In this document: piece after piece, positions 1-49,410 of the stretch | Layout: every line of letters begins with the position of its first letter | Numbering within the stretch: the first letter of the stretch is position 1 | DNA from: Bacillota bacterium | GTDB lineage: Bacteria > Bacillota > Clostridia > TANB77 > CAG-508 | Assembly: GCA_963929465.1 (NCBI GenBank) | Contig: CAWVJG010000029.1 | Span: forward strand, 1 to 49,410 | Reading direction: 5' to 3' | DNA length: 49,410 nucleotides | Notes under the pieces: model-generated | Database searches by the model: none | What the model was told of the DNA's origin: nothing | The model's input: the letters and a program-made list of their open reading frames with translations, nothing else | Program-made: the position numbers and the translations under genes

Positions 1-82
1 ACATATTCTGTCATTTTCATTTCTAATGTTCCTTTTATATATGCTAACATATCTTCTTCCTTCCTTTTTTTATTTCATTGAA

Positions 83-181
83 GTTGCCAAAGGGGACGGG
101 TTAAAATGGCAACTTTTTATGTTATAAAATGATTTATTTTTTTATCCAAAGTTGCCATTTTAACCCGTCCCCTTTGGCAAC
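83..181. repeat. Repeat A1: perfect 31-bp inverted repeat with GGGGACGG box
   Basis: gttgccaaaggggacgggttaaaatggcaac at 83-113 and its exact reverse complement at 151-181. Each arm is itself a hairpin (gttgcca...tggcaac). Confidence 0.9.
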
Positions 182-183
182 CT

Positions 184-750
184 TTATGTATCATAGAAAT
201 AAGTAGCTTCTAAATCTGCTTCATGTGTTAATAAAGCTATTGGATATTTTGTGTAAGAAGCTCCTATGGCATTATATAATTCTTTTGGTTCTGTATATCC
301 CATATGCCAGCGAATTGCATATTTTTCTTCTGGTGTTAATTTCATATATTCTGTAATCATCATAACAGATTTTTCTCCATGTCCATATGGAATGGTATCT
401 TCAATTATATAATATGGTACTTTTTCCCATACACCTAATGCATTTTTTGCATTTCTATAATCTACTTTATAAAAATTGGTTTTACAAATATCATGTAATA
501 ATCCAATGATAATAATAGATTCTTCTGGTACGGTTACGCCTTTTATATTGTGTTCTACTTTATGTTTTAAAATTTCATATACTTTTAAACTATGCTCTAC
601 TAATCCTCCTTCATGGTCTCCATGAAATCTAGTACTTGCAGGTGCTTTAAAAAAGTCTGACTTTTCTAAAAAATTAATAATATCTTCTATTCCTTCTCGA
701 TTTACTGTTCTTAATAATTTTAAAAATTCTTCTTTCATTTTTTTCTCCAT
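184..750 (-). CDS. HD-domain metal-dependent phosphohydrolase
   Basis: 188-aa ORF with the H...HD signature (FHGDHEGGLVEHS ... LLHDICK) plus GHGEKS and HEADLEA motifs. The ATG at 738 has the better-spaced GGAG, so the true start may be 738. Confidence 0.7.
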   Translation of the reverse strand: MEKKMKEEFLKLLRTVNREGIEDIINFLEKSDFFKAPASTRFHGDHEGGLVEHSLKVYEILKHKVEHNIKGVTVPEESIIIIGLLHDICKTNFYKVDYRNAKNALGVWEKVPYYIIEDTIPYGHGEKSVMMITEYMKLTPEEKYAIRWHMGYTEPKELYNAIGASYTKYPIALLTHEADLEATYFYDT

Positions 751-956
751 TCCTTTCCATCAAACATTTCTGTTGAAAAATGAAATTTTTGTCTAAATTA
801 GCATTGTAATTTTCTCAACTACTATTTTATTCTTTCACATTATATAAATTCTATCTAAAAAAGTCAATATCTTTTCGAACTTTTGTTTTAGCTTAATTTC
901 TTTAAATATGATATTTTGTATATGAAATGATACGTGTTTTCTATTTACAAATTGTT

Positions 957-994
957 AAAGAGAAACCTATCTCATTTCCATATGGTTTCTCTTT
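957..994 (-). terminator. Possible terminator after the 788-aa gene
   Basis: The 9-11 bp stem agagaaacc/ggtttctct has a large loop and only a weak U-tract. Confidence 0.4.
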
Positions 995-1000
995 AAAATA

Positions 1001-3367
1001 TCATCTTTCTATTTCTTTTCTGGAATTTTCAATTGCTTTTGAACATTCGCTGATTTGCTTCAATTCCTCTTCTGTATATACTTTTTCTGGTTCTCTATCA
1101 CACACATATTGTAATAATCTTTTTACCCAACTGTTCTTTTCATTTCCGTTTTCATCATATCTGGCAGAATGATGTGTCACCTTTGTAATGATTTCTGGAT
1201 GCTCTCTTGCTTCCTTTCTTAATTTTGCAATATCAAATCTTTTGCCTTTAATAAATTCTGGTTCTAATTTTTCATATTCTTCTATTGCTAACCCAAATGT
1301 AGCTGTGTTTTTCCCTGGTTCTACTTCCCCATACTTTTTTCCATACAACTTTTCTATAATGGCTTTTTGTGTGTTGTGTAATTTGACAATTAAATATCCA
1401 CCTACATATTTTCTACTATAATTTTTATCTAATAATGCTAAAAGTTTCCATCTCTGATATGGATCTGTTACTGTATTTTTACCACTTGTTAGCCCCTCTT
1501 CTTCCTCTTTTTCCTTTCTAGTTGTTGTGTTTTCTCCTTTTATATCTGATGCATATGCAGAAATATAATTTTTCACTAATTTTTCTCTTTTCTTGACATT
1601 GTCACCATATGTTGTATAGATTAATATCAATTTTTCTGTTTCATCCATATCTGGATTTTGTAATATTTCCTCTATACTTACTTTTTCTTTCTCAGATTCA
1701 AAATATGTTCTTGCATCATTTGTTCTCAAATCACCTTGAAGGGTTAATTTTTTAACTAAATCATTTCCTCCTTGCTGTAACACAGTTTCTAAGATTAATA
1801 AATTATCTTTGTATAGTTCTATGATATCTTCTTGTGTAACATCTGTCATATGTTCTAGTATTTTTTTATCTGATTCCAGTTTTTCTTCTTCATTTAAATT
1901 TTCTCTTTTTAGTGCCTGGTATAATAATCCATATCTTTTATATTTCACAATGATATCACTATTTGTATGTTTACGTTTCTTTTCTTTTTTAGCATCTTGA
2001 TATAGATTTGCTAATTCTTCTTCTTGTAATTCTAAATCTATTTTTTGTCCTTCTGGCAATTTTTCATTAATTCTTTTGATTGTATCTAAGTTTATTCTAT
2101 TTTGTATATATACATCTAAAATATCTCTTGATGTCAAAATTCCTTTTTGATAATATTGATAAATTTGTTGTTCTTCTAATGGTATTGGATATCTTATAAT
2201 AGCTTCTTTTACATCTCTCTCATGAATTCTTCCTTGTTGAAAAGCCTCCATAACCAATTCTTTTTCTCCATAACTTGCAAGAACATCCATACTAATAATA
2301 TGATCACTATATAGGTTCATTAACATTTCATTACTTAAATCATCTTCTAATAAATTTACAATATCATCTCTATCTTGCATTCCTAAGGTATTGTGTAATT
2401 TTATTAGATTTTCATATTTTTTTCTTTTTTCTGGAAGTTCTTCATTTTGTCCTTTGTTTTGCCCTTCATTTTGTTCATCTTCATGATGAATTTCTTTATA
2501 TAAATCTGCAATTTCTTGAATATCGTAAAGTTCTTCTATTCTTCTTTGTAGTGTATTTTCCTTTCCATCTTCTATACTTTCTGCAGTCATTTGTAATCTT
2601 TCTTCTGGTGTTAGCAATTCCCAAGTTTCTTCATCATTTAAATCTATATTCTGATTATCTGTAAATTTTTGTTGTTTAATTTTTTGTTTGATACTATTGA
2701 AATCCATGTCTTTTTGCTTAGCATATGCTTCTACTCGTTTTAACGTAAATGTCCCACATTGATATAATCCTACCAAAGTTTCTTCTGATACAGGATAGTT
2801 TGTAGCGATTGTATATACAGTTGTATTATTTAATTTTTTTCTTTGTGCTAGATATAGAAGATTTTCTTCTTTTTGTGCCAATTTCCTTAATTGATCCTTA
2901 GAACAGTATTCTTCATATCCATTGGTTTCTTTTAATAAGATTTTCCCTGAGTCTATCTGCTCTTTTGTATAATATTCTTGCTTTTCTGCATTGTACTGAG
3001 AAAGGAATTTTTCCATATCTCTAATTCCATAAAAATGTTTATCATCTAATTTTATTTTTTCTTTCTCGTCTATCATTTTTACGATTTCTTGTAGCGCATG
3101 AAAAAATCTCTTTTCATCTTCTGCTAATTCTTTTCTTTCTTCTAATTTTTGATTTAATCTATGAGCATGATATAACACATATTTATCCGTATTTACATGT
3201 GATTTAAACATTTCTAAGAAAACTCTTAGATTTTCATTCAATATTCCATTATCTGCTAATTCAATTGTTTTTCCGAAATTTTTATCTTGCAATAGTTCAT
3301 TATTTTCTCCTAGAAAATATCTTTGTTTTTTTAAAGTTCTACCAATCAAAGCCCTAGTCATCGACAT
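1001..3367 (-). CDS. Uncharacterised 788-aa cytoplasmic repeat protein
   Basis: Long intact ORF, last gene of a 3-gene operon, with no TM segment or signal peptide. It has recurring helical units of the form LY..G[ILV][ST]..D[ILV] (IYQYYQKGILTSRDILDVY, LMNLYSDHIISMDVLASY, IIELYKDNLLILETVL). No family recognised. Confidence 0.6.
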   Translation of the reverse strand: MSMTRALIGRTLKKQRYFLGENNELLQDKNFGKTIELADNGILNENLRVFLEMFKSHVNTDKYVLYHAHRLNQKLEERKELAEDEKRFFHALQEIVKMIDEKEKIKLDDKHFYGIRDMEKFLSQYNAEKQEYYTKEQIDSGKILLKETNGYEEYCSKDQLRKLAQKEENLLYLAQRKKLNNTTVYTIATNYPVSEETLVGLYQCGTFTLKRVEAYAKQKDMDFNSIKQKIKQQKFTDNQNIDLNDEETWELLTPEERLQMTAESIEDGKENTLQRRIEELYDIQEIADLYKEIHHEDEQNEGQNKGQNEELPEKRKKYENLIKLHNTLGMQDRDDIVNLLEDDLSNEMLMNLYSDHIISMDVLASYGEKELVMEAFQQGRIHERDVKEAIIRYPIPLEEQQIYQYYQKGILTSRDILDVYIQNRINLDTIKRINEKLPEGQKIDLELQEEELANLYQDAKKEKKRKHTNSDIIVKYKRYGLLYQALKRENLNEEEKLESDKKILEHMTDVTQEDIIELYKDNLLILETVLQQGGNDLVKKLTLQGDLRTNDARTYFESEKEKVSIEEILQNPDMDETEKLILIYTTYGDNVKKREKLVKNYISAYASDIKGENTTTRKEKEEEEGLTSGKNTVTDPYQRWKLLALLDKNYSRKYVGGYLIVKLHNTQKAIIEKLYGKKYGEVEPGKNTATFGLAIEEYEKLEPEFIKGKRFDIAKLRKEAREHPEIITKVTHHSARYDENGNEKNSWVKRLLQYVCDREPEKVYTEEELKQISECSKAIENSRKEIER

Positions 3368-3385
3368 CCCATAAAACTCATCTTC

Positions 3386-3865
3386 TCAAGCTTCTCTTAA
3401 AGCTGATTCTAATTCTTTGTTTTCTATGTTGGGTAGTATTGTTTTTATTTTATCAAACTTTTCATTTTCTTTGTTTATCTCTTGTCCATATACTGTTATT
3501 CTAGAATCTATTAGCGTAAAACCCTTTTTCCCATCTCTTTCAGTGTCTATAAATACTTTAATAATTTCTTCTGGATTTATATATCTTTTTGCAAAATTTA
3601 TCGCTTTTTCTAATTCTTTTCTATTATCTTCTTCTAATTTTTTAGATACACCTATATATCTTGTTGATAAATCTTGTAATCTGTGAATCACTAAAACTAA
3701 TAATTTTTTAAAGTCAATACTTTCCGCGTTTTCCAAAAGATATTCTTCGATTGTTCGCTCCATTTTAACTTTTCCATGTCTATTAAATACATAGGATACT
3801 TCTCCTATACCTATTGTTACATTTACATTTTTTAATAAATTTTCTATTTCTCTTCTTGTTGCCAT
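3386..3865 (-). CDS. Hypothetical 159-aa protein (middle gene of 3-gene operon)
   Basis: Intact ORF 4 nt after the 265-aa gene and 18 nt before the 788-aa gene. It is charged, has no TM segment, and matches no family I recognise. Confidence 0.5.
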   Translation of the reverse strand: MATRREIENLLKNVNVTIGIGEVSYVFNRHGKVKMERTIEEYLLENAESIDFKKLLVLVIHRLQDLSTRYIGVSKKLEEDNRKELEKAINFAKRYINPEEIIKVFIDTERDGKKGFTLIDSRITVYGQEINKENEKFDKIKTILPNIENKELESALREA

Positions 3866-3869
3866 ATTT

Positions 3870-4667
3870 TTATCTCTCTCCTATCTTTGTTTCAATTACT
3901 CTTTCCTCTAAATCTGTTAAAATATTTTGATTAATATTAATTTCTATATTTTCTTTCTCTTTTAATTCTCTTATTTTATCCATATCTACCTTTTGCTTTG
4001 TCAAAATTAATGCATATTCTCCTTCATTATCTGCTTCTAATTGTTCTATAGCATCTTCTATATTCTCTGCATCATATATTTCTATTTCTATAAAATTCTC
4101 ATCACAATATCGTATGATGTCTTGCTGGATGTCTTCAAACTCTTCATCATCGATGTATAATGCTACATTATATATTGGCTTATATGATACATTTTGAATT
4201 TTTGCTTTTAATAATTGTGAATATTGTGCTTTATCTTGCAAAACAATCTTTTTTATTTCTTTTTCATCTTTCAATTGTTCTATATCCAATGTTCTAATAA
4301 CCGTAATATGTATATCTATTTTTAGTTCTTTCAATACTTCTTCTATGATTTTTATAATTACACTGTTTGTTCCTAACATCGTTTCATTCACACATATCGT
4401 TAAATTGGTATTACTACAAATGGCTTTTATAGCCAAAAGATATGTCATATATGGATTTCCATTATGTGTTATGATGACATTTTTATCTGTAAATTCTCCC
4501 ATGTCCTTATCTTTTACATTTTCAGCAATTTGTATAAATCTATTGATGTTTACTTTCATTTTATAATGTTTTCTATCTATTTGATTGGCTTTATAAATAT
4601 TCTTTTCTTCTTCTTTCATTCTTGTTATGATTTTATTTAGTAAATTCTCTTTTTTACTTTTCTCCAT
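3870..4667 (-). CDS. Short ProA-like (gamma-glutamyl phosphate reductase / ALDH-fold) protein, probably non-catalytic
   Basis: The segment VIITHNGNPYMTYLLAIKAICSNTNLTICV resembles the ProA core (IYE.RPNVT.DAA.LC.K.GNA..LRG) as I recall it. It is only 265 aa against about 415 for ProA, and I cannot find the catalytic-Cys region. The assignment is tentative. Confidence 0.35.
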   Translation of the reverse strand: MEKSKKENLLNKIITRMKEEEKNIYKANQIDRKHYKMKVNINRFIQIAENVKDKDMGEFTDKNVIITHNGNPYMTYLLAIKAICSNTNLTICVNETMLGTNSVIIKIIEEVLKELKIDIHITVIRTLDIEQLKDEKEIKKIVLQDKAQYSQLLKAKIQNVSYKPIYNVALYIDDEEFEDIQQDIIRYCDENFIEIEIYDAENIEDAIEQLEADNEGEYALILTKQKVDMDKIRELKEKENIEININQNILTDLEERVIETKIGER

Positions 4668-4684
4668 TTCTCTTCACCCTTTTT

Positions 4685-4713
4685 ATTATACCCTTTACAT
4701 AAACTTTTTTCAA
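4685..4713 (-). promoter_or_regulatory. SigA-type promoter of the 3-gene operon (3870-4667 onward)
   Basis: On the minus strand, TTGAAA-17 nt-TATAAT, located just after the dapL terminator. Confidence 0.5.
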
Positions 4714-4771
4714 TTGTATTGGTCTATTTTTTATTGGTTATGACACTATTCAGTTGTAAAGATATTTGATA

Positions 4772-4820
4772 TTAAAAAAAGAAAAACAATTAGAAATTTT
4801 CCCTTCTAATTGTCTTTCTT
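4772..4820 (-). terminator. Rho-independent terminator of dapF-dapL
   Basis: A 17-bp stem (one mismatch) aagaaagacaattagaa is followed by T7 on the minus strand. Confidence 0.7.
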
Positions 4821-4824
4821 TTCA

Positions 4825-6063
4825 TTATCTTATATTCCAATTTTTTATTCTTTCAATTGCTTTTAATGTATTTTCTTTTGTTCCAAAAGCAGTTAGTCTA
4901 AAATATCCTTCTCCATGGGGACCAAATCCACTTCCTGGTGTTCCTACAATATTTACCTCTTCTAGTAACTTGTCAAAGAATTTCCATGAAGTCATTCCTT
5001 CTGGTACTTTTAACCAGATATATGGTGAATTCACGGCTCCATATACTGTAAATCCAGCTTCTTCTAATCCATTTTTGATAATTTTTGCGTTTTCTTTATA
5101 ATATCCAATATTTTCTTTTATTTGTTTTCTTCCTTCAGGTGTATAGGTAGCTTCTGCCGCTCTTTGCACAATATATGATACTCCATTAAATTTTGTGCAA
5201 GTTCTTCTATTCCAAAGTTTATTTAAATCAATTGTTTCTCCATTTTTTGTATATCCTTTTACTGTTTTTGGAATAACCACATAAGCACATCTGACACCTG
5301 TAAATCCTGCTGTTTTTGAATAGCTCTTAAATTCAATTGCTACATCTTTTGCCCCTTCTACTTCATAAATACTATGTGGTATATCTTTTTCTTCTATAAA
5401 GGCTTCATATGCTGCATCATATAATATGATACTGTTGTTTTCTTTTGCATAATCTACCCAAACTTTTAAATCTTCTTTGGTTAATACAGTTCCTGTTGGG
5501 TTATTTGGAAAACATAAATATATCATATCCACTTTTTCTTTTGGTAAAGCTGGTTTAAAATTATTTTCAGCTGTTACTGGTAAATATACAATATTTTCAT
5601 ATGTTCCTGTTTTATCATTATATTTTCCACTTCTACCTGACATGACATTTGTATCTAGATATACTGGATATACTGGGTCTGTAATGGCAACTTTATTATT
5701 TTGTGCAAATATGTCAACAATATTTCCACAATCACATTTTGCTCCATCAGATACAAATACCTCGCCTGGCTCTATATCTACTCCTCTTGCTTTATAGTCA
5801 TTTTCTACAATGGCATTTCTTAAAAATTCATATCCTTGTTCTGGTCCATATCCTTTAAATCCTTCAGCTGTTCCGATTTCATCAACTGCTTTATGCATTG
5901 CTTCTAAACAAGCTGGAACAATTGGTTTTGTAACATCTCCTATTCCTAATTTGATAATTTCTTTATCTGGATTGTTTTTACTATATTCAGCTACTTTTTT
6001 TGCTATGGTAGAAAATAAATAGCTATCTTGTAAATTTAAAAAATTTTCATTTATATAACTCAT
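4825..6063 (-). CDS. dapL: LL-diaminopimelate aminotransferase
   Basis: 412-aa class I aminotransferase. The N-terminus [20 protein letters not shown] and the PLP-lysine motif [10 protein letters not shown] are typical of DapL, and it lies directly downstream of dapF. Confidence 0.85.
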
Positions 6064-6081
6064 ATTATCAATTCCTTTCTT

Positions 6082-6957
6082 TTAATCTTTAGGCATATCC
6101 ATTAGTTCACCTTCAAAAACAGTCACTGCAGGTCCTGTCATATATACATGATTATCTTGCTTTTCCCACTCTATTTCTAAAGTTCCACCTAATAGTTCTA
6201 CATTTACCTTATTTTCTGTTAATCCATTTAGACTGCATGCTACGACTGATGCACAAGCACCTGTGCCACAAGCTAATGTTTCTCCAGCACCTCTTTCCCA
6301 AACTCTCATTTTTATATGATTTTTATCTACAATTTCAATAAATTCTACATTTGTTTTATTTGGAAATACTTTATCTACTTCTAAAATTTTCCCATAAGTT
6401 TCTACATCAAATTCTTTTGTATTTTCTACAAAAGTAATCGCATGTGGATTTCCCATTGAAACACAAGTAAATGTAAATTCTTTATTTTTTGCTTTTAATG
6501 TTAAATTTTTTACTGGTTCTTCTTCTGAAACAACAGGTATTTCTTTTGGTGTAAGGATTGGCTCTCCCATATCCACTCTTACTGTTTTTACCTTTCCTTG
6601 TTCTACATTTAACTGTAGTATTTTTACACCTGCTAATGTTTCTATGGTAACTTCTGTTTTATTTGTAAGTCCTTTGTCATATACAAATTTTCCTACACAT
6701 CGAATTCCATTTCCACACATTTCTGCTTCACTACCATCTGAATTAAACATCCTCATTTTAAAATCTGCAATTTCACTTTTACATATTAGAATCAATCCAT
6801 CTGATCCAATCCCGAAATTTCGATTGCTAACAAATTGAGCTAGAGATGATTCCTTTTCTATATTTTGATGAATAGCATCCATATAGACATAATCATTCCC
6901 TAGCCCATGCATTTTTGTAAATTTTATCATTTTATTCTCATCCCTTCCTAAAGGCAC
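6082..6957 (-). CDS. dapF: Diaminopimelate epimerase
   Basis: Motifs [19 protein letters not shown] and LACGTGACA (the two catalytic Cys). The track ORF starts at a GTG at 6957; the ATG at 6930 ([14 protein letters not shown]) is the more likely start. Confidence 0.9.
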
Positions 6958-6962
6958 AAATC

Positions 6963-7088
6963 AAGTTGGAAAAGAATTAAATTTTGGCAAGGAAAATTTT
7001 ATTTAAAAGGCAAGGGCGCATACTATTGTATGTAACCGCGTTTTAAATGAAATTTGACGCAGACAAAATTGTAATTATTTTTCAACTT
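6963..7088. repeat. Imperfect 126-bp palindrome D with GC-rich bulges
   Basis: aagttggaaaagaattaaattttg ... caaaattgtaattatttttcaactt. The unpaired boxes are gcaagg, ggcaagg, aaccgcg and gacgcaga. Confidence 0.75.
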
Positions 7089-7269
7089 TCACCTCTTTTA
7101 GGTATTAATATATAGAATAATATAATTATATGATTCTATTCTGGATTTTATCATAGTATCCTATTTTTGTAAATAGAAACTATTTATAAAAAATTCATAA
7201 AATCTTAACTTTTGCATTATTGTAAAAACATAAATATTACTATATAATAAAGAAAAAGATTATATAGAG

Positions 7270-7971
7270 GTGTCTATGAAACTTTTTAGAAAACTATTAT
7301 TGATTATTTGTATATTGATTTTAATTGCCGTTATTGTATGTGGCATTATTGGTTTTGTTGCTTATTCTAAAGCCTTAGATGAAAAACCACTGTTAACAAG
7401 AACAGCAGAAGTAACAGAAGATGAACATTATACCCCTTTTAGTGAAATGTCTCAAGACTATATCAATGCCGTTATTTCTGTTGAAGATAGAAGATATTAT
7501 GACCATGGCCCAGTTGATTTTATTGGAATTGCTAGAGCCCTTTGGACAAACCTTAGAACTGGTGAGTTACAAGAAGGTGGTAGTACCATTACACAGCAAG
7601 TTGCTAAAAATTTAGTTTTTACACAAGAAGAAACTGCAACTAGAAAATTGGGAGAATTATTTGCTGCTTATGATTTAGAGCAAAAATTTTCAAAAGATGA
7701 AATCTTTGCTTTATATGTCAATAGTGCTTATTTCGGAGATGGCTATTATGGTATTTATGATGCTAGTATGGGATATTATAATAAAGAACCAAAAGATTTA
7801 AACTTAGATGAAGCTTCTATGCTTGCTGGTGTTCCAAATGCTCCTTCTGTCTATGCTCCAACAGTTAATCCAGATTTAGCCAACCAAAGACAGGCGCATG
7901 TTTTAAAAACAATGGTTGAAAACGAATATATTACACAAGAACAAGCTGATGAAATTATAAATAGTAAGTAA
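7270..7971 (+). CDS. Monofunctional peptidoglycan glycosyltransferase (GT51)
   Basis: N-terminal TM helix, then the GT51 motifs EDRRYYDHGPVD and GGSTITQQVAKN. The ATG at 7276 follows AGAGG and is the likely start. Confidence 0.8.
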   Translation: MSMKLFRKLLLIICILILIAVIVCGIIGFVAYSKALDEKPLLTRTAEVTEDEHYTPFSEMSQDYINAVISVEDRRYYDHGPVDFIGIARALWTNLRTGELQEGGSTITQQVAKNLVFTQEETATRKLGELFAAYDLEQKFSKDEIFALYVNSAYFGDGYYGIYDASMGYYNKEPKDLNLDEASMLAGVPNAPSVYAPTVNPDLANQRQAHVLKTMVENEYITQEQADEIINSK

Positions 7972-7999
7972 AAAAAGACATATTAACATGTCTTTTTTT
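7971..7999. terminator. Bidirectional terminator between the GT51 gene and mnmA
   Basis: The stem agacat/atgtct is flanked by A6 and T6 runs between convergent stops. Confidence 0.7.
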
Positions 8000-8003
8000 A
8001 CAT

Positions 8004-9053
8004 CTATACTATTTTTCCCCCACCTAAAACAATTCCATCTTCATCATAAAATACAACAGATTGTCCTTGTGTAATTGCTCTTTGTGGTTCTTGAAATAAC
8101 ACTTTTATGTTTTCATTTTCTTTTATGACTTTTGCTTTTGCTTCTTTTGCTCTATATCTGATTTTTGCCAAACATTCTAGTCCTTCTTCTAATCTATTTT
8201 CAACATTTACAATCCAATTGACATTCATTGCTTCTAATTGGTTACTATACAATTCTTTTTCAGTACCAACAATGACTTGATTATTCTTAATATCTAATTT
8301 TACAACATATAATGGTTCTTTATAAGAAATTCCTAGTCCTTTTCTTTGCCCTATTGTATAATTGATTAATCCATTATGCGTTCCCAAAACTTCTCCTGTT
8401 GTTAAAATAATCTTTCCTTTTTTTGGTTGTTTTTGCATATTTTCTTTTAAAAATCTTTGATAATCATCATCCTTTATAAAACAGATTTCTTGACTATCCT
8501 TTTTATTGGCAATTTCTAGTCCATATTCTTCTGCTAACGCTCTTGTATCTCCTTTACTCTCATTATCTTGCAATGGAAATAAAATATACTCTACTTTTTC
8601 TCTCGGAATGGTGTATAGAAAATATGTCTGATCTTTTTTTTCTTCATTTGATTTTCTTAAGACATATTGCTTATATTTTTCTGAATATTCTTTTTTTGCA
8701 TAATGACCTGTTGCAATATATTGGCATCCTAATTCTTTTGCCTTGTCATAAAAAGTACCAAATTTCAAATATTGGTTACATTCCACACAAGGATTTGGTG
8801 TTCTTGCATTTTCATACTCAGAAATAAAAGTATCAATCACATGACATCTAAATTCTTTTCTACAATCAAAAACATGATGTTCAATTGCTAATTTTTCACA
8901 TACTTTTTTAGCATCTTTTATGGCTTCCTCATTTGGTTCATCTAACAAATTCATTGTACAACCAATGACTTCATATCCTGCTTTTTTTAAAAGAATGGCT
9001 GACACAGAACTATCTACGCCGCCACTCATTCCTAATAATACTTTTTCTTTCAT
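8004..9053 (-). CDS. mnmA: tRNA 2-thiouridine(34) synthase
   Basis: 349 aa with the PP-loop GMSGGVDSSV and a length and architecture typical of MnmA. Confidence 0.9.
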   Translation of the reverse strand: MKEKVLLGMSGGVDSSVSAILLKKAGYEVIGCTMNLLDEPNEEAIKDAKKVCEKLAIEHHVFDCRKEFRCHVIDTFISEYENARTPNPCVECNQYLKFGTFYDKAKELGCQYIATGHYAKKEYSEKYKQYVLRKSNEEKKDQTYFLYTIPREKVEYILFPLQDNESKGDTRALAEEYGLEIANKKDSQEICFIKDDDYQRFLKENMQKQPKKGKIILTTGEVLGTHNGLINYTIGQRKGLGISYKEPLYVVKLDIKNNQVIVGTEKELYSNQLEAMNVNWIVNVENRLEEGLECLAKIRYRAKEAKAKVIKENENIKVLFQEPQRAITQGQSVVFYDEDGIVLGGGKIV

Positions 9054-9141
9054 TAAAATTCCTCATTCCAATTTCATCTATATTTTATTACTTTTCATCC
9101 AAAGAAACATGTATATTATTTTTAAACACCGCGTAAACGAA

Positions 9142-9423
9142 TTAGTCTATCTTGTATTTTTCTTTTACTTCTTCCAATGCTTTTGATAGTTGGTCTGGAC
9201 AAGATGTCCCTTTTGTACCACAAGGAATACCTTTTAATCTTCTGATAGCTTCATTAATATTCATTCCTTCTATTAATCTAGATACTCCTACTGTATTTCC
9301 AGCACATCCACCAACAATGATTAATTTTTTAATAATATTACCATCTAATTCAATAATCATTTCTCTTGAACAAACTCCACTAGGTCTATATCGATATTCC
9401 ATGATGATTCCTCCATTCCACAA
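9142..9423 (-). CDS. TSCPD-domain small protein
   Basis: Contains the literal GTSCPDQ motif and GGCAGNT. GGAGG lies 7 nt before the ATG at 9402 (MEYRYRPSG), which is the likely start. Confidence 0.7.
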   Translation of the reverse strand: MWNGGIIMEYRYRPSGVCSREMIIELDGNIIKKLIIVGGCAGNTVGVSRLIEGMNINEAIRRLKGIPCGTKGTSCPDQLSKALEEVKEKYKID

Positions 9424-9457
9424 ATTATATAAACATTTTTAATGTTTCTTAAAATGT

Positions 9458-9486
9458 TTGACAAATCTAAACTATCTGTGTATAAT
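9458..9486 (+). promoter_or_regulatory. SigA-type promoter (sRNA copy 1)
   Basis: TTGACA-17 nt-TATAAT with an upstream TGTG (extended -10). Confidence 0.55.
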
Positions 9487-9491
9487 AAATA

Positions 9492-9579
9492 TAGGAAATA
9501 AAAGCCACAGAAAATGTGTGCTACCTATATGATAGATATACACCACATTGCTTGGCAGAGCAAAATGTGGTGTATTTTT
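9492..9579 (+). ncRNA. Candidate small RNA, copy 1 (antisense to the TSCPD-gene leader)
   Basis: A consensus promoter (9458-9486) is followed by about 85 nt ending in the hairpin tacaccacatt/aatgtggtgta (9539-9574) plus TTTTT. It is paralogous to 22532-22620. Confidence 0.45.
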
Positions 9580-9631
9580 ATTGTTCCTTATTTACACCTA
9601 CATCTGCTTCTTTTTATTTCCTATGGTTGAT

Positions 9632-9660
9632 ACTATACTACATATTTTTCTAAAAAACAA
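9632..9660 (-). promoter_or_regulatory. Putative promoter of the TSCPD-gene transcript
   Basis: On the minus strand, TTGTTT-17 nt-TATAGT. It implies a leader of about 220 nt before the ATG at 9402. Confidence 0.4.
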
Positions 9661-9684
9661 GCGAACATAGTAAAATTTTACATT

Positions 9685-11496
9685 TTATTTTTCATCTAAA
9701 TCTAATTTAATGTGCACATCTTTTAATTGTTGTTCTGTAACAACAGATGGTGCTCTCATCAATAAATCTCTTGCTCTTTTATTCTTTGGAAATGCAATAA
9801 CTTCTCTTATATTTTGAGAATCTGCAATTAGCATAATCATTCTATCAATTCCAGGTGCAGCACCTGCATGAGGTGGTGTTCCATATTGGAAAGCATTATA
9901 TAATGCACCAAATCTATTTTTTACATCTTCTTCGCTATATCCTGCAATTTCAAAGGCTTTTACCATGATTTCTGGATCATGATTTCTAACAGCTCCTGAT
10001 GCCATTTCATATCCATTACAAACTAAATCATATTGGTATGCTAACACATCTAATGGATTTTTATTTTCTAATGCTTCTAATCCACCTTGTGGCATTGAGA
10101 ACGGGTTATGGCTAAAATCAATGGTTCCTTCATCAGATAATTCATACATTGGGAAATCAACGATAAAGCAGAATTTGTATACCCCTTTCTCAATTAAGTC
10201 TAATCGTTTTCCTAATTCAATTCTAACCAATCCTGCAATTTTTTGTGCTTTTTCAAATTCATCTGCAATAAAGAAAATACTTGCATTCTTTTCTAGTCCA
10301 AAGTCTTTTTCTAATTTTTCTTTGATTTCATCTGTAATGAATTTTGCAATACCACCTTGAACATTTCCTTCATTGTCTAATTTTGTCCAAGCTAATCCTT
10401 TTGCTCCTACTTCATCTGTTGTGGCAAATTCACCCATTTTATCAAAGAATTTTCTTCCTTGTTCTGCTCCATTTGGTACAATAATCGCTTTTATGGTTTT
10501 ATCTTTAAATGCATTAAAATCAGAATCTTTAAATACTTCTGTTACATCTTGAATAATTAATGGATTTCTTAAATCTGGCTTATCAATTCCGTATTTTTCC
10601 ATCGCTTCTTTATATGGAATTCTAACAAATGGTCCTTTGTCCACTTTCCAGCTTGTAAATTTTTCAAATGTATATGGTACCACTTCTTCGATAACTTTAA
10701 ACACATCTTCTTGTGTAGCAAAACTCATTTCAAAGTCTAATTGATAAAATTCTCCTGGTGCTCTATCTGCTCTTGGATCTTCATCTCTAAAACATGGTGC
10801 GATTTGATAATATTTATTAAATCCACTAACCATTAATAATTGTTTAAATTGCTGTGGTGCTTGTGGAAGTGCATAAAACTCCCCTGGATTTAATCTACTT
10901 GGTACTAAATAGTCTCTTGCACCTTCTGGTGAAGAATTTGCTAAGATTGGCGTTTGAATCTCTGTAAATCCTAATTCGTCCATTTTATCTCTTATTGTTT
11001 TTAATATTTTTGAACGTAACAAGATATTGTTATGTAATTTTTCATTTCTTAAATCTAAAAATCTATATTCTAATCGTAAATCCTCTCTAACTTCTTGGTC
11101 TGTATTAATTTCAAAAGGAAGTACATTTTTACATTTTCCTAATACTTCTATTTTTTCAGCAACTACCTCAATATCTCCTGTTTTCATATGAGGGTTTTTG
11201 CTTGCTCTTTCCACAACTTCTCCCTCTATGTGGATACAACTTTCTGTGTGTAATTCTTTTACAAATTTCTTCAATTCTTCGTCATTAACCACAATTTGTG
11301 TAATTCCAAATTCATCTCTTAAATCTATAAAAGTCATTCCACCCAAATCTCTTATTTTTTGAATCCATCCTGCCAATTCAATATGTTCTTTTACATTTTT
11401 GATATTTAATTCTCCACAAGTTTTTGTTCTATACATTTTTATTCCTCCTGTTTGTTTTATCTTACCTATAATACCATAATTTCCCCTATTTTTCAA
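9685..11496 (-). CDS. aspS: Aspartate--tRNA ligase
   Basis: Class II aaRS with an OB-fold N-terminus and the motif CFRDEDPRADRAPGEFYQLD. AGGAGG lies 7 nt before the ATG at 11436 (MYRTKTCGEL), the likely true start. Confidence 0.95.
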   Translation of the reverse strand: MKNRGNYGIIGKIKQTGGIKMYRTKTCGELNIKNVKEHIELAGWIQKIRDLGGMTFIDLRDEFGITQIVVNDEELKKFVKELHTESCIHIEGEVVERASKNPHMKTGDIEVVAEKIEVLGKCKNVLPFEINTDQEVREDLRLEYRFLDLRNEKLHNNILLRSKILKTIRDKMDELGFTEIQTPILANSSPEGARDYLVPSRLNPGEFYALPQAPQQFKQLLMVSGFNKYYQIAPCFRDEDPRADRAPGEFYQLDFEMSFATQEDVFKVIEEVVPYTFEKFTSWKVDKGPFVRIPYKEAMEKYGIDKPDLRNPLIIQDVTEVFKDSDFNAFKDKTIKAIIVPNGAEQGRKFFDKMGEFATTDEVGAKGLAWTKLDNEGNVQGGIAKFITDEIKEKLEKDFGLEKNASIFFIADEFEKAQKIAGLVRIELGKRLDLIEKGVYKFCFIVDFPMYELSDEGTIDFSHNPFSMPQGGLEALENKNPLDVLAYQYDLVCNGYEMASGAVRNHDPEIMVKAFEIAGYSEEDVKNRFGALYNAFQYGTPPHAGAAPGIDRMIMLIADSQNIREVIAFPKNKRARDLLMRAPSVVTEQQLKDVHIKLDLDEK

Positions 11497-11513
11497 TGCT
11501 TATGTGTAAGAAA

Positions 11514-11545
11514 GTGAAAAGGAAGCTAACAAATTGTCAGCTTCC
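11514..11545 (-). terminator. Terminator of the tandem-HD gene
   Basis: The stem ggaagct/agcttcc includes the stop codon and is followed by TTTT on the minus strand. Confidence 0.5.
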
Positions 11546-12886
11546 TTTTTGTGAGGTTAACTGGTTTTGTTTAGTCACTACCTCCACAATATTACTAATT
11601 GATAGAATATGATATTGCATGATTTCTATCTGATTCGCATATTGTGGTAAATGACTTTTTGTCCACTCACACAATGGAACCATGTATTCTTGGTTTTCCC
11701 TTGTATAAGCTTCCATTTCCTCATAACTTGCTTTTGCTAAGAAAGTGCAAGTATGAGCTCTGTTGGCAAGTTTCTCCAAGATTGCTCTTGGTTCTTTCTG
11801 AATTCTCTTATAATATTCAGGAAGTGGCATCGCTTTATCAGAAACAATATCTACAATCCTTATTACTTCAGGATTGATTCCACTATTTCTAATACATGTA
11901 TCAGCACCTTTCATCCAGTGTGCTTTTTCATGTAGCAATGCCGCCGCATTTGTGATATCATCCATAATTCCTAAATTCAACAAGTATGAACTTACTCTTA
12001 ATGGATGAATAACAAATGGGTCACCACTTGTCCTAAGCCTTCCCTCATAAAGTTTTTTTGCCATAGATAACGCCAAATATGTATTCGGCATATTCTCTTT
12101 TTTAGCATTAAACTCTATGAAATCCATCATCTCTTGATAGTTTTGGGTCTGTCTTGTAATCAATTCTTGCAGTCCCAAGAGTGATGCCAAAGACTCGCAA
12201 ATAGAGACCATTAAGTTTTCCAATATCTTGATGATATCGGAAAACTGGGGATAGATTTTCTTTCCTTCTGTACACAACGGATATATGTACTCAGTTGTTT
12301 CACGAATATATTTTATTCTTCGTGATTGTTTGAATACCTGCATTGTTGTACAGTTATTTGCTCTGTCAGAAAGCTTAATCAATGTTGCTTTCCAATTTTT
12401 GAGTATCCCCTTAAAATACTCCTTAGGATCATATGGTTCTCCTTTTGGAGGCTTAGATAGTATGTTTACAACTATCCATACTTCTTCCTCCAAATGGTAC
12501 TCATCTACCATTTCTCTTCCTTTATTCGGAAGATGGCAATCCTCAACAACATCATGTAACACAGCTGCTGCTAGAAGAATGTCACATTGGTAGTTTATCC
12601 AAGAACCATTTTTTTCTGGATACCATGCTTTTAAATATTTTTCTATATTTAAAAGCAATATTGTCTTACATACCATTAAAGGGTGTATAATATATGGTTC
12701 TCCACCATCTCTATACTGTCCTTCATGGTATTTCACTGCTAATTCTAATGCAATTATTAAATTCCGCATATTATGCATAATTGCATAGTCCATTAGCTTA
12801 TTATATTCCCTCTGCCATCTCTCTATTTTAAAACCAGTCTTTTCTTTCATTGCCTCAACCTCCTTTAATGAATCTAGGATTTCCAA
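11537..12886 (-). CDS. Tandem RelA/SpoT-type HD (alarmone-hydrolase-like) domain protein
   Basis: Domain 1 is HEGQYRDGGEPYIIHPLMV ... LHDVVED ... LSDRANN. Domain 2 is EGRLRTSGDPFVIHPLRV ... LLHEKAH ... LANRAHT, where HD is changed to HE and the ED pair is missing. AAGGAGG precedes the ATG at 12850. Confidence 0.6.
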   Translation of the reverse strand: MEILDSLKEVEAMKEKTGFKIERWQREYNKLMDYAIMHNMRNLIIALELAVKYHEGQYRDGGEPYIIHPLMVCKTILLLNIEKYLKAWYPEKNGSWINYQCDILLAAAVLHDVVEDCHLPNKGREMVDEYHLEEEVWIVVNILSKPPKGEPYDPKEYFKGILKNWKATLIKLSDRANNCTTMQVFKQSRRIKYIRETTEYIYPLCTEGKKIYPQFSDIIKILENLMVSICESLASLLGLQELITRQTQNYQEMMDFIEFNAKKENMPNTYLALSMAKKLYEGRLRTSGDPFVIHPLRVSSYLLNLGIMDDITNAAALLHEKAHWMKGADTCIRNSGINPEVIRIVDIVSDKAMPLPEYYKRIQKEPRAILEKLANRAHTCTFLAKASYEEMEAYTRENQEYMVPLCEWTKSHLPQYANQIEIMQYHILSISNIVEVVTKQNQLTSQKGS

Positions 12887-12955
12887 ACAACGATAATATT
12901 ATATATTATTTTTCATTTTATGTCAATCTTTCTTTATTTTCTTCACGATGAAGGA

Positions 12956-13022
12956 TTTTAGGGACAGGCAAATCGGGAAAAATGAGTCCATCTCCAATTT
13001 CCCGATTTGTCCGTCCCCAAAA
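12956..13022. repeat. Repeat A2: imperfect inverted repeat containing the GGGAAAAATGAGTCC.TC.CCAA unit
   Basis: The arms at 12956-12980 and 12998-13022 are complementary with 3 mismatches. The centre matches the A3 arm sequence with 2 substitutions. Confidence 0.8.
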
Positions 13023-13110
13023 TTCTTCAATTGTTATTGCAGTTTTTTTTATTTAATGATATGATTATTTTAATAGGAACAAATCCGTTTAAGAAAAGAG
13101 GAATGATACT

Positions 13111-14058
13111 ATGAAACAACCAGAATTTGATTTTTATGATAAAACAAGTTTAAAATCATATAACTTAGATAAAACCATGCGTTATCAATTAAATATGTTA
13201 GATACCTTGGACGTTTTCACAAGAAAACATTCTGAAAATGTGGCAGCTTTAACTTGTAGACTTTGTGAATACTTACATTGTGACAAAGGATTTACAGAAT
13301 ATTGTACAATTTGTGCATATCTTCATGATATTGGAAAATTATTTATTCCACCTTCTATTTTACAAAAACCTGCTAAATTAACTGATGAAGAATTTGAAGT
13401 TATGAAAAAACACACAACTTTAGGATATGAAATGTGCATGAAAGATTTAAAATTAAGACCTTATGCAGCTGGTCCTTTATATCATCATGAAGCCTTAAAT
13501 GGTACTGGATATCCTCAAGGTTTAACCAAAAATAAGATTCCATATGAAGGTCAAATTATACGAGTTGCTGATGAATATGATGCCATTGTTAGTAAAAGAC
13601 AATATAAGACACACGTTGGTATTTCTGACACCTTAAAAATTTTGGTTGATGAAACCAAACCTTCTATTACACCAAATTATTCTGGAACATTAAGTTATCT
13701 TGCTGAAGAAACCAAACTTGGAAAAAGTAACCCAGTTATTGTTCGTACTTTATTCAAGGTTGTTATTGATGATATTGGATATGAAATTACTTGTACCCAA
13801 AGTTATCTTGAGGCATTAACAGGAGATATTAAACGTTTAAAACAAATGTTAAAGTATAAGGATAAAATGGAAAAAGCCAAAAGTGAAAAAGACAGACAAT
13901 ATTATTCTGAAGGTATTCGCGTATTGTCAGAACCTGGTGAAACTGTTGATAACTTAGAAGAAGTTCATAAAGAATATATAGAAGCCTATAATACCAGAAA
14001 AGCAATTGTTGATAATTTATATCATGAAATTAAACTTATCAAAAAATTGAGAGTATAG
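13111..14058 (+). CDS. HD-GYP domain cyclic-dinucleotide phosphodiesterase
   Basis: Motifs LHDIGKLFIP and HHEALNGTGYPQG (HD and GYP signatures). It has a good RBS (AAGAGGA). Confidence 0.75.
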   Translation: MKQPEFDFYDKTSLKSYNLDKTMRYQLNMLDTLDVFTRKHSENVAALTCRLCEYLHCDKGFTEYCTICAYLHDIGKLFIPPSILQKPAKLTDEEFEVMKKHTTLGYEMCMKDLKLRPYAAGPLYHHEALNGTGYPQGLTKNKIPYEGQIIRVADEYDAIVSKRQYKTHVGISDTLKILVDETKPSITPNYSGTLSYLAEETKLGKSNPVIVRTLFKVVIDDIGYEITCTQSYLEALTGDIKRLKQMLKYKDKMEKAKSEKDRQYYSEGIRVLSEPGETVDNLEEVHKEYIEAYNTRKAIVDNLYHEIKLIKKLRV

Positions 14059-14084
14059 ATAATAAGAACCTTGTTGAAGACAAT

Positions 14085-14118
14085 AAAAGAGGATTTAAGT
14101 AAAATTAAATCCTCTTTT
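14085..14118. terminator. Bidirectional terminator between the HD-GYP gene and mazF
   Basis: A perfect 13-bp stem aaaagaggattta/taaatcctctttt lies between convergent stops. Confidence 0.75.
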
Positions 14119-14119
14119 A

Positions 14120-14485
14120 TTATTCTTCTAACCCAAAACTTACTCCTAATGCATTATTGACCTGATTTATAATTTTTTCATCATCTATATGTCCTATTTT
14201 TTCTTTTAATCGGCTTTTATCGATTGTTCGTATTTGTTCTGTTAAAACCACTGAATTGTTTTTCAATCCACAACTTTCTGAATCAATTTCTATATGTGTT
14301 GGTAATTTATTTTTTCCTGTTTGTGAAGTGATAGCCGCTGCAATAACTGTAGGGCTATATTTGTTACCTAAATCATTTTGTATAATTAATACAGGTCTAA
14401 TTCCTCCCTGTTCAGAACCTACTACTGGGCTTAAATCTGCATAAAACATATCTCCTCTTTTTATTACCATCTTTTTCACTCCCAA
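14120..14485 (-). CDS. mazF: MazF/EndoA (PemK family) mRNA interferase toxin
   Basis: [50 protein letters not shown] is close to B. subtilis EndoA as I recall it. The likely start is the ATG at 14470, giving the canonical 116 aa. Confidence 0.9.
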
Positions 14486-14540
14486 TATTGTTGTATTATC
14501 AAGTATGTGTTTTATTTTAAATATTAGCTAAGTAAAGTTT

Positions 14541-15176
14541 TTATTGAAACTTTACTTCTTTATATAATATGTAAATTAATGTTTTTTTGCTATTATCTTT
14601 TATTTCCATTTTCGTAGGTCTTCCTGTTTCTTTGCTGATATATAATATTCTATATTGAGTATATGGATTTTCATCTTTTTCTGTTTCTAGTATTATTTCA
14701 TTATCTTTTTCTATATATTCTTGTTTTTCACTTTGTTTATAGTTCTCTATAAATGTATTTAAGTCCATACAGTTATCTGTCATATATGGATAATCATTAT
14801 ATATCTTTGATATATTTAAATTTGTATTTTCTATCTTTATTTCATTTTTTGTCTTTTTTATTTTTATACCTTGTATATTTTGTGGTTCTAGTAGTTCTTG
14901 TTCTGATATATCTGGTGCTCTATATGTTTGCTTAATAACATATTTATTCGTATTTTTATTACTATTCACTTCTACTTCTATAATACTTTCATATGCGCTA
15001 ATATTTAAAATATTTTCAATCATTTCTTGACTACTACTATTATTTCCAATTTTCATTTTTTTACTCTTTGTTATATAAAAAAATATGGTAAAAAAAATAG
15101 CCACTATACTGATTATGATAATTATGTTTTTTAATATTTTATTTTTATTCAAAAAAAAGCCTCCTAATAAATACAA
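14541..15176 (-). CDS. Membrane-anchored protein of unknown function (possibly YdcC/LolA-fold-like)
   Basis: One N-terminal TM helix followed by a soluble domain. TAGGAGG lies 8 nt before the TTG at 15152, the likely start. The family assignment rests only on its position upstream of mazF, as ydcC is in B. subtilis. Confidence 0.4.
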   Translation of the reverse strand: MYLLGGFFLNKNKILKNIIIIISIVAIFFTIFFYITKSKKMKIGNNSSSQEMIENILNISAYESIIEVEVNSNKNTNKYVIKQTYRAPDISEQELLEPQNIQGIKIKKTKNEIKIENTNLNISKIYNDYPYMTDNCMDLNTFIENYKQSEKQEYIEKDNEIILETEKDENPYTQYRILYISKETGRPTKMEIKDNSKKTLIYILYKEVKFQ

Positions 15177-15198
15177 GTTAACCTTGCTACATCTTATT

Positions 15199-16176
15199 CT
15201 AGAGACTTTTAAAATATTCTTCTATTTTATTGATTAACTCCTCTTTTGTTTCTATCTTATTAATGGAATTTCTAAATTCACTTGAATTTTTAAGATTTTT
15301 TGTATACCACGCAATATGTTTTCTAAGTTCCTTAACTGCTATCTCTCCTTTTTCTTCTACTGCTAGATCGATATGTTTTTCTATAATCTGTAATTTTTCT
15401 TGATTGGTTGGCTCCTCCATTTTTTTACCATTTGCTAAATATTCGATGATTTCCTTAAATATCCATGGTCTTCCAAATGTTCCCCTTCCTATCATGATAC
15501 CATCTACACCAGTATATTCAAACATTCTTTTTGCTGTTTCACCATCTACCACATCTCCATTTCCAATAACTGGAATATGTACACTTTCTTTTACTTGTTT
15601 TATAATATCTAAATCAGCCTTTCCTGTATAAAATTCACTTCTTGTCCTTCCATGTATTGTTATGGCTGATATTCCTACTGCTTCTGCGATTTTTGCAATC
15701 TCTACAGCTACAACGTTTTCCTTGTCCCATCCTTTTCTGATTTTTAATGTAACTGGAACTTTTGAATGCGCCATCACTGTTTTTAAAATGCTTTCTGCTT
15801 TTTTTAAATCTAACAATAATTTACTACCATCACCATTTTTAACAACCTTTGGTGCTGGACATCCCATATTAATATCCACAATATCTGCAATATTGCTTAC
15901 ATATTCTGCGGCATATGCCATGGATTCTTCGTCACTTCCAAAGATTTGCATACTAATCGGTCTTTTTTCCTCATCTGTATTCAACAATCTTTTCGTTTTC
16001 AAATCATTATGAAACATGGCTCTTGCACTTGCCATTTCTGTGCAAACCATCCCTGCTCCGTATTCCTTGCATATCATTCTAAACGGTCTATTCGTAACAC
16101 CTGCCATTGGTGCTAAAATTAAATTATTATCTAGTTCTACATTCCCTATTTGTAACTTTTTAATATAATTCATCAT
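15199..16176 (-). CDS. dus: tRNA-dihydrouridine synthase
   Basis: 325 aa with LAPMAGVTNRPFR and a Dus-type FMN TIM-barrel layout. Confidence 0.85.
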   Translation of the reverse strand: MMNYIKKLQIGNVELDNNLILAPMAGVTNRPFRMICKEYGAGMVCTEMASARAMFHNDLKTKRLLNTDEEKRPISMQIFGSDEESMAYAAEYVSNIADIVDINMGCPAPKVVKNGDGSKLLLDLKKAESILKTVMAHSKVPVTLKIRKGWDKENVVAVEIAKIAEAVGISAITIHGRTRSEFYTGKADLDIIKQVKESVHIPVIGNGDVVDGETAKRMFEYTGVDGIMIGRGTFGRPWIFKEIIEYLANGKKMEEPTNQEKLQIIEKHIDLAVEEKGEIAVKELRKHIAWYTKNLKNSSEFRNSINKIETKEELINKIEEYFKSL

Positions 16177-16237
16177 TTCTCCTTGTAAAATATATATTTT
16201 TTATCTATATGACAACACCTAATTATATATTTAATAA

Positions 16238-16439
16238 AGTTCAGTGTAGAATTCTTGTATATTTATTTTTATAAATGACGAATGTGATTGGAGAATGATT
16301 AGAAATTCTTAAATAATTTTATGGAAAATGTTCGCGCTTGACGTGAAAGGGCGCCATAAAATTATTTTAGAATTTCTTGGCATTCGTATTGAGCCGAGGA
16401 ATTTATAAAAATAAATATACAAGAATTCTACACTGAACT
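16238..16439. repeat. Foldback element B1 (202 bp)
   Basis: It has perfect 39-bp outer arms (16238-16276 and 16401-16439) and the conserved boxes GACGAATGTG and GAGCCGAGG. It also has an inner stem and a GC-rich apex. Confidence 0.9.
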
Positions 16440-16449
16440 GTAATTTCTT

Positions 16450-17556
16450 TTATTGAACAAATATTGTTTTTTGTCTTTTACCACTAATATTTAATAATAG
16501 TCCTATACATATGAAGTTTGTAATCAAAGAACTTCCACCATAACTAACAAAAGGTAGTGGTACACCTGTTATTGGTAATAATCCCATAACCATTCCTATA
16601 TTTTCTAATACATGGAATAAAAATATTCCTGTAATTCCTATAGCAATTAGGGAACCTGCTTTATCTTTTGCTGTTTTTGCAATATAGATACATTTAGTTA
16701 TTAAATACACATATAGCAAAATAATACCACCTGCTACAATAAAGCCCATTTCTTCTCCAATAACAGAATAAATAAAGTCTGTTGTTTTAGGATACAAGAA
16801 TCCTAATTGTGTTTGATTTCCTTTTAAGATTCCCATTCCTGTTAGCCCCCCTGAACCTATGGCAATTTTAGATTGAATAATATTATATCCAGCTCCTCTA
16901 GGGTCTGATTCTGGGTTTAAAAATACATCAATTCTGCTTTTCGCATGTTCTGGCAATACAAAATTGTATAATAATGGAACCGCAATGATAATTAATAAAA
17001 TTGTTCCTATAATATATTTCTTATCCAAACCTGCCGAAAATAACATTAATGCCATTGCTACAATATAAGCTAATGCTGTTCCATAGTCAGGTTGCATAAC
17101 AATTAACAAAACTGGTAATCCCACAACTGCCAATGCAATTGGTAATCTTGTTATTCTATTGATTTCATCTTGTCCTTTTCGTTGAATTTTTATAATTGTA
17201 TATGTTAAAAATAATATCACAAATATTTTATCAAATTCTCCAGGTTGGAATGAAAAACCAAATATATTATACCAACTTGTTGCTCCATTAATTGGAGATG
17301 TAAATAATACACCTATTAATAACACAATAAATATGCCATATAATACTGGTGATGCCTTTAATAATAAGTTATAATCTATAAACATAACAATTACCATAGC
17401 AATTAAACTAACTACAAACCATATTATCTGCTTGGTAAATTCTTCATATTCAGTTTCTTGTGTGGCAGAAAATAATGCAACTATTCCTATAATACATAGA
17501 ATAATTGCAGCAATTAGGATTCCCCACTCCATATTTTTTAATTCTCTTTTTACCAT
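16450..17556 (-). CDS. rodA: FtsW/RodA/SpoVE-family peptidoglycan polymerase (RodA by context)
   Basis: Polytopic membrane protein with GSGGLTGMG and PITGVPLPFVSYGGSS, located directly after minD-minE. Confidence 0.8.
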   Translation of the reverse strand: MVKRELKNMEWGILIAAIILCIIGIVALFSATQETEYEEFTKQIIWFVVSLIAMVIVMFIDYNLLLKASPVLYGIFIVLLIGVLFTSPINGATSWYNIFGFSFQPGEFDKIFVILFLTYTIIKIQRKGQDEINRITRLPIALAVVGLPVLLIVMQPDYGTALAYIVAMALMLFSAGLDKKYIIGTILLIIIAVPLLYNFVLPEHAKSRIDVFLNPESDPRGAGYNIIQSKIAIGSGGLTGMGILKGNQTQLGFLYPKTTDFIYSVIGEEMGFIVAGGIILLYVYLITKCIYIAKTAKDKAGSLIAIGITGIFLFHVLENIGMVMGLLPITGVPLPFVSYGGSSLITNFICIGLLLNISGKRQKTIFVQ

Positions 17557-17650
17557 TAAATCACTCTTTTTCTATTTTTTTATTATATAAGAAATTCAAC
17601 TTTCATCTGTATTTTATATGATTTTTTTCATATAGAATACATTAAATTTC

Positions 17651-18229
17651 TTATTTCGATTTAATTTTTTCTTCTGCAACTTTTTCTTTATTTTCTAACT
17701 CTATGTCTTTTGTACTTTCTTGTTGATTTTCATTTTCTTCTTTATTCTCTATTTTTTCTTCAGAATTCATATGTTCTTTTGCTTCATCAGTTGATTGTTC
17801 ACTTTCTTCTACTTCTTCATTTTGTTTTGCTTCTTGCTCATTTTGCTTTTCCTCTTGTTCATTTTCTTTTTCCTTATCTTTACTTTCATTCTCTTTTTGC
17901 TCTTCGTTCTTTTTTTCCATTTTTCTTGCTTCATTTTTTATGTTTAATATTGGAATATTGGCATATAAAGCTGGAGCTCCATTTGTACCATCCTCATTTT
18001 CTTTATTGGTCAATCTGACATCAATTGCTCCTTCATCTATATCTATATATTTTTTTATAACTTCTATAATTTCTTGTTTCATTAATTCTAAGAAATCTGC
18101 TGATACATTTGCTCTATCTTGCATAAGAACTAAATGCAATCTTTCTTTTGCAGCTTCTTTTGAATGTGTGTTTGTTTTTTCTTCTTTCTTTTTTAATTTG
18201 TTAAAGAATTTCATTATGCTTTCAAACAT
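17651..18229 (-). CDS. minE: Cell division topological specificity factor MinE with long acidic C-terminal extension
   Basis: The N-terminal 95 aa match MinE (SKEAAKERLHLVLMQDR). About 90 further residues are E/K/N/Q low-complexity sequence. Confidence 0.85.
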   Translation of the reverse strand: MFESIMKFFNKLKKKEEKTNTHSKEAAKERLHLVLMQDRANVSADFLELMKQEIIEVIKKYIDIDEGAIDVRLTNKENEDGTNGAPALYANIPILNIKNEARKMEKKNEEQKENESKDKEKENEQEEKQNEQEAKQNEEVEESEQSTDEAKEHMNSEEKIENKEENENQQESTKDIELENKEKVAEEKIKSK

Positions 18230-18255
18230 TCTTAAATTTCCCTCCGACCTTTGTT

Positions 18256-19050
18256 TTATGATTTTTTAAATAATCTTTTTAATTTTGCAAAAAATCCTTT
18301 TTCTCTACCTGGTATCGTTACTTCTATTTTTTCTCCTAATACTCTTTTTGCAATTTCAATATATGCCTTTCCTGATGGTGCTCTTCTATTTTGTATAACT
18401 GGTTCACCTTTGTTGGTTTGTGTAATGATATATTCATCATCTGGTACAACACCAATTAAATCAATTGATAATAAATCTACAATATCATCTACATCCATCA
18501 TTTCACCTTTTCTTACCATATTTGGTCTTATTCTGTTAATAACCAATTCTGGATTTTTTATATCAGATGATTCTAAAAGTCCTATAATTCTATCAGCATC
18601 TCTTATTGCTGATATTTCTGCTGTTGTAACGACAATTGCTCTATCAGCTCCAGCAATTGCATTTTTGAATCCTTGTTCAATTCCAGCAGGACAATCTATT
18701 AATATATAGTCAAATTCTTCTTTTAATTTGCCTACTAAATTTCTCATTTGTTCTTCATTTACTGCGCTTTTATCTCTTGTTTGGGCCGCTGGTAATAGGT
18801 ATAATTCTTTAAAACGTTTATCTTTTATTAAAGCTTGTCTTAATTTGCATTTTTCTTCTACAACATCAACGATGTCATATACAATTCTATTTTCTAATCC
18901 CATAACAACATCTAAATTACGTAATCCTATATCTGTATCTATTAGTACTACTTTTTTTCCTTCTAATGCTAAACTAGAACCTAGATTTGCTGTTGTTGTT
19001 GTTTTTCCTACTCCACCTTTACCTGATGTGATAACAATTACTTCTCCCAT
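18256..19050 (-). CDS. minD: Septum site-determining ATPase MinD
   Basis: Deviant Walker A SGKGGVGKTT, 264 aa, followed by minE. Confidence 0.95.
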   Translation of the reverse strand: MGEVIVITSGKGGVGKTTTTANLGSSLALEGKKVVLIDTDIGLRNLDVVMGLENRIVYDIVDVVEEKCKLRQALIKDKRFKELYLLPAAQTRDKSAVNEEQMRNLVGKLKEEFDYILIDCPAGIEQGFKNAIAGADRAIVVTTAEISAIRDADRIIGLLESSDIKNPELVINRIRPNMVRKGEMMDVDDIVDLLSIDLIGVVPDDEYIITQTNKGEPVIQNRRAPSGKAYIEIAKRVLGEKIEVTIPGREKGFFAKLKRLFKKS

Positions 19051-19186
19051 AATTCTCCTCCTTAGGATTTAAAAACACATATTTTTTGATGTGTATATCA
19101 TATAACGAAATCCATTAATTGTCAATGATATTTCCCGCTAAAATTACAAAAATATTGCCAAAATATTACAGTTTTGTTACATAATT

Positions 19187-19220
19187 TTAAAAATCTGTAT
19201 TTACTACGGAAATACAGATT
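19187..19220 (-). terminator. Terminator after the pilin-like gene, upstream of minD
   Basis: An 11-bp stem aatctgtattt/aaatacagatt is followed by T5 on the minus strand. Confidence 0.65.
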
Positions 19221-19234
19221 TTCTAAATATTTTT

Positions 19235-19762
19235 TTATAAAATTGTCAATGTTTTTCTTCCAACTAATTTCACTTCTTCTGTATCTGGTTTTGAGTCAGT
19301 ATAATATATTTGTATGCTATCATGTTCTATAACTTCAATACCTTGTACATAAAAAATGTTATGACTTTCTTTATTGATAATATAAATATCTGTTAAATTT
19401 GGTGAATATGTGTAATTATTTGTTTTATATTTCTCATAATCTCTACCATAATTTAAAGTTAATCCTTCCAATTTTTCCAACTCTATGATATAAAATTTTC
19501 CTGTATCATTTGCACCTAAAACTTTCGCATTTTCTAAATTACTAACATCTTCATATTCTGTTTTAACTGGTATATCACCATGTTCTGAATAATATAATGA
19601 TACTTTATCTCTTAAATTTGCTATATCATTTTGCATATTTGTCAAATTTTTTATATATATACTATCTGTTGCAGAATAAAGAATCATACCTGTTATGATT
19701 AATACAATAATAACCGCTATTGATAATGAAATCAATGTAATTCCCTTATCTATGTTTATCAT
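19235..19762 (-). CDS. Pilin-like (class III signal-like N-terminus) membrane protein
   Basis: The N-terminus DKGITLISLSIAVIIVLII resembles the prepilin G/FTLIE motif, but Ser replaces the conserved Glu5. No pilus genes are nearby. Confidence 0.35.
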   Translation of the reverse strand: MINIDKGITLISLSIAVIIVLIITGMILYSATDSIYIKNLTNMQNDIANLRDKVSLYYSEHGDIPVKTEYEDVSNLENAKVLGANDTGKFYIIELEKLEGLTLNYGRDYEKYKTNNYTYSPNLTDIYIINKESHNIFYVQGIEVIEHDSIQIYYTDSKPDTEEVKLVGRKTLTIL

Positions 19763-19799
19763 TTATCTTACCTCCAGCTTTCTTTCGTGTAGCTAACAA

Positions 19800-20510
19800 C
19801 TAATTGGTTATTTTATGTTCAATAGATATGTCCTGTTGATTATCATCTTTATGTATTTCTTGTTGTATCATTTGATACAATATCTTTCTATTTTTGTATA
19901 TCTTATATTCCCTTATGTGTAATCCCCATAAGAAAATAATAACTAAAAATATAGCTATATTTTTTAAATATAAAATCGCTATACTACTGATGATTGTTAT
20001 CATTATTAAAGTTATGTAAGATATAATATATATGTACTGTTCAGCTATATGTTTTCCTTTCAACATATAAATTATACTTTTTAATATTCTTCCACCATCT
20101 AATGGATATATTGGTAATATATTAAATAAAATCAATGTTATATTTGAAAATATCATTCGTGTTACATCTTGTTCATTAAATTTCCAACTATCATACATCA
20201 TGAGAATGACGATGATGAATACATTTATGATTGGTCCAGCAAATGCTACAAATATTTTTTTGATTTCTAATAGATTTCCTTTTCCAATTTTTATATTGTA
20301 ATCCTCTCTTTTTATATCAAACTTTATTGATACACCAAATGGTTTTATCTCTATTTTTTCTGGTTTCATTCCTAATAAAATTCCAGCCAATAAATGTCCA
20401 AATTCATGTATGATTGCAAATATCATTATCATAGCGTATATCTCTATTTGATTGGTTATCAAGAACAATATCATGAGCATAAATATTTTTAAATCAATTC
20501 TAAACTTCAT
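19800..20510 (-). CDS. M50 site-2 metalloprotease (SpoIVFB-like)
   Basis: Polytopic protein with HEFGHLLA (HExxH) and LPIYPLDGGRIL (LDG motif). Confidence 0.75.
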   Translation of the reverse strand: MKFRIDLKIFMLMILFLITNQIEIYAMIMIFAIIHEFGHLLAGILLGMKPEKIEIKPFGVSIKFDIKREDYNIKIGKGNLLEIKKIFVAFAGPIINVFIIVILMMYDSWKFNEQDVTRMIFSNITLILFNILPIYPLDGGRILKSIIYMLKGKHIAEQYIYIISYITLIMITIISSIAILYLKNIAIFLVIIFLWGLHIREYKIYKNRKILYQMIQQEIHKDDNQQDISIEHKITN

Positions 20511-20520
20511 TCTTTCTCCT

Positions 20521-21423
20521 TTATAATTCTAATATCTTTTGTGGATCAACCGTTCTTTCCGATATTCGAATTTCAAAATGCAAATGTGGACCTGTTGAAT
20601 TTCCAGTAGAACCTACTTCTGCTATTTCTTGTCCTTGTGTAACCATATCACCTTCTTTTACATACAAAGCGTTGCAATGTGCATAAATGATACTGACTTC
20701 TCCTATTTGTATTTTGATATGTTTTCCATAATCACCCTCTTCTGAAGCCAAAACTACCTGACCATCAGTTGCTGATTTTATTTTGGTTCCTGTTATTGCC
20801 GCTATGTCTGTTCCTGTGTGATCTTTGGGTACTGTTCCTGTTGCCGTTTCTCGATATCCATATACAGAACTAATCGTTCCTTCTACTGGTTTTATAAAAC
20901 TTGTTGTATTTTTCACATTAAGGATATCTTGCTCTTCTTGAGATAAATTTTGATTTTCTTCTACTTGTGTAGTTTCTTCTATATTTTCCTCTACTGCACC
21001 TCCAATACCATTATTTATTTCTGTATTTTCTGTTACATTTACCTCATTATTTTCCTGAGTTTCATTTTGATTTTCATTCTGATTTTCATTTTCTTTATTG
21101 AAAATTCCCATTATAAAGTTTTTACTATCTTCATATAATTTTTTAAAATCAATATCATAAGAAATAATTTCATTTACCTTGTTAATAAAATCTTCTGAAA
21201 AAATATATTGCTTATTTTGTATTGTATAAATGACTAGATAAATACATATACATATCATGAGTTGAATAACCATTTTTTTTAGTAATTTTATATCTTTTTT
21301 CTCATTTTTTTCTTTTTTACTTTCTTTCTCTTGAACAACAGTTAGTCCTTCATTTCTTTTTCGGCGTTCATAAATTTCCTCTGCTCGTCTAATTCTTTCT
21401 TCTACTGTCATTGCCCTTTCCAT
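20521..21423 (-). CDS. M23 family metallopeptidase (SpoIVFA/SpoIIQ-like position)
   Basis: N-terminal TM helix, an N/E/Q-rich linker, and a C-terminal LytM domain with HTGTDIA and GPHLHFEI. Confidence 0.8.
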   Translation of the reverse strand: MERAMTVEERIRRAEEIYERRKRNEGLTVVQEKESKKEKNEKKDIKLLKKMVIQLMICICIYLVIYTIQNKQYIFSEDFINKVNEIISYDIDFKKLYEDSKNFIMGIFNKENENQNENQNETQENNEVNVTENTEINNGIGGAVEENIEETTQVEENQNLSQEEQDILNVKNTTSFIKPVEGTISSVYGYRETATGTVPKDHTGTDIAAITGTKIKSATDGQVVLASEEGDYGKHIKIQIGEVSIIYAHCNALYVKEGDMVTQGQEIAEVGSTGNSTGPHLHFEIRISERTVDPQKILEL

Positions 21424-21484
21424 AAAACAACACCTCTTCCTTGGTTTCTTGTTAAACTATATGTTAGGAAAAGGTGTTTTATAC

Positions 21485-21820
21485 CTATTTAATGATTAAT
21501 AATATAAATTGCAGAACTATAATAATACTTGCTATATATGCATATTTTTTTAGTTTTCTATTAATTCTAGCATTTAATATCACTTCTTTTTCAGATTTTT
21601 CTACTTTTTCTATATATTCTGATACTAACATTTCTGCTTCTTTTATAGCATATTGGTTATCTTCAGCTTTTCTATTTACTTGCTTTTTTTCAGTATTCTT
21701 ATTTATCTTTTGGAATTTTTTTATCATTTTGTTAGATTTAAAAACCACATAGGCTTCTTTTACTATATTTGATGGTAAGTCTTTTAAAACAACCATATTT
21801 TTTAAATCGATATCTTCCAT
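21485..21820 (-). CDS. Hypothetical C-terminally anchored 111-aa protein
   Basis: Intact ORF upstream of the M23 gene with a charged body and a C-terminal TM helix (YAYIASIIIVLQFILLII). No family recognised. Confidence 0.45.
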   Translation of the reverse strand: MEDIDLKNMVVLKDLPSNIVKEAYVVFKSNKMIKKFQKINKNTEKKQVNRKAEDNQYAIKEAEMLVSEYIEKVEKSEKEVILNARINRKLKKYAYIASIIIVLQFILLIIK

Positions 21821-21883
21821 CTGTACCTCCTTAGTTTCTTATGTATTTATTTTCAGTATTTCCATAATTTTTCATTTTATACA

Positions 21884-21921
21884 TGAAAAACAGGCACATC
21901 ATATTTATGACGCACCTGTTT
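21884..21921 (-). terminator. Terminator of the lipoprotein gene
   Basis: An imperfect hairpin aacagg...cctgtt is followed by a T-run on the minus strand. Confidence 0.45.
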
Positions 21922-21932
21922 CTCTCCAGGAC

Positions 21933-22256
21933 TTACAACTGTTGATACATGTCTAGTCCTTCAATATCTGTGGTAATATATTCACTTAGAATTCCCAAAA
22001 CCTCATCTAAAACCTTCTCCTGTTCCTCAAGAGAAAGTTCTTGTTCCATCGCCTGATGGATGATGTCTTGGAGCTCTGTCGCCTCTTCTGGCGGCATGAG
22101 CAGTACAGCTAATGACTCCGCCAGACCTAATTGATATGCATTTTGAGCATATTCTTGCCGATCTGCTTGTATCTCCTGTGTCTTAGGATTTGACCCCCTG
22201 CACCCATACAGAGCCATACACGTTATTACTACCATTCCTATTACCCGTTTTCTCAT
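21933..22256 (-). CDS. Small lipoprotein, compositionally foreign
   Basis: Signal peptide plus lipobox (MALYGC). It has its own TTGCAT-17-TATAAT promoter and RBS AGGAGG. Its DNA is visibly richer in G+C than the flanks (not computed). Confidence 0.6.
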   Translation of the reverse strand: MRKRVIGMVVITCMALYGCRGSNPKTQEIQADRQEYAQNAYQLGLAESLAVLLMPPEEATELQDIIHQAMEQELSLEEQEKVLDEVLGILSEYITTDIEGLDMYQQL

Positions 22257-22288
22257 ACCGAAAACCTCCTAATATTTTTTATCGCTAT

Positions 22289-22317
22289 ATTATACCAAAC
22301 TTACCTTCTTAATGCAA
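22289..22317 (-). promoter_or_regulatory. SigA-type promoter of the lipoprotein gene
   Basis: On the minus strand, TTGCAT-17 nt-TATAAT, about 30 nt upstream of the ATG at 22256. Confidence 0.55.
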
Positions 22318-22374
22318 ATTATTTTTTATACATCTGAGTCAATTTTTTCAATATCAATGTAAGAACAAAAATAT

Positions 22375-22452
22375 TTAACCACTATATATACTATTTCCTT
22401 TTGTATCATCAAAAGAACTTTGTGAATGAGTAGCCATTCTTACATTTTTCAT
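22375..22452 (-). CDS. Candidate 25-aa small ORF (MKNVRMATHSQSSFDDTKGNSIYSG)
   Basis: AGGAGG lies 7 nt before the ATG. It is too short for the 60-aa ORF track, and there is no other support. Confidence 0.3.
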   Translation of the reverse strand: MKNVRMATHSQSSFDDTKGNSIYSG

Positions 22453-22497
22453 TTTTTAGCCTCCTAGCACTTACTCTCACATAATTAACAAAATTAT

Positions 22498-22526
22498 TTG
22501 ACAAATTTATTTAATCTGTGTATAAT
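22498..22526 (+). promoter_or_regulatory. SigA-type promoter (sRNA copy 2)
   Basis: TTGACA-17 nt-TATAAT with an upstream TGTG, near-identical to 9458-9486. Confidence 0.6.
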
Positions 22527-22531
22527 AATTA

Positions 22532-22620
22532 TAGGAAATGGAGAAACCACAAACGTGGTCAACCTCGGAATAATGTTTTAGACACATCAAACTTTGGCGA
22601 GTTTACAGATGTGTCTTTTG
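22532..22620 (+). ncRNA. Candidate antitoxin-type small RNA, copy 2
   Basis: The promoter is TTGACA-17-TATAAT (22498-22526). The transcript starts AUAGGAAAU, contains the hairpin CCACAAACGUGG and an ACCUC anti-SD-like box. Its terminator is agacacatc/gatgtgtct (22580-22616) plus TTTT, ending 3 nt from the toxin-like ORF stop. Confidence 0.5.
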
Positions 22621-22622
22621 GG

Positions 22623-22745
22623 TTATTTGCTCTTACGAAGTAGTATTACAAGTGCTATTATCGAAGTAAGAGCTATGATAGTTACTCCAATTAATGAATA
22701 ATATAATATGTATATTGTTGCAATTAATGTTTATATTTCTACCAT
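22623..22745 (-). pseudogene. Type I toxin-like hydrophobic peptide ORF interrupted by an in-frame TAA at codon 5
   Basis: GGAGGTGAGG precedes the ATG. The reading is MVEI*TLIATIYILYYSLIGVTIIALTSIIALVILLRKSK, one TM helix with a basic tail. There is an anti-SD CCUCC just upstream, and a convergent sRNA abuts the 3' end. Confidence 0.5.
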
Positions 22746-22866
22746 AAGCCTCACCTCCTTGTTGGAGGCAAACCACATCTGCTTATAACGCTGCCAAATT
22801 GCGAAGCAATTTGTGTATTATTCAGGTAAGCGTTATATCTAGATATTCTCATTTCCTATGTTTAAT

Positions 22867-22895
22867 ACTATACAACATTTGTTTGTCAAAATCAA
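22867..22895 (-). promoter_or_regulatory. Putative promoter of the toxin-like transcript
   Basis: On the minus strand, TTGATT-17 nt-TATAGT. It is homologous to 9632-9660 (TTGTTT-17-TATAGT). Confidence 0.4.
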
Positions 22896-23345
22896 GCGAA
22901 CAAATCAAAATTTCACAAAAAAATACTAATTACTGTTTTCAGTAATTAGCTTTTAATTCTCACAATTAATTCACCTTTTATTTTTTAATATCAATTTTTT
23001 TCATTCCCTCAATTATTAATTTTAATCCATCATATAATCCATGTTTATACATTGATTTTTCTATTGTATCTTCTATCTCATCTATAACATTTGCATATTC
23101 TTTCATTACCTTTTTCTGTTTTCTTTTCTATTATTTGATACAAAAAACCTCCAATTTCTACTGATTAACATTTTTTTATATTAACCAATAAATCTTGGAA
23201 GTTTATTGTTCTATGAATATTTCATTTATCGCTTTGGTTGCTGATTTTTTACTGTTTCTATGACTATTTTCATATAGTTTATAGCCTTACAGGCAGATTG
23301 TTTAATTTTATGTATTCTTACTCTTGCAATACTTTTAAGCATATC

Positions 23346-24170
23346 TTATGCTGATTTTAATTCAAGACGTAACTTATCAGCTATCATTGCTATAAATTCA
23401 CTATTTGTTGGCTTTCCTTTTGCAGCTGAAATAGTATAACCAAATATATTTTCAACAATTTCTTGTTGTCCTCTTCCCCACGCAACTTCAATTGCATGAC
23501 GAATTGCCCTTTCTACGCGACTTGGTGTCGTATTAAATTTGCGTGCAATTTGTGGATATAGACTTTTTGTAATTTGATTAATCACATCTATATCATTTAC
23601 CACCATCATAATGGCTTCTCTTAAATATTGATATCCTTTAATATGTGCAGGTACACCAACTTCATGAATAATATTGGTTACCAATGCTTCTAAATTTTCT
23701 TCTGACTTTGTATTATCAGGAGATATTTCTATGTATTGTGGCCTTGTTTCTCTTGTTATAAAATTATTATTTGTATTTGTTGCTGTTGGTTTATAAAATT
23801 TAAACTCTCTTATTCTTTGTATTAATACTTCAATATCAAAAGGCTTTACTACATAATATTGTGCTCCTAATTCTATGGCTCTTTGTGTAATTTTATCTTG
23901 TCCAACTGCTGACAGCATAATGCAAATTGGTTTTTTGGCTATTTTAATTTTATTAATATTTTCTAAAACACCTAATCCATCTAAATGTGGCATAATCACA
24001 TCTAGTAATATAACATCTGGTACTGTATTTGCAATAATATCTATTACTTCTGTTCCATCTTTTGCTTTTGCTATAACCTCCATATCTTCTTGTGCATCTA
24101 TATATGATGCTAATGTTTGACTAAATTCTTGATTGTCATCTGCTATTAAGACTGTAATCTTTTCTTTCAT
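23346..24170 (-). CDS. spo0A: Sporulation master regulator Spo0A
   Basis: Receiver domain plus a C-terminal Spo0A DNA-binding domain with [15 protein letters not shown]. Confidence 0.95.
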
Positions 24171-24281
24171 AATTTTTCCTCCAAAAATAAATTGTAAATA
24201 TTTTACAATTCAGATTATATGCTTGCAGATGATAATTTGCAAGATAAATTGGTAATTTTTTCCATTAATTTTATAAAACAA

Positions 24282-24920
24282 TTATTTTGATATACTTTTT
24301 TCTATATATTTTTTAGATAAAACTTGTATATTCAATAAATTAATATTTTTTAATGCATAATCTTTTAATAAATTCTCTTTTTTATCTTCTTCCATTTCTA
24401 TTTTACAAACAATTTCTTCTGTATAACTTGTATCTTTTATTTGAATATCATTATTTTTACAATAATACTTAAATTTTTCAAAATAATTGTATTCTAACTT
24501 CACTTCACACTCTGTTCCTATCGTAACCTCTAGCAAATTACTTTCTTCGATTGCTTTTTGTAAACTATCTGAATATGCTCTTACTAACCCACCCGTTCCT
24601 AGCAGTATTCCTCCAAAATATCTTGTTATAACAATCAATACATTTACCAAATTATTCTTTTGTAGAATATTTAACATTGGTCCTCCTGCTGTTCCAGAAG
24701 GTTCTCCATCATCACTAAATCTTTCTACTATCTTTTCATCTTCTAGTACTCTATAAGAAATACAATTATGTCTTGCATCAAAATATTTTTTCTTTATTTT
24801 TTTGATTTCTTCCTCAGCTTGTTCCTTTGATGTTACTTTTATAAAATTTGCTATAAATTTTGATTTTTTTACAACAATTTCTGTTTCTATATTGTTTTTT
24901 ATTGTTAGATATCGATTCAT
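24282..24920 (-). CDS. yigZ: YigZ / IMPACT family protein
   Basis: Motifs KSKFIANF and DDGEPSGTAGGPML, 212 aa. Confidence 0.8.
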   Translation of the reverse strand: MNRYLTIKNNIETEIVVKKSKFIANFIKVTSKEQAEEEIKKIKKKYFDARHNCISYRVLEDEKIVERFSDDGEPSGTAGGPMLNILQKNNLVNVLIVITRYFGGILLGTGGLVRAYSDSLQKAIEESNLLEVTIGTECEVKLEYNYFEKFKYYCKNNDIQIKDTSYTEEIVCKIEMEEDKKENLLKDYALKNINLLNIQVLSKKYIEKSISK

Positions 24921-24947
24921 TTTTTATTCCTTTTCTTTTTTATTTTT

Positions 24948-24978
24948 GTCCCATTGGGGACGTTTCTGTTTGGGACAT
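24948..24978. repeat. Repeat V1 (31 bp)
   Basis: gtcccattggggacgtttctgtttgggacat matches 26466-26496 at 29 of 31 positions, in the same orientation. Confidence 0.85.
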
Positions 24979-24981
24979 TTT

Positions 24982-25169
24982 GAGGGATTTTGGGGACGGA
25001 CTCATTTTTCCCTTTTTTATAATTTTAAATTATCCTACTATTACATAATTACTTAGAATATGATTTGATAAATCTAAAATTAGTTTTGTAAAAATAATTT
25101 TTTTGTAGTCTATATCTCAGATTTCGTGATTTAAAAAAGGGAAAAATGAGTCCGTCCCCAAAATCCCTC
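24982..25169. repeat. Repeat A3: 188-bp element with perfect 35-bp terminal inverted repeats
   Basis: gagggattttggggacggactcatttttccctttt at 24982-25016 has its exact reverse complement at 25135-25169, with a 118-bp AT-rich spacer and no ORF. Confidence 0.9.
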
Positions 25170-25188
25170 AAAATTCCTAAATCAGACA

Positions 25189-26496
25189 CTAGTTTAAACC
25201 TGCCACATAACCTGTAGAATATGCTATTTGCAAATTAAATCCTCCTGTATAGCTATCTACATCAATAATTTCTCCTGCAAAAAATAATCCTTTCACTTTT
25301 TTAGATTCCATTGTTTTTGGATTAATTTCTTTGATATTAACTCCTCCACTTGTAATGATTGCCTCTTCTATTGGCCTAAATCCTCTTATTATGATTTCAA
25401 AGTCTTTGATTTCTTTTATTAGTTGTTCTCTTTCCTTTTTTGTTATTTCATTTACTTTTTTATTAGGATTTATTTTACTTCTTGCAATCACAACAGGTAT
25501 TAATTTCTGTGGTAACAATTTGTCTAAACTATTTTTAAATTGTTTATTTTTTGCATCTTCAAAATCTCTTAAGATTCTGTCATTTAATTTCTTTTCATCT
25601 AAAGCTGGTTTTAAATCTATTTTTAAAACTATCTTTTTTTCATGAAATAATTTATCAATATTTTTATATCTAACCAAATGTGCCGATGAACTTAAAATGG
25701 TTGGGCCTGAAACGCCAAAATGTGTAAATACCATTTCTCCAAAATCTTCATATATTTGCTTATGTTTTTCTATATCGATTAACTTGATTTCCACATTTCT
25801 TAAACTTAATCCCTGTAATTCCTTACATTCTGCTTTATCATATACCTCTAAAGGAACTAGCGATGGTTTTATTTCTGTTATACTATGTCCTAATTTTTCT
25901 ACTAATTGATATCCATCACCTGTTGAGCCTGTTAATGGATAACTTTTTCCTCCTGTGGCTAATATGACTTTATTTGCGTTTATGATTTCTCTATCTGTTT
26001 TTACTCCAATAACTGTATTTTCTCCATCTACCATTTCTGTTAAAATCTCTACAACTCTTGTATTATATTTTATATCTATATCTAATTCCTTAATTTTTTT
26101 AGTAAAACATTTTAAAACATCTATAGATTTATCTGTTACTGGAAAGATTCTGTTTCCTCTTTCTTCTTTTACTTCTAGTCCTTGTTGTTTTAGAAATTGA
26201 ATGATGTCTTGATTAGTATATTGCTGATAAGCACTATATAAAAACATACCATTTCCTGGTGTATTTTTGATAAAATCTTCCATCTCTAAAGAAGATGTAA
26301 TGTTACATCTTCCTTTTCCTGTAATTAAGAGCTTTTTACCTAATTGATTATTTTTTTCTATTATCAATACGTCATTTTTATTTTCTTTAGCCGTAATCGC
26401 TGCCATCATTCCAGCAGGACCACCACCAATCACTATTACTTTATCCAAAACCAATTCCTTTCTATGTCCAATTGGGGACGTTTCTATTTGGGACAT
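25189..26496 (-). CDS. BaiN/HI0933-family NAD(P)/FAD-dependent oxidoreductase
   Basis: Motifs VIVIGGGPAGMMAA and TGKGRCNITS. The ATG at 26496 overlaps the upstream stop (TAATG), but the first 10 codons are the V2 repeat. An alternative TTG at 26448 follows AAAGGA. Confidence 0.8.
   Translation of the reverse strand: MSQIETSPIGHRKELVLDKVIVIGGGPAGMMAAITAKENKNDVLIIEKNNQLGKKLLITGKGRCNITSSLEMEDFIKNTPGNGMFLYSAYQQYTNQDIIQFLKQQGLEVKEERGNRIFPVTDKSIDVLKCFTKKIKELDIDIKYNTRVVEILTEMVDGENTVIGVKTDREIINANKVILATGGKSYPLTGSTGDGYQLVEKLGHSITEIKPSLVPLEVYDKAECKELQGLSLRNVEIKLIDIEKHKQIYEDFGEMVFTHFGVSGPTILSSSAHLVRYKNIDKLFHEKKIVLKIDLKPALDEKKLNDRILRDFEDAKNKQFKNSLDKLLPQKLIPVVIARSKINPNKKVNEITKKEREQLIKEIKDFEIIIRGFRPIEEAIITSGGVNIKEINPKTMESKKVKGLFFAGEIIDVDSYTGGFNLQIAYSTGYVAGLN
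26466..26496. repeat. Repeat V2 (31 bp)
   Basis: gtccaattggggacgtttctatttgggacat is the direct-repeat partner of V1. It overlaps the annotated first 10 codons of the BaiN-like ORF. Confidence 0.85.
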
Positions 26497-27752
26497 TATT
26501 TTCTCATTTCTTCTATTGCTTTTAATATCCCATATTTTCCATAATCATAGGTTAATCCACCTTGCATATAGGCAATATATGGTTCTCTAATTGGTCCATC
26601 ACAACTAAGTTCAATAGTTGAACCTTCTGTAAATGTTCCTGCTGCCATGATGACTTCATCTTCATATCCTCCCATAGGACTTGGTTCTGGTACAACACAT
26701 GAATCAATTGGTGAACCTTTTTGAATTCCTTGACAAAATTTTATTAATTTTTCAGCTGTTCCTAAATGAATGGTTTGCACAATATCTGCTCTTTCATCAT
26801 TGAATTTAGGTTCTACTGTATATCCTAATTCTTCTAAAATGCAACTTGCAAATATAGCTGTTTTTACACTACTTGCTACTACTTGTGGTGCAAAAAATAA
26901 TCCTTTTAATAAATTGGTATTTTGATTTAATGATGGACCAATTTCTTTTCCTATTCCTGGTGCTGTTAATCTTTCTGCACATAATTTGATTAAATGTTCT
27001 TTTCCTACAATATAAGCTCCACTTGTTGCAATTCCAGCTCCTAAATTTTTCATTAGTGAACCCACTGCAATGTCTGCTCCTACTTCTATTGGCTCTCTAT
27101 CTTGCGCAAATTCTCCATAACAATTATCTACCATGATGATAACATCTTTATTGACTTCTCTTATAGCTTGTATTGCTTTTTCTATTTTTTCTATTGTTAA
27201 ACTTTCTCTTGTAGAATATCCTCTAGATCTTTGAATTTCTACTAATTTAACATTATTTTTTGATAGTCTTTCTTTTATGGTTTCTATATCAAAATCATTA
27301 TTTACTAATTCAATTTGTTCATAGTTTATTCCAAAAGCCTTTAGCGAACTTTCACTAACTTCTTTTCCAATTCCAATGACAGTTTGCAAAGTATCATATG
27401 GTGCACCTGTTATACTAATCATTGTATCATTTGGACGCAATAATGCAGACAAGGTAATTGCTAAAGCATGTGTTCCTGATATAAATTGTGCTCTTACTAA
27501 ACTATCTTCTGCCCTAAATACCTTAGCATAGATTTCTTCTATTTTATTTCTTCCCACTTCATCAATTCCATATCCTGTTGAAGTTGCTAAATGCATTTCT
27601 TGTAAATTACATTCTTGAAATGCTTCAATGACTTTTATACTATTTTTGCTACAAATGTCATCCATTTTCTTAAATTGTGGTTCTATCTTTTTTTCTACTT
27701 GACTTGCTAATTCTAATAATTCTTTATTCATTTTATACTCATACCCCTTCAT
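26496..27752 (-). CDS. YnbB / aluminium-resistance family PLP enzyme (methionine gamma-lyase-like)
   Basis: 418 aa with the PLP-lysine context GSLMKNLGAGIATSGAYIVG typical of this family. Confidence 0.75.
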   Translation of the reverse strand: MKGYEYKMNKELLELASQVEKKIEPQFKKMDDICSKNSIKVIEAFQECNLQEMHLATSTGYGIDEVGRNKIEEIYAKVFRAEDSLVRAQFISGTHALAITLSALLRPNDTMISITGAPYDTLQTVIGIGKEVSESSLKAFGINYEQIELVNNDFDIETIKERLSKNNVKLVEIQRSRGYSTRESLTIEKIEKAIQAIREVNKDVIIMVDNCYGEFAQDREPIEVGADIAVGSLMKNLGAGIATSGAYIVGKEHLIKLCAERLTAPGIGKEIGPSLNQNTNLLKGLFFAPQVVASSVKTAIFASCILEELGYTVEPKFNDERADIVQTIHLGTAEKLIKFCQGIQKGSPIDSCVVPEPSPMGGYEDEVIMAAGTFTEGSTIELSCDGPIREPYIAYMQGGLTYDYGKYGILKAIEEMRK

Positions 27753-27925
27753 TTTTATTCAATATATTGGTTCTGACTCATATATTGTACTATATTTTAC
27801 ATAATTTAGCAATACCACTTATTTTGTGTTTACTTTACATAAGTTTTGTGATATACTATATGAGTCGCAAAGAAACTTAGTTTTGACCATAGCTATATAT
27901 GGTCTAAGAAAAAGGAGGATATTAC

Positions 27926-28138
27926 ATGAGTAACAAGGAAAGATTAGAGTTCATTAAAAAGTATCACAAAGACTTATACAAACTTCTGGAAGCTCGCGCT
28001 CAAATGTGCATTGATAATATGGAATTTATGAATGTACATGATATTAATGAATGTAACAAGTGTGTCAGCTTATATTGTCAAAGACACAATATAAGTGACC
28101 CTCAGTTATGTCAGACTCTGCTTTTTAGAGTCTGCTAA
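27926..28138 (+). CDS. Small Cys-rich 70-aa protein of unknown function
   Basis: AAGGAGG lies 7 nt before the ATG. It has 7 Cys residues, a terminator hairpin follows at 28157-28191, and the DNA is visibly GC-richer than the flanks. Confidence 0.5.
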   Translation: MSNKERLEFIKKYHKDLYKLLEARAQMCIDNMEFMNVHDINECNKCVSLYCQRHNISDPQLCQTLLFRVC

Positions 28139-28156
28139 TCTTGTTTCTCCTAACGA

Positions 28157-28191
28157 AAGCCCAATATTGCAAAATGTTGGGCTTCTGTTTT
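28157..28191 (+). terminator. Terminator of the 70-aa gene
   Basis: The stem aagcccaa/ttgggctt is followed by CTGTTTT. Confidence 0.65.
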
Positions 28192-28271
28192 ATTGTATAA
28201 TAGGACAAATCTAGTTAGAGAGAACTTTTCTCTACTTTTCTAATTTAACTATATATGTCTAAGTTCTCGAA

Positions 28272-28370
28272 GAAGCGTAAAGATTTGTCAACACGAAAAA
28301 TTGCTACGCCATTTTTCTGTGCAACGTTGTTTTTTATTGAATAGGAAAAAATAATTTTTCCTATTCAATA
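28272..28370. repeat. Repeat C1 (right-hand module of family C)
   Basis: It is highly similar over about 100 bp to 46226-46326 (by eye, close to 9 in 10 positions) and ends in the perfect hairpin tattgaataggaaaaa/tttttcctattcaata. Confidence 0.85.
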
Positions 28371-28400
28371 AAAAAACTAGAAAATAAACATATTTTCTAG
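28370..28400 (-). terminator. Terminator of rpsF-ssb-rpsR
   Basis: The stem ctagaaaata/tattttctag is followed by T7 on the minus strand, 14 nt after the rpsR stop. Confidence 0.7.
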
Positions 28401-28413
28401 CTTTTTATATTCA

Positions 28414-28692
28414 TTATTTTTGTGCATATGGTAATAAAGCGATATGTCTTGCTCTTTTAATAGCAACTGTGATATCTCTTTGATGTTTAGCACACATTCC
28501 AGTATTTCTTCTTGGTAAGATTTTACCTTTATCACTGATAAATTTTCTTAATTGTTCTGGATTTTTATAATCTAAAACAAAGTTTTTATCACTACATAAT
28601 AAACATACTTTTTTTCTTTGTTTTCTGAATCTTGGATTGTAATCCTCATCATAGTTTTTATTATTTCTTTTATTTTGTTTTTTATCTGCCAT
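28414..28692 (-). CDS. rpsR: 30S ribosomal protein S18
   Basis: [23 protein letters not shown]; last gene of rpsF-ssb-rpsR. Confidence 0.95.
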
Positions 28693-28715
28693 TTTATATT
28701 TTCCCCCCTAACAAA

Positions 28716-29144
28716 TTAGAATGGTAGGTCATCACTTGAAGACATTTCAAAATCTGCTCCCATACTTCCAGGTGCTGTATTTCCAAATGTATTTTCAAAA
28801 GATGTATTATTTGTTTCTCCATCTCTTTTACTATCTGCGAAATAAGCTTCTTCTGCTACAACTTCTGTAACATAATGTTTTTGTCCTTGGTCATCATCCC
28901 AAGTTCTTGTTTGAATTCTTCCAACAACGCCTACTTGTTGACCTTTCTTAAAGTATTTGCTACAAAATTCTCCTAATTTAGCCCATGCAACAATATTAAT
29001 AAAATCCGCTTGTCTTTCTTCTCCTTGTCTTACAAATCTTCTATTAACTGCTAGACTAAATGAAGATACTAATGTGTTGTTTGTTTGTGTATATCTTGTT
29101 TCTGGATCTCTTGTTAATCTTCCCATTAAAATTACTTTATTCAT
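28716..29144 (-). CDS. ssb: Single-stranded DNA-binding protein
   Basis: OB-fold N-terminus MNKVILMGRLTRDPE and an acidic tail ending DDLPF. Confidence 0.95.
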   Translation of the reverse strand: MNKVILMGRLTRDPETRYTQTNNTLVSSFSLAVNRRFVRQGEERQADFINIVAWAKLGEFCSKYFKKGQQVGVVGRIQTRTWDDDQGQKHYVTEVVAEEAYFADSKRDGETNNTSFENTFGNTAPGSMGADFEMSSSDDLPF

Positions 29145-29213
29145 AATTACTCACCTTTCTTTACTTTAAATAAAGGCCCCTTCTTTATTTAGTATTTCTT
29201 TTTTATTTTTTTC

Positions 29214-29501
29214 TTATTTTTCTACTTTTACTGTAATAAATTTTATAATGTCATCTGTAATTCTGTAAACTCTTTCAAGTTCAGCTATTAATTCTGGTTT
29301 TGCTTCAAAGTTGAATAACATATATGTAGCTTCTTTGAATTTTTTAATATCATAAGCTAGTTTTCTTTTTCCCATGTTTTCAACTGATTCTACTTTACCA
29401 TTTTCATTGATTAATCCTGTGAATTTTTCTTCTAAAGCTTTTAAACCTGCTTCATCAACATTTGGATTAACAATGATAATACTTTCGTATTTATTCATCA
29501 T
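29214..29501 (-). CDS. rpsF: 30S ribosomal protein S6
   Basis: 95 aa, YESIIIVNP ... RKLAY; first gene of the S6-SSB-S18 operon. Confidence 0.95.
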   Translation of the reverse strand: MMNKYESIIIVNPNVDEAGLKALEEKFTGLINENGKVESVENMGKRKLAYDIKKFKEATYMLFNFEAKPELIAELERVYRITDDIIKFITVKVEK

Positions 29502-29584
29502 CTTTCACCTCCCTATGGATTTATAACCTGTGTGTTTCACAAGTAGAGATTTAAAAATAGCTATGCTATCTTTAAAGCACAGCT

Positions 29585-29613
29585 ATTTTATCATATTTTT
29601 CTCTACATTGCAA
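29585..29613 (-). promoter_or_regulatory. SigA-type promoter of rpsF-ssb-rpsR
   Basis: On the minus strand, TTGCAA-17 nt-TAAAAT. The roughly 80-nt leader contains a hairpin (agctgtgct/agcatagct). Confidence 0.5.
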
Positions 29614-29656
29614 GCATATTTTTACTTTTATTTTAATTATTCTATCTTTTGGATAC

Positions 29657-29888
29657 GGTTCAGACTAGTGTATCAGGGGGAAAGTATTTATAAATTATTT
29701 CATTACGAATGTGATTGGAAAATATTTAGAAATTCTTAAAGCATTTTTTGGGAAAATGTTCACGTCGAACGTAGTGAGAACTAAGTGAAAGGGTGCCATA
29801 AAATGATTTTAGAATTTCTTAATATTTGTATTGAACCGAGTAATAAATAATTTATAAATACTTTCCCCTTGATACACTAGTCTAAACT
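29657..29888. repeat. Foldback element B2 (232 bp)
   Basis: The inner core is highly similar to B1. The outer arms of about 45 bp are different from B1 but pair with each other (2 non-Watson-Crick positions). Confidence 0.9.
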
Positions 29889-29942
29889 GTAACATCTTTT
29901 ATTCTTTATAAAAATCGACTATACGAGATTATTCTGCTCCAT

Positions 29943-30473
29943 TTAATTTCGTAATTCAAACCATTTTGGCGCTATAAAACAATACATAATAATTGTAATC
30001 AGATTATAAATTACAATATATGCCCTAAATAAAAATGCATAATATGTGTCTCTTTCTTGTATTAAATATTCTTGTAATGTTTCAGTAGCACTTCTCAATG
30101 TTCCGATAATTTCCTGTAGTTGTTTTCTTTCACTATTTGTTAATGTATTATCATATTCTATACTACTTTGTGGTATTTCGCTATCTATCAATTCTTCATA
30201 TTCTTTCATTTCTTTTCCTACATAAAAGACGTTATATACAACAAGTATAATTGAAAAAACAATTAGCACTTTTTTTAGATCGTCTATGTCAACATCTTTC
30301 CATAATGCATTTACTCCTATAAATACAATACCGATACTTGTTAGTATACATATTAAATAACTGACAAGTTCATTTGTTTGTAGATTAAATATATCCAGCA
30401 AGCCATTAAATACGAGATTGATAATCACATTTACTAGTAATAATCTTATGACTTCTTTTACAATTTCTTTCAT
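29943..30473 (-). CDS. Hypothetical membrane protein (176 aa)
   Basis: About 4 predicted TM helices with a charged central loop. No family recognised. Confidence 0.45.
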   Translation of the reverse strand: MKEIVKEVIRLLLVNVIINLVFNGLLDIFNLQTNELVSYLICILTSIGIVFIGVNALWKDVDIDDLKKVLIVFSIILVVYNVFYVGKEMKEYEELIDSEIPQSSIEYDNTLTNSERKQLQEIIGTLRSATETLQEYLIQERDTYYAFLFRAYIVIYNLITIIMYCFIAPKWFELRN

Positions 30474-30556
30474 TTGCTAATTCCCCTTATATTTCTATAT
30501 TAACATTCTATTCTTATTTTTATAATACGTCAAGGCTTGTATTTAAATATTTACCA

Positions 30557-33175
30557 CTATCCTTTATTGAACTCATGAATTGTATTTTTTATCAATATTC
30601 TCTTTTCTTTTTTGGCATTCATTCTATTTATTTGTTTCTGTAACTCTATAATTGGTATTGGTAATATAGAAATACCTAATGTTATGATCCATTGTGCACC
30701 TGTTAAGTTTGTTACATCAAATATATTTGCTAGAGCTGGAATAAAAACAACAATTGTCTGCACAAAAATTCCAAGTATAAAACTTCCTATCAAGAATTTA
30801 TTTTCTAATATACCAACTTTAAAAATAGATTTTTCACTTTTTATGTTAAAACTGTGGACAAGCTCTAATAGTCCCATACTGATAAAAGCCATTGTTCTTG
30901 CCACTTCTACTCCATAATACTTGTTTCCTATGCTAAAAGCAATTAATGTAAGCATACCTATCATAATGCCTTCTAATATGATTTTACTCCATAATCCATC
31001 TGCAAATATACCTTTTTTCGAATCCACTGGTTTTCTTTCCATAATATCTTTTTCAGGTGGTTCTAATCCTATGGCAATTGCTGGTAAAGAGTCTGTCACT
31101 AAATTTATCCATAACAATTGTATAGCAAGTAATGGTGATTGAAGTCCTAAAACCAAGCCCATAAAAATAGTTACAATTTCTCCTATATTTGTCGCAATTA
31201 GAAAATGAATGGCTTTTCTAATATTATCATAAATATTTCTTCCCTGTTTTACAGCATCTACAATGGTTACAAAATTGTCATCTACTAAAATCATATCTGC
31301 TGCATTTTTTGCAACATCTGTCCCACCTTTTCCCATGGCAATTCCAATATCTGCACTTTTTAATGCTGGACTATCATTTACACCATCTCCTGTCATGGCT
31401 ACAACTGCACTCTTTTTTTGCCATGCCTTTACAATTCTTACTTTATGTTCAGGTGTTACTCTTGCAAAAACAGTATAGTCCTGAATTTCTTTTTCAAACT
31501 TTTCTTGATTTAGTTTATCTAGTTCTTCTCCTGTTATCGCTTTATCTTTTTTAGAAAATATTCCTATCTTTTCTGCAATGGCTTTTGCAGTTGCAATATG
31601 ATCTCCTGTTATCATGACTGTTTTAATACCAGCTTTTTTACAGGTTTCTACGGCTTCTTTAACACCTTCTCTTGGAGGATCTATCATACCAATTAAGCCT
31701 ACAAAATTCAAATTGTTTTCGATACTATTACTCTCTATTTTATTTGGTAACTGATTTATGTCTTTATATGCCACAGCAATTACTCTTAGAGCTTTATTTG
31801 CCATTTTCTCATTTTCTCTTGTTATTTTTTCTTTATAGACTCCTATACATTTATTTAATAATATATCTGGTGCCCCTTTCGTTATTACTCTGTATTTCCC
31901 ATTTTCTAATTTATGTATGGTTGTCATCATTTTTCTGGTTGAATCAAATGGAATTTCATTCACTCTTGGCATAGATTGATATAATTTATTTTTATCTAAT
32001 TTATTGATATAAGCAGCTTCTACTAATGCCATTTCTGTAGGCTCTCCAACCACTTCTACCTTTCCACTACTTACTTCTATCTTGCTATCTGTGCACATAG
32101 TTGCCAATTCCATTGCAAAATTTGGATTTTCTGCTTTGATTTCTACTACCTTCATTTTATTTTGTGTTAACGTTCCTGTTTTATCTGAACAAATCACATT
32201 ACTACTACCTAATGTTTCAACTGCTGGTAATTTTCGGATGATACTATTTCGTTTTGCCATTTTAGTTACACCAATTGACAACATAATGGTAACAATTGCT
32301 GGCAAACCTTCTGGTATTGCTGCAACAGCTAATCCTACAGAAGTCATAAACATTTCCATTGGTGGTATTTTTTTGATAATTCCTATAACAAATATGACTA
32401 AACAAATCATTAAACAGATTACACCTAATATTTTTCCTACTTGATTTAATTTCTTTTGAATTGGCGTTTCTGGTGAGTCATTTTCAATAATCATATTGGC
32501 AATTTTTCCTACCTTTGTTTGCATCCCAATTTCTGTCACCACAACTTTTGCATGTCCATTGACAACTGTACTTCCCATAAATACCATATTGACAATATCT
32601 CCCAATGGTATTCCTTTTTTGCAAATAGCTGTTCCATCTTTTTCAACAGCTTCTGTTTCTCCTGTTAAACTAGATTCTTCTACTTTGAAATTAAAATTTT
32701 CTATAATTCTACAATCTGCTGGCACACGATTTCCTGCCTCTAAAATAACCACATCTCCTACGGTTAATGTTTCTGATGGTACTTCTATTTCTTTTCCATT
32801 TCGAATAACTTTTGACATTTGTGGTGTCATTTTTTTCAAACTTTCGATTGATTTTTCTGCTTTTGCTTCTTGTAAAACTCCCATAATGGCATTTAATACA
32901 ACAATCGCTATAATAATGATAGAGTCAATATAGTCATTTTCTCCTTGATACCAAGACACACCTGCAGATACAATTGATGCCATAATTAAGATTATAATCA
33001 TAAAGTCATTAAATTGTTTAAAAAATTTAATGATAATGCTTTCTTTTTTACGATTTTTTAATTCATTCTTTCCATATTGATTTTGCCTTTTGAAAACTTC
33101 ACTATCACTTAATCCTTTACAAAAATCAGTGTTAAGTTTTCTTTCAACTTCTTCCTTTTTAAGTGTTTCCCACAT
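30557..33175 (-). CDS. P-type Ca2+-transporting ATPase (P2A-like)
   Basis: 872 aa with CSDKTGTLT (phosphorylation site), TGES and MTGDGVNDSPALK. Confidence 0.9.
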   Translation of the reverse strand: MWETLKKEEVERKLNTDFCKGLSDSEVFKRQNQYGKNELKNRKKESIIIKFFKQFNDFMIIILIMASIVSAGVSWYQGENDYIDSIIIIAIVVLNAIMGVLQEAKAEKSIESLKKMTPQMSKVIRNGKEIEVPSETLTVGDVVILEAGNRVPADCRIIENFNFKVEESSLTGETEAVEKDGTAICKKGIPLGDIVNMVFMGSTVVNGHAKVVVTEIGMQTKVGKIANMIIENDSPETPIQKKLNQVGKILGVICLMICLVIFVIGIIKKIPPMEMFMTSVGLAVAAIPEGLPAIVTIMLSIGVTKMAKRNSIIRKLPAVETLGSSNVICSDKTGTLTQNKMKVVEIKAENPNFAMELATMCTDSKIEVSSGKVEVVGEPTEMALVEAAYINKLDKNKLYQSMPRVNEIPFDSTRKMMTTIHKLENGKYRVITKGAPDILLNKCIGVYKEKITRENEKMANKALRVIAVAYKDINQLPNKIESNSIENNLNFVGLIGMIDPPREGVKEAVETCKKAGIKTVMITGDHIATAKAIAEKIGIFSKKDKAITGEELDKLNQEKFEKEIQDYTVFARVTPEHKVRIVKAWQKKSAVVAMTGDGVNDSPALKSADIGIAMGKGGTDVAKNAADMILVDDNFVTIVDAVKQGRNIYDNIRKAIHFLIATNIGEIVTIFMGLVLGLQSPLLAIQLLWINLVTDSLPAIAIGLEPPEKDIMERKPVDSKKGIFADGLWSKIILEGIMIGMLTLIAFSIGNKYYGVEVARTMAFISMGLLELVHSFNIKSEKSIFKVGILENKFLIGSFILGIFVQTIVVFIPALANIFDVTNLTGAQWIITLGISILPIPIIELQKQINRMNAKKEKRILIKNTIHEFNKG

Positions 33176-33204
33176 ATTCTCCCTCTCCTTTGTATAGATA
33201 TTTT

Positions 33205-33432
33205 TCCGTTTCGAGATTTTAGCAGGTGAGGTGATATGTATTATTTTTTGAATGTATTGACGAATGTGCCGTGGAATAGATGTATAAATTCTTAGTTTTC
33301 AATAAATGAGGAAGCGCGAGCAGCGAGAGGCTCGTTTATTGAAATCTTAGAAGTTATCATCTATGAAGCAAGCCGAGGAAATCATGAAAAAAATAATACA
33401 TATCACCTCACCTGCTAAAATCTCGAAACGGA
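33205..33432. repeat. Foldback element B3 (228 bp)
   Basis: It has perfect 45-bp outer arms (33205-33249 and 33388-33432) unrelated to those of B1 and B2. It keeps the same GACGAATGTG (33259-33268) and AGCCGAGG (33371-33378) boxes. Confidence 0.85.
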
Positions 33433-33545
33433 CACAGACATTATCTTGTCCTTCGTTTTTCTAATTGTATTCACATAGTCTATTTTTATTACTGTTTTTT
33501 AACATTTTTTTATCATATTCATATGATGTGTGTAGAGGTGTTTTT

Positions 33546-34207
33546 ATGTTACTTAACTGTTTATTTTTAGCAATTTCTAGTAGTATCGATTCTCTGGGAA
33601 TCGGTATTACATATGGAATTAAAAATACAAAAATAACTATGGGTGCTAAATCTATTTTATTTTTTATTAGCTTTATCATTTCCATTATTTCTATATATTT
33701 TGGAAATTTATTAAAATACATTTTCCCTGACTTTCTTATTCATTACTTAGGTAGTTTCCTTTTAATGTTAATGGGATTGTTTATGTTTTTTCAATCAGTA
33801 AAAGTTTCAAAACAAGAATATAAAATAGAAAATGATAAAAATTTAAAAATATCAAATACAGAAAAAATATATTCTTTTTTATTAAATGTTTGGGGATTAC
33901 GATTAAAATTATTAAAAATCCTAGCTCTTCTGATTTGGATAAATCCAATGTTATTGATTCTAAAGAATCTTTATTTTTAGGGTTAGCACTTTCTTTAGAT
34001 AGTTTTTGTATTGGTATTGGTTTTAGTATGATAAATACTTTTTCCATTATATTTCCCTTACTGACAAGTTGTTTTCAATTATTTTTCTTAAGTTTAGGAA
34101 ATTATTGTGGAAAAAAATTATATTCTTTTAGTAAATTACCTGATAACATATGGTCAACAATTTCTGGTATTTTATTAATTATCATTGGATTTTGTAAAGC
34201 AATTTAA
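33546..34207 (+). pseudogene. ytaF: ytaF-like sporulation membrane protein (MntP-like fold), split by a 1-nt frameshift
   Basis: The N-part MLLNCLFLAISSSIDSLGIGITYG...FLLNVWG is in frame 0. The C-part ITIKIIKNPSSSDLDKSNVIDSKESLFLGLALSLDSFCIG is in frame 2. They join at the GGGG run 33892-33895, and one extra G would restore a single ORF. Confidence 0.7.
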
Positions 34208-34292
34208 TACATGGTACTAATAACTCTTATTTTTCAAATGAAAATATTTATATCAGATTAAATAAAAGCTAAACATAGTTGTGTTCCGAATA

Positions 34293-34323
34293 CAAAAAAA
34301 GAGAAGAATTAATACTCTTCTCT
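34293..34323 (-). terminator. Terminator of the ABC-like gene (overlaps its stop)
   Basis: The stem agagaag/cttctct is followed by T7 on the minus strand. Confidence 0.5.
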
Positions 34324-36237
34324 TTCTAAACCTTTCTCTTCTTTACTGATTTCTCGTATTACTCCATCATCTCCTATGTGATAATGTTTATCTACATATC
34401 TGCTTGCCAAATCTACTCTATGAGTTACTATGATTCCCATAGCTCCTGTATTTTTAATAAATTGTGTTATTGCATGTAATTGGTCGTCTATTAATTCGTC
34501 TTCGACATGTCCCACTGGCTCATCAAATAACATTATAGATGGTTTGTCTGATGCTCTATATAATATTTGTGCTAATACCAATCTTTTCTTCTGTCCTGTC
34601 GAGAATTGACTATAGTCTTTTGTTGACAATTCTTGTAATATTCCCTCTTTATCTAAGCAAACATTTTTTAATACTATTTGTAGCTTTTGCATTTCTTCTT
34701 TGCTCATATCTGAAACAGATTCTTTTCCAACTAGCTCTTTCAGTACATTTCCATTTCGTCCTAAATCTTTATCTGCTTCAATAGCACTAAATTGTTTTCC
34801 TAATTTATCTACTACTTTCTCTCCATCTATTTTAATAATTTGTCTATTATGTATATCTCCTCTTTTTAATAATTTCAAAAAAGTACTTTTTCCTCTACCT
34901 GATTTTCCAGAAAGTAATACAACTTCCCCTTTTTTTATTGAAAATTCTGGTACTTCTATTTTATGCCTAGTGTTAGGGTCTTTTTCTTGATAAAAAATTC
35001 CTTTAAAGTCTTTAATCTCAATACTTTCGAATGGTTCTATTGCTTCTATCAACGGATCTTGTTTTTCTTCTATTTGTCTAATAATATCTTCTAATTTTTT
35101 TTCAGATTCTTTTAACTGATTCTTCTCTCTTATCATTCTAAATATATTGTCAACATTGTGCACTACATTATCTGTCAAATAACTCACTCTATTGGTTTCT
35201 ACGATAATTTGTGATAATGTTTTTGCATCTAATTTTTGTGAATCTTTAATTTTTTCACTTCCGATGACACCTATTAAAATTGCTGAAGATATGATATCTA
35301 CTATTTTCATAATATCTACTTTATTCTGGATTTTACTATCTTCTAAATATACTTTACGTATTTGATTTTTTATCCCTTCTTTCTTTTCTTCTGCTTCCTG
35401 CTCACTTACAGGCTCATTTCTTATTAAGTCGCTTTCCTGTCTATATACTTTCCTTCTCTCTTCTCCGACCTTTTCACCATAATTTTTTGTAACATATCTT
35501 CTTCCTATTAAAGTTCCTACACTAACTAATCCACCCATTCCGATTTTTTTAGCCACTTCCTTTGAATTTTTACTTTCTCCTATCATAGCTCCCAACATAC
35601 TAACAATACTCATTCCTAGTCCTAAATAATTGGTAATGGTATTATCTTGAATTCGATATAATTGATCTGTATACTCTTTCACAATTTCTGCAATTTCTCT
35701 TTCTGACATAGTTATCTCAATTTCTGTTTTTTGCCCCTTACTATCTTCTATCTCCTGTTTTCTGGTTATTATTCCATCTCTTGACTTATCTATAATTTCA
35801 TACATATTGTCTAGGTTTGCAATTTCTCTTTGTAAATTATATTTTTCATGTAAATTTCTTGTATACATCTTTAAAAAATCATAAATAGATCCTCTACATG
35901 CTTTTAATGCAATTAAAGCTTTTGCTGTTTTTGTATTCATCTTTTCATTGTTTGTACTAAAATAGCTTGTTACTGCATCAATTCCTGCATCTCCAATAAT
36001 TCGTAAAAAATCACAACCTGTTATTAAATATTTTAAATCTGATTTGTAAAATTTACCACTTCTCATGTTTTCAATTCTTTTAGGTCTGTTTTCCTTTTTT
36101 ACTATTTTCTTTTTGATTTTTCTCTTTGTATTAAGTGTTTGATTCTTTTTCGTTTGTTCCTCTTTTAAATTTCTTTTAATCATAGAGGTAACCATTTTGG
36201 CTGTTTCTCCAACATTTGGTACATATACATCTTTCAT
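34309..36237 (-). CDS. ABC-ATPase fusion protein with atypical, mostly hydrophilic N-terminal half
   Basis: The C-terminal NBD has Walker A LSGKSGRGKST, signature FSTGQKKR, Walker B IMLFDEP and an H-loop THR. The N-terminal 420 aa have only about 3-4 short hydrophobic segments. Confidence 0.65.
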   Translation of the reverse strand: MKDVYVPNVGETAKMVTSMIKRNLKEEQTKKNQTLNTKRKIKKKIVKKENRPKRIENMRSGKFYKSDLKYLITGCDFLRIIGDAGIDAVTSYFSTNNEKMNTKTAKALIALKACRGSIYDFLKMYTRNLHEKYNLQREIANLDNMYEIIDKSRDGIITRKQEIEDSKGQKTEIEITMSEREIAEIVKEYTDQLYRIQDNTITNYLGLGMSIVSMLGAMIGESKNSKEVAKKIGMGGLVSVGTLIGRRYVTKNYGEKVGEERRKVYRQESDLIRNEPVSEQEAEEKKEGIKNQIRKVYLEDSKIQNKVDIMKIVDIISSAILIGVIGSEKIKDSQKLDAKTLSQIIVETNRVSYLTDNVVHNVDNIFRMIREKNQLKESEKKLEDIIRQIEEKQDPLIEAIEPFESIEIKDFKGIFYQEKDPNTRHKIEVPEFSIKKGEVVLLSGKSGRGKSTFLKLLKRGDIHNRQIIKIDGEKVVDKLGKQFSAIEADKDLGRNGNVLKELVGKESVSDMSKEEMQKLQIVLKNVCLDKEGILQELSTKDYSQFSTGQKKRLVLAQILYRASDKPSIMLFDEPVGHVEDELIDDQLHAITQFIKNTGAMGIIVTHRVDLASRYVDKHYHIGDDGVIREISKEEKGLEREEY

Positions 36238-36377
36238 ATATATTCTCCTTTTTAAAAGTTTACATATTTATTTTACCATATTTTTCTATAAAAATAAAGT
36301 AGATATACTTTATACAATATTATCTACTTTATTACTCATCCCTATATCAAAGTCGAAAGCATTACTAAATGATTATT

Positions 36378-39300
36378 TTAACTATTTTTTAATTTCATAG
36401 ATAACAATTTTGATATACCATTTTCCTCCATGGTAATTCCATAAACCGTATCTGCTGCTTCCATGGTTCCTTTTCTATGTGTAATTACCAAGAATTGCGT
36501 ATTTTTAGAAAATTTCTTTAAATATTCTGCATATCGATAAACATTGACATCATCTAATGCTGCTTCAATCTCATCTAATACACAGAATGGTGCTGGATTG
36601 ATTTTTAAAATAGCAAATAACAAGGCAATGGCTGTAAATGCTTTTTCTCCACCAGATAATAACATCATATTTTGTAATTTCTTTCCTGGTGGTTGTACGG
36701 TTATTTCTATTCCACATTCTAAAATATTGTCTTTATCTTCTAATCTTAAACTTGCAGTTCCTCCACCAAATAATTCTTTAAATACTTCTGCAAAATTTTT
36801 GTTAATCATCTCAAATTTTTCTTTAAATTGTTCTTTCATAATACTTGTCATATCAGAAATAATCTTTCTTAATTTTGCCATTGTACTTTCCAAATCGACT
36901 CTTTGTTCACACATAAAGTCATATCTATCTTTTAAATTTTTGTATTCCTCTATTGAGTCAACATTAACACTTCCCAATTCTTTAATTTGATTTCTCATAT
37001 CTTTTACTTTTTTCTGTGTTAATTGTATATTTTCTGGTTTTCTATAATCTACGACATTGTTTGGAGTTAATTCATATTCTTCCCACATCTTGTTGATGAT
37101 TCCATTAATATCTTCTTCTAGTTTTGTTTTCTTAACATCTACTTTTACCATTTGTGCTTTTAACTCTTCAATGATTTTTAATTTGCTATTAATTTCTTGT
37201 TCTTGTTCTGCCAATTTTTCATTTTTTTGGATTCTTTTTTCTTTTAGTTCTTCTATTTTTGAACCGCTATTTTTTACCTCTTCTTTAATTTTCTCTATCT
37301 TTTCTTTGATTTCTTCAATTGCTTTTTCCAAGTTAAAATTATCTTGCTTGATTTGCTCAATTTGTTTCTTTTTATTTTCAATACTTCTATTCGTACTTTC
37401 TATTTCAGAATGAATTCTTTCTTGAATTTCCTCTATCGAAGTCTCACTTTCATCAAATGAAGATACAGAAATTTTTAAATTTGTAATATCAAAATTCAAA
37501 TCATCTACATATTTTTGATTATCTTTATTTAATTCTGCAAATTCTGTAATGATTTTTTTCAATTTTTCGTTTTCTTCATTGATTGCTTGTATTTTCTCTT
37601 GGAAGTCTGCTTTATTTTTCATACTTTCTTGTTTTTGTTCTTCCAATTTTTTGCTTTCTTCTTTTAGTTTATTTAATCTCGTTTCTACTCTCGTAATATT
37701 TTCCTCTATGCTATTGATTTTCTCTTTTCCTGTTGCGTATGTAATTTCAGTTTCCTGTAATTCTTTTTCAAAAGTTGAAGCCTTTTCTAGTACATGTTCA
37801 ATAGACTCTTGATAAGTTTCTTTTTCCTTTTCAAGTTTTTGTATTTGTTCTTCTAATTTCTTAATTTCTTTTTGTAGTTTTTCAATTTCTCTTCCTCTAC
37901 CTAGGATATTCACTGTCTTTTTCGCAACAGAACCTCCTGTAATAGCACCTGATGGATTAATCACATCTCCTTCTACTGTGATAATTCTAAAGCTATATCC
38001 ATTGTCTTTAGCAACTCTTATAGCCGTTTCCATATCTTGCACAATGACTGTTCTTCCTAATAGATTTAGAATAATGTTTTCAAATTTTTTACTATATTGA
38101 ATTAAGTCTGAAGCAATTCCAATAATTCCTGTATTTTTACCTTTTATTCTATCTAATTTCTTTCCTTTCACTGATGAAATTGGTAAAAATGATGCCCTTC
38201 CTAAATTATTTTTTCTTAAATGTTCAATTAATCTTTTTGCATCTTCTTCATTTTCTGTTACAATATTTTGCAAACTACTTCCTAAACACATTTCAATTGC
38301 TGTTTGATATTCTTCTGGTACTTCTATAATATTTGCTAAAACACCATGCATTCCTTTTCCTAATTCTTTTGTTGTCTCACAATCTTTTAATAATGTTTTA
38401 ACACTTTTGATATATCCTTCTTTTTCTTTTTCTGTTTCTATTAAGAATTTTAATTTTGATTCTTTTATTCTCTTTTCTCCTGAAAGCATATTGATTTTAC
38501 TATCAAAATCTTTGATTTTTCTGTCTGCTTCTTTTTTTTCTTTGTTTACTTCTTCTAAGTCTGTTAAAATTTTATTTCGTTTACTTTCTATTTCATAAAA
38601 TTCTTTTGCAATTTCTTCTTTTTTCATTCTGGTACTATCTAGCTCAGAAATATTTCCAGTCATTTCATTCTTAATTTGTGTTTGTCTTTTTTGATAGTTT
38701 TGATAATTAATATCCTGCTCACTAATACTTGCTTGCAATTCATATTTTTTATCTGTATTTTCTTCTACTGTTTTCTTATGTTCTTCCATTTCTAATTCTT
38801 TACTAGATAATTTTTTTGTGATTTCTGCCAATTCTTTTTCTTTTTCTTCTAACTCTTTTGCAAATTTTTCTCTATTTTGTTTTAAATTTTCTTTCTTTTC
38901 TTCTTTTTGTTTTTTCTCCTCTTCTAATTCTTTTGTTCTTGCTGTTAATTCTTCAATTTCTTTTTCAAATCTTTCTTTATTTTGCTTATTATTTTCAATT
39001 CTTGTATTAGACACATTAATATCAGAATTTAACATCTCAATTTCTTTTTTGCTTTCAAATCCTAAATTAGACATTTCTTCAATCGATTCTGTAATATGAT
39101 CAATTTCTGATTTTAATTCTTCTTTTAAAGCTTTGATTCTTTCTAGTCTACCTTCTTCATCATTACATTGGTTTTTATAGATTTCTTCATCTTTTACAAT
39201 ATCTTCTAATTCTTTTTTATATTTTTCTATATTGTATAAAAACAAACCAATCTCAATATTTTTTAATTCTTCTCTTAAATTCAAATATTTTTTTGCTTTT

Positions 39301-39929
39301 TCTGCTTGTATTTTTAATGGTTCTATATTGGTTTCAATTTCTGCCAATATATCATTAATTCTAAGAAGATTTAATTTGGTATGTTCTAATTTTTTCTCAC
39401 TTTCCGCTTTTCTTACTCTATATTTTACAATTCCTGCTGCTTCTTCAAAAATATGTCTTCTGTCTTCTGATTTATTACTTAAAATCTCATCTATTTTTCC
39501 TTGTCCTATAATGGAATAACCATCTTTTCCAATACCTGTATCCATAAATAATTCTAATACATCTTTTAATCTACATGGTACTTTATTGATATAATAACCT
39601 GTTTCCCCACTTCTATATATTTTTCTTGTAACAGTTACTTCTGTATATTCGATTGGTAGACTCCCATCTGTATTATCAAATACCAATGATGCTTCTGCAA
39701 ACCCTAATGATTTTCTATTTTGTGTACCTGCAAAGATAATATCTAATGATTTTGAACCTCTTAATGATTTCATACTTTGTTCTCCAAGTACCCATCTAAT
39801 AGCATCTGATATATTACTTTTTCCAGAACCATTTGGTCCTATGACACTTGTAATTCCTGGCATAAATTCTAATACAGTTTTATCTGCAAATGACTTAAAT
39901 CCTTGTAATTCTAATCTTTTTAAATACAT
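36378..39929 (-). CDS. smc: Chromosome partition protein Smc
   Basis: 1183 aa with Walker A GPNGSGKSN, long coiled coils, a hinge, signature LSGGEKAF and Walker B FCVLDEIEAALD. Confidence 0.97.
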   Translation of the reverse strand: MYLKRLELQGFKSFADKTVLEFMPGITSVIGPNGSGKSNISDAIRWVLGEQSMKSLRGSKSLDIIFAGTQNRKSLGFAEASLVFDNTDGSLPIEYTEVTVTRKIYRSGETGYYINKVPCRLKDVLELFMDTGIGKDGYSIIGQGKIDEILSNKSEDRRHIFEEAAGIVKYRVRKAESEKKLEHTKLNLLRINDILAEIETNIEPLKIQAEKAKKYLNLREELKNIEIGLFLYNIEKYKKELEDIVKDEEIYKNQCNDEEGRLERIKALKEELKSEIDHITESIEEMSNLGFESKKEIEMLNSDINVSNTRIENNKQNKERFEKEIEELTARTKELEEEKKQKEEKKENLKQNREKFAKELEEKEKELAEITKKLSSKELEMEEHKKTVEENTDKKYELQASISEQDINYQNYQKRQTQIKNEMTGNISELDSTRMKKEEIAKEFYEIESKRNKILTDLEEVNKEKKEADRKIKDFDSKINMLSGEKRIKESKLKFLIETEKEKEGYIKSVKTLLKDCETTKELGKGMHGVLANIIEVPEEYQTAIEMCLGSSLQNIVTENEEDAKRLIEHLRKNNLGRASFLPISSVKGKKLDRIKGKNTGIIGIASDLIQYSKKFENIILNLLGRTVIVQDMETAIRVAKDNGYSFRIITVEGDVINPSGAITGGSVAKKTVNILGRGREIEKLQKEIKKLEEQIQKLEKEKETYQESIEHVLEKASTFEKELQETEITYATGKEKINSIEENITRVETRLNKLKEESKKLEEQKQESMKNKADFQEKIQAINEENEKLKKIITEFAELNKDNQKYVDDLNFDITNLKISVSSFDESETSIEEIQERIHSEIESTNRSIENKKKQIEQIKQDNFNLEKAIEEIKEKIEKIKEEVKNSGSKIEELKEKRIQKNEKLAEQEQEINSKLKIIEELKAQMVKVDVKKTKLEEDINGIINKMWEEYELTPNNVVDYRKPENIQLTQKKVKDMRNQIKELGSVNVDSIEEYKNLKDRYDFMCEQRVDLESTMAKLRKIISDMTSIMKEQFKEKFEMINKNFAEVFKELFGGGTASLRLEDKDNILECGIEITVQPPGKKLQNMMLLSGGEKAFTAIALLFAILKINPAPFCVLDEIEAALDDVNVYRYAEYLKKFSKNTQFLVITHRKGTMEAADTVYGITMEENGISKLLSMKLKNS

Positions 39930-40211
39930 GTATATCTCCTCTTTGTTATGTTTATTTTTACTTATGTTTCTATTTATATATTTATTTTTCTAACATTTTT
40001 ACTTTTATACTATATACTATTTTGGTCTAAAAAACAAGCAAATCTTTTTACTTTTTCTACTACAGTTTAGATTCAAATTCTTAAAGATACTAACTGTAAT
40101 CTTTTTATTTCATATTTAAATAAATTGCTTTTCTTTTCCATTTATAATTTTTTAAAAGATGATTGATTTTTCTTCTATGTTTTATTATAGTATTTGTAAC
40201 AATCATTTATT

Positions 40212-41213
40212 ATGGGAGGTTTTGTGATGCAAAACATGCTTATTGGAACATATTCTCAAAATGGAATTTATACTTTGCAATTTCATAATGCTTCACTTTC
40301 TTTATTGAATAGATCTGATACATTTGAAAATTGCTCATATCTTTCTTATTCTTCTAACCATATTTATGGAATTATAGAATATTCTGAAAGAGACATTTAT
40401 AAAGATGGTGCTTTAATTTCTATGACACCTACTTTTTCAAATCAATATGCTTTTCCTATTTCAGGAAAAGGTCCTTGTTTTATCCTATTAGATGATATAC
40501 GAAACTTACTTTATATTGCTAATTATGGAGATGGCACACTTGATGTTTTTTTATTAGATAGCAATGGCAATATTATTTCTTCCATTTATCATAAATCATA
40601 TACTTCACATTCTCGTATACATCATCTTGCATTTTCAGAAGACAAAAGCATGTTATTTATTAGTGATTTAGGTGATAACAAAATGTATGCTTATCAAATT
40701 ATTTTTGAAAATCAAACATTAGAATTAAAAGAATTAAGCTATTATGCTTTTCCTAATGGTACTTCTCCTAGACATTTAGCTATTTATCAAAATCATATAT
40801 ATGTCATAACTGAGGATTCTTGTGAATTATACCATTTCACATTTTCAGAAAATACTGGTTTTCATTTTGTAAATTCTATTTCTATTCTTGGAAATGATAG
40901 AAGAGAAAATGATACTGGATGTGCCATTAAAATTAGTCAAGACGGAAAATTTATTTATACAAGCATTAGAGGAAAAGATTGTATTTATGTATTTTCAAGC
41001 ACTCCTGAAGTAAATTTGATTCAGACGATTTCTTGTTTTGGAAAAACACCTAGAGATATTCAGTTTGACATTTTTGAAAATTATTTACTTTGTGCCAACC
41101 AAAACTCAGGAAATATTTCTATTTTTAATAGAAACCCAAAAACAGGATTACTTCAATATAATAATAGTTATCATATTGACAATCCTGCATGTATCATTCC
41201 TTATGAAATTTGA
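40212..41213 (+). CDS. Lactonase family beta-propeller protein (6-phosphogluconolactonase-like)
   Basis: Its length and repeated blade pattern are typical of YbhE/Pgl-type lactonases. GGGAGG lies 7 nt before the ATG at 40227, the likely start. Confidence 0.55.
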   Translation: MGGFVMQNMLIGTYSQNGIYTLQFHNASLSLLNRSDTFENCSYLSYSSNHIYGIIEYSERDIYKDGALISMTPTFSNQYAFPISGKGPCFILLDDIRNLLYIANYGDGTLDVFLLDSNGNIISSIYHKSYTSHSRIHHLAFSEDKSMLFISDLGDNKMYAYQIIFENQTLELKELSYYAFPNGTSPRHLAIYQNHIYVITEDSCELYHFTFSENTGFHFVNSISILGNDRRENDTGCAIKISQDGKFIYTSIRGKDCIYVFSSTPEVNLIQTISCFGKTPRDIQFDIFENYLLCANQNSGNISIFNRNPKTGLLQYNNSYHIDNPACIIPYEI

Positions 41214-41935
41214 CCAGAATCTACCACTATATTTTGTCCTGTAATTGCTTTTGTAATATTAGTTAAAGCATAGACTGCATCTGCTATATCACTTTGTTTG
41301 GTAAATTCATTTAATGCAAGCATATCTTTATATCGGTAATTATAGAAATTTCCATTACTTGCAATTTCTTCTTTTGTTGGTACTGTACCTGGAGAAACAA
41401 CATTGATTCTAATGTTTTTTCTCCCTAATTCTTTTGTTAAAGCTTTCATAAGTCCGTATATTCCTGATTTAGCAGCACTATATACTGGCAAATTAAATGT
41501 TTTTAGTGCATTTATAGAAGATATTAATGTAATTGTTTTATTATTCTTCTTTTCATTTTCTAATAGCTGTAAAAATATTTTTACTATATAAATATGACTT
41601 GTTAAGTTTAAATTTATAGATTTTTCTATTTCTTCAAATGTTACAGATTGTATTCCATCTATTTCTGTTGGCATTGGTCTTCCTGCTGCACTAATTAAAT
41701 GAGTTATCCTTCCATATTTTTCTTGTATTTTATTATATACATTCTTTAAATCTTCTATATTTGTGACATCTGCTTGATAATATTCATAATTTTCATTTTT
41801 TAAAAATTCACTATTAGATGTATTTTCATGGATGTCTGTCGCAATAACTACACTTCCATTTTCTAAATATTTTTTTACAATTTCTTGGGCAATATTGCCA
41901 TCTCCTCCTGTAATCAATACAATTTCTTTTTCCAT
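41201..41935 (-). CDS. SDR family oxidoreductase
   Basis: ITGGDGNIAQ Rossmann motif and the YSAAKSG catalytic YxxxK. Confidence 0.8.
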   Translation of the reverse strand: MEKEIVLITGGDGNIAQEIVKKYLENGSVVIATDIHENTSNSEFLKNENYEYYQADVTNIEDLKNVYNKIQEKYGRITHLISAAGRPMPTEIDGIQSVTFEEIEKSINLNLTSHIYIVKIFLQLLENEKKNNKTITLISSINALKTFNLPVYSAAKSGIYGLMKALTKELGRKNIRINVVSPGTVPTKEEIASNGNFYNYRYKDMLALNEFTKQSDIADAVYALTNITKAITGQNIVVDSGQIS

Positions 41936-41944
41936 TATGTTCTC

Positions 41945-42799
41945 CTATCTTTCATATATAATTAATGTTCTTTCTTTTCCTTTTTTTTCAATTATCTCTG
42001 GCTCTTTTAGTATCTTATTGATGATATTTTTTTCTCTAAAATATGGTTCACATCCGTCTGAATAAGCACATATATACTTGATATTGGTTAAATCAATTGC
42101 ATATGTATCTATATAATATTCTGCCTCTGTTTCTCCTGTTAATGCACCAAAAGATATATCTTTTCCTTGATATTTCATTTCTGGTTTATTTCTATAATCT
42201 CTTCTTACCATCATTCTATCTGTTGCATTGTTCCAATCAAATTGATTTTGTTTACTGTATACATTTTCTAAATAATTTTCAAACGGTTTATGATTGTTTA
42301 TGGTTTCAAATTGTATATTTCCATTTTCATCTAAGGCAACAATATGTGAATCTCCTATTGAAAAACAATATAACATATTAGAAGAAATATATCCTCCCAC
42401 TGCTACACAACCATAATAGTCATTTGCTAAGTAATCAATTTCTCTATTTTGATTTATTTTAAAAATATCTTTATTCACCTTTTTTACAATCTCTAAAATC
42501 GTTTCTCTAGATATATTTTGCAAATCACTTTCTTGTAAATACTTCACAAATTGATTTGCACATATTTTAGCAGATTCATATGCTCCACTTGGATTAGGAT
42601 ATGTTTTTACCCATAATTTTGCTTCCTCTTCATTTTTAGGATATGGTACTGCTTCTCCTTTTATAGTATCTCTTGTAACACCATCAGCTACGCAAAACAT
42701 ATCTTCTTTTGCTACATAATAATCCTCTGCTACTGGTTTTAAATTATATTTTTCAAAAATTTTATTATCATACATTTTTGCAAATTTTAATTTAAACAT
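41945..42799 (-). CDS. PP2C-like protein phosphatase domain protein
   Basis: CVADGVTRD and FSIGDSHIV resemble PP2C_2 motifs. The start is taken at the ATG at 42799 (MFKLKF), which overlaps the GT2 stop by 8 nt; the track ORF extends to 42916. Confidence 0.5.
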   Translation of the reverse strand: MFKLKFAKMYDNKIFEKYNLKPVAEDYYVAKEDMFCVADGVTRDTIKGEAVPYPKNEEEAKLWVKTYPNPSGAYESAKICANQFVKYLQESDLQNISRETILEIVKKVNKDIFKINQNREIDYLANDYYGCVAVGGYISSNMLYCFSIGDSHIVALDENGNIQFETINNHKPFENYLENVYSKQNQFDWNNATDRMMVRRDYRNKPEMKYQGKDISFGALTGETEAEYYIDTYAIDLTNIKYICAYSDGCEPYFREKNIINKILKEPEIIEKKGKERTLIIYER

Positions 42800-43907
42800 C
42801 AATCTTTTCCTCTCTAAATTCATCATCATATTCAGATATTTCTTTATACATTTTAGCATCTGGTCTTGACATATTTTCCCTAATTTCTTTTGGTAAATGA
42901 AGTCTAATCTCTGCAATAATTTTGCAATAATTTATCGCTTCTTCATAATCTTCTTTTAAAATTTTATCAATTACCATTCTTAATGATACTTGTGCTGCAG
43001 GTACTTTTAAATCTATACTTAATTCATAAAACCATCTCATCTCTTTTAATATATCCACTCTTTGTTCATATGTAAGTAAATTTGAATCAATAAATTTGTA
43101 TAACATATATGCCATATTTTTCGCATAAGTATATCGATAAAACCCAATATGTCCACTATTTTTAAAATTTTCATAGATAATTTTATATGCTTTATTAATT
43201 CTTGAAAAATAATCTCTTGAACAATTAAAAGATACAGATTTTTTTCTTCTATTTCCTTCATTTCTTTGTCTATAACAATACACAATTTTATTTATATAAT
43301 ATACTTTTGTGGATTTTATAAAACATGAGGTTGTAAAATATGCATCTTCTGCTGGTACTTCTTCTAAAAACTGTATGTTATTTTCTTCTATAAAAGATCT
43401 CCTAAAAATTTTATTACAAGCTGATGAGTTTAATATAAAGAAAGATTTTGTATAATCTGTAATGCTTAATTTAAAATCTTTGTATTTTTCTTGATCAAAT
43501 ATTGGTTTTTCCCAAATTGTTCCATCGAAATCAGCATTTACATAATTTGCAGTAATAAAATCTGCTTTTTTCTTTTCTATTGTATTAAACATAATTTCAC
43601 AGGCATCTTCTGTAAAAAAATCATCTGCATCTGCAAACATGATATATTTTCCTTCTGCCCTTTTTAAGCCTTCATTTCTAGCTGTTCCAGCTACCTTATG
43701 ATTTTTTTCTAATTTTATACCAATAATATTATCATATTTCTCTTCATATGCATCCATAATTTTAGTAGAATTATCTTTTGAATAATCATCTACCATGATA
43801 ACTTGTATAGTCCTAAAATCCATTGTTTGGTGAACAATGGATTCTAATAATTCTCTTAAATATTTTTCTGCATTATATATCGGTATTATAATTGTTATGT
43901 TATACAT
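42792..43907 (-). CDS. Family 2 glycosyltransferase
   Basis: Motifs IIIPIYNAEKYL, VDDYSKDNS and FADADDF (DxD). Confidence 0.85.
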   Translation of the reverse strand: MYNITIIIPIYNAEKYLRELLESIVHQTMDFRTIQVIMVDDYSKDNSTKIMDAYEEKYDNIIGIKLEKNHKVAGTARNEGLKRAEGKYIMFADADDFFTEDACEIMFNTIEKKKADFITANYVNADFDGTIWEKPIFDQEKYKDFKLSITDYTKSFFILNSSACNKIFRRSFIEENNIQFLEEVPAEDAYFTTSCFIKSTKVYYINKIVYCYRQRNEGNRRKKSVSFNCSRDYFSRINKAYKIIYENFKNSGHIGFYRYTYAKNMAYMLYKFIDSNLLTYEQRVDILKEMRWFYELSIDLKVPAAQVSLRMVIDKILKEDYEEAINYCKIIAEIRLHLPKEIRENMSRPDAKMYKEISEYDDEFREEKIDV

Positions 43908-43944
43908 TTTGCTCCTCCCTACTATAGGAATATTTTAGTATTTT

Positions 43945-44877
43945 TTACATATTTTTATCAATGTCAGGCAATAATTGTTTCTTTCTTGAAACAACACCTG
44001 GTAAAAATGCTCTATGATTTTCTAGTTTTACATCAAATGCTTTTTCAACTGCATCTGTTCTTTTTCCTAAAGCAATGATTTCTGAATTACTATTTAAAAT
44101 GTCTGTAATAGCAAATACAAATAACTGTAATCCTTTCTTCTCTATTTCACTATTAATAGCACTTTCTAAATCTGTTTGTCTTTTTAAGACATCTTCGATA
44201 CTTACTGTATTTACTTGTGCAATCACAAATTTATTTCCATCTTTATCAAGATTTTTAGCATCTAAATTTACCAATTCTGCTTCTGAAAAGTCTCCTAAAT
44301 CTGTTCCTGCTTTTAACATTTCTAATCCATATTCTTGAATATTAATTCCAGCTATTTCTTCTAATTCTGTTAATGCTTTTTTATCGTTTTCTGTTGTTGT
44401 TGGTGATTTTAATAATAAAGTATCTGATATAATTGCACTTGCCATCAAAATAGATTCTTCTTTATTAATTTCATGTCCTAATCTTTTATATTCTTCAAAT
44501 AAAATCGTACAAGTACATCCATATGGTTTTGCTGTGTAAGATAAAGGTTCTGATGTTTCAAAATTTGCTATTCTGTGATGATCTGTTACTGACCATATTT
44601 TAGCTTTTTCAATTCCTTCTACACTTTGATTAAATTCATTGTGATCTACTAGTGCTACACCTTGTCCTTCTTCTACTTTATCTAACATTTCTGGTGCTTC
44701 TATATGTAAATAATCTAATACATATTGTGTTTCTTTATTTACTTTTCCTAATCTTTTTGCAACTGTGTTATTTTCTCCATTTCTTTTGTCTAATCTTTCA
44801 CTTACTAAACTTGCACATATTGAGTCTGTGTCTGGATTTTTGTGTCCAAATATAAATACTTCATTTTCCATATTCAT
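43945..44877 (-). CDS. ppaC: Manganese-dependent inorganic pyrophosphatase (family II)
   Basis: DHH family: HKNPDTDS and VTDHH, 310 aa. Confidence 0.9.
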   Translation of the reverse strand: MNMENEVFIFGHKNPDTDSICASLVSERLDKRNGENNTVAKRLGKVNKETQYVLDYLHIEAPEMLDKVEEGQGVALVDHNEFNQSVEGIEKAKIWSVTDHHRIANFETSEPLSYTAKPYGCTCTILFEEYKRLGHEINKEESILMASAIISDTLLLKSPTTTENDKKALTELEEIAGINIQEYGLEMLKAGTDLGDFSEAELVNLDAKNLDKDGNKFVIAQVNTVSIEDVLKRQTDLESAINSEIEKKGLQLFVFAITDILNSNSEIIALGKRTDAVEKAFDVKLENHRAFLPGVVSRKKQLLPDIDKNM

Positions 44878-44907
44878 TTCTCCTTTTTCGTTTTTCTTAT
44901 CTTATCC

Positions 44908-44936
44908 ATTATATTTTCATTTATGAAATTTGTCAA
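44908..44936 (-). promoter_or_regulatory. SigA-type promoter of ppaC
   Basis: On the minus strand, TTGACA-17 nt-TATAAT. Confidence 0.55.
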
Positions 44937-45035
44937 TAATTAGAAATCTTAAATGATTCTTAAGTTTTCTGCTTGTTTTTTTATTCAAAAATAAATCTCA
45001 CTTCTCAAAAACTTTTTTTCTACTTTTCTAATTCA

Positions 45036-45070
45036 ACAAAAAAGAATAGAAGATTCCCTCATCTATTCTT
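45036..45070 (-). terminator. Terminator of hslO
   Basis: The stem aagaataga/tctattctt is followed by TTTTTTG on the minus strand. Confidence 0.65.
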
Positions 45071-45082
45071 TGCCATTTTTTT

Positions 45083-45979
45083 CTATTTGGTTTCACTTTT
45101 TTCTATATTTTTTAATATATTTTCTAATTCTTTTTTATTAAAATGATATTTCTTATTACAGAAATGACAAACCAATTCCGCTTCTCCTTCTTTTTCAATA
45201 ATATCTTGCATTTCTTCTTTACCAATTGTCATTAAAGCATCTTGCATATGTTCTTTTGAGCAGTCACATTTAAATTCTGGTACAATACTATCTTCTAAGA
45301 TTTCTACATTTTCGTCTCCAGTTATTTTTTTTGCAATTTCTTCTAATGTTAAGTTTTGATCCAACATTTTTGACATTGCTCCAGCCTTAAATATTGATTG
45401 TTCTACTATTGATATATCTTCCTCTGTCGCATCTGGCATTGGATTAATTAGATATCCGCCACTTGCTCTCACCCCATTTTTATCTACTAACACACCTAGT
45501 GCAACTGCTGAATTTCTTTGTTCTGAATTGACAAAATAATTTGCAAAATCTTCTGCAATCTCACCTGATACTAATGGAGATATTCCAATATATGGATCTT
45601 TTAATCCAATATCTTTTACTACATTAATATATCCCTCATATCCTACTGCTCCACTAACATCTAATTTTCCATCTTCATTTAATGGCAATTCTACAACTGG
45701 ATTTGTCGCATATCCTTTTACAATTGGTTTATTATTTGCTGTTGCAATCATAACACCAATTGGTCCATTTCCTTTTAATTGAACTGTTAATTTATCTTTA
45801 CTTCCTTTCATTTCTGTTGCCATGATAGCTGTTATTGTTAATAGTCTTCCAAATGCAGCAGTTACAACAGGACTCATATCATGTATTTTTCTAGCTTCTT
45901 CTACCATTTTTGTTGTATTCGCACATATCACTGAAACTCTCCCACCATGTGCTAAAAATTTGATTATTTTATCTGACAT
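45083..45979 (-). CDS. hslO: Redox-regulated chaperone Hsp33
   Basis: 298 aa with the C-terminal zinc centre CDCS ... CHFC. Confidence 0.9.
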   Translation of the reverse strand: MSDKIIKFLAHGGRVSVICANTTKMVEEARKIHDMSPVVTAAFGRLLTITAIMATEMKGSKDKLTVQLKGNGPIGVMIATANNKPIVKGYATNPVVELPLNEDGKLDVSGAVGYEGYINVVKDIGLKDPYIGISPLVSGEIAEDFANYFVNSEQRNSAVALGVLVDKNGVRASGGYLINPMPDATEEDISIVEQSIFKAGAMSKMLDQNLTLEEIAKKITGDENVEILEDSIVPEFKCDCSKEHMQDALMTIGKEEMQDIIEKEGEAELVCHFCNKKYHFNKKELENILKNIEKSETK

Positions 45980-46056
45980 TTCGTCTTTCCCTCATTTCCT
46001 TTTAAATTTTGTTTTCGTTTATTTATATCATAAATCTTTACTTTTTTCAAGTTATT

Positions 46057-46326
46057 ATGGGTTAGGACAATAGCGGGCTTTTTTTAACATTTTTCTGTTC
46101 ATAACATTTCAAAGCCCGCGTCATTTCTCCGCATAACTTATCTGTAGCTTGCTTTGCTTCGCACAGCTAAGAAATGTTCGGCGCCAAATTTTACGTTAGT
46201 AAAATTTGTGTGTAATCGTTAGAGCGAAGCGTAAAGATTTGTCGACGCAAAAAATTGCATAGCAATTTTTCTGTGCAACGTTGTTTTTTGTTGAATAGGA
46301 AAAACTCGCTTTTTCCTATTCAACAA
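46057..46326. repeat. Repeat C2 (composite: C3-like module plus C1-like module)
   Basis: 46057-46233 parallels 48539-48656 (ttag.acaatagcgggcttttt, cccgcgt, gttcggcgcc, aattttac-GNNA-gtaaaatt, aatcgttag..cgaagcgt), and 46226-46326 parallels C1. Confidence 0.85.
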
Positions 46327-46352
46327 AAGAGCAGTATCTTTTCAACTGCTCT
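46320..46352 (-). terminator. Terminator of the TagO-rubredoxin gene
   Basis: The stem agagcagt/actgctct starts 2 nt after the stop and is followed by TTTTG. Confidence 0.6.
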
Positions 46353-46353
46353 T

Positions 46354-47596
46354 TTACTGATGTATCTCAAACATATCTTTTCCTTCGCCACAAACTGGGC
46401 AAACCCAATCATCTGGTAAATCTTCAAAAGGTGTTCCTGCTGGTATGCCTGCTTTTTCATTTCCAAACTTTGGATTATATATATATTTACACTCTATACA
46501 TTCATATCTTTGGTTATCTGTTTTTTCTGTTTTAAAGTTTCTATATCCTAAACTAATTGCCACAATTACCATAAGTAAAAATGATAATGCTTTCCATATT
46601 CCGCTTTCTAACATAATCACTGCAAATATTCCAAATGTCGCACTAATTCCATATAATATTAGAACTGCTTGTTTTTGACTAAACCCTTTGGCTACAATCC
46701 TATGATGTAAATGTCCTTTATCTGCTTTAAATATGGCTTTAATAGATTTTCCTTTGATTAGTCTTCTAATAATTGCCCAAAATGTATCAAATAATGGTAA
46801 TCCCAAAACAATTAATGGTAATACAATAACAGCTGCAGTATAGGTTTTGGCTACTCCTAAAATAGAAATAATAGATAATGAAAATCCTAAGAAATTTGAT
46901 CCAGTATCTCCTATAAATGTTTTTGCTGGTGCAAAATTAAATGGTAAAAATCCAACCAAAGCACCTGCAAGTGCTGTTATAAGTAATATAGCTACCATTG
47001 GCGAATCATTTAATACAAATATGATTAATAGTGAAATTGCTGATATAACAGATATTCCTGAAGATAAACCATCTAATCCGTCTATCAAATTAATCGCATT
47101 TGTTACACCTACAATCCAAATAACGGTTATGATAATAGAAAACATTTCTTGCATTTCTATTGTGTTTAAAAATGGTAATGTGATATCTTCTATTCTTATG
47201 CCAAAGGCCACAGCCACAATTGCTGCCAATACTTGTCCTATCAACTTTGTTATTGGTTTTATTGTCTTTATATCATCAACAACACATACAATTGAAATAA
47301 TCAATATTCCCAAAAACATTCCTAATAACTTTTGTCCATATTGTTCTATTCCGAAATAAGTTGATTGAATTTTCTATACTCATAACAATTAATAGATAAA
47401 TGACAGAAACTAAGAAACCTAATATGACTGCTGGTCCACCAAATTTGGGCATTGCCTTTTTATGCATTCTTCTTTGATCTTTCGGAACATCTACTGCACC
47501 CACTTTATGCGCAATTTTAATAGTATATGGTGTTGCCATAAATGTTACGATAAATGCAAGCAAAAATGCAATTGCAATATCTCCCCACATATTCAT
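46354..47596 (-). pseudogene. TagO/WecA-type (GT4, MraY-like) phosphosugar transferase fused to C-terminal rubredoxin, split by a 1-nt frameshift
   Basis: The N-part ends ...[11 protein letters not shown] and then goes out of frame. The C-part resumes [27 protein letters not shown] in another frame. Removing one A from the AAA run at 47354-47356 (plus strand) restores a single ORF. The C-terminal 51 aa are a canonical rubredoxin (CIEC ... WVCPVCG). Confidence 0.75.
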
Positions 47597-47605
47597 TCCT
47601 CCATA

Positions 47606-48052
47606 TTATTTCATATTTTCATTTTCAATTTCTTCAATTATTTTGATTCTTTCCATATGTCTTCCGCCTTCAAATTCTGTTGCAATCCACATCCTTAATA
47701 TACAAATTGCTTCATTAACACTTACATAATCTGCTCCTAATGCTAATATATTGCTATCATTATGTAATCTTGAAAATTTTGCTGTTTCTTCATTATAACA
47801 TGGTGTACTTCTAATTCCTTTAAATTTATTTGCTACAATACTCATTCCTAAACCAGAACGACAAATTAGTATTCCTCTTTCTGCTTCTCCTTTTTGAACA
47901 GAAAGTGCAACTTCTTTTGCAATGTTAGGATAATCCACCCTTTCTTCATTCATACAACCATAATCTATATATTTTATTTCTTTTTCATCTAAGTATCTTT
48001 TTATTTCTTCTTTTAACTTATATCCTCCATGATCACAACCAATTGCTATCAT
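47606..48052 (-). CDS. rpiB: Ribose-5-phosphate isomerase B
   Basis: MIAIGCDHGGYKLKEEI, 148 aa, LacAB/RpiB family. Confidence 0.9.
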   Translation of the reverse strand: MIAIGCDHGGYKLKEEIKRYLDEKEIKYIDYGCMNEERVDYPNIAKEVALSVQKGEAERGILICRSGLGMSIVANKFKGIRSTPCYNEETAKFSRLHNDSNILALGADYVSVNEAICILRMWIATEFEGGRHMERIKIIEEIENENMK

Positions 48053-48070
48053 CTTTCTTCCTCCTTTTTA

Positions 48071-48125
48071 AACAATAGGGACGTGTCAAATCGTTCAAAA
48101 TCTGAACGAAAGGGACAGACCCATT
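48071..48125. repeat. Repeat A4: degenerate A-family boxes
   Basis: agggacgtgtcaaatcg (compare A2 agggacaggcaaatcg) and agggacagacccattt (compare ggggacggactcattt). Confidence 0.5.
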
Positions 48126-48200
48126 TATTCATATTTTTATCTCTATATAAAAATATATCATAAGTTTTTTTATAATACAATAATAAATTGTAAAATTCAC

Positions 48201-48229
48201 TTGCATTTCATAAAAAAATGTGTTAGAAT
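48201..48229 (+). promoter_or_regulatory. SigA-type promoter of rpsT
   Basis: TTGCAT-17 nt-TAGAAT, with TGTG upstream of the -10. Confidence 0.55.
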
Positions 48230-48274
48230 ATCAGATGTTATAATGAATAATTGACTAAGAGGAGGTGCTTATAG

Positions 48275-48541
48275 ATGCCAAATATTAAATCAGCTAAGAA
48301 AAGAGTTAAAGTAATTGAGAAAAAAACTTTAAGAAATAATATGATAAAATCTGGATATAAATCAGCTGTTAGAAAATTTGAAGAAGCTGTTGAGGCTGGA
48401 AATTTAGAAGAAGCCAAAGTTCTATTTTCTGAAGCAACTAAAAAAATAGATCAAGCTTGTACAAAAGGTGTTATTGTAAAGAACACTGCAGCTAGAAAAA
48501 AATCTAATTTATCAAAAAAATTAAATGCCGCTATGGCTTAG
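48275..48541 (+). CDS. rpsT: 30S ribosomal protein S20
   Basis: [13 protein letters not shown]..., 88 aa, RBS GAGGAGG. Confidence 0.95.
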
Positions 48542-48560
48542 AACAATAGCGGGCTTTTTT
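48527..48560 (+). terminator. Terminator of rpsT (3' arm belongs to repeat C3)
   Basis: The stem gccgctat/atagcgggc spans the stop codon and is followed by T6. Confidence 0.7.
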
Positions 48561-48695
48561 AGATATTTTCTTTGTTTGTAATATTTAATCCCGCGTAATT
48601 GTTCGGCGCCAATTTTACGCAAGTAAAATTGTGTGCAATCGTTAGCACGAAGCGTCGTTCTTGGATAGAAAAAATGCTTTTTACTATCCAAGAAC
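48539..48695. repeat. Repeat C3 (left-hand module of family C, starts at the rpsT stop)
   Basis: See C2. It ends in the hairpin gttcttggatagaaaaa/tttttactatccaagaac (48657-48695). Confidence 0.85.
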
Positions 48696-48789
48696 TAAAT
48701 AAAGATTATGCATAGTTTTTATTAAAAACAATGGTTAAAACTTCCATTGTTTTTTTTCTTCTTTCATGTTACGATAAATATAGTATTTT

Positions 48790-49062
48790 ATGAATAGAGG
48801 TGTCCCATTTATGATGAAAATATTTATGCAAATTTATAGAAATTTGGATAAAAAAATATCACATATTTTGAAAATTGGTCTTTCTTTTTCTTTTATCATC
48901 TGCTTACTTTCGGCAATGGTTTTACTTACATATATGCTATTTTTTACATATCCAATCATTTATTATATAGGAATTTTGGGAATTGTACTTGGATTAAATT
49001 TTGCTATGAGTTTTATTATTTCAGCTACCATTATTGATGATGTAAAAAAAGAAAGTTTTTAA
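48790..49062 (+). CDS. Hypothetical small membrane protein
   Basis: Two predicted TM helices. AGAGGTG precedes the ATG at 48811, the likely start. Confidence 0.4.
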   Translation: MNRGVPFMMKIFMQIYRNLDKKISHILKIGLSFSFIICLLSAMVLLTYMLFFTYPIIYYIGILGIVLGLNFAMSFIISATIIDDVKKESF

Positions 49063-49100
49063 TAATACAATATATGATAAAAATTTTCTATGTATATTTC

Positions 49101-49129
49101 TTGACAAAATTACATAAACTGTGTAAAAT
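49101..49129 (+). promoter_or_regulatory. SigA-type promoter of the T-box leader
   Basis: TTGACA (49101-49106), 17-nt spacer ending in TGTG, TAAAAT (49124-49129). Confidence 0.55.
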
Positions 49130-49135
49130 AGTATC

Positions 49136-49368
49136 TAACAATTCAAAATATATTTGCGTTTGAACAATGAAAGCAGTTAGAAGTTACTTTTAGAGAATAA
49201 GGGTCACTGGCTGAAAGCCCTTTAAGGTCAACCTAAACTTGTGAAACACATTGGAGCAATTTTTAATAAAGTGGAAAATTAAATAGATGCATATATTTAT
49301 TTAGTTTTCAAGCTGGGTGGTACCGCGGATTTATTTCGTCCCTGCAATTTTGCAAAGGGCGTTTTTTT
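49136..49368 (+). promoter_or_regulatory. T-box riboswitch leader (specifier most consistent with AAC, Asn)
   Basis: It has a stem I with a GA/K-turn (AAUGAAAG) and an AGAGA box. The conserved T-box sequence AGCTGGGTGGTACCGCGG is at 49311-49328. A terminator hairpin at 49337-49361 is followed by a T7 run. The regulated gene lies beyond the window. Confidence 0.85.
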
Positions 49369-49410
49369 GTACCCTTTTTCAGATACAAATGATGCTCTAA
49401 CAAATTTAAA

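Follow-up and report, generated by a model that had tools for sequence, protein, structure and literature searches.

The foldback element B1, which lies between rodA and dus, is probably an old insertion of a non-autonomous transposon (MITE) whose arms have been homogenized at the DNA level and whose core is a separate, strand-constrained module. Members of its family have terminal repeats of about 20 bp and an 8-bp target duplication, occupy intergenic sites only, and have been gained and lost between close relatives. The preliminary description of this DNA had weighed a MITE against a selected structure or inverted copying and preferred either of the latter. Fixed termini, 8-bp duplications, filled, empty and deleted sites, and dispersed intergenic copies instead mark the element as a MITE, which is also how the empty-site comparison, named beforehand as the refuting one, came out. 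The conserved middle of the element is cargo of its own kind, found in several different transposon shells. Its structure is constrained on the purine-rich strand only, as shown by tolerance of G·U, tandem G·A pairs and covarying stems.

The window (the whole 49,410-nt stretch of DNA that was analyzed) has a G+C content of 28%. Both rodA (16450–17556) and dus (15199–16176) are on the minus strand, and B1 sits 10 nt beyond the rodA stop codon and 61 nt ahead of the dus ATG, as had been claimed. Its coordinates and anatomy had been described correctly. The left outer arm (16238–16276) and the right outer arm (16401–16439) are reverse-complementary at 39 of 39 positions, and if one mismatch is allowed the inverted repeat grows to 42 nt (16235–16276/16401–16442). 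We infer that a perfect 39-bp inverted repeat within 400 bp could not arise by chance in 49 kb. The terminal 17 bp or so of the left arm are the family terminal repeat, and the inner 25 bp or so form a core-proximal arm that is common to other copies. With the degenerate outermost bases of the terminal repeat included, the whole MITE copy spans 16233–16444, with no strand assigned to it; the consensus of its terminal repeats, taken from the ends of other copies, reads GTTACAGTTCAG... / ...CTGAACTGTAAC. The B1 junctions are identical in the orthologous copies L057, L068 and L083.

Between the arms, all on the plus strand, are two boxes, an inner stem and an apex. Box 1 (16277–16292, GACGAATGTGATTGGA) forms the 5' strand of a conserved internal loop and box 2 (16386–16400, GTATTGAGCCGAGGA) its 3' strand; the shorter boxes named in the preliminary description, GACGAATGTG at 16277–16286 and GAGCCGAGG at 16391–16399, are where it placed them. 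The 5' half of the inner stem (16293–16324) pairs with the 3' half (16354–16385) at 88% complementarity, also as described. The apex (16325–16353) carries the purine motif GTGAAAGGG, which is GAGAGG in other subtypes. A 218-nt region containing B1 folds at −92.8 kcal/mol on the plus strand and −81.6 kcal/mol on the minus strand, compared with about −35 and −23 for shuffled sequences (z = −16.3 and −16.9, respectively).

A profile built from the family and searched against the window found exactly three copies, B1, B2 and B3, with E-values of 3.5e-36, 2.2e-25 and 6.7e-18; the two sister copies reported earlier are real. B2 (29652–29893, plus strand) has an 8-bp target duplication on both sides, ATCTTTTG at 29644–29651 and ATCTTTTA at 29894–29901, i.e., ATCTTTT(G/A), which is the clearest sign of transposition inside the window. 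The diverged copy B3 (33205–33432, plus strand) has 50-nt arms that are 96% complementary, the boxes GACGAATGTG and AGCCGAGGAA, and an apex of a second type. The window also holds a second, unrelated foldback family at 65–199, 12949–13029 and 24962–25189, built around GGGGACGG / CCGTCCCC with arms of 32–58 nt. GGGAC-type repeats resembling this second family are found on both sides of a B core in L067 and make up the interior of a GTTCAG-type shell at L068:6270–6470.

We searched a single genome of each species for a pattern of box 1 and box 2 with a gap between them (ACGAATGTGATTGGA ... GTATTGARCCGAG). The matches listed included at least 80 loci in 27 assemblies, all of them uncultured Clostridia or Bacillota MAGs from animal guts (chicken, mouse, goat and others), and the MAG CAYVCM alone has at least 20 family copies. 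Across the 80+ loci the elements are 56–350 bp long, and every one of the 87 copies that we extracted is intergenic. Searching Rfam 15 with the window and 18 diverse loci gave no match at the gathering score and only chance-level hits at E-values up to 10. BLAST searches of plasmids with B1 and with the terminal repeat returned nothing or chance matches only, no family match was found in the viral contigs searched, and a full-text literature search for the box sequences found no paper. Apparently, B1 belongs to a new, undescribed MITE family that is spread across uncultured gut Clostridia.

A terminal inverted repeat of about 20 bp, GTTAC-N-RTTCAG..., is present at both ends of most copies. 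The B1 arms had been called locus-specific, a claim that does not hold. The arms of a core-less 56-bp element in another MAG (L022:133–188) read GTTACAGTTCAGTGTAGAAT and reproduce the terminal 20 bp of the B1 arm, so this part of the arm is a family feature. The inner 25 bp of the B1 arm (TTCTTGTATATTTATTTTTATAAAT) are likewise found in other copies, L017 for example. Immediately outside the terminal repeats, at least nine copies (B2 included) have a direct 8-bp target duplication: TTTTTTTG in L051, TATTGTTC in L035, AATATTAT in L020, TTTTTGCA in L011, CCTTTATG in L035b, CGATAAAA at the 76-bp core-less mini-element L073:2828–2903 and ATTGGAGA at the 56-bp one in L022. For B1, the duplication is visible only in a short allele of the locus (TAAACATG/TAAACATA) and has decayed in the window allele. 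The same ends enclose a different core at L068:6270–6470, and the orthologous place in the window is empty. Family members occupy another intergenic region in five species, where at least two of the insertions were independent events separated by about 10 bp.

Neither the roughly 600 kb of collected loci nor the plasmids searched yielded an autonomous element with such ends. Within the collected loci, neither terminal-repeat pairs 0.7–2.5 kb apart nor boxes separated by a gene revealed an autonomous partner, and no transposase partner emerged among the proteins repeated between loci. One candidate autonomous element, in L004, turned out to be a second, diverged MITE beside unrelated genes. We also rejected a coding function: GAGGAATTTATG resembles a ribosome-binding site with a start codon, but B1 lacks an ATG there, and the frames and lengths that follow GAGGAA-ATG differ between copies. 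No conserved reading frame was seen in the family elements. Nor is the core a nested insertion with its own duplication, given that the short direct repeats by the boxes (GAATGNAAT) are conserved sequence rather than variable copies of a target. The MITE would have depended for its movement on a DDE-type transposase that acts in trans and cuts with an 8-bp stagger. We consider the long clostridial IS6/IS26-like group a candidate only, because what links it to the family is the same duplication size and similar-looking ends.

The core varies a great deal in sequence and very little in structure. Across 83 copies, five very different inner-stem sequences keep their pairing, with 92.5% of cells paired compared with 64.3% in shuffles (none of 500 reached the observed value) and with 35–56% when the partners were slid by 1–3 columns. 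The covariation score was 0.71 versus 0.24, compensated changes were found in 33 of 36 core pairs, and in the consensus inner helices every pair has changed on both sides across the copies. A DNA palindrome would give the same covariation signal, and for this reason we examined strand asymmetry. On the strand that reads from box 1 to box 2, G:T outnumbers A:C by 33 to 11 in unique contexts of the inner stem, as against 40 to 43 in the outer arms; copies are related by descent, so these counts, like those for covariation and orientation, are not fully independent events. The plus (purine) strand is the more stable in 80 of 80 copies with RNA parameters (mean −43.7 vs. −32.3 kcal/mol) and in 79 of 80 with DNA parameters.

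The boxes had been described as unpaired. They indeed lack plain complementarity, but they need not be unpaired: GACGA, set against GAGGA, can form G·A, A·G, C-G, G·A, A·G, a geometry that covariation supports. Two bases outside the search pattern, the one preceding ACG and the one following CCGAG, are G and G in 67 copies and T and T in 9, and in the latter the outer G·A and A·G become U-A and A-U, as they do in the diverged copy L004b. Box 1 is invariant in the 83 copies, which is partly ascertainment because most of each box was used to find them (the pattern took in 15 of the 16 nt of box 1 and 13 of the 15 nt of box 2). In diverged copies found by other means, about 10 nt per box survive, GACGAATG and AGCCGAGGAA. 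All five stem subtypes retain the apex motif G(A/G)GA(A/G)AGG, even though it lies outside the search pattern. The core as a whole (GACGAATGTG..., ...AGCCGAGGAA and the apex GAGAGG) was found in at least four different outer shells. A pseudoknot between box 2 (GAGCC) and the apex (GGCUC) was discarded, being available in one stem subtype only. One subtype (L014, L049, L077, L016, L034, L048, L054, L005 and L079) has an additional G+C-rich hairpin to the right of the core and ahead of the right terminal repeat; it reads GGGCG...CGCCCC, with TACA after it, and its stem covaries from copy to copy.

The constraint on the purine strand suggests that the core acts as a folded single strand, either RNA or single-stranded DNA, and most likely it would serve as a protein-binding hairpin. 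We think it possible, if on balance doubtful, that the core is a new structured module, with a tandem G·A loop and a purine apex, that functions as a folded single strand and has spread in unrelated MITE shells. Such a module might be an RNA antisense to operons, or single-stranded DNA exposed during replication or transposition, and could bind a host or a transposon protein. If true, the core would be a functional RNA or DNA motif borne by MITEs, not junk between terminal repeats.

The orientation of the core relative to genes is strongly biased. In 57 settings with co-directional neighbors, the purine strand is antisense to both genes in 47 and sense in 10, or about 40 versus 10 when orthologous loci are collapsed. 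An element with symmetric ends is expected to insert without a preferred orientation, so the bias against the purine strand in the gene sense would most simply reflect selection after insertion. GC skew follows the coding strand and therefore cannot separate replication from transcription as the cause. One possible reason is that sense transcripts with a very stable fold and a Shine-Dalgarno-like GGAG or GAGG...AUG do harm. Another is that a stable hairpin is prone to deletion when it lies on the lagging-strand template, as L089 and the short allele of B1 (both described below) would illustrate.

A consensus scan for conserved promoters and terminators gave only weak promoter matches, no more than in shuffled sequences, and no terminator. 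One promoter-like match (10 of 12 positions) lies on the minus strand at window positions 16222–16250 and points towards dus; it spans the junction of arm and flank, with the −35 TCTACA inside the left arm of B1 and the −10 TATAAT in the flank, and such matches are no commoner than in shuffles. Resemblances to Chi, KOPS/SRS, DnaA-box, IHF, cre and CodY motifs were set aside as misfits in sequence or orientation.

The strongest alternative to a MITE insertion, one that we regard as the less likely by a clear measure, is that the host has selected B1 chiefly as a structured RNA (a small RNA or an mRNA element that acts in cis) and that the transposon shell is no more than its vehicle. The purine loops GGAG, GAGG and GAGAGG would then bind a protein or the ribosome, and the usual orientation would put their CCUC complements inside the operon transcript. 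Covarying stems, conserved loops, a strand-specific structure, an orientation biased relative to genes and a core kept across different shells are all in keeping with such an RNA. There is also precedent in bcr1, a transcribed repeat with compensatory changes (PMC3184786), and in the Correia elements, to which RNase III binds (PMC2649163). However, the strand that folds well is antisense to the neighboring genes in most copies, no conserved internal promoter or terminator was found by the consensus scan or by reading the arms directly, and Rfam has no match. Core-less elements and elements with other cores have the same ends and have spread too, close relatives have lost or lack B1 and show nothing visible in its place, and palindromic DNA yields apparent covariation in the absence of any RNA.

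As the preliminary description had argued, passive decay of a MITE fails to explain the pattern, in which both arms change together, the stems covary strongly, and the boxes and apex are conserved on one strand. In the 17 copies from CAYVCM, the arms differ between copies at 53 of 70 columns, and within a copy left equals right in 841 of 901 variable cells, compared with a mean of 634 and a maximum of 726 in 2000 shuffles of partners. A comparison of four orthologous B1 copies shows at least six changes that are present on both arms, with an arm divergence of about 7% and a flank divergence of about 10%. Arms that diverge at close to the neutral rate and yet stay paired point to a mutational process rather than to slow two-step compensation. 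Template switching during replication is the best explanation, and it is documented to homogenize the arms of repeats, invert spacers and expand arms (PMC8604942, PMC7202029, PMC13100816). Inverted spacers are present in the family: with respect to the flanks, L001 and L083–86 carry the core in the orientation opposite to that in the window, and with respect to asymmetric outer arms, L046 differs in the same way from L017 and L082.

The arms would be kept paired by a nascent strand that switches template from one arm to the other (quasipalindrome correction), so that a mutation in one arm would be either erased or copied to the other. Template switching or recombination between the arms could also invert the spacer, and hairpin-assisted slippage could delete parts of the element. 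The correction appears not to be the whole story. A tandem G·A / A·G mismatch (TTGAAT / ATGAAA) in the outer stem, seven pairs from the loop, is found in 16 of the 17 CAYVCM copies and also in other subfamilies. It persists even though pure template-switch correction should erase it, which suggests that selection acts there too. Selection for pairing in transposing lineages could also give symmetric arms without template switching.

The preliminary description had raised a second possibility for the arms, that each site builds its own arms by copying local sequence in inverted form (foldback synthesis). For B1 this fails, given that homologs of its arms exist elsewhere, both at other loci and in other genomes, and we regard it as largely refuted and very unlikely. 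The B1 arm ends recur in other genomes and as mini-elements, in most copies a shared terminal repeat adjoins a direct 8-bp duplication of the ordinary kind, and the part of the arm that varies is enclosed by conserved segments on both sides instead of being at the edge. In three copies (L050:3125–3405; L039:2420–2695, here L039a; and L061:455–720), the arms continue to pair over 9–18 bp of flanking sequence outside the terminal repeat, and no direct duplication can be seen. These copies are what speaks for foldback synthesis, together with the ability of template switching to expand repeats (PMC13100816), and at most it is to these few that inverted copying applies. Their extra pairing is possibly arm expansion by template switching.

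The strand-specific structure, the conserved non-Watson-Crick features, and an orientation bias with respect to the direction of the genes (and hence probably of replication) also recall elements that move as folded single-stranded DNA, namely a single-strand hairpin of the IS200/IS605-REP/RAYT type or an integron attC-like site. We find this reading hardly tenable for B1. Such systems do not make 8-bp direct duplications and symmetric terminal repeats; IS200/IS605 and REP/RAYT elements have asymmetric ends, subterminal hairpins and no duplication, unlike the symmetric terminal repeats with 8-bp duplications seen here. The ends read GTT...AAC outward (GTTAC...GTAAC), the reverse of attC R''/R' (RYYYAAC...GTTRRRY), and the neighbors are housekeeping genes. 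No HUH transposase or integrase is nearby, and if genes follow replication, the strand that folds well would be on the leading-strand template.

The history of the rodA-dus site accords with an old MITE insertion. In L068 and L057, the flanks are about 90% identical to those in the window and the element has the same junctions. Contigs that encode an identical Dus carry either the window allele (L087) or a second, short allele (L001, L083–86 and L088), in which the core is inverted relative to the flanks, the apex is deleted, and several arm changes are present on both sides. The duplication retained by the short allele, TAAACATG / TAAACATA, takes in the rodA stop codon. This second allele is similar to L057, as is the window allele to L068. 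The pair therefore represents old lineages that recombination has exchanged rather than a single switch seen in both of its states. In L089 (Dus 96% identical; L089:1118–1200), the flanks are those of the window and only 19 bp of the dus-side arm are left, corresponding to window 16238–16256 (reverse complement AATTCTACACTGAACTTTA); at the rodA-proximal end the sequence is ...CTGAACTGTA. This relative has lost the element by deletion between AAGAA(A)TT microhomologies. The rodA-dus spacer is short and empty in relatives with a 93% identical Dus and in the more distant L007.

Several other features of this locus were observed in passing. The L002 contig equals the window over their overlap and stops about 20 bp outside B1 (its start is equivalent to window 16215), which suggests that the repeat or its allelic variation disrupts short-read assemblies. 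In L085:1–971, rodA is split into two frames of 212 and 128 residues, by a frameshift or an assembly error. The empty-spacer relatives L090–L098 have a small hairpin, aaaggaaaaGTTCAttttccttttt, after rodA and just upstream of dus (e.g., L090:1149–1200). Its loop reads GTTCA, as in the MITE terminus, which may be a coincidence or a hint of hairpin targeting.

An inverton, in which a site-specific recombinase flips the core between the arms and controls dus or rodA expression, could account for the two core orientations among identical-Dus contigs and for the promoter-like match that points towards dus across the arm-flank junction, but it is the least credible reading of all: beyond orientation, the alleles are set apart by the deleted apex, by several arm changes that are compensated and by substitutions in the flanks, they correspond to two diverged lineages in other species (the L057 and L068 types) that have been exchanged by recombination, no recombinase gene is in the neighborhood, and in invertons it is the repeats that are conserved, whereas here it is the core.

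A MITE family of this kind matters in practical terms. It is abundant (three copies in a 49-kb window), adjoins core genes and appears to break assemblies. In annotation, it should be masked as a repeat and not labeled a regulatory RNA or an inverton. The family also offers natural material for two questions: whether template switching or selection keeps long inverted repeats perfect as they diverge, and whether a conserved, strand-specific hairpin carried on a transposon has a function of its own. To our knowledge, MITEs are among the least studied bacterial mobile elements, and almost nothing is known about them in uncultured low-GC gut Clostridia.

The closest described analogs are bcr1 of Bacillus cereus (PMC3184786) and the Correia elements of Neisseria (PMC2649163). 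Like the B1 family, the bcr1/bcr repeats of the Bacillus cereus group are MITE-like, intergenic elements of a Firmicute, about 150–250 bp long and flanked by direct repeats, with a distribution that is not conserved between strains and compensatory base-pair changes that keep a long fold (PMC3184786). They have no sequence similarity to the B1 family, their duplication is 5 bp rather than 8 bp, and in the B1 family the core is modular, occurring in several shells, and the arms are much longer (39–78 bp). Correia elements (PMC2649163, PMC10969869) also place inverted repeats around a conserved core in many intergenic copies, and they too have flank junctions that can create promoters, length variants that arise by internal deletion, and a long hairpin that would be an RNase III substrate if transcribed. 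They differ in having 26-bp repeats, a TA duplication and an IHF site, where the B1 family has an 8-bp duplication and no IHF site, inhabits Firmicutes, and has a purine-rich internal loop with tandem G·A pairs.

More distant parallels come from other small repeats. The effects of BOX, RUP, SPRITE and ERIC elements depend on their orientation in transcripts. The pneumococcal BOX, RUP and SPRITE elements (PMC3049150) and enterobacterial ERIC resemble the B1 family as small, modular intergenic repeats with stable hairpins; their sequences are unrelated, and BOX has neither terminal repeats nor a target duplication. The IS6/IS26 elements, including the long clostridial clades VII and VIII (PMC6807381), have an 8-bp duplication and members in Clostridia, and the end consensus GGTTCTGTTGCAAA resembles GGTTACTGTTCAGAG, a resemblance of the ends only. 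No IS6/IS26-type transposase was found next to or near any copy. IS6/IS26 elements move through cointegrates, and they are not known to give rise to MITEs.

Quasipalindrome template-switch mutagenesis (PMC7202029, PMC8604942) is the described process that explains arm homogenization, spacer inversion and arm expansion here. Most known cases involve short repeats with short spacers, whereas in this family arms of 39–78 bp enclose a 120-bp spacer that is itself a hairpin. Compared with an ordinary MITE, what the B1 family adds is a modular, strand-specific core with tandem G·A pairs and a clean case of concerted arm evolution.

Follow-up and report, generated by a model that had tools for sequence, protein, structure and literature searches.

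The defining features of MITEs have been summarized (PMC3184786) and are matched by the foldback repeats described here (in the following termed B family), which combine terminal inverted repeats, a target duplication of fixed length, a small size without a transposase gene, and dispersed, polymorphic copies. Like the B family, the bcr1 elements of the B. cereus group (approximately 155 bp) are small, dispersed intergenic Firmicutes repeats with short direct repeats, and in both cases the fold is preserved by compensatory changes (PMC3184786). In bcr1, which is unrelated in sequence and known to be transcribed, the direct repeats measure 5 bp and the fold is cruciform-like with two hairpins, in contrast to the 8-bp duplications, the variable arms of 35–110 nt and the single long, irregular hairpin with conserved apex of the B family. 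Terminal inverted repeats, target duplications, the lack of a transposase gene, a size of 100–400 bp, the intergenic position and long RNA hairpins are likewise common to the B family and the Correia/NEMIS, ERIC and RUP elements (PMC3184786). The B family differs from the latter by its tips and duplication length, by a centre that is better kept than the ends, and by its different, uncultured host clade. The target duplication of Correia and RUP elements is TA.

REPINs are REP doublets that form hairpins and are mobilized by RAYT transposases; they resemble the B family as multi-copy hairpins with compensatory changes on both sides, and for their structure, too, a role at the level of single-stranded DNA or mRNA has been suggested (PMC3116915). 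The distribution of conservation is opposite in the two: REPINs have conserved ends (REP) and a variable spacer, whereas in the B family it is the centre that is conserved and the ends that are variable. Transposition of single strands by HUH/RAYT-type enzymes is not known to generate 8-bp duplications; the variable ends and 8-bp duplications of the B family argue against its membership in the REPIN/RAYT group. Among the DNA sites with strand-specific folding, integron attC sites are imperfect palindromes of which one strand folds better and whose structure is conserved above sequence, properties that are shared by the core of the B elements. However, attC sites occur in cassette arrays without 8-bp duplications, and their base contains conserved boxes, the centre being variable; none of this holds for the B family. 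The B family was filed as a new family of the MITE kind, with an 8-bp target duplication, reversed conservation and one core on different arm types.

The insertion at the B2 locus

The window (the whole stretch of DNA analyzed, 49,410 nucleotides of contig CAWVJG010000029.1 from a Bacillota bacterium) contains the element B2 in the spacer between a 176-aa membrane gene (ORF 29943-30473) and the promoter of rpsF (29214-29501); the surrounding genes, including ssb and rpsR, are all encoded on the minus strand. The features of the locus are as follows.

29585..29613, minus strand: predicted rpsF promoter, host-owned (TTGCAA-17-TAAAAT with TG), 30 bp from the insertion
29644..29651, no strand: left copy of the target duplication, ATCTTTTG, direct repeat of 29894-29901 (7/8 match)
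29652..29893, plus strand: B2 element, probable foldback MITE, tips GATACGGTTCAG... and ...CTAAACTGTAAC (family tip consensus GTTACAGTTCA)
29654..29700, no strand: left arm, terminal inverted repeat of 47 nt, 94% complementary to 29845-29891
29845..29891, no strand: right arm, inverted-repeat match to the left arm
29894..29901, no strand: right copy of the target duplication, ATCTTTTA, present once at the unoccupied site

B2 is an insertion that is filled in some lineages and empty in others. Metagenome contigs (L001-L009) that encode exactly the same 176-aa protein contain the element at 98–100% identity. The S6 protein is identical in the contigs L011, L015 and L016, whose rpsF-side flank is 96.5–97% identical, yet these contigs are devoid of window positions 29652-29901: their sequence jumps from approximately 29651 to approximately 29894 and contains ATCTTTTA as a single copy. 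The unoccupied site reads ...TTATTCTATCTTTTATTCC..., the filled site ...TTATTCTATCTTTTG, followed by the element (GATACGGTTCAG...CTAAACTGTAAC) and ATCTTTTATTC...; the flanks of B2 constitute an 8-bp target duplication with 7/8 positions alike (ATCTTTTG versus ATCTTTTA). Because related strains with identical S6 have an empty site, B2 has to be regarded as an insertion outside the rpsF operon, and its limits follow from the comparison of filled and unoccupied sites (29652-29893, 242 bp, tips GATAC.../...GTAAC). A preliminary description made from the sequence alone had placed a foldback at 29657-29888; the foldback is present there, whereas the true limits are slightly wider.

The foldback itself is borne out by the two 47-nt arms, which enclose 144 nt, and by a hairpin energy far beyond chance: as one hairpin, the plus strand reaches −99.1 kcal/mol (z = −14.1) and the minus strand −89.3 kcal/mol (z = −15.4), with 0/200 shuffles as good. 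All sequence strings quoted in the preliminary description were recovered at their coordinates, among them the two non-Watson-Crick arm positions G.U 29676/29869 and C.A 29661/29884, to which an additional G.U at 29657/29888 has to be added. The B2 orthologues differ at only six variable sites; one variant restores G-C at 29676/29869, another the family consensus GAGGAC at 29779. All full-length strain-level copies (7/7) are in the orientation of the window, and the B2 arm is the end point of three contigs (assembly breaks).

Two further observations concern the neighborhood. In L003 (~1744-3643; also in L005 and L009), an IS-like element is located between B2 and the rpsF −35 region at a position equivalent to window ~29619; its 440-aa ORF encodes an HTH_38 domain (IS30-like), and GCAAGACTAAAT motifs are repeated at the ends of the element. 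As a partner of B2 it was rejected, its ends being unrelated to the tips of the B elements. The 5′ leader of rpsF contains a hairpin just downstream of the predicted promoter (window 29541-29604, AAAAATAGCTATGCTATC...CACAGCTATTTT) that might represent the S6:S18 autoregulatory leader; there was no Rfam match above noise for this hairpin.

A dispersed family with apparently exchangeable arms

A second copy and a distant relative of B2 are present in the window.

16235..16442, plus strand: B1, second family copy, short-apex variant; left tip decayed, no target duplication visible
33205..33432, plus strand: distant relative with 50-nt arms (96% complementary) and a ACGAATGTG...AGCCGAGGAA junction as in B1 and B2

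The common core of B1 and B2, first noticed by eye, was confirmed by alignment (78% identity over 72 nt, 85% over 66 nt), and so was the statement that their arms are unrelated save for the GTTCAG tip and TTTATAAAT. The foldback at 33205-33432 is a distant member of the B superfamily, scoring below the nhmmer threshold with the B profile; its apex is a different one (GGAAGCGCGAGCAGCGAGAGGCTCG), similar to the optional insert found at the apex of the long B variant.

Searching a genome collection for 18 nt of the apex, without mismatches, yielded at least 118 stretches; among the matches listed, approximately 93% belonged to uncultured Clostridia/Clostridium/Eubacteriales MAGs, at least 28 in number, and a single MAG contained up to 10 or more copies. 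Five pattern matches in unrelated phyla were discarded as chance hits, the rest of the core being absent. A profile search with nhmmer retrieved ~10 further copies that do not contain the exact pattern; among the matches listed and those of the profile search, the core is represented by ~90 copies in at least 28 uncultured Clostridia MAGs. The MAGs bearing the family originate from human, rabbit and mouse gut and have a G+C content of ~27%. The core gave no match in BLAST searches against PLSDB plasmids and INPHARED phages, nor did the pattern scan of IMG/VR; for the window, there was no Rfam match at gathering thresholds, and E-value scans of B2, B1 and 33205-33432 revealed only generic hairpin (plant MIR) matches far below threshold.

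The arms are 20–116 nt in length, near-perfect within a copy and almost unrelated between copies. Full-length copies end in GTTAC(A/T)NTTCA, and the tipped elements measure 231–261 bp. Among ~18 tipped copies, the 8-bp duplication is perfect in six, has one mismatch in five and two mismatches in three. All copies are intergenic, typically 0–70 nt past a stop codon and 100–150 nt before the next start. There is no conserved ORF in the elements, because the apex indel shifts the frame between the short and long variants; small peptides that could be read in the apex (MENVR..., MAPFH...) were rejected on account of this frame difference and the lack of a ribosome-binding site. The assignment to a MITE family is based on the dispersed core, the differing arms, and duplications with 7–8/8 identical positions in 11 of the ~18 tipped copies.

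Foldbacks of another type, with arms containing GGGGACGG, are present in the window at 24962-25189, 65-199 and 12949-13029; in their centres, they bear no relation to the B core. In four loci elsewhere (L075, L106, L113, L133), the B core is found directly between arms of the GGGGACGG type; arms and centres therefore appear to be exchangeable modules, and the core is combined with no fewer than two unrelated types of arm (GTTAC-tipped and GGGGACG-type). Composite elements were also observed: in L118 (3413-3855), the apical loop of a GTTAC-tipped B element houses an additional B core in reverse orientation, whereas in L026, L098 and L019 an inner B element, bordered by CATGTTC and GCCCTGAACAT, lies within GGGGAC-type arms of 68–116 nt. 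Truncated or rearranged half copies of the core (L081 ~750, L051 ~3241, L058 ~2890, L023 ~4560) have a whole right half and a left half that is replaced at or near the apex; the apical loop therefore looks like a breakpoint or insertion hot spot. The copies L067 and L095 differ at seven arm positions, each of which is matched on the opposite arm. In L086 (5256-5506) and L129 (4002-4251), which represent two MAG species, the same insertion with the same arms and collinear, 96–98% identical flanks contains the core in opposite orientations, from which it follows that arm-to-arm recombination can flip the centre; this is the one flip among two clean orthologous pairs.

Two further repeats were noticed in the window. 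An 88-nt direct repeat (86% identity) is located at 28272-28359, downstream of rpsR, and 18 kb away at 46226-46313; its end is formed by a hairpin that resembles a bidirectional terminator (ATTGAATAGGAAAAA...TTTTTCCTATTCAAT). Another repeat, of 49 nt (84% identity; 9451-9499 and 22491-22539) looks like a common strong promoter (TTGACAAAT...TCTGTGTATAATAA).

A transposase that might serve the family was searched for by several routes. In 943 kb of loci, GTTAC..TTCA tips never occurred as a pair with a spacing above 450 bp, there was no multi-copy ORF among the 660 ORFs of at least 150 aa in these loci, and the scan of metagenomes for the tip pattern yielded 17 chance matches, all of them without the core. 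As MAGs usually lose IS copies in assembly, the missing transposase is weak evidence. A tentative candidate source of the transposase is the IS6/IS26 family (for example IS1216), which makes 8-bp target duplications; the tip GTTACTGTTCAGAGTTAAT shows a loose resemblance to the terminus GGTTCTGTTGCAAAGTTTTAAAT of IS1216 (verified beside an annotated IS1216 transposase); the resemblance is not significant (271/2000 shuffles score as well), and no IS6 transposase was seen near any copy.

Structure and folding strand of the core

An irregular hairpin is conserved in the central 115–145 nt of the elements from at least 28 species-level MAGs. The alignment of the core comprises 78 distinct copies; with reference to B2, its structural elements are the following.

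29701..29844, plus strand: structured core (78-copy alignment, alifold, pair counts, strand energy test)
29708..29713, plus strand: helix 1, 5′ side AATGTG, pairs with TGTATT 29827-29832 (three G.U in B2)
29721..29724, plus strand: helix 2, 5′ side (A)AATA, pairs with TATT(T) 29823-29826; 4/4 pairs covary (AU/UA/GC)
29728..29752, plus strand: helix 3, 5′ side AGAAATTCT...ATTTTTTGGG, pairs with 29796-29819
29753..29758, plus strand: purine-rich internal loop, 5′ side AAAATG, opposite AGGGTG 29790-29795
29759..29789, plus strand: apical helix 4 (TTCAC 29759-29763 / GTGAA 29785-29789), encloses the optional insert hairpin

RNAalifold predicted 29 pairs for the 78 copies, 13 of them with compensatory changes. 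In the 38-pair, four-helix model, 94.1% of the cells pair versus 83.5% in column shuffles (0/500 as high), while sliding partners pair in only 40–50% of the cells. Compensatory change was detected at 15/38 pairs and in 310 cells, a count of non-independent events as the copies are mutually related; the covariation score is 0.296 versus 0.106. The stems of the core covary. Helix 3 comprises 23 pairs, eight with compensatory changes and 96.8% of the cells paired; helix 1 takes the Watson-Crick form AATACG/CGTATT in one subfamily. The optional 21-nt insert hairpin (29764-29784) is present in B2, not in B1, and is missing from about half of the copies; where present, it covaries (GCGTAGC / ACGTAGT / ACAGC..GCTGT). 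The two sides of the internal loop may be read as A.G, A-U, A.G, A.G, U.G and G.A.

Conservation at the apex is inflated, since the copies were gathered by exact match to 18 nt there; the pairwise identity of the left apex strand TTTTATGGAAAATGTTCGC, which lies outside the search pattern, is 95%, compared with 48% for the covarying stem columns and ~30% for the arms. In the divergent copies without the pattern, the apical helix is kept by compensatory TTCACG/CGTGGA, TTCAAG/CTTGGA and TGAG/CTCA, and the purine-rich internal loop is retained. K-turn, T-loop and plasmid single-strand-origin (CS-6) motifs do not fit the sequence.

The pairing register of the preliminary description, ACGAATG with CATTCGT in B1 and with TATTTGT in B2, does not covary across the family: ACGAATG is constant across copies while its supposed partner varies. 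The covarying partner of CATTC (B1) and TATTT (B2) is GAATG 16293-16297 and AAATA 29720-29724, respectively; the region of ACGAATG is engaged in helix 1. The two C-to-T changes that had been taken as preserving G.U pairs in a plus-strand RNA are in the wrong register and are matched by G-to-A changes in GGAGAATG/GGAAAATA; being G-C to A-U double substitutions, they therefore hold no strand information.

The strand assignment was nevertheless right for the core, as follows from its G.U excess and the strand energies. Across the 78 copies, G.U cells outnumber A.C cells by 239 to 32, the chief sites being TTCGC/GTGAA (64 G.U, 14 A-U) and AATGTG/CGTATT. The plus strand of the core is the more stable one in 76/78 copies with RNA parameters (mean 7.8 kcal/mol) and in 75/78 with DNA parameters (mean 2.6 kcal/mol). 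Many copies contain tandem G.A/A.G at the junction of arm and core (TTGAAT/ATGAAA), which on the other strand corresponds to a pyrimidine-pyrimidine mismatch. The arms are without strand bias (G.U 43, A.C 33). The plus-strand structure that had been proposed from weak, 3-to-1 evidence in B2 is supported for the core and not for the arms; the arms, with their equal split between strands, look neutral as the preliminary description had anticipated for an unselected structure, whereas the core does not. The molecule that folds may be RNA or single-stranded DNA, as both tolerate G.U/G.T and tandem G.A pairs.

In 56 tandem contexts, the plus strand of the core is antisense to the neighboring genes in 40 and sense in 16; B1 and B2 are antisense. 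Either transcription or replication may be the cause of this orientation bias. Arm polarity (5′ arm G-rich in 49/62 copies) was dismissed as uninformative on core orientation, because a perfect inverted repeat shows the same on both strands; T-richness after the hairpin and local GC skew were also set aside, both being confounded with gene orientation.

Origin and possible function of the elements

On the strength of these comparisons, B2 is probably (with a probability of roughly 0.7) a non-autonomous DNA transposon, i.e. a foldback MITE, inserted with an 8-bp duplication in one lineage of an uncultured gut Clostridia species with ~28% G+C. A transposase supplied in trans would read the tips and move the element; the sole pointer to its class, putatively DDE-type, is the fixed length of the duplication. 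The core would be kept by selection on the element itself, as suggested by the unrelated, recently filled sites that all keep the core while the arms have diverged to saturation, and would probably be active in single-stranded, folded form, either as RNA or as single-stranded DNA, when the element propagates or maintains itself. Effects on the host at this locus would be incidental: the read-through transcript of the membrane gene would contain a hairpin of approximately −90 kcal/mol that could be cut by RNase III, and consequences for rpsF would be incidental as well, because its promoter is intact 30 bp away and relatives without B2 have the same promoter. Against the MITE interpretation stands that no transposase sharing the tips was found in the 943 kb of loci or in the metagenome scan, and that a transposase is expected to conserve the ends of its substrate rather than the centre. 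Further points against it are the lack of a predicted plus-strand promoter at B2 and the antisense orientation in 40/56 contexts; a plus-strand RNA would therefore need its own, unseen promoter.

The centre may tentatively be regarded as a previously undescribed structured motif (an irregular hairpin with the purine-rich internal loop GGAAAAUGUUCRC / GUGAAAGGGUGCC and with conserved G.U and tandem G.A pairs) that is the selected unit, travels on different inverted-repeat backbones and has a swappable apex; as a joint and equally tentative proposal, this motif might be an RNA or single-stranded DNA cofactor of mobilization, or a protein-binding or catalytic RNA.

Rather unlikely is that the core constitutes a small RNA gene or domesticated structured RNA, expressed from the plus strand with a host function (protein binding, ribozyme), for which the MITE arms would be a vehicle only and, after RNase III cutting, a processing signal. 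Covarying stems combined with conserved loops, conserved G.U pairs, tandem G.A pairs and a hairpin that is optional at the apex are the classical signature of an RNA, and the higher stability of the plus strand in 76/78 copies, the identical core on at least two unrelated arm types and the T-rich sequence 3′ of the plus-strand hairpin in B1 and B2 are in line with this proposal. However, there is no conserved promoter in prediction or alignment, the plus strand is antisense to its neighbors in 40/56 contexts, no Rfam match was obtained, and the flank difference in T-richness is small and confounded with the AT skew of the genome; moreover, such a gene would not need dozens of freshly duplicated insertions scattered over unrelated sites of each genome.

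A function as host terminator or insulator, or as 3′-end stabilizer for the upstream gene, would be compatible with the MITE interpretation and is judged unlikely. The hairpin is very stable on both strands and copies usually start 0–70 nt past the upstream stop and 100–150 nt before the next start; this position may just mark the only tolerated part of short spacers. No terminator-like site was predicted in window 29450-30000, and the sequence 3′ of the B2 hairpin on the transcribed (minus) strand is A-rich without a U-tract, which does not correspond to an intrinsic terminator; the strand-specific features of the core would also be left unexplained.

Improbable as an account of the whole element is a neutral quasi-palindrome, in which template switching or gene conversion between arms mimics covariation without a selected structure. 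The arms agree with such an origin, being near-perfect within and different between copies (as in the seven matched changes of L067 and L095) and without strand bias, and the inverted core of L086/L129 shows that arm-to-arm recombination takes place; template switching may well explain the arms. In the core, by contrast, asymmetric loops should vanish under this process, yet the unpaired AAAATG/AGGGTG and the junctions are best conserved, and neither the 239:32 excess of G.U on one strand nor the tandem G.A pairs are predicted by it.

It is very improbable that the element is an inverton, with the arms as recombination sites and an orientation-dependent signal in the core: the opposite core orientations of L086 and L129 between the same flanks and arms, and the 40:16 bias which suggests that orientation matters, are set against the identical orientation of the 7/7 full-length strain-level B2 copies, the single flip among two clean orthologous pairs, and the lack of a conserved promoter or terminator in the core and of a linked invertase gene. 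That B2 regulates the rpsF-ssb-rpsR operon in cis, as implied by the preliminary description, is hardly to be expected despite its position 30 bp upstream of the predicted rpsF −35 region and a weak internal promoter-like site aimed at rpsF (29721 to 29694, 9/12 with TG), given that the latter is absent as a conserved feature from B1 and the main subfamilies, that lineages with identical S6 and an identical promoter sequence are without the element, and that B2 is one of many copies dispersed beside unrelated genes.

Under the MITE interpretation, the candidate regulator of rpsF is removed from the annotation of the window, and three of its foldbacks (B1, B2 and 33205-33432) are explained as one mobile repeat family. 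This family is abundant in uncultured, AT-rich gut Clostridia (human, rabbit and mouse metagenomes) and breaks their assemblies. It would provide a natural case of purifying selection that acts on the centre of a MITE, and not on its ends, for a strand-specific fold. If the core is indeed a functional RNA or a single-stranded DNA cofactor of transposition, it would represent a new structured motif and offer a handle on the movement of these repeats; if the motif is the selected unit, the family would exemplify a transposon with its essential cis-acting part in the folded middle instead of the ends.
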